DNA from: Podarcis cretensis
Lineage: Eukaryota
Length of the DNA: 64,000 bases
Direction of reading: 5' to 3'
Assembly: GCA_951804945.1 (NCBI GenBank)
Contig: OX638155.1
Coordinates: 39,990,001 to 40,054,000 of the forward strand
In this document: positions 1 to 64,000 of the stretch, piece after piece
Layout of the letters: each line of letters begins with the position of its first letter
Numbering within the stretch: the first letter of the stretch is position 1
Notes under the pieces: model-generated
The model's database searches: none
Told to the model about the DNA's origin: nothing
Seen by the model: only the letters and a program-made list of their open reading frames with translations
Translations under genes and position numbers: made by a program

Positions 1-3000
1 GAGACAAACGTAGTCACAACATCAACTTTCGTTTCAAAGGGCATGGCTAATTACGAGAGGATCACTCAAAGAGAAACTAAATCTTGAGGGATATTGGATG
101 TGTTATTAAATCCGTCTTCATACATTATGAGCCACATGTTCAATCAACACAAATAAGGAGGGTGGTATCGTGGTGAAAAGCCCCGCCCCATCTATGATAT
201 TCATTGAACTATTAACCAAGTGCTGGCCCCTTCCCTTTGATCTATTCATATTTACGGTACAGCTGTACAGCTGCATACACAGCTTTGCTGAAGTCTTCAG
301 TGAACAGGCGTAGATTGGGGTGGGGCAGAGTATTCATGGATTGAAAGCCACCAGGGAACTTTAGTTGTTAGTATACACATATTTACAATAAAAAATATAC
401 ATATGGATCATAAGAAGGGCTGGTGCACAGCAGCTTCAACTGATTCAGTCACCTATTGCATCTTTCTGACCCTTGAGAGAAGCAAAGACTGCAGCTTGGG
501 AGCTACCCAACCATTGAAAATCTAGAGTTTAAGTACTATTGGGAGCCAACTATTCCCTATGGAGCGGGAAGAGGTCTTCCTGGATGAATGTTTTTTTTTT
601 CCTTTCTACCTTTGTTTATTTCCTGCAAGTTTCTCTCTGCTTATAATTATGTTTATTTCACATAGTTTGAATTTGAGAAGACACAACCCCAGTGAGAAAT
701 GGCTAACTGGTTATCTGAATGTTTCCTGAATCATGAGTTTACTTTCAGAGGAAAATACTATTGTTTATGTGAAACCCAATTCTTTCTTATGTGTGATAAT
801 TAAACTTTGCTGGTAACACAGAATTTGTGTGTTAGTCTTTACATTAAGTATTAGGAGTTCAGGGTATTTATGCATGCCTTTCAGGTCACATTATTTAAAT
901 AAAGACTAGTAGCAGGGTCAAGATAGTTCATAATGGAGGTCTCTTTTTCTATCAAGTTATGCCAACCATTCTGTTGCTATGACCAACAGCCATAAACCAT
1001 GCAAAAAAAATTCCAAATTGGCACAAACAATTACAACTGAAATACAGTGGAATATAGTAAGATTTCGACGCCTATACCAATGCACTTTTTTGTCTGAAAA
1101 AAGTGAAAGACATCCTTTCCAATATGATTTGCCATATTTAGTTGAAATATATATGAGCCCTAAGAAACAAGGAAATTGTACCACACACAGCCAGGATAAG
1201 TATTCTAGATTACTCGATGGAATTTGCATACTGCTTCCAATAAAATGCTAGGCAAATCATTGGAAAAGCAATGAAGTCTCACCATGATTTAAAAGCCCTA
1301 TTAGGAATTGACAACTGAAAATCTGGAATGAAATCTAATAATGGTAAATCATTTATAACAAGCACTAATATTCTACCATGCACATTTTTTAATGGGGCTG
1401 CCACAGCATGTGTCCCTTATGGCATCTTGCACAGCACAGGACCCATAACTAAACATTTCTGAGCACCCTGCATGTTCAGGGTGCAAGTGAGCATGCATGC
1501 TAGTGGCGAAGTATATCACAATGCTGTTTTCAATGACAACTGATACAGGTCTGACTCTTTAATGAATTGTGTTGTTATTTATCCATTTTCTTTGTGCTCT
1601 TATCCTGGGATAGTCTCGAAATCTGATGAAATTACTAAGGCATGTTTCCTTGCAAAAAAAGAAGCTTGTGTTTGCCAGCAGATGGAAAGCAGTCTGAGGC
1701 TTGAGAGAGCAAGCATAATGGATGACTATAACTAATTCAGGTCTGCATCACCCAGGATGCCCAACCAGCAGATGGTTAGCAATCCCCATGGTTTTGCAGT
1801 CCCAGGAAGGTGGTGTAGTGAAGTATTTGATAAACCACCATACATGGCTGATATGGCATATTGAGCTTAACAGATCACAAGTGCAGGGTTGCCAGGGTTC
1901 AAACAGTGAAAATCTGGACAGAAAAGTTGTTGAGCTCCACCCCCCCCCCAACATTTAGCTAGTTTCCACCCAGACACTGCAGCCGACTGCAGTATTCTGA
2001 ATATGTCTGGGAAATTTCAGATGTATGGCAACCCTACACAAGTGATGCTGGCCTCACTGTAATGCAATACACTGGAGAAGTAAATTCCATAAATTGCACT
2101 CTGTTATGAGTATACCCTATATCTCATTTTTTGTCTGTGTGGAATGTGTGTGCCCTGTGCTTCATGTATTTCCTATTGAGGGAAATGGTTCCAGAAACAA
2201 AGGCTCCCCTCCTTTTGGATGCTTTGAAGAATTGGAAAACAGAACAAAATACAATTTCCTCCAGATGAAGGATTTAAAGTGATGAGCAGCACAATCTACC
2301 TTAGTTGACTGATTCACAGTAACTAGCCCACTAGATTCCATACCATTTAGATTCCATACCATTTAAGGCTATGCACACATAATACCCCCAAAAACATGAC
2401 ATGATAGTGCCATTGTTGCCTGCAGTATAAGCATTAATTCTTACGTTGTGATAAAGTCTGTGCTCAGTCAGGTCTTCCTGGTATATATCGCATTCAAAAA
2501 CTGTGAGCCTGTTTGACTACAGATGTTACTGAGAAAGCAAAAGCAAAACAACACAGTGGACCAAAGACTATAATGATTCTATATTGCCATATCTCTGAAA
2601 AACTACCATCTATACACAGCTCAAAGTAAAGAAACTGCTTCTAGTGACTTTTAAATAACAACAACTACTCTTACATAAGGGTACTCAATTGCATTGTCCT
2701 CTCGATGGCTCACAAACACAAAATATTAACACACAATAACATAAAAGAATCATATAATAAAATAGCAACTTGTGACCTAAAGATTTCCAGCAAAGAGCAG
2801 AAAAAAACCAGATAGCTTAAAAAAAATAAAAAAATACACAGCACATAAGCAATGGTTCAAAACAAAAATATCACAGGTTCTGTAAAAGACCTGGGAAGGA
2901 GAAAAAAGTCTTTAAAGTGTTTTTAAGTAACTGAAATTGATGTACATTAATTTAATTTTATGTTTGATGTACCCCATGCTGGAATTGTTTGTCTGATGAC

Positions 3001-4844
3001 AGACAAGTAAAGAATAAAAATATATAAAGAAATAAAGAAAATAAGGAAGGTGTTAGGTGAACCTATCAGGGGAGGAAATGCTACAACCAGGGTACCAACA
3101 CCAAGAAGGCCACTTCCCTGGTGCTCAGCTGCCTCACTTCACATGTTGAAGGCTCCTGGATTGGATATCCTTCAGATGATATCATGGTTTGGATAGGTAT
3201 ATGACAGAGAATGCCCTTACTTTTAAACAGGACTTGTGGGCTATCATGAATAGTAAAACCTTCCTGTGTTTTATTCCATATTATCGTGTTTTATTCCATA
3301 TTATTGGGTTTATTTTTTGGAGGGATATAACAGCAAACCTGCAATGCATCTCATTAGCTGCAATTTTAACAAGTTTACAGTCACAGAAGCTTTTTTAAAA
3401 ATGGCATTGTTAGTGGAGTCCCTAAGAAATAATAAAACATTTCCCAGCCAGATGGCTCAGTCACACTAAAGGAGTTGAGAGAATAAAGCTCTGCAAAGTG
3501 GAGCAATTAAGAGAACTGCCAACCGGCATGCTACCTATCCTGTTTGTGACCTCCCAAATCTCTGAGGTTATTGAGAGAATTTGCAAGAAGCTGCATCTAA
3601 ATGGGACCGGCTTAAATCCTGCTTTTATTTATTTACTTATGCATATGTGCATATTATATTTAAATGGACACACACATACACACACATCCTTGCAAATTTT
3701 AAACTAAAGCATCCTAGGAAAGATAGCTCAATCATATGGCTTCAGCGAAAGTCCTGCACAGATGTATCCTGGCCTCACAACATTTTTAAAGAAGCACAAT
3801 TAAATATTTGAGCAGAAATAAGGATTCACGTCAAAAGCTGTGAAAGTGATTAATTTCCTAGACGTGCCTGCTGTGCATTCGAGCTTCATAATTTGTCAAG
3901 GAAAAAGGACCATTAGGTGTGATTTATGAATTTAAAAAGAATTGTTCATTTCAGCTGCATCAGGTACAGAAACGTTGTTGTGAGGAATCTGCTAAACTGT
4001 TCTCATGTACGCACATAGGAATTGAACAATAAATGAAAGGTTAAAAGTTGGCAGAGTAAGCCCATGAAAGATTACCACGTCTGCCCCGCAGTAACCTTGT
4101 GGTGATTCATGAGATAGCCTGAACGGTTAAGATTTTGCTGTGAATCTAAGAGATATAAATGGTTAATATCTCTAAAACTTCAGTACTTTAGCATGGTAAC
4201 ACTTCATAGTACGGGGAGAGAAATGCTAATGGATCTGAAAAGGTAAAGATGCTCCATCCAACATGGGTTGGAATAGATAACCTGTAGAAGGAAGAGCAGT
4301 AGAAGAAGAATCTAAAGAGGCTTATCTGGAATGGATGGCACAACAGGGACATAACAAGGGTGCACAAGGCCCAGGAGTTTCTGAACAATGTGGGCATATT
4401 ACATATGAGTGTGGGCATTCCACAATTATAGCAGGTTCTTAATAACATTGGAGTGCTCCTGTGGTTCAGGCATATGTTGAATCCAGAAAGGTATCCACAC
4501 ACGAGAGATGTGCTAAGCAGAAATAATTGGTGATGTGCCAGGTTGATTGAAAATCATCAAAAATTCTCTGTTCTATTCCCAGAGATAGGTGATTCTTAGA
4601 ATTGCATGCTTAATAAAGATCCTTGAGGCTATGAAGAGTCTGATTGAGAGAACTTTGAATCAAAAATGCTTGTCTATGTATATAAATCTGAGAAAGGGGC
4701 AGTATTTTATCTGATGCTTATGTGGAAATACATGTCTTGGAGATCCAGGGCCAGAAATTACACAACAGAAGAATCATGGGCCAGAGGGAGAGGGAGCTTT
4801 CCTCAATGTTTCCGTCTCACAAGGGAATTTATACTGGACCCTTA

Positions 4845-5207
4845 AGGAAAGAAGAAAAAGCCCTGGAGAAGAATAGCTGCAAAAATTAATGAAATATGCA
4901 GAAATGGTGAAACTTACCGAAAGAATAAGAAATCATGATAACAAACTTTTTATTAAGAAATGAAAATGGTTTGTTGAATATTTACAAACAAATTACAAAC
5001 AGATTAAGAAATTAGCAGGACTACTGGAAAAACCTGCAGTTTCTTTGCTATCTATCTATATATCTATCTGAATAGATTGAGACAATTTGGGATATGCAGG
5101 GAGAGATGAAAACAATTTTAAGGAACTGCAGAAAGAGAGGGAGAGAAGTTGAGATTCAAAATGTCAGAATTACTGTTGATTGTTTTCTGAAATGTTTTCT
5201 TTTTTCT
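4845..5207 (+). mobile_element. L1 LINE 3' fragment (ORF2 C-terminus plus 3' UTR)
   Basis: Translates EE*LQKLMKYAEMVKLTERIR...FIKK*KWFVEYLQ, typical of squamate L1 ORF2 ends, followed by a G-rich then T-rich UTR running into the gap. Confidence 0.7.
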
Positions 5208-5484
5208 NNNNNNNNNNNNNNNNNNNNNNNNNNNNNNNNNNNNNNNNNNNNNNNNNNNNNNNNNNNNNNNNNNNNNNNNNNNNNNNNNNNNNNNNNNNNN
5301 NNNNNNNNNNNNNNNNNNNNNNNNNNNNNNNNNNNNNNNNNNNNNNNNNNNNNNNNNNNNNNNNNNNNNNNNNNNNNNNNNNNNNNNNNNNNNNNNNNNN
5401 NNNNNNNNNNNNNNNNNNNNNNNNNNNNNNNNNNNNNNNNNNNNNNNNNNNNNNNNNNNNNNNNNNNNNNNNNNNNNNNNNNNN
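5208..5484. other. assembly gap (N run)
   Basis: 277 Ns. Confidence 1.
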
Positions 5485-6924
5485 CTTGAATGAGTCCCCC
5501 ACTCTCCTTCATTGAGAAGAAAGTTGCATGAACTGTTTTCATCATTGAATACCCTCTCTTCAATTTCTCATTCCACTTCCAAGATTGAGGAAAGACAACA
5601 GCAATGAAACCAAAACTATCCAACGTCCCTTGTTGGTAGAGAAGTGGTTCCCATGGAATTATTGACAACTTCTGCTGGAACCTTTCTAATATGGATGTTT
5701 GTTCTGCCAGGAGCTAAAGCACGTTTAGCCTTAGATAGAATAATCATGATCAGCAGGACCAGGTCTTGCTTCAGGAGTCAATGCTGATGAACAGCCTTCA
5801 TACCTGCCTTTGTTTTGGCCAGCTTAGAAAGCTTGCTCAGATCCCCACACATTGGGGATTTCTTAGGCACCTCCTTATTGGGCTTTATGGAGGTTGGGGG
5901 CATCTATCTGAAGGAAAAGATATGTGCACCTTGTGATCTCAAAGCTTCCCAAAATCTAACAAACTGTAATGCCTGCTCATTGTGGGTGGGAGGCAGAGTT
6001 GTAGTGCCGCTGAACTGACCCTGGGAAATACCTTCAAATGCAGGAAAGTAGGCCTGGCTGATTTTGACTCAAAGCCAGAATTGAAACAGCAGCGTCTTAA
6101 GGATTCCAAGAGGTCTCCCTAAGAGATTGATCCTGGTCCTATGGGCCCTGGGATGCTAGCTGTGTAGAGGGGGAAGGAGAAGGAGAGGTATGTTGTTTGG
6201 AGAAGCAGAAGAGAAAGCAAAAGAGTGAAGAACATCAGGTTGAAGAGAGAGACAAGAGAGAGCAGCAGAGGGAAGAAGAGTGATTTTGGAGGAAGGCAAG
6301 GGGAAGCAGAAGAGTGGAGAAGGCAATCAGGAAGACAAATGAGAAAAGGAAAAAGAAGGGACAAATAGAGCAGCCTCCACCACTGAAAAATAGTGAAACT
6401 CACAGCAGGGAACAGGAGTAACTGTCCAAGGAACTGTGAAAGTGACTTTATGGTACTGACAGACCTAAGTGAAAGTTAGGATCAAAACTTATATTGCATT
6501 TGGCCTATATGGTTGTATTTGCTATTTGGTTATTCATTTCTTGATATCTGGGGAACAATATGAAACACTCCACTTCAGGAGCATATGCTGGCAGTAGATT
6601 CCACACAGCTGGGCAAGGAGTCACCTCCACATCTTATCCAAACTCCCTCCCTGCATATTGCTCTGTCCATTAAATATCTGCCTGTCTATAACTATATATT
6701 TGACCCTCACCTTAGTTACTAAACCTTATGGCTTTACAGCACCTTAGCAGTTTTAGAGAAGGACATAAGAGAATAACTTTAAAACCTGGATTTTCTCTCC
6801 ACCCTAGCTTGCTTAGTAAACTTTTGGCAAACTGTATGTGCCCCTAAATCTATAGCAAGTTGGGCCGTGGTGGCATCATCAAACTGGGCTTCTTCGCCCC
6901 ACACTCTTCACACTTTCTTAAGAT

Positions 6925-7087
6925 CAGTGGTGTAGCGTGGGTTGTCAGCACCCGGGGCAAGGCAAGTAATTTGCGCCCCCTAACCCGTGGATTATAGTAG
7001 GGGCAGAGAGCTGCGAGTGCGAGCGCGCCCCCCCCGATGTTGCGCCCGGTGTGGCCAGCCCCCCTGCACCCCCACGCTACGCCACTG
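6925..7087. mobile_element. hAT MITE (CAGTGG-type TIR)
   Basis: TIRs CAGTGGTGTAGCGTGGG / CCCACGCTACGCCACTG; perfect 8-bp TSD CTTAAGAT. Confidence 0.92.
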
Positions 7088-8933
7088 CTTAAGATGTCCC
7101 ACTACTTGAATCAATCAACAGCTGAATATTGCCTCATGATGAGAACGAACACAAATGAACTGTGATTTTCACTCTTGCTCAGAAAAGAGAAGACACAGCT
7201 CTTTGTTCCATGATGGGTAAAGATGAAGTAAGTGGACAATGCACCAAGTCTACCCCTTGACTGAGATGCTTTACCTCAAAAGATCCCTGTCAGGTGAATA
7301 AGAAAGAGCACTGTGGGCACCAAACACTCCAGAAGGTTCTGGAAAGTGGGCTGTGCAAGCACCGCCTGCACACTGTGAGTCAATACAAAGTCCATGATGG
7401 ATAACTTGACTTGTTTATGGAGCAGAATAAATCAAATTTTAGTATAAACGGTATAAAATGATACTGACAGTATAAAAGCAGCATGGGAAATTAAGTTAGG
7501 CAGAATTAAATTATCCCATCTGAAATTAAGCCAGATTCTGCCCTCAATTAACATAGCACAACCCCCAAAATCGATGGATGGAATTTGGCCAGAATTTGCT
7601 TGAACCCCTAATGCCATAGGACTTAATAATTAAGAGTGGTCAGGACCTCAGTTTTGTGCATCATCCAAAGACATATTAATGTACTTTCTATTATAAAAAA
7701 ACAATCAATATATTATCTTTAAAATGCTGACTGCTGCAGAATTGCTTCCAGTTTTCTAAATTCCAAGAAAGTAGCATCTGACTTCTCCCTAAGTCTAGAA
7801 TAAACACCAATCTTTCACTTTTTGGCCAGTCATTGGATATGCCCACACTATCAGAACTTTAATTCTACAGTGAACAAATTTAAGTGAATTGGTAAACTAG
7901 TGGCTTAAACTGGCTTAATCCAAGATGTAGGTAACAATCCTGCAGGTAGTTCCATGTGCTGCAGTCCCGACTGAGCAGTCCTGAGTATATTACAGCCGGA
8001 ACAATGGGAAACCTGAGACTTCTCTTAAGAAAAATGTGTCTTGAATCTAAAAAGAAAGTCTTATTACAATTAAATGATGCATTGTAAACACCTAGCCCTC
8101 TTTCTCCTCCCATCCACCTGTAAGCAAGGGGTAAGTAATTATGCTTTTGACATTTTCAAGGAAGTCACTTGTCAGTAGGTGTTTTATTTCATAGTAATAA
8201 GAAGCTCATGCAATTTACCAAACATATACATTTTTAATGGATCTAGATATAAAATTGCACTGGTTATTTACTGTCATATCTAATTGGAATATTTTTTTTA
8301 AAAAATCAAGTGTTTTCTAATTATTGTCTATATTGCTCTTGGTATTAGTTTTATAGATCTTTAAGGCTTTGGGACCATAAGGCCTAGCTAGCTTGACCAT
8401 AAATGATTAGCCCTTTTTTTCCTTTTCTTGTGAAAACCAATTTAAGTGAAGATGTGCACCATGCCCACAGGCCAACAGAGCTGAATTAATGAACCTTAAA
8501 TGAATTGTTAATTTTTTTTTACAGGCAAGTTCTGAAGCATGCCAAGTTTCAAACTACAGAGAGGCCCTGAAACAATTTTGTACTTGCAAGTGAGTGAATT
8601 ACAGAAGCTGGTTCTGGTTGGTCCAGTCATCCCTTTGCAAGGACACCACAACAAGATTTAGCAGAGAACTCCACTCCTAAGGGTGGGCACTGACAACCAT
8701 TTTCACTTCAGAGTGATTTTTGCTGTCACTTTTTGATGAGCTCCATGGGCATACACTTACTTCCCCCCCCCCCCACTAATAGGGGTTTGTGGATGTGTCG
8801 TCACAAGGGAGGCCCTGTGGAGATTGCCACTTTTCCTAGCATGGCTTCGTGCTTCTATAGCTGCCTTGCTGGCAGAAGGTGGTAACGCATAACCTGTTAA
8901 AGGTCTACCTGTCATGCAGCTGTTAAAGGTGAA

Positions 8934-8963
8934 ACTAACTAACTAATTAACTAACTAACTAAC
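8934..8963. repeat. (AACT)n microsatellite
   Basis: Read directly. Confidence 0.85.
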
Positions 8964-9497
8964 AAACCCCGCATGAGGACCCCAGCTCAAAAGTTTGTGA
9001 AAACCGTCCATTAGACCATTCCTCATAGAAGTTGCACAAGAAGTGGCCCACAGTTCAATAGAATAGAATGAACATCTTCTAGCTGATAATGGTATTTATT
9101 CATTAAAAGTAACAGAGATTTTTCAAACTGAAATATTATTTGGCCTGGTTGGGGACAAAAATTCATTGTGGTCTAAAGTTATTTTCTTCTGGGAAGGGGA
9201 AAAGTTAACGTGTACAGGACTTTAAGATTGCGGTCACATTTTGCAGGGGAGTTCAGATTAATTTTTGGACAACCGGTTTATATGCAAGAAATTAATTTTA
9301 CAAATCCAGAGCATTTCTGAAGCAGACCTGAGTACACACAGTGATGAGAGAAGGTACAGGTGTGGAGAAGGGAAATAAAATTGGTCAAACCATGGCCCAT
9401 TTCTCTAGTAACCTTGATAACATATAAATGATTTGAAATGCATTGTCATTCATTTGCATACTTAATGTTTATCCGATAACAATTACAATCTAAGTAC

Positions 9498-9668
9498 CTT
9501 GCTTTCTGCCTCTTTTAATTTTCTTCTTAGATCTTCAATCCGAATGCTCAGCTGCTTTGCTTCTGCCTTATGCTGCTCTGCCTTCTTTCTTGTTTGTGTC
9601 AGTTCTGCCAATATGTCTTGGTCCTGCTTGTATAGCTCACCATCACTGCACGGCAGATCCACAAAGTC
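9498..9668 (-). CDS. CCDC102B: CCDC102B coding exon 6 (171 nt; DFVDLPCSDGELYKQDQDILAELTQTRKKAEQHKAEAKQLSIRIEDLRRKLKEAESK)
   Basis: TTGTTATAAG| acceptor, AAG|GTACTT donor, 57 codons, phase 0/0. The AELT...AE.K.L..R.E.L coiled-coil pattern matches the penultimate CCDC102 exon. Confidence 0.88.
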
Positions 9669-10932
9669 CTTATAACAAATCCAACATAAACACTGAATCA
9701 GCGGGGAAAGTAAACATGTTTTGGCGACTACATCCTCCAGTTCTGATAATATGGTGAATTGCTCAGGTGCAATGCCTTACAAATCAGGGTAATTACACTT
9801 CCATACGCATTTGCAATGGGAGTTTTTGGAGGCAAGCACCCAATTCATATGGTTAAACATAGACATTCACACATCCATCCATTTCTATATGGGTTGCTGC
9901 TAAAGTGAATTTTGCATTATTCTGACCAATTTTGAAGAAAACCCTAAGAGTTTTGATTTAAAAAAAATACTGGCAACATGTTTCAGGAGAGTATACAAAT
10001 GGAATGAATGTGATTCCTATTTAGGGACTGTGTTCCAAAGTATAATGATCGTAAAACACTGTTGTGAAGAAAAATATTGGGGTAGTTTATAATGGTATTC
10101 TATTGGCTCTGATGCCGGCAAAGGAAACATCTCCATTGGTGTCTAGCCTCTTCTCCTGCTGTAGCTGCAGGGAAATGTCAGGGTCGTCTATGATAATGTC
10201 AGGAGTACAGCTGTGGAAAATTAAATGACATTTTAATCAAGAGACACCAGAGCTGTTACATTTATACTGAAGAATCTTTCCATCCATGCATTAGAGCCTC
10301 TGCAGTTCTCATTTCAACCCAATATTAAAATAAAGTTCTTCTGCCTCTGGAACATTTTAGTAAATGAAAATCTGTGCACACACCTGCTTTCTTCAGCCAA
10401 CTTCTCATTTAAGTCAAGTATGCACTTTCATGACTCATTGAGCCTTCTCCTCAGTATTAAAGCAATAATAATTTCTTCATAAATTGCAAAGGGGCTCCAA
10501 CCCAAACAGTGGAACAGCTAGCTCAAGGATAACCAAGCTAAAAAGTTTTGTTCTTGATAGTACTAATGTGCATGGTATCTTCCAATCGTCATCATATTTA
10601 AGTGTTTTCCTCCGGTTGTTTTTAAGAATTCCTAGTGAGATTGCTTTGGAAAGGGATAAGTGCATTGCATAGAAGGATAGTAGCCAGAAGGAATTGGGGG
10701 TGACGAGTTATCACCAGAGAATCAGCTTACAAACTCAGGACATGGACTCAAGCATTTGTAGTTAAAACATCAGGGGTGTGATGCAAACTGGACATTAAGG
10801 GCATCGCCTAGTGTGTTAGAATGTGGCCCCTGTGAAATGCCTGTGTGTGTGTGTGTTGTACAGGGGTGAATATTTAAAGCTCAGCCTGGATAGGATGGAG
10901 AAAAAGTCAAACATAAAGGCAGATGGGAAATA

Positions 10933-11167
10933 CAGTGGTACCTCGGGTTACATATGCTTCAGGTTACATACGCTTCAGGTTACACTAACCCAGAAATAGT
11001 GCTTCAGGTTAAAAACTTTGCTTCAGGATAAGAACAGAAATCGGGCTCTGGCGGCGCAGCAGCAGAAGGAGGCCCCATTAGCTAAAGTGGTGCTTCAGGT
11101 TAAGAACAGTTTCAGGTTAAGAACGGACCTCCGGAACGAATTAAATACTTAACCTGAGGTACCACTG
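10933..11167. mobile_element. Tigger/pogo-like MITE
   Basis: TIRs CAGTGGTACCTCGGGTTA / TAACCTGAGGTACCACTG, TA TSD, internal GCTTCAGGTTA repeats. Confidence 0.92.
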
Positions 11168-12489
11168 TAGCAAGTTAGGAATGGATGAATCAGGCTCAGC
11201 TTGGTTTGTGCAGGTTTTGCACACTATCAATAGTATGGTCTAATCCACATTACCACCCAGATATTTCTGCTTCTTGCTTCCTCATGTTTCACATGACACA
11301 TGTCTAGCAATGCCACCACTTTTGCTCTTAATTCCATGATTTCTCAGACCACTTATAGGAGGACTTTTTAAAAAAACAAAACTGAGATTATCGCTCATGA
11401 GCTATAGATTTCCATGTGAACCACCCAAACACTTTTATTGCTATTTTTAGTGCTTTTGATTGTTCATAACATTTTTAATGCTATTTCTCAATGCACACCT
11501 CCATCTGTGCTTCATTGGGAAACCCTTCCCCACAAAACCTCACTTTTAAGAGGGATTGTTAGGAGAAATGAGTATGATTGTGATCTCGTTCTTTTTGGCA
11601 GCACAGCTCCCCACCTCAGCCAATATAGCCCAAAGTGAGTCCTTATTGAACATGAAATGCTGGGTCCTTGTAAATGGCTGGGGATGGGGCCAGAAGCCCA
11701 CCCTTTCCAGGAACTCTTGGTGTAGCTGGGCCATGGGAAAGGTAGATTTCCCCTCAGTTATTTAACTCTCTCAGGTTAATGAGATGGGAATCTTGCCCTT
11801 AACTTGCATAAGGAAAAATATCTTGGATACCTGAAAGTAGTCTGTGGAGAGGGGGACCTCCCCACCCCTACCACTAGTGAACTTAGGGTAAAAGGGTTCT
11901 TGCTGTGGGGCAGAAATCCCCACAGGCATTTATGTGGGTCTAGCCTCTTCTGTCCCCCTGTGCAAGTTCATGAAAGGCCAGCACAGCTTTCAGTCTCTCT
12001 GCAGATGTATTGTTTAAAATGTTGATGAAGTTGTGACGCTCAGTTTACGTGCTTCTTTTTGCCAGACTATGGGTGCCGTCAGGCCCGTGCAGAATGGTAA
12101 GGTGGGGCAGATGGGTACACTTGCCCCGGGCCTCAGAGGACTAAGCCAGCCAGCCCCCCCCCCCCCCGAATGGGACAGCCGTGCAGTTGACACTTTTACC
12201 AATCAACATGCCATAAATATTCATGCTGATTTGAAGAATTCACTGAGCCATCTAGTACACAAATGCAGCAGGTGAGGCAGCAACAAAACGAGACAGTGAA
12301 AGCCACCATTTCTCCAAGACACCATGCAGAGCCATGGAAAACAAGAAACAGGGCAAGGATAAAGCAATGATTTTGTTTTGCATTATGCTCTATAGTCTAG
12401 CAAGCCCTCTTCCCCATTAGGAGCAATCCTCTGGTCACAGAAGGGAAGTTGAAAGATGACATGATGGAACCAAAGCTTTTTTGGTAGTA

Positions 12490-12909
12490 CAGTGGTGCCT
12501 CGCAAGACGAAATTAATCCGTTCCATGAGTCTCTTCGTCTAGCGGTTTTTTCGTCTTGCGAAGCAAGCCCATTGACGGCTTAGCAGATTAGCGCTTTTAG
12601 CGGCTTTTAGCGGCTTTTAGCGGCTTTTAGCGGCTTTTAGCGGCTTTTAGCGGCTTTTAGCGGCTCATCGGCTTAGCGGATCAGGTGATAAGCGGCTTAG
12701 AAAAAGGAAAGGAAAAAAAGGAAAAGGAAAAAAGGAAAAAAAGGAAAAGGGGGAAAGGAAAAAAAATCCGCAGGAACTCGCAATACATTTTCGTCTTGCA
12801 AAGCAAGCCCATAGGGAAATTCGTTTTGCGAAGCGCCTCCAAAACGGAAAACCCTTTCGTCTAGCGGGTTTTCCATCTTGCGAGGCGTTCGTCTTGTGGG
12901 GCACCACTG
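12490..12909. mobile_element. Tigger-like MITE with internal (CGGCTTTTAG)n and GGAAAA-rich tracts
   Basis: TIRs CAGTGGTGCCTCGCAAGACGAA / TTCGTCTTGTGGGGCACCACTG; TA TSD. Confidence 0.9.
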
Positions 12910-15216
12910 TAATTTACATGAGTAGATGGAACATTTTTTGCTCATTATTGACATGATTGACAGCTGTCAGCTGAAAACAGGTAGTCAAGTTAGCATATCT
13001 TCTCTATGGCTGCAGCCAGAGCACTGCCATACATGGCGGGTTAATATGCATGTGAATAAAAGGGCATTCACTTTATAGAAGACTATCAAAACTTTGAATA
13101 TGAAACAAACAAACAAAAAGCCAAAGCAATTCAAATGTTCATGTCAAATGTAACAATAAAATGGGGGGGGGGACAGCTGTAGGGGAGGCGATTTAATAAT
13201 TAGATGGGGAATGTGTTTGTGTTTGGTATCAAAAGTCTTAAAATATTCCTCCTTTTTTTTTTTTTTTTTGCTTTCAAAATGGGGGAGGGCAGAAAGCCCC
13301 ACTACATCCTGAGCCGTACCCACTACAATGCAACAACTGCTGCAGCTCCCTCCATAGTTACAATCAGCGTTAATTGTGCTGTTTTTACAAAGGCAAGACA
13401 CAGTCGGAAGACAAATAATGCTCCACGGCTCAATAAAGGCGATGGGACGACTCAGCTTCTATAACTGGAAACTGTTTGATTGCTTCACGCTGCTAAGCCT
13501 TGTTACACTCCAGCTGTGTTTAATAGGGAGCACTCACAAGAACAGTTATTCTTGCATGGAAACAAGTTGACTTGAGTACTGTATGTATTGACACTATAAT
13601 CCAATCTATGGCTTTGGAAAGAAAATGAGCTCAAGTCATCAACTTCTGCCCCATTTCCCCCTACCCCAACTCACAAAGAAAATACATAAGCAGGAAGGCT
13701 TGGTGCTGCTTCTGAGTTTTCTGCAGCTCTAGTCAAATGGATTAAAGATGCTGTTGCTGCCTGCAGCCAAGAGGTCTAGAAAATATGCAGAGTGGCATTC
13801 GACTGACATTTGACATACGTTGCAAAATAGCCCAATACGTATTTTTCAGCAAACGCAAGACAGAACTCACAAGGTACTTCATGGGGGGGAGGGGTTAAGA
13901 TTGCTAAACATCATATAATAGATCTAACTTGGTTCTGAAAAATGAGTCAGATCAGAGGGACACAGAAAGAGATTGGGCTGTTTCTCAAAGCTGCAAGTCT
14001 AATCTTGTGGCTGGTGCACACTCCTAAAATATAACAATTCACAACTGTTATTTCCCAAAAGAGATCGTTTTACCTTATTTTATGCACTTTCCTTCTCTCT
14101 AATTTAAATGGAGGTCACCATATCTGCAGCCTGGACCACCCCTACCAACTCTATGCCAGCACCTCAATTCTTCCCTTTCTTGCATTGCTGTGTGTCTCCT
14201 GCTTCCCTATGGCTCGAAGCGCCCCCAGTGACGCTTGCAGTGAAGAGGCTTCAAATAGACAGCTGCTGGATGTTCCAACCATAGGTGTAGGCAATTTTAG
14301 CTTAGTGAACCATCATGTGATTTTATTACTACCCTAATAAATCCATTACCACGTTCTGAAACACATTACACTTGCCATTTCAAATATAAGTACAAAGGAA
14401 CTCTTACGCTTTTGACATTGCTCTTTGGAATGGTTTCCTTTCACCCAAGCTGTGGCACTTAGAATCATAGAATGAGGATCAACAGGGATCAAGCCTGCAA
14501 CCTTGGCATTATCAACAGCACTTATGGTGTTTAGCGTGAGAACACTTTGTTTTAACTTCTGAATATTGCCACAGGACAATTGCCATTGTTGACATTTCCA
14601 TTCCACCTTAAGGAATAGACATGGGATTGTTGCATGTAATATGTCTGTTTGCATTCCAGCACAGTAAGCTGGAAACTTCCATTGTGTGTATAGCTTTTGC
14701 CTTTGCATTTTCTCTCTGAGACAACATGAGAGAGTTGACGTTTCTTTGTCCTGATTTATGATTAATAAATCTGTAGTTGTAGTATGCTTCCACAAGCCTC
14801 ACGCCTATTCTGTGTGCACAGTGCGATCTGCTGATAGCGTGTCCTGGCTCAGAAGCCTGGGTCACTGATTTACGTTGGAGAAGAAGTGATGGTCTTCGCA
14901 GCGGGACGGCTGGAAGGGAACGGCCCAGCTGGGGCTTGCCAGCTGGCCTCCTGGCCCTCTGCATGTTGACACACCATACAGCAGAGTTGAGTTTCAGTCT
15001 AAATGAATAGTCCTTCTTAATGTTACACATATGCACTGGTAGCTTACTGTCAACTGAAGAGGTAAATTTGAACTGATTAGCAAGAATTCATTCTCCCAGT
15101 TGTTCAGCACTAGCAATAAAATGTGTCCCCCACCCCGCATCTCCATCTTACTTCTAAATTAGGCTCCTGAGATTAAGGAAGAAGGAATGAATTTATATGC
15201 AACTAAATTTTCGATC

Positions 15217-15556
15217 AGGACGCGGGTGGTGCTGTGGGTTAAACGACAGAGCCTAGGACTTGCCGATCAGAAGGTCGGCGGTTCAAATCCCCGCGACGGG
15301 GTGAGCTCCCATTGCTCGGTCCCTGCTCCTGCCCACCTAGCAGTTCGAAAGCACATCAAAGTGCAAGTAGATAAATAGGTACCGCTCCGGCGGGAAGGTA
15401 AACGGCGTTTCTGTGCACTGCTCTAGTTCGCCAGAATCAGCTTAGTCATGCTGGCCACATGACCCAGAAGCTCGGCCAATAAAGCGAGATGAGTGCCGCA
15501 ACCCCAGAGTCGGTCACGACTGGACCTAATGGTCAGGGGTCCCTTTACCTTTACCT
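15217..15556 (+). mobile_element. Sauria SINE, near full length
   Basis: tRNA-like head (GGTGGTGCTGTGGG box A, GGTTCAAATCC box B), typical body, (ACCTTT)n tail, TSD TAAATTTTCGA at 15204 and 15557. Confidence 0.95.
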
Positions 15557-18500
15557 TAAATTTTCGACCTGGGCTGAGTATGTGCTGGTGGTTCCCAACT
15601 CTAATGTAGAATGAGCATATGGCTTCTAATGTCAAAAGAGATTTTTTTTTTTAAGATAGAGATCTCCTACCTTATTCACTCCAGAATATTTCATGAAAGC
15701 AGTTGCCTTCAAACAGTTTATTCCTGTAGAATTATGGGCTGTAATTCTTTTTACAAGGATCTCTAGGGTTCTTGTCAATTTTGCTATAAAAGTCATGTAA
15801 TTTGTGACAGAACATCTCTAAATCTAGGATGTCTGGCAAAATCTACTGCAGAGGAAAGCATCTAAATATAACTTACAAGCCAGCTCTGTGCTCTGGGCTT
15901 AGGAAACTATGCACTGATGGAAGGGACACCCCCCACACACACACCTTCCTTTCTTCTGAAGATAAATAGTGATGTGCTGCAGAAGGACTGTGGAAGACCC
16001 AGTTGCTTCCAGACAACTAGTTTAATTCATCAATCACTGATTTGTTTGTGGGGATGCTAGATGATATTGCAATGCAGATACTCCACAACCATGCTATGGT
16101 TCTTTTCACACTCCCTTATCTGATGGCAGATAAAGTGAAAAAGGGCGAAAGGGTTAAAAAAAATCAGAATATTATTTTAGGTATCTGCAGAAATATATTG
16201 GTTCACCTTAGGAAATATGATCCATGAAAGTTGTGATGGTTGAAAATCCAATGAACTTGAAAAATTATGCTAGAAAATGCTGATGCTGGCTACATGAAAG
16301 CCAATACTGTACTGGTTTATAATTTTACCAATGTTTAAACAAGCTAATAGTTTTGCTGGTTAATGCATTTCTGTTTCAGTCTCATTGACAAGTTTTTATG
16401 AAGGCAGGAGGATCAATATTTTAACCCCAATCCACAAACATGTTCAACATTATAACTTGCCTTGCAACATATTCATTCCCAAACAGTCATAGCAGAAGGG
16501 GTTTGAGGTTCCCGCTGAAGTTAATGGGACTGTCGGCTTAATTGAAATATTTCATTAATATGATATGGGTCACAACACAAGAGACTGCAGCATGCTATTG
16601 AACTAGAGCTTTTTATAACACAGCATATTTTGATATACCAAATGCTAGTGCATAGCACTTCACCTCCAAGAAAGAGAAAAGAAGGGTCCAGTTCACGTGA
16701 ATTGCAAGGATGAATCCAAAGGTGAAAAGGTAAAAATATTTTCATTGAGGAAGTGAGGAGGGGGGGAGGAAGGAGCTTCAGGTTGGAGCCAAACAAATTT
16801 AGAGCACAAAACAATTATGCGAAGAAACTTCAAAAAGAAGTAATGAATATTTGGTATCAGTCAATACCTATCCCAACAAAAGACTTTCTGTATACTCAGA
16901 TGTTCTGCAGAGGGCTCCTGCTGTCTGAAGCAAGGTAGGTGACAAGTGAAGGGTGGACTTTCTTGGCGGTTTGTTTTAGTTCACCATTTATGGATAAATT
17001 CTCACACCCCAATTGCTAGACAAACTGTAAAACAAGTGTGTAGTAACCAGGATGTCCAAGAATTGCCCATACCTTGTGGGTTTTCTCTCTCGTGAGTCCA
17101 ACAGGTATGGCATTGACATTAAATTGTAAAATAACAGCCAGGTTCAGACATCATGTTAACTCAAATTGTGGCTTTCCAGGAATGTGAGAAGCTCTTACAT
17201 CCACAACGATCCTCTTCAGCCCCCCCCCCTTTTGATCTCCTGTTACAATGTGCTGAACCAAATCTTGGATTATCATCTTAGCTTAACCTGGGCTCATGGT
17301 TGAACTCTCTCCTCACTAACCATGTGTTATATAGCCAAGAACAAATCTTGGCTCAAGAAAGCATTGGCATTTCTTTTTTACATAGGTATCCCTAAAGCTT
17401 TCCATGACATCAGTGATATGCCAAGTTGACAAAAGATATCTTATGACATGTTTTCATCCAAGAACATAAGAATTATTGCCACACATACCACTTAACAAGG
17501 GATATCGTCATGCATCATTTAAAAACATAAACATGGGGGGATGGACATGTAATGCACCCCCTTCCACTGTTTCAGTCATCTAAATATGCAGTTCTGTAGT
17601 CAATGTGAAAGAAGTAATAATAATAATGAGGACTGCCTACTCCATAAAAAGAACTTACTGTTCTAAAAGCATTTGGGTTTTTTAAAATACTAGAATAGCA
17701 TCAGTTGCTTAGAGACAATGTCTAAAACCCTCTAATGGTATTTGAAAAATCAATATTAGAGATGCCAGAAAATCAAGCTAAAGATTATGAAATGTAACAA
17801 ATAACACAACATCCACAGAGAAACAAATCACATTTTAGTGACCCAGGGGCCATTTCTCTTATATTCCCTTGATGACTTTGTAATTACTGTCTGCCCCCTG
17901 TTGAGCCCCACACTCCTTAATCTCCCCTCAAAAACCATTGGGCTGGATTCATACGGCTTCATTTTCTTCTGCCATGAGATTATCGTTTCAGTGCAGGTAG
18001 AAGGTAGCATCTCTCAAATTCTCTCTCTCTCTCTCTGTGTGTGTATGTCTTCCCCGCTCCCAGCCGTTCACATCAGCAAGGCTTAAATTTGCTTCTGTTT
18101 GGGTTCATACCAGGGAGTGTTGACAGGGCGAGCATGTCTTTGCCCTGTGAGAAGATTTTCCCATCTTGGCTGGAGATGAATTAGGAACCTCTTAAGGACT
18201 GGTATGAGGAAGCTGGTATGAGGAACAGCACACCCAACATAAGTATCTTATAACAATACTCCCACCCCCTTTCAGAATAAGTTCACTTCACACTTGAGCT
18301 GGCTTTGCCATGCTGATACTGCAGCTTCTAAAAAAGAAGATCAGCTGAATGCATTCAAGTAAAGAAGTTTAAAGTGATCTCGGATCATAATGCTGCACTA
18401 TACATCACAGTGTTATATGCCTTTTTCAAAAGGCATGCCACAGCTCTCACTAATCTATAGTATCTAGAAGCAGATGGCATTCAGCAGTAAATGTAATACG

Positions 18501-20890
18501 CTTTTGTGGAACAACAACAGCACCGGCAAAAAGAAAAATGGACATGGAACTATTTTCCCAGAAAAGATTCTGATTGACTGAAAGGATAAAGAAGCCAAAA
18601 CATTTCCTCAAATATGAAATATGATTGCATAGACATGTTTCAATAAAGCTGCACTGTCAGCATATTCTAGCAGGAAGTGTTTACCGATTAGCAATAAGGG
18701 TTTGATCAAGTATCGGGGGAAATGAAATCTCTGGAACTTGAGAGAGATTGAAAGGAATTAGGGGGGGGGTTATAATAAAAAGGATTGCAAAGAAAGAAGT
18801 GGGGGAGAGGGGAAACAAGCAACAGATTAGGAATGGGCAAAATTTGTTGGAGAATTCCACAGATTAGCTCCTTCTCTAGCCGACTCTCCACCTAGGTCTC
18901 ACCCAGAACTCAGTGAAGCTACCTGATAGCAGGAAGAGCTCCAGATGTTCCCTAGAATTAGCTGATCTCCTTAGGCCACTGAGATCCTGCCTGGTTGTTG
19001 AACTAGGGTGAGGAGAGCCAGGTTTAATTACTGGGGCAGTTACTGTACTTCAGCACAAGCTACTTAACATGGCAGGGCGATGATGATAATAAAGTGAGTG
19101 GGGAATGATGATTCAGCAGCACCCAACCTTTGCTATTCTGCTTTATGCTAGAATAGCAACCTTGCTTCCAGCCTTCTAACGCCAACTTTTTTGCTCCTGT
19201 GGGCACATTTGCAAACCAAAGAAACTGTCACAAGCAGTACAGACATACCACAAACACCAAGCAACCTATTCTATTGGCTACAACAGAGTGCTTCCTTGAA
19301 GCCAAATTCCAGTGGGTTGCAGCCAGAGAGGTGAGATCCCATGGACATCATGTAAGGCCTTAGTGAGCACATATGTACCTCAATTATATTTTAGCTTAAT
19401 TTGCTGCAAGCAGTTAGTTATCTTGCTTTTCGTAAATTAACCACAGCTGTCAGAGGCAGGGAGCTGTTACTGGAATCCCAGTATACAGCATGTGGCTGAT
19501 CTCTTTCCTCCCCAGCCACAGTACATCCTGGAATAAATGGCCCTTATCTATACAGTTACAAGGGTTGGTTGAAAAAGAGAAAAGAACAAAAATGGTCATT
19601 TGCAACAATGGGAGCTTCCCTTCTGAATCTTGTAGCTGTGTGCTGGGAGAAGTGCAGGTTCAGGGTGCCATGGCTAGGGATGAAAGGATTAAAATCAAGG
19701 GCTGTAGTTCATTTAGAACTGTAACTGCACAATATGCATTAAGCATAATGACCCTAAGCTAGATTGTTTGCTCCCTAGTGACCATCAAAAGAACACTCGC
19801 CCAAAAGAAAGGACTCCAGAAATCCTTTTCCTACACTGTAAGACCGCTTCCATTTCAGAATTTGACTCTGAAACATTGATCCTGTAAAACTTGTCACCTT
19901 TCAGCAGCAATGAAAGCATAGCAAATGTCCTGTAGGAGCTGTTACAGTAAGAGCTTGCTTCTGTAACAGAAGTGATATATTTGATAGCTACAACTGAAAA
20001 TACATGTAAAGATTGGTGGAGAGAGAGAGAGGAAATGGAATCTGAATCTGTGCCAAGCATTTTACAGACTTCTTCAGCACATAATGTCAGTTTCTATTCG
20101 CTATGAAGTATTATTGAGAGAGTATTTGGATTGGTGAACAAAACTGACCACACTGATGAAGTAAAGGCATGACATTAGGGAGAATTAAAATCCTGACATT
20201 TTGACAATCAAAAGTGCCTTCATAACCAGAGAAGCCATAAACTAGGGTAATGTCAGGCAACTTGAAACTGCCCCCCCATTTTTTTCTTTAAATTACAAGG
20301 GGGGAAATGTCATTAAATTTCACAATCCTGGTTCAGAATATGAATTTACCCTGCATGCAATATGTGGAAGCATCTTCTGAATATGTTTTCTATAGCTTGA
20401 AACATAAAACAAGACTCTGCAGAGGCATATACGGTGGATTTAATGAAATCTACTTTAAAAAAATAGCCTGAGTCACAGCTCAGTCAAAGCTAAATAGGGG
20501 AGGAGGAATGGAGGAGTGTGCTGCTATAAATCATGGTTTATGAAGCCTTAGATGATCGTCCAAATGTGGCCACAAAGTTTATTATCTCTAGGTTTATACG
20601 TTTTCAACTCAATCATTTGTCAAAAGTGTAGTCAGAAGTGACCTCTTAGTGAGTATTCTCATTATCAGTGGAAACCAATGAGTCTGAACGAGAGAGAAAA
20701 AAATGTATATGGATATGCTAAAAGGGTGGGATAATGAACTAATATTTACCATAGCAACTGTACAAGTCAACAGCTAACTGCAAGATAGATATGCTAAAAG
20801 ATTCCCTTAGATAAGCATATTTTACTCCCACAAAACACCACTACCCTCTTCCTGATACATTACTGATAAAATATTATTTCTTCCTGCACC

Positions 20891-20933
<43 letters not shown>

Positions 20934-20941
20934 ATCTATCT
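20891..20941. repeat. (ATCT)n microsatellite
   Basis: About 12 units, read directly. Confidence 0.95.
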
Positions 20942-21820
20942 GTGGGGGTAAACTATATGCAAAACATCCTGGAACTGATTTGCATTACTTAAAATGCAAA
21001 GTATTAATTAGTTTTTTATTCAATTTAAAGCACTGATACGCTGCTTTGTATTACCACTAAGCAGCGTCTGCATAGCGAGGGCCAAGTCCTCTCTTCCTGG
21101 TTCACTCCAAACACCATTGGTGCTTGTCAAGCGTTCCTGTTGAATGCTTGAAAAACCTCCGGAGTTTTAGGGAGATTTTTTAAAAAGCATTTCCTGGGAA
21201 TACTTGAAGCCTGAAAAGGTGACCTCTGTAAGTTTGCCCTCCCTTTCTCCCTAAGCAAACACACACACACATCATCATCTTGAGCGTCACCAGGCACTAC
21301 TCACAGAGCCTCTCCTCAGCTGAGATTGGTGCTCCAAGCACCTTGTCCTGCCACAGATCAGGGGGCTTTTCAAGCTTTGAAAGCTCCATTTTTCAGTGAA
21401 GTAAAACCTGCCCAACCTTGCCAGCTACCTGTTTTCTGCTAGGCAGGGCTCTATTTTGTTTGAAGGAGGAGGATCCTGAGTTGGGCAATGGCGGGGACAG
21501 GGTAAAAATCCCCTTTCAAATTGGGCCAAGCTAGAATGAGTCCAGGCTGATTCACAATACAAGCGCCCCTCGTTCAAAGTCTTGCACCATCTCTAATTTG
21601 AACTTACAATTAGCAAACAGCTAAAATGCTTGACTGAATCCATAAATCAAACAGTCAAGGCAAGACTCTTTAAGATAATATTATAACCAAGGACTTATTT
21701 CACCACCAGGCTTTTTGCTACAGGGTGACCTTTCAGTATGTTTTTCCATCTGCTTCAAGAAGCCCTGTTTTCTGAAGTATCTCAATGTTCCATTATAATA
21801 TGCAGGATACATACCACATA

Positions 21821-21897
<77 letters not shown>

Positions 21898-21899
21898 CA
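21821..21899. repeat. (AGAT)n microsatellite abutting the 5' end of the L1-type element
   Basis: Read directly. Confidence 0.95.
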
Positions 21900-23505
21900 G
21901 ACTTCCGGGTTGGCGCCATCGCCGAATGGCGGACTCCCTCCGAGCTCCGGAGGAAGTCTGCTCGGCAGGGGCTGGGTTCTACCGCGCCGGCGACGCGGGG
22001 ACCCTCAAAAACCATGGGCGCTGAAACCCATGGGCATGGTGACTCGGCTGGCACCGTTTGTGCCCCCCCGACCACGCGAAGGAGCCTTTTTAAAGGCTGC
22101 GGAGCGGGTGACAGGGGGGTGGTGGTGCTGTGAGTCTCCGCTTCCCCTGCCGAGCGAAGCCGCATGCCATTTGGCGGAGAGCGCTGACTTCTTCCATTGA
22201 AAATCTGGACTTAAAAGAACAACCCGTGAGTAATTGGAACTTGGATTAAAAAGGGGAATAAATTTTTTCTTAAATTCGGAGCGAGCGGGGGAGGTATAAA
22301 AAGGAAGTCAACCTCCCCCCTGTTGTAGAGGAGCTAAAGCAAAGGACCTGACAACTAAGATCGAGCGCAACTTTTTCTTTTGATAAAGATATTAATTTCG
22401 CGATGGAAAATTATAAGCTGGGCTGGAGGAGAAGAGTGGAATGTGAATTAAAATACAACCCCCCCCCCGGAAGCCCCGGGAGCGATCCGTGAGAGCGCCT
22501 GGAGAGGAGAAATAGAGGTTTTGACAGCTGTCAAAGGAGCTGCCAAAACTGAAGAACAAAAAGAGAACTTTGTTATGAGGACTTTGCTGGTTACATTTGT
22601 TATAAATTGGATATAAACTGTTTAAAACAAGGAATAATAAGTTACTTTGACTGGTGGGTGAGATCGGGAATGAAACTGAGTTACTATAATCCCTCTAGAG
22701 GAGCTGTGGGTTATTACAAGTATCGCTGGCATGGAATTTGAATCGGACATTTTATCTCCTGGGAAACTGCAGAAATGGAACACTATTTTGTCTACAGAGG
22801 TCTACACACTAAAGGAGACAATAGATTTATCTATTGAAGAATGGAAGGGACTTGACGTAATGTTTTGTTCCTGAATAACAAAGCCTCTGTAGAGGAATTA
22901 CAAGCTTTTTGGAATTAGAACATTTGTGCAGGAGAGCAGGGGGAAAAAAAGAAGAAAAAAAAAGAGGAGAAGAGAGAACATCAAGAACAACAAGAAAAAC
23001 AAGAACTGGACAAAGTTGGAAGATAGACCCTTTCTAAGATTGGACATTTGAAATTAAATATGATTAAAAGACGGTAAAGATTACTAAAAAGACGGCAAAG
23101 CGGACTGGTGAAGGATTATGGCTTAGATTATGGTTCAGATGTGGGAGCTCCAGGAGACAGTGGATTTGATGGACATTGGGAACGCAACCGGGAAAGGGGG
23201 GAGGGAAATTTGGAATCCAAAGGGTGTTAAATTATATTTTATTCTTTTTTTAATTCTTTTATGTTAATCTGTATCTTATATTAAAGAGGGGAACTCGTGG
23301 AAGGGAACAGGTCGATCTTAGGGGATGGGAAAATATTTTTTTAATTGGGTTAATGATAATAATTTTAAAATTTGGGGTAAGAATTTGTTGAATCTATTTG
23401 AAAGAATTGGAATACAAGAGGGGGTGGGGAGGGGGAAGTCCTGGAAAGATGATATTGAAAATAAGGCCTTAAATTTGGATGTTTTTCTTTTTTTTTTTGT
23501 TATAG
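21900..23505 (+). mobile_element. short non-autonomous L1-type retroelement related to 38105-39913; 3' end lost in the gap
   Basis: Same GACTTCCGGGTT start and a colinear, similar leader (CCCTCA.AAACC, GAGCCTTTTTAAAGGCT, GAGAGCGCTGACTT, CAACCCGTGAGT, TTTGACAGCTGTCAAA). G-rich GGGGAAGTC 3' UTR. Confidence 0.82.
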
Positions 23506-23644
23506 NNNNNNNNNNNNNNNNNNNNNNNNNNNNNNNNNNNNNNNNNNNNNNNNNNNNNNNNNNNNNNNNNNNNNNNNNNNNNNNNNNNNNNNNNNNNNNN
23601 NNNNNNNNNNNNNNNNNNNNNNNNNNNNNNNNNNNNNNNNNNNN
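23506..23644. other. assembly gap (N run)
   Basis: 139 Ns. Confidence 1.
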
Positions 23645-24924
23645 CTACCTAGAGATGCCAGCAATTGAACCAAGAGCTTTATGTGCCAAGTATATGATTT
23701 ACATTTCTGTCCATGTATGAATGTGTTGGAGAAACACATTGCCCAATCCATTCTCCAAGTGCTTATTGTTCCCAATTGCTAATTTCAAATTTGTCAGAGT
23801 TAAATAAAAGCAATTTCCATATGTAAAGACTGGCTATTTCTAAACAGTTACACTTAAAGGCAACTACTTATATAGTGATCAAAATATATAGTCAGAGCAT
23901 TCAGGAAGCGTGTGACTCAGTTCCTACCCTGTTCCTATTGTTTTTAACTTCCCTGTGATCTAGGGTCCTTGTTTCTTTTAGATAGCTTTTAAGGATTTTT
24001 TTATTGCATTTGTAGTTTGTGTTGCATTTGTGTATTTTCTTTCTTTCTTTTGTTAGCCACCTTGAACTTTTTAGGAAAGTTGGGATATAAATAAAATAAA
24101 TTCTGTTCCTACCCCATTACACATACTGATCACTTGACCCCAGCTACTGAAGCTCCCTCTGTTTCTAACAAGCCTTCTCTGGCATCTTTTAGAGACCTGC
24201 TTCCCAGTAAACATTATCCAAGTAGCTGAGGTTTGATTACAGAATTGATCTTTAACTAGTTTCATCAGTTTTTGTTTGATTGACATGTGACCTTCTGCAT
24301 CCCGAAAACGCAGCACTTTTTGCTGAATAATTTGCTCCATGAGAATGATTTATGGAAATATGCTAGTATGCTTCATTTAACATGATTTTTTTAAAAAAAT
24401 AATAATTTAAAGGCTACATTGGTTGTTCAACAATTCTAACTTACCTGCATTTTTAAAGATGCTACTAAACCTCACATGCACACTGTGAAATGTGTCTCCT
24501 TGCAGACCTCCTGAGATCTGTGACCATATATTTGGGTCACTAGTAATAAATCCCTTATAATTTATTTATAAGATGGGTCTCTTGATCTGTAACATTTTGG
24601 AAATAGCAAGCACCTGCATAGAGATTGCTGCTGGGGTAGGTAATAACAAAAACTGTGAAAGGCAGACTTGGAATTTTAAACGTCTCAGCTGACTGCCTTT
24701 CTACATTAACCTTCTGAACACCTCAATCTTATAGTGGCGGCGAACTACTTTTTGCCCACATGGCTTTCCTTTTCTACTTACCCTCAAGACATCTCCCCAC
24801 CACAACGCCCCCGCCCATCTTCCTGAATATGCAAGAACATGTTATTTGGTGTAGCATTCTGAACACATGGGTTTTGATCCTATGATGAATTTATTGTTTA
24901 TTTATAGTGGGAATGAGATACAGT

Positions 24925-25060
24925 TGGGACTTTTCTTTTCGGACAGAGCTCACCAGAACTCAGCTCCGGCACCTCTCAGGTGGGTACCATTGCCATTGAA
25001 AGAGAACAAGCCAAGGGAGAAGTTCATGGTGAGCTCCGGCACCTCTTTTTCTAGAAAATA
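24925..25060. mobile_element. degenerate hAT-like MITE
   Basis: Internal repeats of AGCTCCGGCACCTCT ending in TTTTTCTAGAAAA; TIRs are eroded. Confidence 0.5.
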
Positions 25061-26644
25061 CATGGGTAGATCTACACACAGGAAAAAATGCTATAAATAA
25101 GTCATAAATTAAATCGTTTAACCAAAGGAAAAAAACGCTATGTGAAATCACATGGAAAGGTTTTGTGTTCTACATCGCCATCTGGTGTTGCATGCTTGTA
25201 ATGCATTCAAAACACCATTTTTTTTTTTACTACAGTAATGTAGCTGAGTCCCATGCTCACACTCAGACAGAAGCATTAATCTGCACTTTTAGCATTAAGC
25301 TGCACAATTTCAGTAAAAAAGTAACCTCACATGGATGACCACAAAGAAAGGATGGTGATGTGCTATGTGCACATACTACACAATGTATAAAGGTTCTGAA
25401 TATGTGAATGAATGATTTTCATTGACATGAAACTGGGTGGAGATCTTGGCCAAGTTCTAGGAGTGTAACCACTGAAACACAATTCATTTTATTACATTTT
25501 ATATCCACCTTTTGTCCATGACAGAACTGAACATAGTGTGCCACATAAGGTTCCCAGTGGTTTCCCATCCAGACCATGGCCAAACTCAGAACTGTTCAGC
25601 AGCAGTGAAGTGCCTTTCAAACCTAAACCAGGTTGACTGCCAAATAAACCCTCCTGTTTCTGCAGACGGTTTTACCAATATGCATGGCCAATGGGCTATG
25701 TTCAACCTGACACATCACGGAATCATTATTTATGTATTTATAGTATTTATACTATATTGTCCACCAATTCAGTATTTCCATGGCACCTTACAGGTAGTCT
25801 ATCTTTAATAAGAGGGAACTTTTATAAAGTGAGACGTGCTTTAAGTTTAACCTTTCTTTAAAGCAAAAATGTAACCCAATTCTATGCCTTTGACTCTGTA
25901 GATTTCCCCCCTCCCTTTGCTGTAAACCACTGGAAGTAGACTATAGACTGTGACACATAATTTTAAAAAAGAGCAAGGTTTTATAGGAGTTACTAAATGT
26001 CCCACCAAATAATTAATGGCCATGTGCTACTTTAATGAAAAAAAGGACACCGTTATATGAGCACATAATTCTGATGTTGTACAGGAATTTCCTCAACATT
26101 TATGACAAATACCTTGAGGCAACATTGTATCAGCATGCTCCAGTAAGCCACGCTATTAAAATCAGTTATGAACCATTATCTAATAGGAAGCAGCACCTGT
26201 ACTATAAACCAACTTGACTGCATGCACAGCATAATGATACCAAGAGAATTGTGCATTTGGCTGGTGCATTTTCCTGTACCGTTTTACTAGGATAAGGCAT
26301 TTGTTAAGGCATTTCCTTCCATTATCTCTCTACTGGTGCTGGCAACCTTCAGCAATAAGGTTTGCATCAGTATGACCTGGCAGGGCCTAGGCAATTTGCA
26401 TGTAATAAATACAATGCATAATGGCTTTATGGTAGACATATTGGGGTTATTTAGCAACATTTTCATTCTAAACTTGTTACCGTCAAGCCCTTGGAAACCC
26501 TGAAATATGGATTAGAAACCTTCCAATTATTTACCTCCATGTATCCAATCATTTTACATCTTGGGTCCTTTGTGTGAGTGCGTTCTTTTTCTCTCTTTCT
26601 GAAAGCATGAAGGCTATGAATTCAGTCTCAGGTATTCTCTTTTC

Positions 26645-27768
26645 TTTTTTTCTTTTTTTAAATAATTTTTATTAACTGGCCAATCACATCAAATTAAATC
26701 ACATCATATAAATTCCGAATTACAAAGCCAAATTTTTAAATTTTGTTGGGGGAACCCATACTTCAAGATCCAAAGGGGAATTCAGATCATCTTCTTATTA
26801 CTGCGTTAATGTCCAAATCAGTCCCAATCAGTCCAAACAAAGTTCATAATTCTATCCAGTCTTATCTTGGTGTTACCACATCATATCTTGTTCGTATAAT
26901 TTCTCTTTTTCCTTTACGATCTCTTCTGTTAGTCTCCTTAAGCCGATAGCAAGTGTAATAATCCTGTGTGGATTTCCCGTTCCTCCACTAAGTCCAGATG
27001 GTTTCCATATATCTCCTTCGTAGATAACATCACTTTTTCCATCGTAAATTTTGGCATTTGTCGCTCTTAAGTCCCACCGAGGAGTTGATTCATGATATGT
27101 AAACAACTCTATTTCTCTCTTTCTCCTCCCAGACCCAAGAGCTCCCACAATGCCTCACAAAATGGCGAACGGCATTTTTTCCTGACTGCGTCACTCCAAA
27201 ACTCAGCTTTCCAGCTTCATCTTGAAACATTGCTTTGGATCGAAAGTTTATCTCCACACAGCTTTAAATCCACAGCTTAAGTCCTTAATTTCTGACTCAT
27301 TAGGGGAGGGGGATTCTTGTTAAGTCACATAAAAAGGTAGAGGCAGGTTTTTCCCCCCCTCCCCCCTCAGTCATTACCGTATCTTGACGTTCTTCTCGTA
27401 TTTTATTGTTGTCTTGTTATCAGAGATCTCTTCTGTCAGCAGTATTTACTCCCCTTTTTCCTTGATGTATGTGCAATTAATCATGTCCAAATTATTTCTT
27501 TTAAAGATCATTGCAACCAGCGGCGCGAATCGGGGACGGCGTCGAGGAGTGCCGAAAATCCCACAGGAGGGCTTTGTGCCTAGTGCCCCCACCCCCACAA
27601 ATTCGGGGGTGGTATAGGGCACAGCAGGCAAGGGCCGTCCCCCCCATAATCCTGGGGGGGGGGGTTAAGGAGGCTAATTACCCCCATCATAGCCTCCAAA
27701 TTACCTCGTGTGGGTCGGAGAGATGTTATTGTCAGCCATCTTCCGATGCGCCACCTAGTGGCCCCCCC
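26645..27768 (-). mobile_element. ~1.1 kb non-autonomous retroelement with L1-type insertion hallmarks, complete, distinct family
   Basis: 5' G-run plus CpG leader, AATAAA plus poly(A). 17-bp TSD TCAGGTATTCTCTTTTC at 26628-26644 and 27769-27785. TT|GAAAA endonuclease-type target. Confidence 0.85.
27748..27763 (-). promoter_or_regulatory. consensus CTCF core motif GGCCACTAGGTGGCGC
   Basis: Matches CCACYAGRKGGCRS; motif match only, no binding data. Confidence 0.6.
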
Positions 27769-28131
27769 TCAGGTATTCTCTTTTCAATGCTCTTTTAAGA
27801 AGGAAAGCATGGTCGGTTTTAATACGTTTTATGAAGTGTTTTCTCAGTAGTGAAGAGCAGGGACAAAGCTGAAGTTAGCCCTGTTCTTTTAAGGAAACCC
27901 TCCCTGTTTTCAAATAGCAAGTAGTCAGGGATGGAAATTGGTCTTTCAAATTTTAGTGGCAAGGCCTAAATTTGGTGTTGCCCTTTGCCTCTCACCTGCT
28001 GGTCTGCTCAGTTCACTACTTCATAGTTGTGGCACCCTGTGGCACCCCCTAGGCTCATTCCCCACTGCAGTAGAACCAGTCACGTTTCCTAAAATTTGCC
28101 TATGATGCAGTTCACTACACATGCCATAGAT

Positions 28132-28318
28132 CAGGCATGTCCAACTCCCAAGAGATTGTGATCTACTCCCACTATATAAAAAATCTGGCAGTAATCTAAC
28201 CATTGGATTGACCAAAGTTGTTGAGCTCCCCCCCCCCCTTTTGGCCGATTGACCCAGATCGACCAGGGACATTCCGCAACCAACTGGTAGATCACGATCG
28301 ACCGGTTGGACATTCCTG
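28132..28318. mobile_element. hAT (Charlie-like) MITE
   Basis: TIRs CAGGCATGTCCAAC / GTTGGACATTCCTG; 8-bp TSD CCATAGAT. Confidence 0.92.
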
Positions 28319-29577
28319 CCATAGATTATTGATTTACTCAGTGGTCATCAAGATTCTCTAGATGACTGGTTTACTCAGCATTCATCTTGATTTGCTTGCA
28401 AGAAGCTTACACAGAGGTTAGACTATGTCTTATCTTTTATGGAGCATTAATTCTGATTTGTTTGCAGAGAGATTATACACCAGTGACTATTCATCCAGAA
28501 TTGCTGGGGTGTTTACATGTTTTCCCATATGGAAACCAAAAGAAGCAATGATGGAGCAGAGTGCTTAGCCATTTCCTTCTTCTCTGCTCTGAATTAACTC
28601 CCAGTTATCTGCAAAGGAAGCTTCCCTTGTAAACATGCTTCTGTAACCACAAACTAAAACATCCACTGGGGTGTGGAGAAGGTATAACTTGAAGAAAAGA
28701 AACCCAGCCAGCATGGAAGGGGGGTAAGCAGGGGTTTGGGGGAAGTTGCAGGGCAGAAAAAACTTTTGACATTGAAGCCTCACTGTATTAAAATAATTTT
28801 ATTGCACTTTTTCTTTAAATGAACAAAAGTAGGAGCTACACACACCCACAGCCCTGTGTGTGCAAAGTTGGGGGCGGGGACACAACATATTAAAATATAC
28901 TGTTGGGAACCTGTTGGCTTGCTTTTGGAAATCTAGGTTATTTCATGGTATTTTGAATGAATGAATGAAACATTATTTGCGTCAGCCATAGCAACAAAAA
29001 GAAACCAAAACATTGTGATATACACAAAACAAAATAAAAAGTTTAGGATCCTGAATCAGCAGTCAGATAGTGGACTTTTTCTGATTGCCCCAGCTAAAAG
29101 CCTTGCAACCTTTGCTGTCATCTGTTCCTCTTGATCTGCCAGGACACTGTGGCAGTGGTTGGGTGACCTGGAATAGACAATATTTTGTATTTTGTAGTTA
29201 TACTAGAGTTGCCATGTGTCCAAAATTTCCTGGACATAGCCGGTATTCAGTTAACCTTTTTTTTTCTTTTTTTGAGATTTTACAAAAAAAGAGGTCAACA
29301 ACTTTGCCTAAAACCATTGTGTCCACATACCTATTATTAGGAGTCTCACCTTTTTCATAAAAGAAAGGCTACAGATTCAGGAGCTTTTTAGTTTGGGGAT
29401 GGGGAGCAACTAGCATGAGGGCTATGATTGCCACCCTGTGTTTCTTTGGGAGAAAGGGAAGGATTATCATCATCACCACCACCAGTATGTTGTGAAGCAG
29501 AGTTTGCTGCTACTACAACTCTGTTGAATCCTATTAAACACCTTTTTTAAACTGCACTTCATTTGTCATATACTATA

Positions 29578-29819
29578 CAGTGGTACCTCGGGTTACATAC
29601 GCTTCAGGTTACAGACGCTTCAGGTTACAGACTCCGCTAACCCAGAAATAGTACCTCAGGTTAAGAACTTTGCTTCAGGATGAGAACAGAAATCATGCGG
29701 CGGTGGAGCGGCAGCAGCAGGAGGCCCCATTAGCTAAAGTGGTGCTTCAGGTTAAGAACAGTTTCAGGTTAAGAACGAACCTCCAGAACGAATTAAGTAC
29801 TTAACCCGAGGTACCACTG
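29578..29819. mobile_element. Tigger/pogo-like MITE, same family as 10933
   Basis: Same TIRs, TA TSD, highly similar body. Confidence 0.92.
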
Positions 29820-31711
29820 TATAAACCTTATGTTTGTTAGCAATAATCTAGTAAGGATAATGCTATTACTAAGTTTATATTGACAATCCAGTTTATAGAT
29901 AAGTTTCCACTTAAGTGCATCTAAGTGTGTCTCACATGAAACAGTAGCTAAGCTTTCTTTCCACACTGAGTTCTTGTAAGGAAAAATTAAAATAATGAGA
30001 AATTGCATCTCATCTAATGAGAATTCATTAGTTTGTACATCATAGGCTAGGTTTTTGAGGGTTTTTTTCCTTCCTCGGGGGCAAATTTTTATATATATAA
30101 TCAAAGAGTTAGGAGGCATTTCATGTAATGAAGCATGAAATAATGTTGGCTCTCCTAAGATTAATTTTCCCTGCATACATTGCGGCCCATTAATGTAAAG
30201 AAACAGACGGTGCATAATGACAGAGTCATCTGTGGAAGAGGTTTCAGCTGTCACACAGGAGGGGGAAAATAAAGAGAATTTTTCTGCTGTGCTTGCCATA
30301 AATTTGGAAAATCTAACACAAGATGACTGCAGAGCTTTTATTTGATCAAAATACCAGGCAACTTGTCTTTTACCCTTAAAAGACAAAGATTTCACCCATC
30401 ACCCTGTGAAAGGAAACTAACACATGAGGAGTCTATGAGATTGCTGGTCAGGGAAACCTATTGGTGGTTGAGATGATGGCTCAATAGAATATTGTTAAGA
30501 TTCTGTCTGCCATTGGAGGCAAAGTCTCTCAGACTGAAAAAGGTATATGGATTGGTATTACTACAGTAACAAACAAATAAGTTTCCAAACTCATGAATTG
30601 GCACAATTCCTTTTGTGTCCCTTTATAAGAGATGCTCATTCACATGCTCTTTTCCTCTCTCTCCCAGCCCTCGTTGTTCCACCAAAAGCCAGTAAAAACT
30701 CTTGTTTTCCCCCTCACCCTTCTCTTTCCTGCTTATAGTCTTGCCTGCACCCAGCAACTCCCCTTACGCTCTGCAGCCTCCTTGTTTTTGGATCTTTTTG
30801 GTCACTTCTTTTTTAAAAAAAGAATGGCTATCTCCTTAATATATTAATTAATAGTATTAATTGTGTATTTGATTATATATATTTAATTAAATATATTACT
30901 TGTCTGTATGAAATAATGTTAACAATATTGCAAAATTCAATTAAGTGTGTGGCCCCGGGTTCTGTGTCAAAGTACTCTTGTGGCCCCACTTGTACTGAGA
31001 GGTTGGACTGCCCTGGGTTATACTGAGAGGCAGTGACTATCCCTGGGTCACCCAGTGAGCTTCATGGCTGAGTAGGGAACCCTCTGACCACTACAACACA
31101 CTGGTTTTCAACATAAGCCTTTCTGGAAATACCCATGTGCAAGTCTATTGAAGTTAGTGTTAGTTATGTACAATATAAGGCCAGAAAAAATCAACTTCCA
31201 GAGTTTCCTCTTTATCTATTTTCCTGACCTACATATTGCAAAATAAATTGCATGCACTGGCAAATATTCTCCAATGGAACATAATTCCCCCTTCCCAGCT
31301 GAGAAACAGTTTTAAACTATTGTTTGTTTGTTTATAGATTTCATAGGCTGCTTTTCAGGAAAACCTGACAAAATGATTTCTATAGAACATCAAATCAATG
31401 AAACAGTAAAGGCAAGATACAGGAGAGGGAAAACCTGTTTGAACGTCATATTTCTTCTCCCTCTAGGGCAGGGAAGGCAAACCTTTGGCCCTTCGGATAT
31501 TGTTAGACTCAATTTGACCAACCCCAGCTAGCAGACCCAGATGTGATAGGTACATCTGGAGAGCTACTGATTCCCCAACCCCTGCTCTTAGGGAAGGACA
31601 ATTGTTGAATAGTCTGATGGTGTCAGTTTGGAGAGGGAGAGGTCACTTCAGTTAGAACACCAGCAGTTTTATGGTGGGCAGTTCAGCAACTTCCCACTCA
31701 TTCCTGTTATA

Positions 31712-31940
31712 CAGTGGAACCTGGGATTACAGCGGGGATTTGTTTCTGAGGCCCCGCCGCAACCCGAAAATGATGCACATCAAAGTGCTGCATCTATGCA
31801 GGTGCGAAGCATAATTTAGCACTTCTGAGCATGTGCGAGTGGCGAACCTGGAAGTAACCCATTCCGGTACCTCCGGGTTTGCCGCAGACGTTCGGCGAAG
31901 CAGACGCAAATGGAGGCGGACACAGAACGAGGTTTGACTG
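31712..31940. mobile_element. Tigger-like MITE
   Basis: TA|CAGTGGAACCT ... AGGTTTGACTG|TA. Confidence 0.75.
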
Positions 31941-32714
31941 TACCTATTATTTGCTGTTGAAGCCCTTCACAGAAATAGATCCATGCTCAGGAGTATTCAG
32001 CCCTTAAGGATGAAACACGGTCACCAGAGAGTCCTCCCCACTGCTGGTTTCTGCCCCTTTTCCTCATATGGGGAAATTTCCTTGGATAGTGGGGGGGACT
32101 GGCAGATACATCAGGCTGCAGGTGAGCTCGGTATGAACTGGGCTTGAACTCTGAACAACTTTTAGTTTGAAGGGGAGACTAGATGCTGAACTCTCCCAAT
32201 TTTGAATTTGCTGATATTATAAATAACAAATCTCCAGCTTTCTACAAACACTAAGTATTCACATTCTGTCATTATTATTAACACTCTTCGTGATTTGTGA
32301 AGCAATTCATCAAGTTCATCTTTCATGAGATATTGCACTACTGTATAATAATAAATCTACCCATTTGTTTTCTTCCTCCTCAAATCCCATAAAATGTTAT
32401 TACTCCTGCTTTCTTTATGCATTTCACAGCTTGTATAACTACCCACAATACAATGCAGAACAGCTTACTTTACTCCTCTGCCCTTGCCAATCAAGGCCTT
32501 GGCTTAGTCATTCTTAGTATCTACTGTAAAGTTTGGATCTATCTAATTACTCATAGTTATCTTGGCAATGTAAAGTTAAACTTAACATCAGCTGCACTAT
32601 GATTTTGCAAAGTTTTTTGCAGATAAAGTTGCTCAGATTTGGAAAGAGATAGGTGCCACAGTGGGAGCAGGGTTGGGGCAGGAGAATGCCAGAGTCCTGT
32701 CTAGTTAAGTTGTG

Positions 32715-33320
32715 TGGGATCAGTTCCAATCTGTTGCCTCTGAGGATGTGGACAGGCTGCTTGGATGAGTGAAACCGACCACCTGTCTCCTTGATCCTTG
32801 ACTATCCTGGCTCATAAAAGCGAGCTGGGAAGGACTGGGTGATGGGCTTTGTGGGGTGGTGAATGCTTCCCTCTGTGAGGGAGCCTTCCCATACCCACTG
32901 AAAGAGGTGGTTATGAAACTGCTTCTTAAAAACTATCTTTGGACCCAGCCAATATGGCCAACTATTGCTCAGTCTCAAATCTTCCATTCCTGAGCAAGGT
33001 GATTGAGCGGATGGTCGCTGATCAGCTCCAGACATGCCTGCTGGATGCAGACCATTGGATCCTTCCCAATCAGGATTGATGATCTCCAGCAGGCAAAGGA
33101 CAAAGGTGAAAGCTCTTTCCTAGTTCTGCTGGATCTCTCAGCGGCCTTTGATACCATTGACCATGACATCCTTCTGGACTGTCTAGAGGAGCTGGGAGCT
33201 GGGGGCACTGTTATACAGTGGTTCTGCTCCTTCCTTCTGGACTGTGTCCAGAAAGTGGGGGGGGGGATGAGTGTTCAGACCCCTGGGCTCTCACTTGTGG
33301 GGTGCCTCAGGGCTCTGCCC
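32715..33320 (+). mobile_element. L2-clade LINE RT fragment
   Basis: Motifs PTTCLLDP.., DKGESSFLVLLDLSAAFDTIDHDILL...GGTVIQWFCSFL, CGVPQGS; interrupted by stops and frameshifts. Confidence 0.85.
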
Positions 33321-35236
33321 TTGCAGTGCCCCATACTACCTTTCACAATGTCCTTGATTGTCCCCAATTCTCTGGAGCTGATTAGGGAGGCTGCAGATGT
33401 GGATAGGGAATTACACAGATACATAGTGATCTGTAGGGAGATATATACAAGAGTCATGTATTTTGCGCAAGAACTTACTCATGCATCCACTATTTTCAAA
33501 GTTGCCTTCAGGGAGTGGTAATGTATTTTCTTATCCTACGGGAGCATTTTCCGAAAGTTAGCAAATAGGGCTATAATGCACCTGTGAAGCATTTTTTAAA
33601 AAAAGTATAATATTAATATTAAATGTGTACTGGATATGTGATCTGCAGTTTTGATTAAACCAATGAAGGCAAATGTATATATACATTAACAAACCAACTT
33701 TTCTACTGGGGTGGCACAGCCTACTTTCAGGTCATATTGCCATGCAATGTGTTTTATTTATTTATAACCACTCATTAGAAAAGCAATCCTTATGATTCAG
33801 ATCAGGAAAAGCCAAAGTCCTCCCCCATTCCACTCAAGAATACAGAGTGATCATTATTTCTTTTTCCTCATTATGAATGGCAGGCCAGGACATCCATGGT
33901 GGAAGAGCTCTCACACCATGCGAGTGGAGGAATATGCTTTCCTCTTCCTAAGCGTCTCCAGTGCCATGGATCAGAGGTTAGGATTGCACTTCTAACATAT
34001 TAAATGTCCCTCTAATGCCGGATATATGAAATAAACAGGAAAAACTGAACAACAATTTCTAACAGTATTTTGAATCAAGACTGATTTATCTATATTCAGA
34101 AGTCATAGATATAAATATATGCAATGGCGCTTGGATTTCAAAGAAATGTCAAAACATGAGTGATAAGCATAGATTTAACGTTTCCATTTCAGACAGAATT
34201 AATTGATTATCACAATGCCTCTGGTCTCCTTTTAAATATCCGTGTCCCAATCACTAGAATATAAATTGCCCATATAAACTTTCTACAATCTCACCTTCAA
34301 TCCCCACTTTTGAAATTAAACTATTCTATTCACACATTTCAGAAGAATGTCTGAAAGTGGTTAGATTTAAATGTAAATGAGCTGGGGCCATCATAAAATG
34401 GAATTTCATCAGAAGTTCATGAAATAGACACCTTGGAAAGTTCAGTTCAGCTGCTAAAAATGATCACACTATAGTTTTTGATAACCAGCTTAACCACCAA
34501 CATTGAAGCAGGACACAAATGGATTTTAGAAGTCAAACAGAAAACATGAAACATTCTGGTCCCAGTAAAGCATGCAGCTATGACAAAACTGTAAAGCAGG
34601 CCGTATGAAGTACAAAATGTATCTAGCATGATTACTTGCAAATGAACTGTTCCTATATCTAAATAAGATGTGTGGGCTCCAGGAGATGGGAGCTCGGAAG
34701 GACTGGTGAACTGGGAGAGCCTGCAATAGCCAGGAGACGAGAGTCAGAGGCAGGAGAAGCTGCAGGACTGGAGAGTGAAGAACAGGTGCAGGAGGAGGAA
34801 GAGACTGGTTAGACTGGTGTAGCATCAAGGGCTTCCACCCTTCCTTCTCCTGCCTCCACACATTGAGAGTCGGTGTAAAGACTCCACACATGTGCTTGCG
34901 GTCATAGGGAGGTGTCTGAAAGATGAGATGGGCGGGCACTGTGTACATGCGTATGGAGAGCCATCTCAGGCAGCCTTTCATTGTGGGAGCAACCTTATTT
35001 CTAGAGGAGCTGGGAGGGCCCTTGCGAATGCACATATACGAGTTCTTCTTGGGAAGGTTCTGGAGCCAGTGCATGCTCCCGTTACTAGATAGGCATGTTC
35101 TCTTTCTGTCTGTCTCTCCCTCTTTCCTGTCACTCCCCCTCCTCCTGGCTTTGGTGAGCGAGACTTTCCAGAGAGCTCTTCCTGCTCTCCCACCTAGCAA
35201 CCCCCAGAATTCGGCGCCCGGGTGCCCCACACCCCT

Positions 35237-35850
35237 TGTCAGTAATTTGTTCTCTCATTGCTGGATCATGTGATCCTTATTTACATTCCATACTGTGTCA
35301 TGTCCTATACAGGCTTATCAGGACAACAAATCATGCTTAGCTTTGCTTAATTCTGAAGGGTGTAAGCAAGGAACCAAATACTTGCAGATCAAGTTATGTC
35401 ATGCAAGGGATTGTATCCACAGGGAGCTCATAAATGTGTCCTATATGCCAGGAAAGGAAATTCCTGCTGATTTGCTGTCAAAAGTTGTTAACAAAGAACA
35501 ACTGAGTGTATTTGTAAATAAGCTGCAACTCTGCTAAAGTCTGCAGCAATGATGTCATGAAATGGGGGAGGATGTCAGTACTAATTCATTCTCTCATTGC
35601 TGGATCATGTGATCCTTATTTACATTCCATACTGATGGAAGTGTGGGAACGGAAACTCAGACCAGAGAACTTCCATTCTTGGTGCTCTTGTTCTTCTGCT
35701 TTTTGTTCCCTGCTCTCGAACAGAGAAGATGCATGTGTGAGACCCTGTTCACACTAGCCATGTTTTTTTGTTTTGATTTGCTGTAAATAAAGAAAAATTT
35801 GTGATGCCGCATACCTACACAGTCTCGTTTCTTGCGGAACTCTGCTAACG
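35237..35850 (+). mobile_element. internally deleted Ty1/copia element (5' LTR stub, RNase H C-terminus, PPT, 3' LTR)
   Basis: ORF 35295-35537 reads YQDNKSCL...TKYLQIK...RD...INVSYMP...PADLLSK, the copia RNase H end. PPT GAAATGGGGGAGGA at 35559-35572. LTR starts TGTCAG at 35573 with AATAAA at 35786. 46 identical bp are shared between 35250-35295 and 35589-35634. Confidence 0.85.
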
Positions 35851-37396
35851 CATGCCCACAGCTCCACTGGATGTGGGTCGCAGTCTCTTCTATACCAGGG
35901 ATGTACAGAAACACACACACACCCATGGTAAAGATGGCACTGCATGCAGGCAGAGTTGTTCCCTGCTTGCATGCAGCCCAGGTGGGGGAGATACATAAGC
36001 AGAGGCTGGAGGCGGGGCCTCGCTGTTGCTGCATTGGGTGCACACCTAGGAGTAGCTAAGAAACCCGGGATTGATAGACATGCCCTTTCCTAATTTGTAA
36101 GTGTACTTTTGACAATAAGGAGTTAATTCCTCACTATGGACAGATCTGCTGGCTAAGAATGAATGATCTCATGCTATACATTAGGCTAAATGAAATTGTC
36201 CCATTTTAGGGAGGTAGGAAGTGCTTGCAAGTGAATGCATTGGGTGGAGAACAGGTATAACTGATGGGGCTGATGACCCAGTGACTCTGATGAACCTGCA
36301 TGGGCTCCACTTCGTATCTGAAGGCAAATGGACCTCCTTACACTGCTTGTCCCCCCCCCCCCGCTACCACTGCATCCCTTTTCCCTTTTCTCTCTGCAAC
36401 AGCATACGGTATCAGTTTGTAAGCCGATTAGTTAGGTCATTGGAAACTTAGCCAGATAAACTCACTATATCGTTGGAAATTAAAATACATCTAATGCTTC
36501 TAGTCTGAATCTCTCCCCCCCACACCTTCCAACCATCTATTTAATCCAGATCAAATGATGGTAGTCATCAATTTGTTATTCTTGACATGGGAAAGCTTGT
36601 AACCCATATATGTATTTAAAGATAAGCTATGAGCTGCTATGATCGCAAATATAGTTTTAGGGAAATGTTTTTTAAAACATAGATATGAATTTCCATGTGA
36701 ATGATATATTCCTCTGCTTCCAGCCTGTCATATGAGTAGTTAAAAGTTGAAGTATATAAAACTTGCATAGGCCATGTAAAGCATTTTGATTCCTATGTTT
36801 TATATCTCTAATAAAATACAGTAAAACCACATTTTCTACAGTCATACATAATATGTTTGAAAAAACTGTAGGTTGTTTTTTAAAAGTTTCAAGTACAGTG
36901 AAGATTAGATTTGATACACATCTTTCATGCAATCAAGGCAGCTGTCTAAAAAACTTGGCAGTAGGGCTAAAGGGAAATATGATATATACCAGTCATAGAA
37001 ACTGTAGATGGAAAGGTGGAAAAGTAATAATGCGTTATTCTATCACAGTAAAGGGGTCAACACAAAAGCCTGGTGAAATAAAACCCATATTTTGTTTTTA
37101 GTATAGTCTAAAAGTTTCATGTAACTGGAGTCTCTCCATGGAACAGAGAAATACACAGTTGGTCCAAATTCAGATATAATCTTGTCTCAACATTTATCCC
37201 CAAGGCATTGTGCTCATGATCGGAAAGAGAAGGCTACACACTTCTCTATTTTTCTTTACACACTTTGGCTATTTTTCTTTCAGTGACAACAAGAAACACT
37301 GCTAAAGCTAGGGAGGAACAGTCACACTAGTTACTTATTTAAGGGTGGGAGTCTATTATCTGAGGTATATATCTCAGAGGTAGCAACTCTGATATG

Positions 37397-37460
37397 GAAT
37401 CATAGAATTGTAGAATTGGAAGAGACCCTGAGGATCATCTAGTCCAGCCTCCTGCAATGT
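37397..37460 (-). mobile_element. CR1 3'-end remnant
   Basis: GAATCATAGAATTGTAGAATTGGAAGAGACC..GATCATCTAGTCCA matches the CR1 3' end at 44224. Confidence 0.7.
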
Positions 37461-38104
37461 CCATAGGCTGGTTCTTGTGCAGAAAGCAGTGGTGTTGAAA
37501 AAGCTGGTTTAGAACTGTGTTCGTATGAATGGAGCTCCCATGACTGACTCTCTCTTTTCCTTTCCTTTGTAAATAGTTTTCTTGTCAATCACTTGATTGT
37601 TGGCGTCCAAGTGGGAATTTGAAATCAAATGTAGGTTGGACCAGCTACAGGACCAAACTTGATAAGACACCAATCACACAATTACAAGTGCTGTTGTTGT
37701 TGTTGTTGTTGTTTTAATATAAATAGCAAGCACAAGGGTGCTGATCTGAACTGGGACCCTGACACAGGATAGGGACCTTTTACCTTTTATCTTTTCCCTG
37801 GTTCTCAGTCTGGATCAAGCCCCAATACCTGCTATGTGCATAAAGGGGAAAGCTCCCATTCATGGCGTTATTTAAAAAGCTAATTGCTTGAATGGTGTCT
37901 CATTTAGTTTGGCCTTGAGGCAGCTGCCCAAGTGAGCAATTATGCATGGAACTACTACAAACATTGAGAATAATTGCTGCTCCTCCAGACCAGTGAATGC
38001 AAAGTTAGTAAGAACTTAATAAATAAATAAATGCTTGGCTTGTAAATGCTACCCCCAAACTATTTCCTTTGGCTTCTTGATTTTAGCCTGGGATGGATTT
38101 TTCC

Positions 38105-39913
38105 TTTTTTTTTTTTAATAATTTTTATTAGATTTTTCACATTTTATAAAGACAATTTCATATCCTTACTTTCTTAACCCCACTCCCTGACTTCCCCCAC
38201 CCCCCCTTCATACATCCCAATTCCCGTAGTTAGCTCAGCAAGTACTTGTCTCTCATCTTTAACATATTGTTATTATTTTTAAACTTAGCTCTTTTTACTT
38301 GGTCAAATTTTACTTATCCAATTCTCTTATAGATATTAAATCCTTTTCTAAGGTCGACCCAAGTTCCCTTCCACGAATTTCCCCCTTTTTACATTAGATA
38401 TAGGTCATAATAACCATACACAAAAATCATGAAAATTTTAAAATTCTGTTCTTCCCTCCCTCCCTACCCCGGTTTCCGTCCCTTCCCAAATAAATGTCCT
38501 CAAAAACAGTTCTAGCCTGGATTCCTCACATCCGAGGCCTTCAAATCTTTGTCAGTCTCTCTCTGCCGATTTTGTTGGTAGCCCTTTTTGTTGATCCTCA
38601 GGTCTCGAAGGAGTTCTGTCACAGTCACATCAAATTTTCTTCCATCCAAAATACTTGAAAGCAACTGCTGCAAAAGGTCAACTGATCTCCCATACTCAAG
38701 GGGGAAGTCCCGATCATATTTCTTCTCTCTTTTAAATTCCAGTATTCCAAGTACTCCGGGGGCTTCCTCCTTCATCTTTCGCATCTTTCGCAGATTTGTA
38801 ATCCAAAGATCTTCTTTATGTTCTAACAATATAGGCTTCTGGTTGGTATTTTCCATCTGTACTTTCTCCACTCCTTCTTCCCTCTCCACCAGTTCCAAAG
38901 ATATCTCTTCTGGTTCAGCTGCCGATTTTTTTCCCAGTCAGGTCCTTTATGCATTCAGCAGAGTTGCTTGTTTTAGAAGTCAAGGTCATAAGTTCTTTGT
39001 TCATAGCCATGCTCTGCTCTTGCAATATTCCCACGAGAAAAAACATTATTTCTATCTCAGCCTGTAATTTTCCATCTGCAGCCATTGTAATGTCTCAAAG
39101 TTCCCCCTAGGGGGATTCTGGTTACTTGTTAATCCTTTTCCAACAATCCGTTACTTTGTTGTTTATTTACTACTTTGTTCCCAACCACTTTAATTCAAAT
39201 GTAACACGTTTAGTCCAGAGAGATATTAAGTAGTAAAATTTTTAACTTTAACTGCCCGTTTGACAGCTCCTTTGACAGCTGTCAAACTCCTTGTTCCTTT
39301 TCCTCAGGCTCACACACAGGACTCTCCCGGGTCCGGGGGGGGGGGTTTACACAAAAGCTTCTAAAATTCCCCTCTTACTCTCCAGCACAAAAACTTCTTC
39401 TGTCAAATTCATGGAATTATTATCTTTTATCTGACACTGAAAAAACAATGATCTCTCCACCTTAGTTCTCCGATCCTTGCTTTAAATCATTTGTAGGTAG
39501 GGGGGGTGCGGACTTCCCTTTAGCACATCCCCCGGTCGTACCGAATTCAATGGTAAAGATTTTAAAGTCCAAATTCCGTTCTACTCACGGGTTGTTTGTT
39601 TTCAAGTCCAAATTTTGGGGAAAAAGTCAGCGCTCTCCGGCCATGGCTCGCGGCTTCGCTCCACTGAAGTAGCGGTCTACTCACAGCACCGCGCCACTCT
39701 CCGTACCCTCTCCGTAGCCTTTAAAAAGGCTCTTCGTGGGTCGGGGAGGGCGCTTAAGGTGCCCGCCGAGTCACCAAGTCCGCAGGCTTCCGCGCCTGCG
39801 GTTTCTGAGGGTCTCCGCGTCGCCGTCGCGGCAAGACCCATCTCCAGCTGAGCCGATTCCCTCCAGAGCTTGGAGGGAATCCGCCATTAGCTGATCGCGC
39901 TAACCCGGAAGTC
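38105..39913 (-). mobile_element. short (~1.8 kb) non-autonomous L1-type retroelement (HAL1-like), complete
   Basis: 5' end GACTTCCGG with CpG-rich leader, frameshifted ORF ~39085-38512, G-rich 3' UTR, AATAAA and poly(A). 17-18 bp TSD (C)CTGGGATGGATTTTTCC at 38087-38104 and 39913-39930. Confidence 0.85.
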
Positions 39914-41449
39914 CTGGGATGGATTTTTCCAAATCTCACATCCTTTTTGTTCTGTGGTGTCTCCTGTTCAAGCTGGTTCCCCCTTTCTCTAGACTTAGTT
40001 CCTTCTCTGTCCCACTTCCCTTTCTCTTAGGTCTACAACAGGGGTACCCAATATGCTGCCCCTCAAATGTTGCTGGACCTCAACTTCCATCAGCTCCATG
40101 TAGCACAAGTATTGGCTAAGAATAATGGGAGTTATAGACATTAACACCTGGAGGGCACAACACTGGCTATCCACCTATCCCAGCTCTATATCTTTGGTGG
40201 TTTCTAGCCTGCCTAGAAAATGGAAACCTAAAGACTAACGAGTAAATTGCACAGTCTTTGTACTTTGGTGTGTTGAGGGCTGGATATTCTGTTGTTTTTC
40301 TGGTGTACCTTTAAAGCCAGCCTGACTTAAACCCCACAAACCATTCCAACAGCAACAACTGGATCCTCGAACACTTAGACTTGCATGCCATCCTTTGCAT
40401 TTGGTGAGAGGGATAAATGCCTCTATGTAAATGCAGAATTCCACCCCCACCCCCCAGTATTGTACTGACAGTCAGCCCAAAGCTCCTGTGATAGCATCTG
40501 GCACTGTTGAGCACTGACACCGCTCATTTTACAAATTAAGCACTGGCAACACATCCAAAGAAGATAAATGATCTTCTGTTCATGCTACATTATCTTGTCG
40601 TTTTATTTTATTTTTTCCCATAAGATGTGGTCCTGGTCTGGGCTACCAAAAAGAAGCAATTCAAAACAAACTCTAAACACACGAGAGGAATTTATTTGAT
40701 CAGTGTCCTGATCCACTCTAACTCTATTGCTTCTTAATAGTGTTACGATCATCCAGATATAGCAGTCTTATAGGCTGCTATAGATATGCTTTCATGAATA
40801 TTCTGGTGATTTACAATGCAAGCTATTGTCTGAAATCATGAATATCACATATAACCATAGCAGATCATGCACAAAAAGCCAATGTGGATGCATCCTATAA
40901 AATTCTGTTTGGCTGACCCACTGCAAAAACCCCTGACTTTTGGCAGACTGCTAAAGCAATTATCTTCAAATATTCATTGAAAAATAAGTGCTTTTTTATA
41001 GCTATAATAATATTCCTTTGATGCTTATTTGTACTATTATTGTGTGAAGTATAAATATAATTAATAACATGTTTAATGCAGAAATCATGACCGGGTAATT
41101 GATATTTTATGCAGAAAAGAATGCTGATAATAAATTCAATTAAAGCTCCCTTCTGCTATGAGTTGTGTCAGGTGGCATCATGTGTAGAAAAGGGTCCCAC
41201 CACTGGCTCCACCTCCAAAATTATGCAGCTTTTAGGCTCCACTGCAATGTTCACACATTAGGTGTAGAACTCTGTAGAATGTGCAGGTTTCTAGCTTGGA
41301 TGCAGGTCTCTGTATAGGCACTTTCTCCATAAGAGAGCCCCATCTAAAATGTGGAAGTCAGGGATGAGAATGAAATGCGGGAGAAGTATTTGCTACAGCT
41401 CAAACTACCCCTTGCCGAAATGCTTGAATTAAGTAACTAAGCATCATAC

Positions 41450-41659
41450 CTTATTTCCCCCCAGCAGTTCACTGTATGGTATCTTGAGATCTCCACACAG
41501 ATGAATTGCAGGCCATTTACTTTTTCTGTCCAGAAGATCTTGAAGATCCTTCATCTTGGCCTTTAATCTTCTGTTGTCTATACCCAGTTCTTGATTTTCT
41601 ATTTCAAGGTTTTTTCTTCTTTCCCATACTGATGTACTTTCAGGCTGTGGTATTTCCGT
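41450..41659 (-). CDS. CCDC102B: CCDC102B coding exon 5 (210 nt; TEIPQPESTSVWERRKNLEIENQELGIDNRRLKAKMKDLQDLLDRK...LLGGNK)
   Basis: CTCTTCCATTTTCCAG| acceptor, AAG|GTATGA donor, 70 codons, phase 0/0. TSxW..R..LE...L...NRRLK motif present. Confidence 0.92.
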
Positions 41660-42588
41660 CTGGAAAATGGAAGAGGAGGGTGGCAGAATCTGTGAAGACA
41701 AGAACCCTTTTCCTGGAAAAGACACACAGCTGTAGGCAAATTAAACTTGTGGGCCCATGCAACTATTATGCAGGCAAATTAATCCAGGGTTCTTAATATG
41801 CTTGAGATTTCAAACAGCTATGACATACAGAACAGCTCCCAGGATTCTGCTGGGATTTATGCATGGAGCTCCTAGCTCCTTATATACTGTTACATGTCTT
41901 TATGCTATATGGTTTATTTATACATATATATAACCTGACGCTACAGTGAGGGCTTCAAAGCATTACACTGCAAGAGAATCCCATCTCGCCCACTGCTGCA
42001 GTCTCCCAATTCAAAGCAGGTACCGTAGTCCACATTGTGCTCTGGCCCCACTCTCTCACTTGCTTTTAACAAACCGATACCTTTTCCCCTTGATCATGCC
42101 ACAGGAAGCTGAAATCCTAAAACTTCCTCCTAACAAAATTTCTAGCCTTGTCTACTGACTACCAATCTCAGAGCTCAGGGTGGAGCTCCACCCATTTGCG
42201 CAGAGAGTCTTTGCTTTGCTGATGGCCCATCTCCTTGTCTTTGTTCTCTGTTAATGTCCTATCTGTCAGGTGATCTCCTAACAAGGGAAGATGAATCCAG
42301 CTACTAAGAGTCTGACTTCCAGTTTAACTCAACAAGCATTAAATAAATTCTAACACCTATTAAATCCATAAATTATAGGTGTCTTGAACCCACAAACTCA
42401 TAACAATACAGAGAGACATACATACTGTCTTTTCGTAACTTGGTATCATCTGATGGGTCATACAGATGAAAAGAAGCAGTATCTGAAGCCAGGTTTATTG
42501 ATTTCTTAGACTAACTTGCATTTTTCATTGTTCGTACTATCAGCACAAAAGTATAGAAGATGTAAACTCTGGCCAAACCCAGGATATT

Positions 42589-42598
42589 TATCTATCTA

Positions 42599-42650
<52 letters not shown>

Positions 42651-42654
42651 ATCT
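42589..42654. repeat. (ATCT)n microsatellite
   Basis: Read directly. Confidence 0.95.
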
Positions 42655-43799
42655 GTCCCTGCCTTTCCAATATATTTTTCGATGAAGACTAGTATGGTGG
42701 CAAAGAGTAACCATTTAAAAAACAACAACCTATTGCTCACTAGTTATGGCTAGTCGAAGACATACATGGAGATGTTAGGAAACAAGTTAGGAAATGAAAA
42801 ACAGTCTTGTCAGCTGATTAGTCCATGTGATCTGTGGATCCTTTGAAAATATAAGTACTGCAACACGAGGAGTACTCAGATGAAGCTTCTCACACCTTAA
42901 AAACATTTCAGAGGGACATTGCAGCTAGCGATGGACAACTGCCATTTTTGATTTTCCTCATTTTCTCATTTTTCCAATCTCATTTTTTGCAACACTTTAT
43001 AATATTTTTTTTCTTAAAGTCCTTACGGAAATTCACCAGCATTTCTTTTAATATATTCATTTTTATGCAATGTTACCTAATGCACATATTTTTACAAGCA
43101 ATGTCCCTATTTTCGGTGTTATTTTCACTAATATATATGTGCTTTGTGCATATTTTGGGGTTGGAGAACTGAATTGCATAATTTGGAGAAGTGTGGATTT
43201 TGAAGGCTAATGATTGAAGCTGGAAGACTGCTTTTCATAAAAAGCAAACAGAACTAGCAGGCAAATGTTACCAACATCTGCTGTAGAATGTTTAGTTCGG
43301 TCCTCAATTTCCATCCTAAGCAATTCATCTTTCTGCAATGCTGACTAATCAATGTAATTTTTATTCTTCACTGGGTTCAGGAAAGGAAAGAAATTACAAA
43401 AGCACCCAAGAGTGAATCCCAGCCAAACTATTAGGCAGGTAGGACTGCCTGACACATAGATATGGGGTAAAAGGCAAGTATATTTATCCTGGACATCTGA
43501 GAAATTTCAGTTCACATATCCAAAAAATTTACTTGAATAAAAAGATTTTTTTCTACTAAATGGATTTTTTCTATTAAATGGATTGCTTTTCTTCAGTTTG
43601 AAGACTGCATTGCAATAAAGTAAATACCTAAAATAATGCGGAGACTACATCTTTGTGTAGTCCCCACAGAACAAAACACACAGAACACACAAAGATTGGC
43701 CTAGTATTTGTGTATAAGCTTTGATATGATACAGAACTCTTTCCAAGGCTATATGTTTGGGAACATTTCGAAATGTTCCAAAGACATGTTCTACTTATC

Positions 43800-43934
43800 C
43801 AGGCTTCCTCAACTCAGCCGTCCAGATGTTTTTGGCCTACAACTCCCATGATCCCTAGGTAGCAGGACCAGTGGTCAGGGATGATGGGAATTGTTATCTC
43901 AAAACATCTGGAGGGCCGAGGTTGAGGAAGCCTG
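43800..43934. mobile_element. palindromic hAT MITE (ACTACAACTCCC-type)
   Basis: TIRs CAGGCTTCCTCAAC / GTTGAGGAAGCCTG; 8-bp TSD TACTTATC. Confidence 0.92.
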
Positions 43935-44223
43935 TACTTATCTATTACATTAAGGCTTTTCTTCATTTTTTGATTGGAGAGAGGACATTTTACTTATTAT
44001 TGTTGCGGAGGCATGGTTCTTCAGACCGTAAAATGATGCCTGCTAATAATGATTTAATAGAAATGTTGTGATTAATACACAACAGCTTGCTTACCTTTTT
44101 ATATTTCCAAGTACTTTCCCCCCAGGCAAGCTCATTCCTAATATCTGAGGGGAATAATGCCTTGGGGGAGTTGGGAGAGACTAAGATTTCATTCAGAAGT
44201 GGGGAATATTGTATTAGCATCTT

Positions 44224-44703
44224 CATAGAATCATAGAATCATAGAGTTGGAAGAGACCACAAGGGCCATCGAGTCCAACCCCCTGCCAAGCAGGAAACAC
44301 CATCAGAGCACTCCTGATATATGGTTGTCAAGCCTCTGCTTAAAGACCTCCAAAGAAGGAGACTCCACCACACTCCTTGGCAGCAAATTCCACTGTCGAA
44401 CAGCTCTTACTGTCAGGAAGTTCTTCCTAATGTTTAGGTGGAATCTTCTTTCTTGTAGTTTGGATCCATTGCTCCATGTCCGCTTCTCTGGAGCAGCAGA
44501 AAACAACCTTTCTCCTTCCCCTATGTGACATCCTTTTATATATTTGAACATGGCTATCATATCACCCCTTAACCTCCTCTTCTCCAGGCCAAACATGCCC
44601 AGCTCCCTCAGCCGTTCCTCATAAGGCATCGCTTCCAGGCCCTTGACCATCTTGGTTGCCCTCCTCTGGACACGTTCCAGTTTGTCAGTGTCCTTCTTGA
44701 ACA
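44224..44703 (-). mobile_element. 5'-truncated CR1 LINE, young
   Basis: Uninterrupted ORF2 end (LERVQRRATKMVKGLE...YEERLRELG.F.LEKRRLRGDMI...WNLLP...FKQRLD) and (ATTCTATG)n tail. CATCTTCAT occurs at both flanks (44218, 44704), a probable TSD. Confidence 0.95.
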
Positions 44704-45117
44704 CATCTTCATTTTGCTTTCATTTCAACCTGCAGTAGTGGTTGCTTTCTGGAACTATGGCTTTCTGACCAATATACTAGCACATCATGCTAAATTTCAG
44801 TCACACCTATGAGTGTGCTGTGACACACAACAAATGTCATTGGGCAATGTTGCTACTCTCTCACCCTTTCCATATGTGTGTGCTTCTTTTCCCTGTATGC
44901 TTTCTCCCATAAAATAGGCAGGAAAGAACTGTATGCTTGTCTACTCCCCCTAATTTTGTCACTTTACCCCCGTAGTTTTCTGGGTTAATGGATTTGCAAA
45001 TATTTTTTTTTCCCTGGAAGCAATTAACACGGAAATGAGCTCTCAACTTCCTCTAGATTCCCAGAAGTGGGATTTACATTGTGTGAAAGCTCAAATATAA
45101 TGTGGAAATTAAGAGTT

Positions 45118-45258
45118 AGGGCATGCACCCCCAAACTCGGCCCTTCAGATGTTTTGGGACTACAACTCCCATCATCCCTAGCTAACAGGACCAGTGGTCA
45201 GGGATGATGGGAATTGTAGTCCCAAAACATCTGGAGGGCCGAGTTTGGGGATGCCCCA
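45118..45258. mobile_element. palindromic hAT MITE related to 43800
   Basis: Long arms CCCCAAACTCGGCCC..CAGATGTTTTGGGACTACAACTCCCATCATCCC with their inverse. Degenerate relatives lie at ~31465-31585, ~40040-40170, ~51955-52065 and ~53236-53370. Confidence 0.85.
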
Positions 45259-45299
45259 AATAAATTGCTGTGTGAACGCAACCTAGGAACAGAAGGTGG

Positions 45300-45490
45300 T
45301 GGGAGAAACATAGGAAACTGCCTCTTAGTGAGTTTGACCATTGGTTCATCTAGCTCAGTAATGCCTACCTTGATTGTCAATGGCTCTCCAAAGTTTTAGA
45401 CTGGGGCCCCTCTCAGCTGTACCTGAAGTTGCCTAGAACCCTCTTGCAAACAAAGCAGATGCTCTATCACTGAGCTATGACCATTCCCCA
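45300..45490 (-). mobile_element. old tRNA-derived squamate SINE (Squam-type) with CR1-like tail
   Basis: Reverse-complement head (ATAGCTCAGTGATAGAGCATCTGC) and tail (AGATGAACCAATGGTCAAACTCA...CAGTTTCCTATG). A similar head lies at ~23645-23710. Confidence 0.6.
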
Positions 45491-46393
45491 AAGGAAAGGT
45501 TCCATTCTCCTCATCCATGTGCCCCTTTTGTTCTAAAATTGTCTCTTGCTTTATACATAATTAGGGCAGTTTTTAAACAAATGACTCTGCAATTGTCATG
45601 CATGCTTTGAACCATAACCACTTGTGGGAACAACACTTGTGTGTGTATATGTGTGTGAATATATATATATATTCTTTTTACTACTTTACATCATACAGAA
45701 GCCTATTCACAGCAGAGGAGGTTTGTTATTATCAATTTACTATGTTTCTGGGGGAAATTTTACTCTGATAACCCTTACTGAAAAGTCCATTTTTAATGCT
45801 CACCCTCTTTTTCTTCATAAACAAGCAACCCAAAAATGACCTAAAGACTTCCTACACCAGGGGGTCATGAATCCTTGTTAAAGACAACAGAGCGATGCCT
45901 CAGGCTATCCTGAACAACTACTGGCAAAACAGCTGTTTTAAATTTAAAGAGCTCAACAAGGACAAAATAAAATCAATACAAGACTATTAGTGTTCAAAAG
46001 AGCTATGCTACAATTGCACAGGTTTTAAATGAGAGGAGAGCAGTCATATATGGTTTGCAGTGGGAAGCTACTTTGAAACAATAGTTTCTGAGGTATCCTG
46101 ACTATACATTGATGACAGGTTGCATAGAGCAAATGACATCCAGAGAGTATTTTAATACCATTATGCCCTTGATAAGCACATCGGATCATCCACACTACTC
46201 ATTTTATCTCATGTTTTGTCTCCCTTAAGACTTTTCCACCAGCCTGTTACCAGTTTCCCATTTCCAGGTCCATAAACACGCAAGCAAGCTTTTGGCAGTA
46301 AACTAATACAATGGTTTCATCATGTTAAAATGTCTGAAAACAGCTGCTGTTGAAAATATACTGTCTGGGATGCCCAGTTGTGATCCTGTAAAT

Positions 46394-46585
46394 CAGGCAT
46401 GTCCAACAGGTAGATTGTGATCTACTGGCAGATCGCGGGGTGCTCCTGGTAGATCTCTGGCCCCTCAGCAATCTCCCCCCCCCCAAGAAAAAGCTCAGTA
46501 ACAATGATCTGACAATGGGTAGATCACTGCCAGTTTTTTTTATACTGTGAGTAGATCGTAGTCTATTGGGAGTTGGATGTCCCTG
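46394..46585. mobile_element. hAT (Charlie-like) MITE, same family as 28132 in opposite orientation
   Basis: TIRs CAGGCATGTCCAAC / GTTGGATGTCCCTG; 8-bp TSD CTGTAAAT; shared GTAGATC/GATCTAC subterminal motifs. Confidence 0.92.
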
Positions 46586-47090
46586 CTGTAAATGAATGCT
46601 ACTATTCCATTGTAGGCTCCAGCTTACAGAAGGGCAAAGTCTTACCTATTATCCCATCCCTACTGTCCTAGACACCAACTCCCATGCCGCTTGAAATGGT
46701 CTCCCATTCTTGTTCAGAAGGCACAAGTGATCTACAGGGGGGACTGGCAAAAAAACACCTTCCTTCAGAAACTGTTTTCTGTGGCAACAGTGAGAGTTTT
46801 TTCTGTCTTGTTTCTCCATACAGCAGTGCAATGGGTGTAATTTTCATCAGGATCAGTTAAAGGCAAGGGAAACATATTAAACCTCCCTTTTCTCCATACT
46901 GTCATCCTGATGAAAATCATGCCTTGCTGCCTCCCTGTGTGGGGTTTATACACAGTGTGCTGTGGTTGGGTGCTGTCTGTTGGGTGCTTTTTCACATTAG
47001 TGAAAAAGTGAGGGAGAGGAAATACTTTTAATTTTCTATGAAGATACACTTCATAGAAAGAGAGATAAGGATTTGTGGCCAAAGATATTA

Positions 47091-47355
47091 CCATATTTTT
47101 TCGTGTATAGCACGCCACTGTGTATAAGACGCCCCCTATTTTGGGGGACGCAAAATTTAGAAAATGTGGGGAGATTGCCCTGAGTTGTTGAGCTTTTTTT
47201 GCGGGGTGGCGGCCCAGAGTTGTCCAGCTTTTTTTAGGGGGGGTGCTAGAAAATGCACGTATCGCAAAAGCCACCTATCCATGTATAAGATGAGCCCAAA
47301 TTTTTAACATAGTTTTTAAGTAAGAAAGCATAATCTTATACACGGAAAAGTCCGG
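47091..47355. mobile_element. Tc2/pogo-like MITE
   Basis: Degenerate TIRs CCATATTTTTTCGTGTATA ... TATACACGGAAAAGTCCGG with TA flanks; same TIR class as 56152-57533. Confidence 0.8.
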
Positions 47356-48097
47356 TAAATTTGTCTTTTAGAAATTCCATAGTGAAAACTGTATCTTTAA
47401 TGATTAGGAGTTCATGGTGTCCTAAATGACAAACTTTTCTCTCTTTTGTGAATGCTCTTACAATAACATGCTTGTGCAGAACTCTATTTTGTAGGGGGGG
47501 GGGGGACATTTTCTATATGAGTGTATTCAAGAACTCACACCTAATCTTAATCTCACAAAACTAAGAGTCCTACCTGAACTTCTCTACTCTCAAATAGTCA
47601 TTTTAAAGTTTACACAAAGAAACTAAGGAGGGAAAATGGGTCTCTCAAATTGATTCATCCAAAGAACTTGTACATGGCCCTTCAGTCATGTATATATAAA
47701 TCATTCTCCACTCTACCTTTTTAAAACCCCTTTTGTAGCAAACTATTCAAAGACAGAATTTGTTGTTCTCCTTTCCCTCCCTTAATATCAACATTTATTC
47801 TAACTCTTCATTTTCTCCAGATTCCCAAAGACAAAAATAACTGAATTTATGAAAATGTTTTTTAAAAACTATTCAACCAATAGTTTTCCAACCAAGATGT
47901 ACTGAATGTGCTCTTCCAATATGTTTTTTCAGACTCCTAATAGTCTCCCATAGAAACCTTCACCCCGATATAAATACTAATTACATCTAGGGTCCCATGT
48001 GTTCTGCATATATTTAGGAAAGCATATTTAAAATAATTCTAAGGGATCTATAAACTTTTGTTGTGTAAACACACACTTCAGAAATATCTAAACATAC

Positions 48098-48214
48098 CTC
48101 TGCTTGCAAGTCCCAGATCTTCACAGGGTTCTGAGATTTGGGTCCAGTGTCTTCCTCTAAACTTTCTGTGATTCTTGTTACTTTAGTCTGATGTACATCA
48201 TTATGTATACTAAA
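48098..48214 (-). CDS. CCDC102B: CCDC102B coding exon 4 (117 nt; FSIHNDVHQTKVTRITESLEEDTGPKSQNPVKIWDLQAE)
   Basis: TTCTATTTTTCAG| acceptor, GAG|GTATGT donor, 39 open codons, phase 0/0. Ends IWDLQAE, compared with recalled human ICELRAE. Confidence 0.85.
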
Positions 48215-51200
48215 CTGAAAAATAGAAGTTGGCTCATCACTGAAATATTAGGATATCATCTGCAAGCATCATCTGAACGATATTCGCTAGATGGCTTAAA
48301 ACAGGGGTAAGGAAACAATTTTTTAGCCCTGAAGGCCACATTCTCTCATAGGCAAAAACAGGTTTGCTACATCTCAGTGGTGAACAGGTCCAGATGCAAA
48401 AGTAAACAGAGCAATGGCTGTGATGCTCACCTTTGCCCAGTAATTACATTCCAGCCATATAAAAGCCAGAGGTTTTAGGCACGCCCACACCCACATTCTC
48501 TGTACTTCTCCCTGACAAGCAAGCAAGAGGCACTGTTACAATGCAAGAACACATTCCAGCCAGGCAAAATCATTCAAGGAGGATGTAGCCAATAGGTGAG
48601 CATATGGTCAGGAGAGAATCTCTAGGGTGAGAGAGGCCTGGAGGACCAGCTTTGTTCCTCTGCCTGAGGTTACTCGCCTTGGCTTAAAATATGCTGCTAA
48701 ATAAACTCACTGGATTGTGACTCTTTATCTTAGCACATGAGCGGGATGATTAGGGAAACAGAAAGGAATGCAACATCACGCTAAGGAGATTGCTCCATCA
48801 GCACAAGTCTTTCTGCTTGCTTGGTAGAACGATCTCCCCTCTCTTCACCCTGTGCTCTGTTCTGGGGGGTTGTGCCCACTCTCCCAACCTAACCTGTGAA
48901 ATTATGTGGGGAGGAGGTGAGAGAAGGGGGAAGTCCCATCGTGCTAGTGGGAGTTCTTATGCTGCCTTTTGTAGCACAACGTCTTAGTTGAATCCTGCTC
49001 AAAGGCTGTAGCTCCTTCCCTGCATTGCATCTGTCATCACACTCCACAACCTGGAGCCTGAATTTCTGAAGGTAGAAGATACTATGAACATGAGGAGGTT
49101 TAAAACCTTGTTTTCCAGGGTTTTAAAACACACAAGGAGGTCTCACAAGTGTAGAACACTTAAATTCATACCACCACTGCAAAGCTTAGCATAGGCAAAC
49201 AGAAAACTCCAATTGTTATAGGCAATTATAGGCTGAAACTGTCACAAGGAATCACCCATTCTAATGTCACAGTTCAGCATAAACCAACACTACAACAGAG
49301 ACAAAGAGAAAATAATGAGTATTTTTTCAAGCACAATTTTATGGAAGGAATGATGATTTGCTGGGCCCATTCTTCTGTTTTGCCTCATTGACTCACAATA
49401 GCAAAATCCACATTGATTTTAATGAATGTGGATGGCCCCCTTTGAAAAGAACAGATTGGGAAAGCCAATCAAAAGTGCCAGGAGTGAAACTACTGTATTT
49501 TATTGCAAAATACAACATAAGAACAGATGTCAAATGCTTCAATTTGGGGCCTAGCTGTCTAAGATGGGCCAGTATAAAGTATTAGTCCAGAAATGCACTT
49601 AGCAATAAAAGCATTAAGTTCCAAAATCCTCTTATCAGCACTGGATTCTTCATTGTAAAAACTTGTAAAATCAGTGTATTTTTAAATATATATATTTATT
49701 TTTAAAGGTTTTAGCTTGCTTTGTAAACAAGATTTGCTTCTCAAAGTGGCTCGAGGCCATGTACAAATAGAAATCCATAAAATCTAGCAATAAAACTAGT
49801 TAAAACCATTAAAATATCCAATTCCACCTCAGGAAGATACACGCCAGCATACCACCAAAGTAACCCACCCAGCTCCACAGAACAGCATCCAATACCTTAG
49901 ACTGAGCTCCAAAGGCCATTGTGAAAAGTGGAATCTTTAAGACTCATTTAAATTTAACAAGGGAGGGGCTTGCCTGAGCTCACATGGAATCAGATTCCAT
50001 AACTGGAGAGCCACCAGTTAAAAGGGGTCAAAATTTTTACTTTTTACTTTCTCTTTTTTGGACTGCATAAATACCTAGGTTAGATTAACCATTAAGCAAA
50101 ATAAGCACATGCTTAGAGCATCAAAGGAAGGTAGGCATCAGAGGAATTTTCCATTGTCAGATTTTTAATGTTAATGGTCACATTGATGGTTTAAGAAGCA
50201 TTGTATACATGATGCTTGCAATAACAATCCATATCTATCCTGTCATTTCCCGTGAACATTTCTTATTTTTGATGTGTCTGCTGCCAAAATAGCTTTGATC
50301 CAAACTGAAGAAATAACGATGTAGCAACAATGTATACACAGCCTTAGTCTGTAATCTTGTGTGCACTGACTAAGCCTCATTGAACTTCCAATTGAAGCAA
50401 ATTCAGGATCAGGCCAGTAGGGTGTTACTTCTATGTGATGGAAAGATACTGTGAATGTACCCGGAACTGATTTAGTGGGGGTCATGTTATATATGCTATC
50501 AGGGATTTATCATTCCATTCTGCTATAACAAAGTTTTTCCACATAGTGAAGAGAAGAATTTCCATCACAGGAAAGCAAAAACCACAATCCCGTGTATCAC
50601 CTTGCTTCATCTAGATTGCTTTTGAGAACTTTGTGAATTTAGATTCCACAACTAGGCAGGGAAAGCTGGAGCCCCTGATGTTCATTCCAAATGGGATTTT
50701 TAAAGACTCATTAGCATGCTTTTCTAGTAGTTGATTGGATTATGACAGACGAAACCAGCAGGGGTGGCAGTGGTAATAGATTATACAAACTGTGTTCAAA
50801 ACCCTATGTAAATGGCAAAAATTGTTTTAGGCAAAGGGATTATAGCAATTATTTCTTCTAATTTAATTTGAAGTCTCCAAAGGGCAGCTGCTTTGGGGCA
50901 TTCTGAACCAGAAGATTTGACGTAAAAACACGAGCTTTCATCTCTTAATTTGCCTCAATGACATCCTAACTTTGCAGGAAGCAGAAAGAGTCTTTGCTAA
51001 TTCCCACATGTGTTTCAAGGTTTCACAACAGATATTTGGTTTACATTTCAAAGGATGGTGCCGTGCTTCCATCAAACGGAACGTTTTAACGGTACTTGAA
51101 ACCGCACTGTATTACTGTTGTTCGTTGCCCCTTTGCTGCAAAGGATGGGAATGTGACAGCGGGGTATGCTTGGTCTTCATGATTTGAAGTTGAGTTTGCT

Positions 51201-54200
51201 TGTTTATTATTTAAAGGAAGCAACACTTCACTACAATCTTCTTCCTAACATATGGAGCTTTGACAGTCATTAGGGAGATTGGTCTGACTCTTGCAAATCT
51301 TTCCTCCTATCCAACAGCTGGTGAAAGTACTTTCTTCCCCCCTACACACACTTATTCTGGGCAACAAACTTCCATGTGGAAAAAAGGGTGACAATCTTGA
51401 AGACAGCAGAAATCTAACTTGCAGCTGAGCAAGAATTCTAACAAAGAACAAGCAGGTGGAGGAAAAACTAGGGTGTTTCTGAGCTGCAGATACATAAAAA
51501 ACGCAGGAAAGATTATGGAGGTGTTTGAGATTCCCTGGACAAATGGCCCTTGTCTTATTGAAACAATTGTTGGTTTTTGCAACAACCCCTCAATCAGTCT
51601 TGGGAACATGTGGATTGCCCATTGGGGTGGACGTGCTACACTAGGTTGCTGGAAGGTGGGTCGGTGATGCTTATGAGAGGGAAAGAGGAGACAAGGTGGA
51701 TGCGTCATCACAGTGCAAACACATCAGCAGGAGTGGCATATTGGCTCTGCTGGTTCATTTTCACTACACAGACCTCCTTGCCACATCACCCCTCTTCCTC
51801 TCCTCCTTCCCCGTAAGCATCAGTGATCCACCAGCCTGGAAGCTAGCATAGTGGCACCACTTCACCCCCTCCCAGTAAGCAGCAGTAACTCACTTGCTGG
51901 GAGGACAGGTAAACACCTCTGCCAGATGATACCTTGTGTTACTGCTCAGCCTTCTTCAATCTGGTGCCCTCCAGATTTGTTGGATAACTCCCATAAGCCC
52001 CAGCCAGTGTGACCAAGGATTAAAAAGAATGAGTGTCATAGTCCAAAATATCTGAAGGCTACCTGATTTGAGGACACTTTGATAGAAATTGGTGTCAATT
52101 CCACCCCCTTTTTTTTGCACAATTCTTAAAGGAGCAGGAACCTTGCCCACTTTCGCATTTGGCCACACTAATAATTGGCTGGCAAGCCAGGCAAACACAT
52201 TCATTTCCTGCCCCTTTTTGTGTGAAAGAAAAAGCCACTGCAAAGAGGCATGGTGTACTGAGAAAACATTTTCAGCAAACATCCTTCAGGGGGGGAAACG
52301 TCAAATGTCAAATGTGAATGAATTTATCTTTATGAAGAAGATAGAGTTTAACCCTTTTATGTTTCTGTTGCTGTTACATTATTAAACAATCTAAATTACA
52401 TGATTATTATTATTATTATTTTAAAAATGGGTTGTTATCTAATGTTAGGTCTACTCAGAATAGACATTAAGTTAATGGATATGACTAATTTAGGACTATT
52501 AATTTTAATGGGTCAACTCTGAGGATAACGTACATGGATACAACCTTAAGCACAGATCATGTATTACCTACACATCTCACGGACACATCTATATCTACCA
52601 AGCTGGAAGGAGGTTTCCCCTCTCTTCTTTTAATTTTGCAGAGGAGGAAGCATATTGGTTTTCCATACAATCGCCAGCATACAGCTCCATAAAACATAAA
52701 GGATGAACTAAATCAAGTTGTGCTTTAAATAAGACACAGAGAAAAGATGCTTGAATGAGTCTCTTCCATGCCCTTCTTTTGTTTCAAAGTTGATACAGTT
52801 CTGTTTACATTCTAACGTGTTTGATTTTTTTTAAGTAAAAGAAATACATAGTTTCAGGAGCTGTATGGAAGAACAAATCTAACTTCTTCTTTCTACATAC
52901 TTAATTAATTAAGCAGGTGTGGATGTATGTTTACATTTGCAGCAGGTGTGGGTACTTATCTGAACACTGTACACAGAATTTCAATGCATGATTGTAGGGT
53001 TGTATGTTTACATTCTATTTGCCAAGTGGAGGAGAAAACTGCTTTTAAATTATCACATTACGAAACAGCCAAGGCTTCAAGATGGTGGACCTTTTGCACC
53101 CCCTATTGATTCAGTTTCATTCCTTAGTTTCTCAGCTTCAGGAGTTAGCAAGCCCGATTTGATGGCTTTCTAAAAAGTTCTATAATTCACACTGAAGCCT
53201 ACTGCTGATCATGGTAGTAAAATAATATTTAACGCAAGCATGGGAAAACTGTGGCCTTCCAAATGTTGAAAGACTCCAAACTCCTACCATCAGCCCCAGT
53301 TACCATGGTCAAGGGTCAGGGATTATGAAAGTTGTAGTCCAGCAACACCCAAAGGCAGAAGTATAGGGCATGGTAGGGTAGAGATGCTTACCTGATCTCC
53401 TGGCAGGTGAGTTACTAAAGATGGTGGGGTGAAACACTGGGAATGGTGGCATAGTGACAATGGACCAGGAAAAGTGCTGGATTTAATTGACTGGTGCATT
53501 TGCACTGTAGTGACTTTGCCCCCACCTCGCCCCTCCCCTGCTAGTGACCAGCAGTGTCTCATCTGCCAGGAGGTCTGGGAAGTGTCTGCAACTCATCACA
53601 CCCTCCACTACTGTCTGGAGGGTCACCAGTTCCCCACTCCTGCTTTTGTGCTAAGATTGAAGGGCCACAATCCAAAGTTCCATGTTAACCTTCTTACTGC
53701 ATCTCTACCTGTTGCCTTGCCAGTTTCTGCAGAGGGGCACTCAGCTTTCTAGGTAAGCGGGGCATAAAGGGCTACAGTGGGTGGACATGAAGCAAAAGAG
53801 GATAGGGCTTCTGTCCTCTCCATTTAAACTACAAACGCTACAATCATCTTTTCTACACAACTACCAAAGATGCAAGAATCTGCCCCTGGCAACCATTTTG
53901 AATCCGGCACCCCTAAGTAGGAAGGAAGGTGGGACTCCAGACACTCAAGAAGTTGCTATGTTCTTCTTGAGCTTTTTGGGTGTCATCAGTATGAGATTAA
54001 CCCCCCTCCCCACTACTTTAACTGTTCAAGCAGTTATCTCGGGCACTAAGGACTCTATTAATCTAGGTCAGGGTAACCAGTGTAGTGCCCTCCTGATGTC
54101 TAACATTGGCCATGCTAGCTGAAGTTGATGTGAGTTGAACCCCAACAACAGTTTGAATACAGCACATTGGAAACTTCTGATCTAGGTAGACATATAAACT

Positions 54201-54263
54201 TGAAAATAAATAAATCTACGAAAACCGTGATCTCTGAGAACAGGACAGAAAAGAAATACGGTA

Positions 54264-54504
54264 CAGTGGAACCTCGGGTTGTGAACATGATCCATGCAGG
54301 AGGCACATTCGCAATCCACAGCGCCGTGTCTGCGCACGCACAGGTATTCAGTGCTTCTGTGCATGCGCAAAGCGCAATTTAGCGCTTCTGCACATGCATG
54401 AGCACTGAAACCCAAAAGTAACCCATTCTGGTACTTCCGGGTTCGGTGTGGTGCGCAACCCGAAATCGCATAACCTGAAGCGCCTGTAACCCGAGGTACC
54501 ACCA
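54264..54504. mobile_element. Tigger-like MITE related to 31712
   Basis: TA|CAGTGGAACCTCGGGTT ... AACCCGAGGTACCACCA|TA; shared AAGTAACCCATTC.GGTAC.TCCGGGTT core. Confidence 0.8.
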
Positions 54505-56065
54505 TAGACAGCTGTTTATGTGGAATAAAATCTTCCATTAATCTACTGGCAGTGTTTCCATGCTCAAATTATACTTAGTCAGGTGCTTTTTTTTATAAAC
54601 TGGACCATTTTTTTTATTATGTTGGAAGCATCTCCAAAATCTCTTTTAACATTTTTCTCTACATTGGAATCCCAATCATTTGATTCTCTCGTCATGTTCT
54701 ATGATGGAGACATACCCAGGTTGCTTCAAACATAATTTAAAACCCGATTTAACCTTTAACAAGCCATATTGATGTAGATCTTGAAGATGCAATATTCTTT
54801 TGGATAAAATGAAGCATCTGAAATCACCCTAAGGAAGCATTATGGTGATTTATAGTTGCACCATACATTTTACAAGCAATTTATCCTGCAGCTGAAAGAC
54901 CTACTGAACACACATGTCGCATTTCAAAATAATTTCCATCCATCCTTCACAGTGATTAAACAAAATCCAGATACACTCTTTCTGTTCAGTCTGATAATTT
55001 GCCTTAATTTACCTATGTAACCTAGCTTTGTTTTCTATAAGATTAAGAGAAAAATTATTATGGAGAACATACTATATCATCCAGCAATGCAATTACATGT
55101 AAGTTCTAATACAAATAGCTATATATTCAAATCACAAATACAGCCTTTCAAAAAAGAAAAGAAAAGAAAAGAAAAACCTAACATAACAATTTTATAATGA
55201 GCAAATACATTTTCTTGGGAGGGGAGAGAATTCATGCTATTGGCAACAAAGCATTTGCAAGTCTATACTGCTCACCAGTGGTCAGTGAAGGAACCTGCAA
55301 GTTTTTGGACTAAAATGAACACTGTTCTTAATCATCACTTCCATAGGACTAGCAGAGAACAGACATATATTATAATATCTGGGAACAGCATCTTCTTTCC
55401 AGGTTAGTGTGTATAAGTTTGCAGCTTTCAATGGATGCTCACATTATTACTATTTTATATATGTACTGCCCTTCCCACCCTATTTCAGAAGGCACATAAA
55501 CTCAGACCTGAATTCTAATCAAGGATAATAATATTATAACGAGACTTAACATTGAATATTATGTTTTTATGACTACTAGAAGCTGTGCATTAAGTGCAGT
55601 GGGCCCAAGACTGTCTCGCAACTGAGATTAGACAGGCATTCCCCTTCATGCTCATGATTAAGGGCATTCTTGTTCCAGCAGGTAATTTCAAGGCAGTGTT
55701 CAGTTTTATGTTTATTGCTTTATTGTTTCCTTTTCTATGGTTTGTTTTGATGTCCACAGCTTAGAAATGTGAACGATTAATCAGCATATAACTGTCTTAA
55801 ATAAATGATAGTATATATGAAGGTTTGAAACCTGAGCAAGTTCTCTGGAGAGGCTATATTTCTATCGCAAGATCCTACTAATTATTTCATAGGGTCCATT
55901 TTAGAGCATTAAAAAGTTAGTTGCCACTAGATTTTCATTATCGTTTCATTTTCTATAGCACACAATCAATACACAATTTGCTAAAAATGACCTTCAGCAG
56001 GTGCATTAGGTATCATGTATGGAAGTGTAATCCATTTTACTTTATAGTAGAACCCCATGGAATTA

Positions 56066-56092
56066 TTGTTGTTGTTGTTGTTGTTGTTGTTG
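56066..56092. repeat. (TTG)n microsatellite
   Basis: Read directly; another copy lies at ~37693-37713. Confidence 0.9.
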
Positions 56093-56151
56093 TAGAGCAA
56101 TATATGTAAAAAGCTGTGTTCAGATGATCATATCTTGGTTTATTACATTTA

Positions 56152-57533
56152 CCGTATTTTTCGCCCTATAGGATGCACTTCTTCCCCTCCAAAAATGAAG
56201 GGGAAATGTGGGTGCGTCCTATGGGGCGAATACAGGCTTTCGCGGAAGCCCGGGGAGCGAGAGGCTCTCGCTCTCCAGGCTTCAGGAAGCTCTGTACAAC
56301 CCTCCGGAGCCCAGTGCCAAGCCGCGCCGACCTCCAGAGGGTCGTGGAGAGCTGCCTGCGCTCCCGGGGTCCGCGCAGCTTTGCGCGACCCTCTGGAGCC
56401 CGGCGCCAAGCTGCGCTGGCCTCCGGAGGGTTGCGCAGAGCTGCCTGCCCTCCCGGGGTCCGCGCAGCTCTGCGCGACCCTCCGGAGCCCGGCGCCAAGC
56501 CGCGCTGGCCTCCGGAGGGTTGCGCAGAGCTGCCTGCCCTCCCGGGGTCCGCGCAGCTGTGCGCATCGCTCCAGAGCCCAGCGCCAAGCACTCCCGGGCT
56601 CCACGCAGCTCTGCGCAACCCTCCGGAGCCCGGCGCCAAGCTGCGCTGGCCTCCGGAGGGTTGCGCAGAGCTGCCTGCCCTCCCGGGGTCCGCGCAGCTC
56701 TGCGCGACCCTCCGGAGCCCGGCGCCAAGCCGCGCTGGCCTCCGGAGGGTTGCGCAGAGCTGCCTGCCCTCCCGGGGTCCGCGCAGCTGTGCGCATCGCT
56801 CCAGAGCCCAGCGCCAAGCCGCGCCGGCCTCCGGAGGGTCGCGGAGAGCTGCCTGCCCTCCCGGGGTCCGCGCAGCTTAGCGCAACCCTCCGGAGCCCGG
56901 CGCCAAGCCGCGCTGGCCTCCGGAGGGTTGCGCAGAGATGCCTGCCCTCCCGGGGTCCGCGCAGCTTTGCGCAACCCTCCGGAGCCCGCGCCAAGCCACG
57001 CTGGCCTCCGGAGGGTCGCGCAGAGCTGCCTGCCCTCCCGGGGTCCGTGCAGCTTTGCGCGACCGTCCGGAGCCTGGCGCCAAGCCGCGCCGGCCTCTGG
57101 AGGGTCGCGGAGAGCTGCCTACCCTCCCGGGGTCTGCGCAGCTTTGCGCGACCCTCCGGAGCCCGGCGCCAAGCCGGCCTCTGGAGGGTCGCGGAGAGCT
57201 GCCTGCCCTCCCGGGGTCCGCGCAGCTTTGCGTGACCCTCCGGAGCCCGGCGCCAAGCCGTGCTGGCCTCCGCAGGGTTGCGCAGAGCTGCCTGCACTGG
57301 GAAGCCTCAGCGCGCCCGGGCTTCGCACAGCTGTCCGCAATCCTGGGGAGACCGGCGCGGCTCCCTAGGCTTGCGGATAGCAGGCTCTTCTGGGGGCTGG
57401 GGTCGGGGAAACTCGGGCTTCCCCTGCGCCAGCCCCGTGCCTGGGGGGGAAATAAATTTTTTTCTTTATTTCCTCCCCCAAAAAACTAGGTGCGTCCTAT
57501 AGGGCGGTGCGTCCTATGGGGCGAAAAATACGG
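56152..57533. mobile_element. Tc1/mariner-superfamily (Tc2/pogo-like) non-autonomous DNA transposon with internal GC-rich satellite
   Basis: TIRs CCGTATTTTTCGCCCTATAGGA ... TCCTATGGGGCGAAAAATACGG, with TA duplication on both sides. Confidence 0.9.
56286..57295. repeat. 89-bp CpG-rich tandem array (~12 units, one truncated); each unit is a 70-nt inverted repeat plus a 19-nt linker
   Basis: Unit starts at approximately 56286, 56375, 56464, 56553 (short), 56605, 56694, 56783, 56872, 56961, 57049, 57138 and 57222. Confidence 0.93.
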
Positions 57534-57898
57534 TATATCCCAGCTGTCTTCTATAAGGGATCCCAATGCAGTGTACATATAGATCTGAGGCAGTAACTCT
57601 GACCTTCTAACTTTGACGCAGACACAGCTTCAGAAGGGTGGTGGACATGTGTTTTTTCAAACCACACCCTGGGTATAATTACTGAATTTTCCATGTTAAA
57701 TCAGACGGAAGGTGGGTTGAAAGCAGGGTAGGGCCTAGTCATGGAAATGTAATAAAACATGGAAGATGTATTCATTTCTACTTCGGCATAACTCATAATC
57801 TGCATCTTAGGTTTGTACGTATGGGAGAGCAAGACAACAAAAGAGAAGAAATTTATTTATTTTTCAGTTACCCATGGTAACTGCCTTTTGCAACCTAC

Positions 57899-58007
57899 CT
57901 GCTTCAGACTCTGCTGTTTGGACTTTCTTAGCTCCTCATATTTCCATTTCCACAGAATTTTTTCTGACTTCAGCTTCTCTATCTCTTTCTCCAGAGATAA
58001 GCGGATT
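57899..58007 (-). CDS. CCDC102B: CCDC102B coding exon 3 (109 nt; IRLSLEKEIEKLKSEKILWKWKYEELRKSKQQSLKQ)
   Basis: CTGCAG| acceptor and CAG|GTAGGT donor. Phase 2 to phase 0 matches the neighbouring exons. LEKEIE...LWKWKYEEL motif present. Confidence 0.93.
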
Positions 58008-58601
58008 CTGCAGTGTTACAAGAATGATAACAAACAATACTTTAAAATATTGCATGGGTTCCAGGACTATATTCTTCAAAATGCGGAAGGGTTTTGTTGC
58101 AGTTCTTGTGCTAGGGAGAATGGCATTTTCAAAAGCAATGGGCAGCCCAATCCTGCATCCAGGTAAGCTAAAGCATGTGCAGTTTTAATCCTAGTGGCTG
58201 CTGCTAGACCTAGTGGCTGCTGTTGTTGAAACACACTGGAAGAGGACAAAGGGCTTCTCCACACTTCCACTTGTCCCAGGGGAGCCAACTTGGGCCACAG
58301 GATGCTTTCCAAGATCTTGCGAAACCTCAGATGTTGCATGGGGGCCCTGCAGTGTGGGTGCACCCACAACAATGGTAGGGTGCTCTGGCACCCAGAGCCT
58401 CCTATAGTTGTTACCCCTGTGCCTTCCAAGCAGTTTCCCACTTGTCCCACTTGTCTGGGCATGGGTCCATGTGCTTTTGCCTTTGCCATGCCACTTTCCC
58501 CTGGAATACCTGCTCTTTTGCGATAGAGATCAGAACAAACCCAATCGCCATTTGTTCTGATGCAACGCTAAAGATCAGATTTCCCCATGGGATACTGAAT
58601 A

Positions 58602-58837
58602 CAGTCATACCTTGGTTTTCAAACAGTTCTCAAATGTTTTGGTTCCCGAATGCTGCAAACCCGGAAGTGACTGTTCTGATTTGAGCACTATTTTTGGAAC
58701 CCGAATGTCCGACGGGGCTTTCGGTTGGCTGCAGGAGCTTCCTGCAGCCATTCAGAAGCCGTGCTTTGGTTTCCGAATGTTTTGGAAGTCGAACAGGCTC
58801 CCAGAACAGATTTCATTCAACTTCCAAGGTATGACTG
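58602..58837. mobile_element. Tigger-like MITE
   Basis: TIRs CAGTCATACCTTGG / CCAAGGTATGACTG; TA TSD. Confidence 0.88.
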
Positions 58838-59029
58838 TACTTACTTACACATTACTCATGTGAAGGGGCAACATGGATACAAAGGAACTGCAGGGTTGCA
58901 CAGTTCCTTGTAGCCTCTTTAGTGTTGAGAGATAACTTCTGAAGTGGGAAGACATTTTTATCCATACAGGCTCCCTGCATGTTTTAGAATCGAGAAGGAA
59001 GGATGCTTTAAAAACTTGTATCCGTATCA

Positions 59030-59082
59030 GGGCCCTGGATGAGATGACCATCAAGGTCCCCTTCAATGCTGTCATTCTATCT
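59030..59082 (+). mobile_element. CR1 3'-end remnant
   Basis: TGGATGAGATGACCATCAAGGTCCCCTTCAA...ATTCTAT. Confidence 0.55.
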
Positions 59083-59839
59083 GAATGGCATTGACTGCCA
59101 GTTGGATGTTTTTAATGTAGAATGGTAGCTTCAGTTCCATGATAGTTTCAGTTACATAGATTCCATAGGTGTATTTCAGTGAACAGACAAATCTGAGACT
59201 TGGGTCCATCGCTCTGCCACTGTCAGCCCTCCAGTATCTAGCAAGATAGGGGTGAAGCTGGAAATAATCACAGGACAGGATAACATGCCATATTGCTAAT
59301 TTAATTTCATATGTTTGTGTGCAGGACCAAGCTGGGGAACAACTGTATGCAGGGACACTGTTGCTACACTCTTGAACTGGTTCTTAATATGATATTCTCT
59401 CTGGGTAAGAATGTCCTCTTGTTTATGTCTCTCATCCTTGCACACTTTTGGTACTGAATAACTGAATAAATATTTGCCATCATTAGCAACAGCTGCCAAC
59501 AGTACATACCAGAATAAATCACACTCAACACCACTGCTCTGTCAATAGTAAGTTCTTAAAATGCTGCACAGTGGAGCAGACAGTAGGATTTGTAAGAACA
59601 TTTCATAAAGGCATGTTACTCTTTTTCCAGGTTGTTGACAGGCACCATCTCGCAAAGTTAATAAGAAAGATAAATGGGGGAAATAAGAACTAGTCCCCAA
59701 TGTATTTGGCATTGGAACTAGACTTTTCACTACCTGCAAAATACACTGTAATTCTATTCCAAAATTGGCCCGTTAAAAGTTTTTCTTGGAGAAAAATGTG
59801 GGGATTTTTTAAACAAAAGGAAATATGTCATTAACTTAC

Positions 59840-60739
<900 letters not shown>

Positions 60740-60801
60740 TCAGGTGATTCACTTGTTTCCACACCTTAAGCAAAAAAGGAAGGCTAAATTTATAAACATA
60801 T

Positions 60802-61257
60802 TGTAATGGTTCTAGGGGTTGCTTGTGCGTAAGCAGGTACCTATCTCCCCGGCTGGGTGCAAACACCTGGCTGGGTTGCCAAAGTGAACCTTTTTCTGTC
60901 CGGACAGCCACTCACCCATGGCTGACTCAATCCCTGGCAGAATCCGTGAGTGGGCGTTTCTTAAACTTCTTCCAGCAAAGAAGTTCTTTGACGCCTTGTC
61001 TCCGCCTACCCTCTCTGCGCGGAAGCCTTCTGCGCAGGGAGGGCGTGGGCAATGGAGGACTCCTACTCTCCCCGCTGGACCCAGGCAAGAAGTCATGAGG
61101 CCGCCTCGCCACTTCCACCACCTGCCCCCCTTCTCCACTGGTGGTACGCTGATTCTCTTCCCCAGAAAATGGGCTGCTCCTCCCGATACCTGGGCGCTCT
61201 CTGGAATCCCTCTGGCTTTTGCTCTCTCCCTCCAGTACTGATGGCAGTTCCCTGACA
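60802..61257 (-). repeat. 3' LTR of the gypsy element (456 bp, TGTCA...TTACA)
   Basis: TG...CA termini on the minus strand, directly preceded by a polypurine tract, with an abrupt GC-to-AT transition at 60801. Confidence 0.85.
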
Positions 61258-61271
61258 TCCACCCCCACCTC
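61258..61271 (-). promoter_or_regulatory. polypurine tract (PPT) GAGGTGGGGGTGGA
   Basis: Purine-rich run abutting the LTR's 5' TG. Confidence 0.8.
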
Positions 61272-61438
61272 AGGACCACCCTCACCCCTGGCACGATCTT
61301 CCGATACCTCCTCCTCGACTTCATCGACCTCATCTTCTGAGGATTCAAAACCGGCCTCCCATCCCCTCCAGCTGGTCGAGCCTCCCAGTTTGATTCTTCT
61401 CCCTCGGACACCTCCCCCTTCTCCTCCTCGGAGGCAGG

Positions 61439-63016
61439 AAACCCCACAAAGTCCCCTTCGTCGTCTGTGGTTCCGAATTCTTCCTCCCAGAATCTAGCTA
61501 GTGGTTTAGGTCTATCCGGGAATAAACTATGAAACTCTTCCACCAGATACCCGTCCATGATTGATTCCGCAGGGACCCAAGTGCTTTCCGACCTGGGTTC
61601 TCCCTCCCAGGCTACCAGGTACTCTACCTGGTGACCCCGCCACCTCGTATCGAGTATTTCCGTGGCTTCATTACAGAGTGCCCTCTCCTCTACCCGCGGA
61701 TGGGTGGTAACCCCTCCCTCCCTTCCTGGGAATTCCTGCCCCTCCCTGTACTGTGAGAGTAGGGACCTATGGAACACCGGATGTATCTTCATGCTATTGG
61801 GCAACTTGAGTTTGAACGCCACTGGGTTCACCTGCTGTATTACCTCAAAAGGCCCCAGTCACCTAGGCTACAACTTCTTGCACCCTCCCTTTAGGGGCAA
61901 CCCTTGGGACGACAACCACACCCGGTCTCCCACCCGTATGGCCTCCCCCTCCTGACGGTGCCTGCCTGCCTGCCTCTTGTAAACTTCCTTAGCCCTCTCC
62001 AAGTTCAGCCTGAGTTGCTGGTGTAAGGCCTCCATTTCTTCGGCAAATTGCTCGGCCGCAGGTACACTCCATCCTTCTTCCCCCCTCCCTGGGAAGGCCC
62101 TGGGGTGACACCCGTAATTGGCCATGAAAGGGCTCGATCCCGTGAACACGTGTTCAGCGTTGTTGTACGCAAATTCAGCCAAAGCCAATTTCTCTACCCA
62201 ATCGTTCTGCCTCTCGCTGACATAGCAGCGTAGGTACTGCTGGAGTATACCGTTCGCTCTTTCGGCCTGCCTGTTGGTTTCTGGGTGCCGTGCCATCGAG
62301 AAGCTCACCTCGACCTACAGCAAGCTCATGAGCCTCCGCCAGAACTGGGAAGTAAATTGTTTTCCGCGATCTGAGATTACCCTCATTGGGGTGCAAAGCT
62401 GCCTGAAAACGTGGTCCTCAAACAGCCTGGCTGTCTCCTCTGCCGACATTGCGTGCGAACATGCTACGAAATGGCACATTTTAGTCAGCAGATCGACCAC
62501 CATCATGACCGCTGTCTTCCCCCTTGACTTGGGCAGAGCTGTCATAAAATCAATGGACACCACCTCCCAGGGCCTTTCCGGTGTTGGTAAGGGTTCCAGT
62601 AACCCTGCGGGGGCGGTCCTTTCCCCCTTTGCCCTCTGGCACTGGTCGCACCCTCGTACATATTCTCGTACGTCCGCCCTCACCTTTGGCCACCAGAATT
62701 GCCTGGTAACTAGTAGCATGGTCTTGTGCTGTCCAAAGTGCCCAGCTGTTGGATTGTCATGGAGCTGCCTCAGTATTTTGCCCCTCAACGTCTCTCCTGG
62801 TACATACAGCGCCCCCTTGTAGTACAGTAGCCCTTCCTTTTCCGAAAACCCCCCATTGTCTCCCTTTCCACCTCTGAGCTCCCTGATTTTAGTCTGAGCA
62901 AACTCATCGTCTCGGGTGAGCCCTGCTAGCTCTCGTTTACCTACCAACGTTCCCCCACCCACCCACCGGTCCTCGGGGAACACGGGCCTGGCCTCCAGAG
63001 GCCCTTTCCCCTCCAT
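61439..63016 (-). pseudogene. gypsy integrase (HHCC, DDE core, GPF, chromodomain, acidic tail)
   Basis: Motifs LHDNPTAGHFG...CDQCQR, SIDF, ISDRG, QAERAN, LGPF, IHPVFHRSLL, EILDTRWRGHQVEYLVAWEG...STWVP. Confidence 0.95.
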
Positions 63017-63019
63017 GTA

Positions 63020-64000
63020 TTCCAGTTTTCTGGAGAGTGCATCCGCCCTAACATTTCCCCCCCGGCACGTATTGTATCTTGAAGAAAAACTTGGTGAACT
63101 CCTGGAACCATCTGATCTGTCTCTAGTTAAGCACTCGCGTGGTCCGCCAGTATTCCAAGTTCTTGTGGTCAGTTCGGACCTGGATCTTGTGCCGCGCCCC
63201 TATCAAGAGGTGTCTCCATTGACGAAATGCCAAGTAAATCGCAAGCAGTTCTCGGTCATACACTGTGTAGTTTTGCTCCGACTTACTCAGCTTCCGGGAG
63301 AAAAAGGCGCACGGTTTTCAGTTCTCCTTGGACCCGGGTTGCAACAATACTGCTCCAATGGCGCGGTCGGACGCATCTGTCTCCAGTCTCATGGGCTTCT
63401 CCGGATCCACGTGCAGGAGCTGCTCTTCCGAGGCGAACGCCTTCTTCAATTTCTCAAAGGATTGCTGCGCCTCCTCTGTCCATGTGAACTTCTTTTTACT
63501 ACTAAGACAATCCGTAATGGGTGCTGTCAAGTGGGCGAAGTTCCTTATGAACTTCCTGTAGAAGTTGCTGAAGCCTAGGAACCTCTGCACATCCTTTCGG
63601 TTTTTGGGGGCCTTCCATTCCAGCACTGCCTTCACCTTGCCTGGATCCATGGCCAGTCCCTTGTCTGACAACCTGTATCCTAGGAACTTGACCTCCCTAG
63701 CATGGAATTGGCATTTTTCCAGCTTGACCCACAACTGATACTTCTTCAATCTCTGTAGCACCTCCCGGACGTCCTTGACATGTTGCGCTTCATTCTCCGA
63801 ATATATTAAGACGTCATCCAAAAAGGCCATGCAATTCTTGTACAGCAGTGGCCCCAGCACATGGTGCATGAAGGATTGAAAGCAGGCGGACCCCGATTGT
63901 AATCCAAATGGCATAACTAAATACTCAAAAGCCCCCAGGTGGGTGAACATGGTCGTTTTCCATTCGTCCCCCTCCCGTATTCTAATCAGATTGTATGCCC
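63020..64000 (-). pseudogene. gypsy pol: reverse transcriptase and RNase H
   Basis: Motifs FEYLVMPFGL, AFLDDVLIYS, KCQF...[51 protein letters not shown]. Confidence 0.95.

Follow-up and report, generated by a model that had tools for sequence, protein, structure and literature searches.

A half-L1 copy and a relative in one window

The window is the whole stretch of DNA analyzed here, 64,000 nucleotides of Podarcis cretensis contig OX638155.1 (positions 39,990,001 to 40,054,000). Its minus strand carries a full-length copy of a non-autonomous L1-type element with a single short ORF, referred to below as a half-L1, and its plus strand carries the 5′ part of a relative. The features are as follows, numbered from the first letter of the window.

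38105–39913, minus strand: full-length half-L1 copy of 1,809 nt, with a retrotransposition-dead ORF
39914–39930: target-site duplication (TSD), 5′ side, 17 nt, or 18 nt counting the shared base 39913
39472–39913, minus strand: CpG-rich leader with homology to ~450 nt at the start of the 5′UTR of the L1 group named clade X below
39855–39881, minus strand: 11-bp hairpin close to the 5′ end, from fold prediction, found likewise in two sister families
39103–39114, minus strand: short palindromic box, ~18 nt 5′ of the ATG
38512–39085, minus strand: ORF probably derived from ORF1p, from ATG at 39085 to TAG at 38512; 191 aa in the intact copy L003
38939–39067, minus strand: predicted coiled coil, codons 7–49, six heptads
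38930–38937, minus strand: G/A run with a +1 frameshift private to the window copy, at ~38934–38937
38515–38550, minus strand: C-terminal motif (R/K)DL(K/R)ASDVR(N/S/D)PG, nearly invariant and absent from ORF1p
38117–38511, minus strand: 3′UTR, the last ~200–260 nt like that of clade X
38105–38129, minus strand: AATAAA (38124–38129) and A-rich tail to 38105
38088–38104: TSD, 3′ side, 17 nt
21900–22874, plus strand: 5′ part of a family 2 copy, with the same leader and a decayed long ORF; the family is ~1.64 kb elsewhere
22731–22874, plus strand: 47-aa frame of the family 2 copy, keeping ~33 coiled-coil residues

A sequence-only reading of this DNA had described a 17–18 bp TSD, a poly(A) tail, a promoter-like leader and the absence of ORF2, and all four descriptions hold. 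The repeats, the AATAAA and the tail can be read directly from the listed positions. The first 300 nt of the copy have a GC content of 0.62–0.63 and 9–11 CpG per 100 nt, against a GC content of 0.31–0.49 downstream; the leader is likely to be an internal Pol II promoter. No match to ORF2p was found at E ≤ 1 in the window copy and 22 relatives when an intact ORF2p was used as the tblastn query. Over the first 80 nt the fold z-score is −3.42 in the window family, −1.67 and −2.27 in the sisters and −0.96 in clade X. A splice-donor-like motif at nt ~323 (window 39583–39591, minus strand) is kept in the window family, its sisters and clade X L1, and no spliced copies using it were seen among the copies examined.

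Two breaks in the ORF had been proposed, at ~39050 and ~38930. The latter is the listed frameshift, whereas the frame is open from the ATG to 38918, so the former is not found. Two other copies are 97–98% identical to the window copy, which differs from its two closest relatives by the +1 frameshift and by two deletions, one of 3 nt that keeps the frame (~38818) and one of 37 nt in the 3′UTR (~38156).

A large radiation of non-autonomous elements

The window copy is one member of a large radiation of non-autonomous L1 elements of 1.8–2.25 kb. A DNA search of the same genome gave 5,458 candidates, and 31 of the 40 best scored, in a ranking that favors full-length matches, span nt 1–1760 at 88–100% identity. 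Exact TSDs bound 26 of the 30 loci taken, and 25 of these give lengths of 1,808–1,881 nt, in agreement with the earlier proposal of an amplified ~1.8-kb unit. The ORF is intact from start to stop (190–194 aa) in 20 of the 30 DNA-picked copies. In a protein search the best 150 of 3,116 candidates are all at least 80% alike, and 135 of those 150 are stop-free. Exact occurrences of the C-terminal motif number at least 1,200 in the genome, a lower bound on copies that takes all ORF-bearing families together, and a reversed control has none.

Further families were retrieved from the same genome using a distant homologue as query. They are 60–75% like the window family at the DNA level; 28 of their 32 loci have TSDs and measure 1,859–2,253 nt, and their ORFs of 201–217 aa lie in the same place, ~780–840 nt from the 5′ end. 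Terminal branches are mostly ~0.5–1.5%, and several subfamilies must therefore have been active recently. The copy 16 kb away that had been taken as evidence of the same family is indeed related, but it belongs to a sister family (72% over 655 nt). Of 41 target sites, 35 show a pyrimidine ahead of the cut, and A occupies +2 in 32 of them and +4 likewise in 32; a pyrimidine at the cut followed by A-rich sequence is the lean of the L1 endonuclease.

Homologues from public collections number 9 and 11 proteins, all short (129–215 aa). No longer homologue was found among 1.84 billion representatives, and none of 378–2,000 aa among 7,991 candidates, the latter being weak evidence. Contigs from four runs, which are only presumed to be RNA and are not evidence of transcription, cover 24–29 of 30 bins at 80% likeness, and splice-type ends are lacking at all 15 joints inspected, out of 51. 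At G000:C13:41550831-41573219, six matches to one divergent half-L1 ORF lie on one strand at ~4.5-kb spacing, forming a tandem array.

Clade X, the closest L1 sampled

Searches with reverse transcriptase gave L1s of 6.2–7 kb, and the 60 loci compared share with the family only the first bases and one weak motif. Clade X was first met as an L1 nested in one of these 60 loci, with a 5′UTR that matched the family, and was then sampled at 20 loci. Clade X L1s are ~6.1 kb long with an ORF1 of 335 aa, and one locus (L170) has an unbroken ORF2 of 1,245 aa. The clade X ORF1p profile matches the RRM-CTD of human ORF1p (2LDY, E 0.0017).

Over the first ~450 nt, the clade X leader is 66–69% identical to that of the family by blastn. 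A DNA profile of 22 non-autonomous elements matched clade X nt 1–450 with E-values of 1e-55 to 1e-71 at 6 of 6 loci (nhmmer), and scored 1e-5 or weaker at the 5′ ends of nine other L1 loci. The last 200–260 nt, which have a high AT bias, matched with E-values of 1e-10 to 1e-14 at 5 of 5 full-length clade X loci, and at 1e-3 or weaker in the nine others. The ORF region gave no significant DNA similarity to clade X with the nhmmer profile. The autonomous L1 sharing both ends, which the sequence-only reading had proposed to look for, is thus represented by clade X. Even in the leader, clade X is ~32% diverged from the family, and divergence inside subfamilies is 1–2%. Clade X is the closest relative among the 80 L1 loci sampled and a candidate helper.

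L1 diversity is very high in this genome, with 5,299 ORF1 candidates and several clades with long open ORF2 frames, and most of the full-length L1 copies sampled (L081–L100, L121–L160) begin with the same 9-base motif. A segmental repeat carries the same arrangement at one locus (L125) and two more places on C3 (121.01–121.11 Mb), three in all: inside another L1 lies a clade X L1 that has lost ~340 nt, and with them the start of ORF1. Named relatives of L1 ORF1p in public proteins are from Podarcis. Two Podarcis proteins annotated as TRIM39-like or uncharacterized (P0034 and P0036), with RING and B-box Pfam domains, match clade X ORF1p at 46–47% over 82–84% of the length of that ORF1p, and are possibly a TRIM-ORF1p fusion or a gene-model artifact.

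Probable derivation of the ORF from ORF1p

The comparison of the ORF with L1 ORF1p that had been suggested as a check gave a match to clade X only. By hhalign, the ORF family aligns with clade X ORF1p at a probability of 89.3% (E 2.1e-6) over 188 columns and ORF1p residues 48–309, colinear throughout, beginning at the internal Met 49 and reaching the CTD's end. [quoted passage not shown] The probability against clade X grew with alignment depth, from 0.8% through 58.6% and 79% to 89.3%. The score of 49.6 compares with a maximum of 23.7 in 100 column shuffles and with 18.6 (0.6%) for 39 ORF1p sequences of other L1 clades; across the hhalign comparisons, ORF1p of other clades gave 0.1–1.7%. The region past the coiled coil alone matched ORF1p weakly (2.5%, E 0.018); its score was reached by 0 of 50 and 1 of 50 shuffles, and with another alignment by 0 of 60 and 4 of 60.

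These alignments argue strongly that the ORF is an ORF1p starting at an internal Met, with most of the RRM and CTD lost, and on account of that loss its protein would be expected to lack the fold of an RNA chaperone. The sequence-only reading had suggested a truncated ORF1p coiled coil; the ORF1p derivation stands, but the ORF corresponds to more than the coiled coil, being a colinear, internally deleted version of nearly the whole protein. A weak echo of LEDRSRRNNLR in the segment KEDLWITNLR had also been pointed out. A shorter alignment did place that segment on the NNLR motif, whereas the longer-family alignment places EDLWITNL on an RRM helix (EFSKFWPL) and the NNLR motif on a segment lost in the window subfamily; the echo is probably, though not certainly, a coincidence. 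Pfam gave nothing above cut-off for the two window ORF fragments and 14 members, and genome searches with PF02994 and PF17490 gave nothing; the Pfam result is uninformative, since six true lizard ORF1p proteins also miss the Pfam L1 models.

How might the start of the ORF have arisen? The family ATG corresponds to a MAAG-type Met in ORF1p, with the same first 10 bases, and clade X has the same palindromic box ~281 nt 5′ of its internal ORF1 Met (18 of 20 L1 loci). Since the box lies only ~18 nt upstream in the family, a deletion of ~260 nt is likely to have created the start. Most clade X copies have a GT donor-like site after the box. The AG before the internal Met lacks a pyrimidine tract; a simple deletion would agree with the 5-nt repeat found on either side. 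Both splicing and microhomology deletion fit the founding junction.

Purifying selection and predicted structure

The dN/dS check that had been proposed was made on 25 intact ORFs, with stop-bearing copies and near-duplicates excluded. It gave an omega of 0.55 overall (2dL 82.6 against omega = 1), 0.46 for residues 1–49 (2dL 33.8), 0.65 for the middle (2dL 25.6) and 0.29 for residues 161–191 (2dL 43.3), so that neutrality is rejected for each of the three parts separately. The ORF is under purifying selection, which at 0.55, for ORFs picked as intact, is mild. Neutral change after insertion raises omega, and choosing intact frames biases indels and does not itself lower omega. Third codon positions vary under fixed residues at both ends of the ORF, and the constraint must therefore act on the protein. 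In-frame indels are many in the ORF alignment. Almost no variation is seen in the last ~12 residues, for which ORF1p has nothing equivalent, and the a and d positions of the heptads in residues 7–49 are 81% hydrophobic across 28 rows.

Two AlphaFold models (mean pLDDT 49.8 and 54.6) were confident only in the first helix (pLDDT 68–93); neither contains strands, and Foldseek found no fold match in the PDB at E ≤ 0.001. The intact set of coiled coil, RRM and CTD that characterizes ORF1p is not present, owing to the large RRM and CTD deletions.

Daughter families 2 and 2b

Family 2 gave 3,266 candidates, the best 40 of which are 95–100% identical. On a 5′ tree rooted on clade X, it falls among the ORF-bearing families, with supports of 91/98 and 86/98 that are below the starred level. 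Its ORF is colinear but decayed: the start is lost, and a frameshift and a stop are each common to 18 of 19 copies. Its sister family 2b is ~1.74 kb long and 98.4% alike among six copies, and all 150 scored matches are identical over its 48-aa frame. Both families have an ATG-led frame of 47–48 aa over the same 33 coiled-coil residues. Over these 33 codons there are 4 synonymous and 10 non-synonymous changes, about neutral, and no selection on the short frames was detected in this comparison, which has low power. From their sequences, the two families would be either non-coding or reduced to a micro-peptide.

Both were amplified without three quarters of the ORF, being multi-copy elements with TSDs and LINE 5′ and 3′ parts. 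Both are young and have spread with no more of the protein than the coiled coil, so the full protein probably helps without being essential.

Duplication of a single DNA motif as the source of both the N- and the C-terminal motif was considered and rejected, because the C-terminal match in family 2 proved to be a frameshifted reading of the N-terminal segment. Nested insertions were also seen: a 5′-shortened copy of the window family lies in a family-2-like element (L048:1041-4046), and a family 2b copy lies in a clade X L1 (L164:5342-6993).

A possible mechanism and its rivals

The window copy can be viewed as a frameshifted member of a half-L1 family that is large and old, was active recently and lacks ORF2; the family is likely to have arisen by internal deletion of a clade X-type L1 and likely to be copied in trans by L1 ORF2p. 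We give this reading a probability of about 0.7. It draws directly on the marks of target-primed insertion, the absence of a reverse transcriptase, uniform length, TSDs, poly(A), L1-type target bias, clade X ends and a selected ORF.

How the protein would serve the element is more tentative. Half-L1 RNA would be transcribed from the retained internal promoter, and the protein made in cis would join helper ORF1p oligomers through its N-terminal coiled coil, while its basic, conserved C-terminal helix would hold its own RNA or another particle component. The half-L1 RNA would thereby enter L1 particles, where ORF2p would reverse-transcribe it from the poly(A) tail. As a whole this adaptor mechanism, with a cis-made protein bringing half-L1 RNA into L1 particles, falls slightly short of an even chance. 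When residues 1–75 of the protein were modeled in a complex with two ORF1p coiled coils, the score was 0.63, and the best of three controls, which were not chosen as coiled coils, scored 0.00; among microbial pairs the mark is attained by 51 of 78 that are solved and by 2 of 108 that are mismatched, and among eukaryotic ones by 39 of 65 and 2 of 126. The partner has a pLDDT of at least 60. The model was built without alignments, agreement in contacts between its runs is only 2%, and its top run has an antiparallel arrangement that departs from the homologous register. It may have passed through resemblance to solved three-helix bundles, and it shows that the helix could fill such a bundle, and little more. 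The doubt that has been raised about a trimeric lizard ORF1p (PMC5381506) also weighs against it.

Keeping the same element and origin, the protein could instead be a decoy or dominant-negative that interferes with helper ORF1p oligomers or sequesters a host restriction factor, leaving ORF2p free for the half-L1 RNA. This is improbable. It would suit the retention of the coiled coil while the RRM and CTD are gutted, the out-of-register placing of the protein on ORF1p in the complex model, and the youth and abundance of the protein-poor daughter families, as expected of a trans-acting product; against this, a cis benefit would more easily account for purifying selection sustained over element lineages in the long term, and the strongest constraint is on the C-terminal motif, outside the coiled coil. 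Translation itself might be what matters, through RNA stability, avoidance of decay or nearness to ribosomes making ORF2p, with the amino acids largely incidental. The omega of the middle region, the lack of a confident fold past the first helix, the many in-frame indels and the short frames with which the daughters live would all agree with this, but at both ends residues are fixed while third positions vary, with omegas of 0.46 and 0.29, and the heptad pattern is kept across 28 rows, which makes this explanation more improbable still.

The two other rivals concern origin. If the ORF were captured or new, the profile match to ORF1p would come from coiled-coil composition, and the 14 members without a Pfam match, the weak match past the coiled coil and the want of a longer homologue among the 1.84 billion representatives would be as expected. 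The match is specific, however, to a single L1 clade, which has the 5′ and 3′ ends in common with the family as well, the match is colinear over 188 columns from the same MAAG-type Met and first 10 bases, ORF1p proteins of other clades have coiled coils and give no such match, and Pfam misses true lizard ORF1p too; of the rivals so far this is the least probable. That the copies are independent deletion products of full-length L1s, with no self-propagating family, is refuted. A few copies do have private internal deletions (L036, L038 and L049), none of them with GT-AG ends, but lengths are uniform, structure is common to the copies, subfamilies have diagnostic branches, and a distance of ~32% from the nearest L1 contrasts with 1–2% inside subfamilies. 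The heterogeneous products of one L1 that the sequence-only reading had allowed for are thus not what is seen.

Going beyond the main reading, one lizard genome might hold a full erosion series, recently active together: an L1, a half-L1 with an adaptor that docks on ORF1p and steals ORF2p, and daughters with a ~48-residue peptide or no protein at all. We regard this whole as possible and rather doubtful. If true, this would amount to a novel mode of hijacking L1 and to an L1 route to Pol II SINE-like elements that is absent from the 2018 survey cited below.

Comparison with known elements

HAL1 (half-L1) elements were reportedly described in mammals by Smit in 1999 and by Bao and Jurka in 2010. 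Mammalian HAL1 is described as an L1 minus ORF2, with an ORF1p presumed to work as usual. Was the claim of a lizard analogue correct? The clade X ends, the lack of ORF2, the ORF with its probable ORF1p derivation and the TSD-bounded amplification bear it out as an analogy, and the lizard family is supported as a half-L1 by its ends, origin and behavior, while lacking an intact ORF1p. Like HAL1, it has L1 5′ and 3′ ends, a single ORF1-derived ORF, no ORF2 and many copies. Unlike HAL1, it comes from an L1 type with a long 5′UTR, and its ORF of 190–217 aa has parts of ORF1p deleted and a new C-terminal motif.

HAL1 is an L1 derivative encoding ORF1p only, with several origins in mammals (PMC5753468). 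Rat HAL1 is 98% identical to active L1 over the 5′ 2,600 nt (PMC2241872), whereas the L1 nearest to the lizard family is ~68% alike over 450 nt only. Lizard L1 clades have been described, and the trimer state of lizard ORF1p has been doubted, in a paper in which neither HAL1 nor non-autonomous occurs (PMC5381506). The autonomous L1s sampled here, with long 5′UTRs and almost no spacer between the ORFs, are like clade 1 of Anolis as that clade is described (PMC5381506). A search for papers on squamate half-L1s by title and start of abstract found none; subscription papers, Repbase and Dfam lay outside it.

The half-L1 is also reminiscent of HeT-A and Ag-Sponge, insect elements of the Jockey and CR1 clades likened here by their description, which encode one protein; such ORF1-only LINE proteins have been proposed to multimerize with the ORF1p of an autonomous partner (PMC5786205). 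The daughter families resemble RIME, NARTc and derivatives of Vingi and RTE in having LINE 5′ and 3′ parts and no long ORF. The accessible text of that 2018 paper gives RTE, Ingi, Vingi and R2 alone as sources of ORF-absent bipartite LINEs (PMC5786205), from which the lizard daughters would differ in an L1 source reached through a half-L1 stage and in perhaps encoding 47–48 aa. SpIREs, splice products of the human L1 5′UTR and ORF1, have a similar 5′UTR-to-ORF1 junction giving an N-terminally truncated ORF1p; they are dead ends with a non-functional ORF1p (PMC5860796), unlike the lizard lineage, which radiated into many subfamilies with young copies.

Loss of the RNA-binding domains of ORF1p, with selection kept at both ends, would isolate what the parasite needs from ORF1p, probably oligomerization and one unexplained motif, and the natural deletion series makes the proposal of multimerization with a helper ORF1p directly testable. 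The daughters show that loss of most of the ORF need not stop a half-L1 from spreading, contrary to the view that a need for ORF1p is a barrier to non-coding parasites. Thousands of copies without a Pfam match are liable to be missed or mislabeled in lizard repeat and gene annotation.

Other features of the window

A third, unrelated-looking non-autonomous element of 1.13 kb lies at 26635–27765 on the minus strand, with a 17-nt TSD, a poly(A) tail and a different 5′ end. It has no consistent ATG frame above 80 aa and no matching L1 among those sampled; the best 40 of its 2,285 candidates are 98–100% identical. At 56288–57295 there is a GC-rich tandem array of an 89-bp unit with internal inverted symmetry.

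Follow-up and report, generated by a model that had tools for sequence, protein, structure and literature searches.

Among the closest described systems are the Xmix MITE with its Xstir tandem repeat and the Tc1/mariner MITE miDNA4, both of Xenopus, i.e., non-autonomous elements with terminal inverted repeats (TIRs), in which an internal unit is present as a monomer or as an array of variable length; according to the available text of two reviews, stem-loop- or microhomology-driven expansion was proposed for them (PMC12628747, PMC9659126). Likewise, shared ends, diverse interiors and inter-element recombination characterize the non-autonomous hAT and Tc1/mariner families of Anolis carolinensis, in the available text of which report the words "palindrom", "hairpin" and "pogo" are absent (PMC3014272). 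Another relevant system is the hairpins created and maintained by template switching, in which several sites change together with compensation and loops are inverted, while stepwise intermediates are missing. As presented in the accessible part of that work, loop inversion combined with compensation is the strongest sign of template switching (PMC8794818). The word "transposable" does not appear in the same accessible text, which concerns microRNA and rRNA genes.

In this work, a 64,000-nt window of the Podarcis cretensis genome (contig OX638155.1, positions 39,990,001 to 40,054,000) was analyzed, and a TA-flanked element of 1,382 bp (positions 56152-57533 of the window) was characterized together with its genomic family. 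The element is a young non-autonomous TIR DNA transposon (MITE) of the pogo superfamily with an internal tandem array. In comparison with the Xenopus elements, the unit of the lizard family is itself a 30-bp palindrome, dozens of hairpin modules and array periods are present, the likely partner is Passer (pogo), and free satellite DNA was not seen among 40 scored candidates. With Passer (pogo, DD35D), the family shares the TA target-site duplication, TIRs shorter than 30 nt and homologous ends, but the MITE lacks a transposase and its interior does not represent a deletion derivative, and its ends are only 74-84% like those of the Passer copies found. Loop inversions, which are rare in the microRNA and rRNA genes of PMC8794818 as far as its available text goes, are frequent in the present MITE family. 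A literature search gave no account of the lacertid family or of compensated, flipping palindrome chains in MITEs; Repbase and Dfam were outside this search, and the family may be catalogued there.

Structure of the element and its location within CCDC102B

The features of the element are summarized in Table 1. Most of the anatomy given in the preliminary description, which was made from the sequence of the window, was confirmed: the TIRs are of the pogo type, 27 nt long and flanked by TA at both ends (56150-56178 and 57507-57535), and each unit is composed of a 24-nt arm, a centre of 8 + 6 + 8 nt, a 24-nt reverse-complement arm and a 19-nt linker, while for the approximately 11 repeats we counted 11 full units and one half unit. 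The right subterminal region, located within the right body, is homologous to the end of Passer other than that matching the left one. The open frames found in the element are exclusively repeat-derived and GC-rich, and do not encode a transposase; the long ones spanning the array were dismissed as a by-product of its 76% GC.

Table 1. Features of the MITE and of the surrounding CCDC102B intron (positions within the window).
Feature	Position	Strand	Remarks
5' TA target-site duplication	56150..56151		
Left TIR	56152..56178	+	27 nt; 2 mismatches to right TIR
Left subterminal region	56179..56285	+	homologous to one Passer end; extra copy of 17-nt TIR-like motif; family-wide first hairpin
Tandem hairpin array	56286..57295		11 full units (89, 88 or 84 nt) and a 52-nt half unit
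Full units (starts)	56286, 56375, 56464, 56605, 56694, 56783, 56872, 56961, 57049, 57138, 57222		unit at 56961, 88 nt; unit at 57138, 84 nt
Half unit	56553..56604		52 nt; without right arm
Higher-order duplication within array	56361..56820		230 bp; 6 differences
Right body	57296..57506	+	short hairpin modules, including a 48-nt homologue of the array unit
Right TIR	57507..57533	-	17-nt motif doubled at 57489-57523
3' TA target-site duplication	57534..57535		
CCDC102B coding exon	57893..58009	-	tblastn, 95% identity; limits approximate
CCDC102B coding exon at the other end of the intron	48095..48226	-	limits approximate

The Podarcis muralis CCDC102B protein matched minus-strand exons at 60736-59839, 58009-57893, 48226-48095, 41662-41450 and 9671-9498, and identity was 97% for the exon at 60.1-60.7 kb. 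Since exons of this gene lie on the minus strand on both sides of the element (58009-57893 and 48226-48095), the intronic location within CCDC102B, claimed previously, was corroborated, and it follows that the pre-mRNA carries the minus strand of the element. In the direction of transcription, the exon at 57893..58009 is situated about 360 bp upstream of the element.

Size and diversity of the MITE family

The 1.5-Gb genome contains 675 occurrences of the exact 41-nt left end, 4,452 matches to the exact 17-nt end (compared with 1 for a control) and 129 matches, at no more than 2 mismatches, to the subfamily marker. The copy sample consisted of 100 loci, namely those heading the list of 675 left ends (48 on C1 and 52 on C2). 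Both ends were present in 90 of these copies, which have a median length of 570 bp (range 153-1,375), and the 1,382-bp copy analyzed here is among the longest seen. TA was found at the end in 86 of the 90 two-ended copies (the 5' TA was built into the search pattern). The survey bore out the earlier view of a mobile element with a varying number of units (1 to 12 per copy). It should be stressed that only 16 of the 90 two-ended copies match the unit (seven with one unit, four with two, and five with 6-11); the remaining ones carry other GC-rich hairpin chains, often in tandem. In total, 47 of the 90 contain an internal tandem array of one kind or another, the periods ranging from 52 to 129 nt.

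For the hairpin survey, the first 60 copies were reduced by seven lacking the second end and three with nested insertions, which left 50. Applying a strand-symmetric definition, hairpins were found in 48 of the 50 interiors (mean 4.2, as compared with 0.05 in shuffles); they fell into 51 sequence clusters and ranged in length from about 30 to 120 nt across the family. Short copies that are poor in hairpins or devoid of them also occur (L072, L081, and L104). As hairpin chains and other tandem periods pervade the interiors, the 89-nt array is the long end of a family-wide design, in which the length of the hairpins is not kept at that of pre-miRNAs. The seven loci of the first sample without a second TIR were considered as autonomous elements, but this was rejected, as they are truncated or diverged MITEs. 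Several nested insertions were also observed, i.e., a Passer fragment within a MITE (L166, 2700-4082), a MITE within the interior of another MITE (L075), and unrelated repeats inserted in the MITEs L084 and L064.

Relationship of the MITE with Passer transposons

Screening of the genome for the DDE_1 domain resulted in 119 matches, and 50 loci were examined. None of the 30 best loci had a TIR matching that of the MITE, and the candidate partner was found among 20 weaker, broken loci. The broken copies L155, L156, L160, L163, L165, and L166 possess TIRs related to those of the MITE, and their ends are 74-84% like the MITE's (84% identity between positions 1-80 of the MITE query and L165). Frames of this group gave matches to BrkDBD, HTH_Tnp_Tc5 and DDE_1, and 35 residues were counted between the last two aspartates in L166; such frames with a DD35D signature represent the Passer architecture, as outlined in the available text of two reports (PMC7386202, PMC9976928). 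The MITE itself has the TA duplication and the TIR of less than 30 nt by which the Passer lineage is defined. An intact Passer with TIRs identical to those of the MITE was not found among the loci examined, and beyond the ends no counterpart of the MITE interior was detected in the Passer copies. Based on this sequence comparison, the MITE was likely moved by a Passer transposase.

The locus L166 was also considered as a deletion intermediate, which was rejected, as its transposase fragment lies nested within a MITE. Another family of broken DDE_1 loci (L151-L154, L157-L159, and L161), whose members are 88-97% alike over up to 3.4 kb, lacks the TIR of the MITE. Moreover, some ten long DDE_1 frames, open over 533-753 aa, are clustered at C2:117.9-119.2 Mb of the same genome, possibly representing an expansion of domesticated pogo-type genes.

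Age of the insertion and decay of CpG sites

When the non-array parts of 28 subfamily copies were compared with the majority sequence, CpG sites turned out to be 7.7% diverged and non-CpG sites 2.1%, i.e., within the subfamily CpGs decay 3.6 times as fast as other sites. The CpG observed/expected ratio amounts to 0.84, as compared with 0.33 for the window, which agrees with the description of CpGs as largely intact. They look intact because the copy is young, and they decay like methylated DNA.

In organism B (three runs of two samples), the flank contigs run into the TIR. The flank contig of organism C ends at position 57534 with 57 unaligned letters, and this number, in an agreement by length only, equals the distance back to the upstream TTG microsatellite in the case of an absent element. 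An empty orthologous site in organism C is thus probable.

Folding of the array

Isolated intact units fold far beyond chance, with z-scores of -9.5 on the plus strand and of -6.2 and -7.3 on the minus strand (0 of 200 shuffles in each case), and the decayed unit at 56783 does not (z = -1.2). The stem of about 31 bp with a 6-nt loop, reported earlier, is correct for the plus strand but not for the pre-mRNA, which carries the minus-strand hairpin; isolated intact units form on that strand 29-30 pairs with a 6-nt loop and a broken inner stem. Overall, 25-30 pairs and a 6-nt loop were noted in five minus-strand units checked. In the fold of the whole array, most arms pair with those of other units and the linkers are 43-71% paired. 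Folding of both strands, suggested as a check in the preliminary description, therefore upheld hairpins beyond chance for isolated intact units, but in context only 3 of the 12 units fold on themselves, as judged with an equilibrium model (co-transcriptional folding could favour local hairpins).

Covariation between hairpin arms

Two tests of covariation were performed. For the test within the subfamily, 31 pairs were scored in 210 units belonging to 43 of 100 distinct elements, and the cells are not independent events. It was revealed that double changes do not exceed expectation (58 observed and 69.8 expected) and that the mismatches G·T and A·C are almost equally numerous (367 versus 354). 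The G/A-T/C arm site noted earlier lies below independence (29 double changes versus 37.5 expected), and there is one single pair, 31/40, with an excess (8 versus 2.2, p = 3 × 10−4), which counts against the explanation that we favour.

Between homologous module variants, the changes were placed on a spanning tree. Its 13 variants were drawn from 127 modules of 51 elements, a variant being admitted with 3 or more copies in 2 elements. Double changes in the same column were in excess (15 versus 5.4 expected, p ~5 × 10−5); eight of these 15 were fully compensated, including six transversions, and 39 single, uncompensated changes were present alongside. The G·T and A·C counts were equal at the variant level (13 versus 13, for one module class only). 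Compensation was easier to find because modules were included when at least 11 of 19 arm positions matched; one variant was offset by an indel. When 50 family copies were pooled, G·T prevailed over A·C (247 versus 169, nominal p = 1.5 × 10−4, in cells that are not independent), and this lean could mean that the structure of one strand matters. Hence, the covariation proposed as a test in the preliminary description is absent within the subfamily and present between variants, where it is accompanied by flipped centres, and its meaning is ambiguous because template switching yields both covariation and flipped centres without selection. Compensation by itself does not exclude selection on the element.

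Inversion of centres and shuffling of units

Modules with a 22-nt centre numbered 18, and in 20 of their 153 pairs the match improved by three or more sites after reverse-complementing one of the centres. For example, the number of differences falls from 8 to 2 for L064/L078 and from 7 to 3 for L082/L113, the outer context of the latter pair being unflipped; both loop orientations occur within the single element L113. As the flanks are palindromic, it is not always possible to distinguish inversion of the loop from that of the entire module, and both are inversions between the arms. The order of units, defined by non-CpG sites, differs in all 28 of the 28 copies with at least four units, which share a pool of variants, and units are about as distant within elements (12.6%) as between them (13.2%). 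Variants of the left and right arms are unlinked (p = 0.27-1), and two left-arm sites are linked (p = 2 × 10−7).

Template switching in DNA copying fits this pattern better than does selection on RNA. We consider it fairly probable that the element is a young pogo-superfamily MITE, likely moved by Passer, and that its array is a cargo, likely without an RNA function, which template switching and unequal exchange likely built, re-perfected and reshuffled. A copy would be gained via repair synthesis at the donor site, during which the nascent strand could fold back on the palindrome, with one arm being copied from the other or the centre being flipped. Slippage between units or unequal exchange would change their number and order, and after insertion the resting copies would decay neutrally like ordinary methylated DNA. 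Earlier reports describe, in their available text, gap filling together with fork switching for elements with TIRs (PMC8277862), and microhomology deletions (PMC3814204). On the assumption that the rewriting is tied to transposition, we would locate it in donor-site repair after excision. In the resting copies template switching must be rare, because an excess of arm-to-arm correction is missing among individual copies. Only tentatively, and with more doubt than belief, one may go further and suppose that each round of Passer-driven copying re-perfects the arms, flips the loops and reshuffles the units, in the manner of a self-editing hairpin factory, and that perfect palindromes may boost copying. 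If this were true, thousands of copies would document, as a natural archive, how template switching mutates the germ line of a vertebrate, and they would show RNA-like covariation without RNA function, with ready-made hairpins scattered through introns.

Alternative explanations of the hairpin array

Another explanation is element-level selection on the hairpin chain, i.e., folded or cruciform DNA would aid excision, repair-copying or access of the transposase, and perfect palindromes would out-amplify others. The presence of hairpins in 48 of 50 interiors (mean 4.2 versus 0.05, in 51 clusters), the retention of pairing while the sequence changes, and an interior without a detected counterpart in Passer beyond the ends are consistent with it. 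However, short copies poor in hairpins or free of them exist (L072, L081, and L104), degenerate unit variants are common to several copies and hence were transposed, and template switching produces the same pattern without selection, which renders the selective explanation rather unlikely. We regard as far less credible still the idea that free satellite DNA starts from the array, or that the array was itself acquired from a satellite. The MITE-borne repeats Xstir and miDNA4 of Xenopus gave rise to satellites, according to the available text of PMC12628747 and PMC9659126, and the unit number here reaches 11-12. Nevertheless, the satellite seeding considered in the preliminary description was not borne out, as no free satellite was seen among the 40 matches scored of 3,463 candidates, and a TIR was present, at one end or both, in all 30 loci fetched from the best matches, none of which had more than 11 counted units. 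Furthermore, sister subfamilies contain homologues of the unit as single-copy modules, and the unit thus arose inside the MITE.

The remaining alternative, which we find improbable, is that Drosha and Dicer process the intronic array into small RNAs, or that the array is a site of ADAR editing affecting CCDC102B. Taken singly, the units form highly stable hairpins some 70 nt long, and TE-derived hairpins resembling small-RNA precursors are known, as stated in the accessible part of PMC3495686. As the array is extensively paired, with 70-100% of the arms predicted to be paired on either strand, incidental editing or low-level siRNA is plausible. On the other hand, in the equilibrium fold of the whole array self-pairing (P above 0.5) occurs in only 3 of 12 units on either strand, the flanks are about half paired, and the loop has only 6 nt. 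Processing of microRNA precursors is associated with a basal UG, an apical UGU and a CNNC motif. The basal UG and the apical UGU are absent in all five minus-strand units checked, and CNNC-like words, which occur in the units, are common anyway at such GC content. Within the subfamily there is neither covariation nor a G·U strand bias, the young insertion is probably missing from organism C, and no match was found in the window with Rfam at gathering thresholds. Given a hairpin length that varies from about 30 to 120 nt across the family, and the lack of arm compensation, of G·U bias and of an Rfam match, the reading of the units as pre-miRNAs is not supported.

Significance of the family and surroundings of the insertion

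The CCDC102B locus represents an ordinary young insertion, and the family is more useful. Dense compensated stem changes and loop flips in neutrally decaying DNA call for caution in the recognition of functional RNA from covariation. The family constitutes a many-copy test bed for the question whether template switching is tied to transposition, and it could also serve as raw material for intronic microRNAs or editing sites.

As regards the surroundings of the element, the match to CCDC102B is interrupted at residue 192/193 (window 60161-60057) by a gap of about 100 bp, into which the frame continues and which is possibly a very short intron. The first matched coding stretch of this gene is adjoined by broken minus-strand frames (60800-63600) that resemble integrase, RT/RNase H and chromodomain sequences and presumably belong to a Gypsy-type LTR retrotransposon. 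Fragments at 44229-44719 and 33003-33521 presumably correspond to the ends of LINE reverse transcriptases.

What the first reader, a model, noticed from the sequence alone, without database searches (positions are those of the whole stretch)
61439..61492. Gypsy integrase tail carries a LEDGF/TND-interacting-type motif (FWEEEFGTTDDEGDFVGF), a possible host-tethering system
Seen: directly after the chromodomain and in frame with it, the tail reads ARFWEEEFGTTDDEGDFVGFPASEEE. Established: the integrase-binding motif/TND-interacting motif (IBM/TIM) of LEDGF/p75 partners such as JPO2/CDCA7L, IWS1, POGZ and KMT2A is a short helix ending in F, then an acidic CK2-phosphorylatable S/T linker, then FxGF. 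From memory, JPO2 reads ...IFNAPSDDEEFVGF and IWS1 reads ...IFGESGDEEEEEFTGF. TIMs bind TND domains of LEDGF, HRP2, TFIIS, ELOA, IWS1, MED26 and PPP1R10, and lentiviral integrase uses LEDGF to target gene bodies. The tail has all three parts, including T-x-x-D/E CK2 sites. Inference: this lizard chromovirus may mimic a TIM to direct integration towards Pol II elongation or H3K36me chromatin, converging on the lentiviral strategy. This copy's intronic position near an exon is compatible with that but is only one data point. I do not know of such a motif being described for Ty3/gypsy integrases.
Basis: partly seen in the sequence, partly recalled or inferred. Interest (0 to 1): 0.85.

Follow-up and report, generated by a model that had tools for sequence, protein, structure and literature searches.

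The report
LEDGF-type docking motif in lizard retrotransposon
A family of lizard gypsy retrotransposons carries, just after the integrase chromodomain, a conserved short peptide that looks like the docking motif host transcription factors use to bind LEDGF, so these elements may use it to choose where they insert; binding itself is untested.

Summary
On the minus strand, in frame with a Pfam chromodomain, the tail reads FWEEEFGTTDDEGDFVGF at 61439-61492.

It is not a chance match:
- The anchor residues (F, T, FxGF) are at least 90% conserved across 13 relatives that share only 42-80% identity. The rest of the tail averages 46%.
- The composite pattern occurs once or twice in 16 of the 20 clade proteins scanned; the other four are truncated or decayed there. 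It is absent from about 380,000 control residues of other chromoviruses.
- Better-preserved relatives, mostly Podarcis muralis ORFs, carry two tandem copies. In the window copy the second copy is frameshifted and lacks its FxGF.
- The motif-bearing elements form one clade (support 96). That clade has also lost the chromodomain's methyl-lysine aromatic cage.

The motif fits the published definition of a TND-interacting motif: a short helix with an aromatic anchor, an 8-9-residue acidic, CK2-type linker, and FxGF, all in a disordered tail.

Insertion bias could not be tested either.

My verdict is a real, conserved, clade-specific peptide motif (about 0.85) that probably mimics a TND-interacting motif (about 0.5). 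No paper describing this was found. The scan noted the same idea on two other copies in this genome (s1-837092, s1-837397). This particular copy is dead.

The parts
61439..61492 (-). Motif 1: FWEEEF (helix end) + GTTDDEGD (acidic, CK2-type linker) + FVGF
   Evidence: Translation. Anchors F119, T122, F128, G130 and F131 are at least 90% conserved in alignment A1.
61439..61450 (-). FxGF core (FVGF)
   Evidence: The x position varies among relatives (V/E/K/Q/R/H/L) while F, G and F are kept.
61475..61501 (-). LARFWEEEF: predicted short helix with conserved aromatic residues (F114, F119)
   Evidence: The AF2 model gives a helix at residues 113-116, at low confidence. F114 is kept in 11 of 13 and F119 in 12 of 12 sequences.
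61517..61666 (-). Integrase C-terminal chromodomain, lacking 2 of the 3 aromatic-cage residues
   Evidence: Pfam PF00385. AF2 pLDDT is 87-91. The alignment with canonical chromodomains shows N/H, W, E/A where they have Y/F, W, Y.
61745..61831 (-). End of the Tf2-1-like SH3 domain of integrase
   Evidence: Pfam PF24626, residues 1-29 of ORF 60812-61831.
61296..61364 (-). Remnant of motif 2 in another frame (GWEAGFESSEDEVDEVEEEVSED): helix and acidic linker kept, FxGF missing
   Evidence: BLASTP to P0001 shows an 11-residue gap exactly where P0001 has ..SSSFRGFPAS.
61411..61429 (-). 19-nt polypurine run on the element's sense strand, encoding SEEEKGE right after motif 1. It is a candidate polypurine tract.
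60927..61373 (-). Rest of the pol tail after the frameshift: acidic region, GVDVRE block, basic C-terminal block (60951-61034) and stop (60927-60929)
   Evidence: 47% identity to P0001 residues 323-474, E 1e-21, running to the last residue.
61868..63016 (-). Integrase in two pieces: zinc-binding H2C2 plus core at 62315-63016, C-terminal part at 61868-62308
   Evidence: Pfam PF17921 and PF00665; ORFs.
63318..63950 (-). Reverse transcriptase / RNase H piece; the element runs off the window end
   Evidence: Pfam PF00078 and PF17919.

Best explanation
The peptide is a functional short linear motif of the integrase tail of one clade of lizard chromoviruses. It is normally present as two tandem copies and imitates the TND-interacting motifs (TIM/IBM) of host transcription-elongation factors. 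Proposed mechanism (inferred): the short amphipathic helix (F/W...F) and the FxGF pair dock into the two hydrophobic pockets of a TFIIS-N-terminal-type domain. The most likely target is the integrase-binding domain of the H3K36me3 readers LEDGF/PSIP1 or HRP2/HDGFL2. The acidic linker, which carries CK2-type phosphorylation sites, contacts the basic patch between the pockets. This would tether the integration complex to transcribed chromatin and replace the methyl-lysine reading that the clade's chromodomain has lost. Shown here: the sequence, its clade-wide conservation, its duplication, its location in a disordered tail, its specificity to the clade and the loss of the cage. Inferred: the partner, the phosphorylation and the effect on integration sites. 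The window copy itself is an inactive relic.
For: Sequence and frame. Relatives carry the motif at the same position. Group A has RFWEEQF-GTTDDEED-FxGF plus a second copy, W-E-A-V-F-ESTDDDSSS-FRGF. Group B has DYFDDWLF-TPTLSAST-F[QRH]GF. The anchors are the only tail columns at least 90% conserved, averaging 0.95 against 0.46 for other tail columns and 0.74 for the chromodomain. The composite pattern is absent from about 380,000 control residues of other chromoviruses. Motif-bearing elements form one clade with SH-aLRT 96. The tail is disordered with a short helix at the right place. The features match the published definition: helix with an F/V/L/I anchor, 8-16-residue linker rich in D/E/G/S/T and phosphorylated by CK2, and FxGF, which is essential for LEDGF/HRP2 (PMC9987994). 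FxGF-LEDGF-domain docking is conserved from flies to humans (JIL-1 DFxGFDE with JASPer; PMC6877644). The aromatic cage is lost (cage residues per PMC3350952). Several host proteins also carry two or three such motifs in series.
Against: There are no binding data or models, because no TND sequence could be obtained. Group B's linker (TPTLSAST) has no acidic residue, although the review calls the acidic linker obligate. The linker length (8-9) is at the lower bound of the stated range. The helix prediction has low confidence (pLDDT about 54). Nearly all relatives come from one genus (Podarcis) plus two sequences of unknown host, so the conservation is among paralogous subfamilies rather than across a wide host range. 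Acidic-aromatic peptides bind many partners. The similarity to the JPO2 and IWS1 sequences rests on memory.
Confidence: 0.5

Rival explanations
1. The motif is a real, selected short linear motif with a different partner. It could be an acidic-aromatic activation-domain-like peptide that binds TFIIH p62, Mediator or CBP. It could be a histone-binding acidic/aromatic 'anchor' like those of histone chaperones. It could also be an intramolecular regulator of the integrase or chromodomain.
For: Conservation and clade specificity say nothing about the partner. Group B keeps F...T...FxGF but lacks the acidic linker expected of a TND-interacting motif. The tail is long and has other conserved blocks, GVDVRE and a basic C-terminal block, so it may act as a larger module.
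Against: The specific combination of an aromatic helix end, an 8-9-residue S/T-acidic linker and FxGF, found twice in tandem, is the signature given for LEDGF/HRP2 ligands. I know of no other reader of FxGF; that is from my own knowledge and was not searched exhaustively.
Confidence: 0.3
2. The conservation reflects nucleic-acid constraints rather than a protein function. Candidates are a polypurine tract, the start of the LTR, or other cis elements that overlap the end of pol.
For: A 19-nt polypurine run lies immediately after motif 1. The pol ORF seems to continue past it. A scan note on other copies proposes read-through into U3 (s1-836684).
Against: The conserved positions are scattered amino-acid anchors (F, T, F, G, F), while the x of FxGF and the linker vary. 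The motif occurs twice in different sequence contexts. Groups A and B differ in nearly every other tail residue. The polypurine run lies after the motif, not in it.
Confidence: 0.06
3. The motif is a chance resemblance in a low-complexity acidic tail and has no function.
For: FxGF alone occurs about once per 3,700-5,000 residues. The match was noticed post hoc. This copy is dead.
Against: The motif is positionally conserved across subfamilies that share only 42-80% identity, is duplicated, and is absent from all controls.
Confidence: 0.03

Closest known systems
Cellular TND-interacting motifs / IBD-binding motifs (JPO2/CDCA7L, IWS1, KMT2A, POGZ, ASK, MED1, Drosophila JIL-1)
   Same: The layout matches: a short helix with an aromatic or aliphatic anchor, an acidic S/T/G-rich linker with CK2 sites, and FxGF, all in a disordered region. 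The motifs often occur several in series (PMC9987994). JIL-1's DFxGF is echoed by DFVGF here (PMC6877644).
   Different: This motif is encoded by a retrotransposon integrase tail, not a host transcription factor. The linker is at the short end (8-9 residues). Group B's linker is not acidic. Binding has not been shown.
Lentiviral integrase-LEDGF/p75 tethering
   Same: The proposed outcome is the same: the integrase is tied to the H3K36me3 reader LEDGF, directing insertion into transcribed genes.
   Different: From established knowledge, HIV integrase binds the IBD through its folded catalytic-core dimer and N-terminal domain. Here the proposed contact is a disordered peptide that copies the host ligands' own motif. 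That would be convergence by a different interface.
Integrase C-terminal tethering peptides (MLV IN tail with the BET ET domain, Ty5 IN targeting domain with Sir4, Ty1 IN with Pol III AC40)
   Same: In each case a short peptide in the integrase C-terminal tail binds a chromatin or transcription factor and sets the target site (from my own knowledge; see also review PMC5053271, listed).
   Different: The motif and the presumed partner are different. None of these is an FxGF-type motif.
Group II (cage-less) chromodomains of plant chromoviruses
   Same: The first and third aromatic cage residues are lost and W45 is kept in group A (PMC3350952).
   Different: [quoted passage not shown] Here the pattern is in an animal element, and group B has lost W45 as well.

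Membership tests
TND-interacting motif (TIM / LEDGF IBD-binding motif) | FxGF pair (optional in general, essential for LEDGF/HRP2 ligands) | tested here: met
   FVGF at 61439-61450. F128, G130 and F131 are each kept in 12 of 13 relatives.
TND-interacting motif (TIM / LEDGF IBD-binding motif) | Acidic linker of 8-16 residues rich in D/E/G/S/T between the helix and FxGF | tested here: met
   The window has GTTDDEGD (8 residues, 6 of them D/E/S/T). Group A linkers are 8-9 residues. Caveat: group B has TPTLSAST, which is S/T-rich with no D/E.
TND-interacting motif (TIM / LEDGF IBD-binding motif) | Obligate short alpha-helix presenting F/V/L/I to the first pocket | tested here: inconclusive
   AF2 predicts a helix at residues 113-116 (RFWE), but pLDDT is about 54. 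The hydrophobic residues F114 and F119 are conserved.
TND-interacting motif (TIM / LEDGF IBD-binding motif) | Lies in an intrinsically disordered region | tested here: met
   Tail pLDDT is 43-54 with no secondary structure after residue 116. Residues 111-150 hold 15 D/E and 2 K/R.
TND-interacting motif (TIM / LEDGF IBD-binding motif) | CK2-type S/T-x-x-D/E sites in the linker, phosphorylation raising affinity | tested here: inconclusive
   Consensus sites are present (T121 with D124, T122 with E125), and T122 is kept in 12 of 12 sequences. Phosphorylation itself cannot be tested here. Group B's T lacks the acidic +3 residue.
TND-interacting motif (TIM / LEDGF IBD-binding motif) | Binds a TFIIS-N-terminal-type domain (LEDGF, HRP2, TFIIS, ELOA, IWS1, MED26, PPP1R10) | not testable with these tools
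Chromovirus (Ty3/gypsy with a chromodomain at the integrase C-terminus) | RT-RNase H-integrase order with a chromodomain after the integrase SH3-like domain | tested here: met
   Pfam hits in order on the minus strand. The window copy clusters with chromoviral pol proteins.
Group I (classical) chromoviral chromodomain | Aromatic cage Y24, W45, Y48 | tested here: not met
   The window and group A have N/H, W, E/A. Group B has N, R/K, T/F. Canonical chromoviruses in the same alignment have Y/F, W, Y (definition from PMC3350952).

The most novel reading that the evidence does not exclude
A lizard chromovirus clade gave up histone-mark reading by its chromodomain, whose cage is lost. Instead it acquired tandem copies of the host's own LEDGF/HRP2-docking motif in the integrase tail, and so steers integration into H3K36me3-marked, transcribed gene bodies. 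This would be convergent with lentiviruses but would work by ligand mimicry rather than through a folded-domain interface. It would be the first LEDGF/TND-tethered LTR retrotransposon.
Probability: 0.4. Interest if true: 0.85.

Novelty: new variant of a known kind. Interest (0 to 1): 0.72.

Why it matters
How LTR retrotransposons pick their insertion sites is known for only a few elements (Ty1, Ty3, Ty5, Tf1, MAGGY). For vertebrate chromoviruses it is assumed to run through chromodomain reading of heterochromatin.

A clade that lost the methyl-lysine cage and carries conserved tandem LEDGF-type motifs would show a switch of targeting strategy within one family. It would also be a second, independent route by which retroelements hijack the LEDGF/TND network, after lentiviruses.

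It would add a natural parasitic ligand to the TND interactome. POGZ, a transposase-derived host protein, is already a ligand. The hypothesis can be tested directly with peptides of about 20 residues and with insertion-site statistics in published Podarcis genomes.

Tried and rejected
Searches and tools that gave nothing:
- phmmer of the 36-residue tail against PDB chains found no hit at E up to 10. This is uninformative for so short a motif.
- The ESM Atlas look-alike search of the P0001 tail gave scores below 0.8 and no lead.
- A search with the P0003 tail found only P0003 itself.
- The viral-contig scan found nothing.
- The metagenome-contig scan returned 80 generic chromoviruses whose matches mostly stop at or near the end of the chromodomain. 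I used them only as controls.
No dN/dS was possible.

Literature:
- The primary papers on these motifs (Tesina 2015, Sharma 2018, Cermakova 2021) are not held.
- A text search for literal motif strings found nothing relevant.
- Searches for a chromovirus or retrotransposon link to LEDGF motifs found only general reviews.

Steps not taken:
- Pfam finds no family in the tail or in the host exon.
The majority line that align_proteins prints by itself was not used.

Readings rejected: chance match, and pure nucleotide-level constraint (see the rival explanations).

Full report
**Observation.** The element lies on the minus strand. ORF 60812-61831 holds the end of a Tf2-1-type SH3 domain and a chromodomain (PF00385, E 2.3e-9). 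The copy is a relic. Two stops lie just before the SH3 part, pol is split into several ORFs, the element runs off the window end, and no second copy or LTR pair lies in the window.

After a frameshift near 61365, another frame continues with GWEAGFESSEDEVDEVEEEVSED, a GVDVRE block, and a basic C-terminal block ending ...LLCWKKFKKRPLTDSARD-stop at 60927. This second frame aligns to residues 323-474 of relative P0001 (47% identity, E 1e-21), right to its last residue. There is an 11-residue gap exactly where P0001 has its second ...SSSFRGFPAS.

**Relatives.** An exhaustive HMMER search with the SH3-chromodomain-tail piece and two word-indexed searches found the nearest kin. Nearly all are Podarcis muralis ORFs in UniRef. 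One is from P. lilfordi, and two are of unknown host (P0001 from Logan, P0003 from ENA). They fall into two groups.
- Group A contains the window, P0002, P0159, P0160, P0161, P0005, P0001 and P0003. Directly after the chromodomain it has R-F-W-E-E-Q-F, then G-T-T-D-D-E-E-D, then F-x-G-F. About 35 residues later it has a second copy of the type W-E-A-V-F, E-S-T-D-D-D-S-S-S, F-R-G-F.
- Group B contains P0006 and P0151-P0158. Its 90%-identity clusters have up to 24 members, and its ORFs reach 1498 residues. At the same position it has D-Y-F-D-D-W-L-F, T-P-T-L-S-A-S-T, F-[Q/R/H]-G-F, followed by S-S-D-E-E.
- Individual decayed copies have lost parts: P0159 has FEEF in motif 1, P0012 and P0007 are frameshifted, and the window lacks the FxGF of motif 2.

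**Conservation.** Alignment A1 holds 13 sequences that are 42-78% identical to the window piece. In the tail, the only columns conserved at 90% or more are F119, T122, F128, G130 and F131. These are the helix-end F, one linker T and the FxGF. Their mean conservation is 0.95, against 0.46 for the other 38 tail columns and 0.74 for the chromodomain. F114 is kept in 11 of 13. The x of FxGF varies freely, which argues for selection at the protein level.

**Specificity.** I scanned for the composite F-(8-10 residues with at least 4 D/E/S/T)-FxGF.
- It occurs once or twice in 16 of the 20 clade proteins scanned. The four without it are truncated or decayed there.
- It occurs 0 times in 66,799 residues of the 162 other chromodomain or chromovirus proteins retrieved.
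- It occurs 0 times in 313,222 residues translated from 80 chromovirus loci in metagenomes.
- It occurs once in the six-frame window, at the finding itself.

Most other vertebrate chromoviruses among the hits have basic tails (RPAPRGRGRPPRRR...) instead. On a tree of the SH3-chromodomain region (146 rows), groups A and B together form one side of a branch with SH-aLRT 96. A single origin is therefore compatible with the data. The tree has few columns and is unrooted.

**Chromodomain.** I aligned the clade with canonical chromoviral and host chromodomains. Those have Y/F, W and Y at the three cage positions. Group A has N/H, W and E/A, and group B has N, R/K and T/F. Y24, W45 and Y48 form the methyl-lysine pocket, and the cage-less 'group II' type has been reported only from plants (PMC3350952). 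The motif-bearing clade has therefore probably lost canonical H3K9me reading. The fold itself is predicted with confidence (pLDDT 87-91).

**Fit to the known motif class.** The review PMC9987994 defines TND-interacting motifs by three parts:
- an obligate short helix that anchors F/V/L/I in one pocket;
- an acidic 8-16-residue linker rich in D/E, G and S/T, which CK2 phosphorylates to raise affinity;
- an optional FxGF that fills a second pocket and is essential for all known LEDGF and HRP2 ligands.

Several host ligands carry two or three such motifs in series. The window motif has all three parts: a linker of 8 residues, T-x-x-D/E sites, and FxGF preceded by D as in JIL-1's DFxGFDE (PMC6877644). 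It sits in a tail that AF2 leaves disordered apart from a short low-confidence helix at RFWE. The FxGF-LEDGF-domain interaction is described as conserved across animals, so a lizard partner is plausible.

**Weak points.**
- No binding test was possible.
- Group B's linker has no acidic residues.
- The linker is at the short limit of the stated range.
- The taxon sample is narrow.
- The comparison with the JPO2 and IWS1 sequences is from memory only.

**Mechanism proposed.** This part is inferred. The integrase tail docks by ligand mimicry on the TND/IBD of LEDGF or HRP2, or on another TND of the elongation machinery. Two motifs would give avidity, and CK2 phosphorylation would tune affinity. 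This would tether the integration complex to transcribed, H3K36me3-marked chromatin in place of the lost chromodomain reading. I put about 0.85 on a selected functional peptide motif, about 0.5 on TND binding, and about 0.4 on LEDGF/HRP2-directed targeting. The rivals are another partner for an acidic-aromatic peptide (0.3), overlapping cis-element constraints (0.06) and chance (0.03).

**Novelty.** Full-text searches found no paper linking chromoviruses or other LTR retrotransposons to LEDGF-type motifs. Tethering peptides in integrase tails are a known principle (MLV-BET, Ty5-Sir4, Ty1-AC40; from my own knowledge), and so are cellular motifs of this class. I therefore file this as a new variant of a known kind. 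Two first-reader notes of this scan describe tandem FxGF motifs on other copies in the same genome (s1-837092, s1-837397). They agree with what I see in the relatives but are not independent evidence.

**Limits of the session.** I therefore have no DNA of relatives, no host identification for P0001 and P0003, and no read-level evidence.

Noticed in passing
window 61517-61666 (-), and relatives P0001, P0160, P0161, P0006, P0155, P0157: The chromodomain of this animal chromovirus clade lacks the aromatic cage. Group A keeps only W45 and group B keeps none. This pattern has been described only for plant 'group II' chromodomains.
   Followed up: partly
window 60927-61432 (-): The pol ORF continues about 160 codons past a 19-nt polypurine run (61411-61429) to a conserved basic C-terminal block (..LLCWKKFKKRP..), which P0001 and P0003 share. 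It may read through the polypurine tract into the LTR, as scan note s1-836684 proposes for other copies. No LTR pair lies in the window to check this.
   Followed up: partly
window 60041-60736 (-): An ORF on the same strand, about 190 bp beyond the pol stop, looks like a coding exon of a CCDC102A-like coiled-coil gene (Atlas score 0.91; no Pfam hit). The element fragment lies directly upstream of it. Whether that is an intron or the 5' region is unknown.
   Followed up: partly
window 56135-57500, both strands: A GC-rich tandem array gives long repetitive ORFs on both strands (repeats of ..LRRVAQSCLPSRGPRS..). Another first-reader note flags it as a hairpin array (s1-837768).
   Followed up: no
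P0004, P0173, P0181: Gene models fuse chromoviral SH3/chromodomain pieces to host domains: a trypsin-like protein, TM9SF2 in Rhineura floridana, and a vomeronasal type-2 receptor in Podarcis muralis. These may be annotation artefacts or exonised fragments.
   Followed up: no
many hits (e.g. P0019, P0024, P0048, P0078): Many other chromoviruses among the hits share a quite different conserved tail after the chromodomain: a basic RPAPRGRGRPPRRR stretch, often ending in ..SPEY or ..SPEF. Its function is unknown to me.
   Followed up: no
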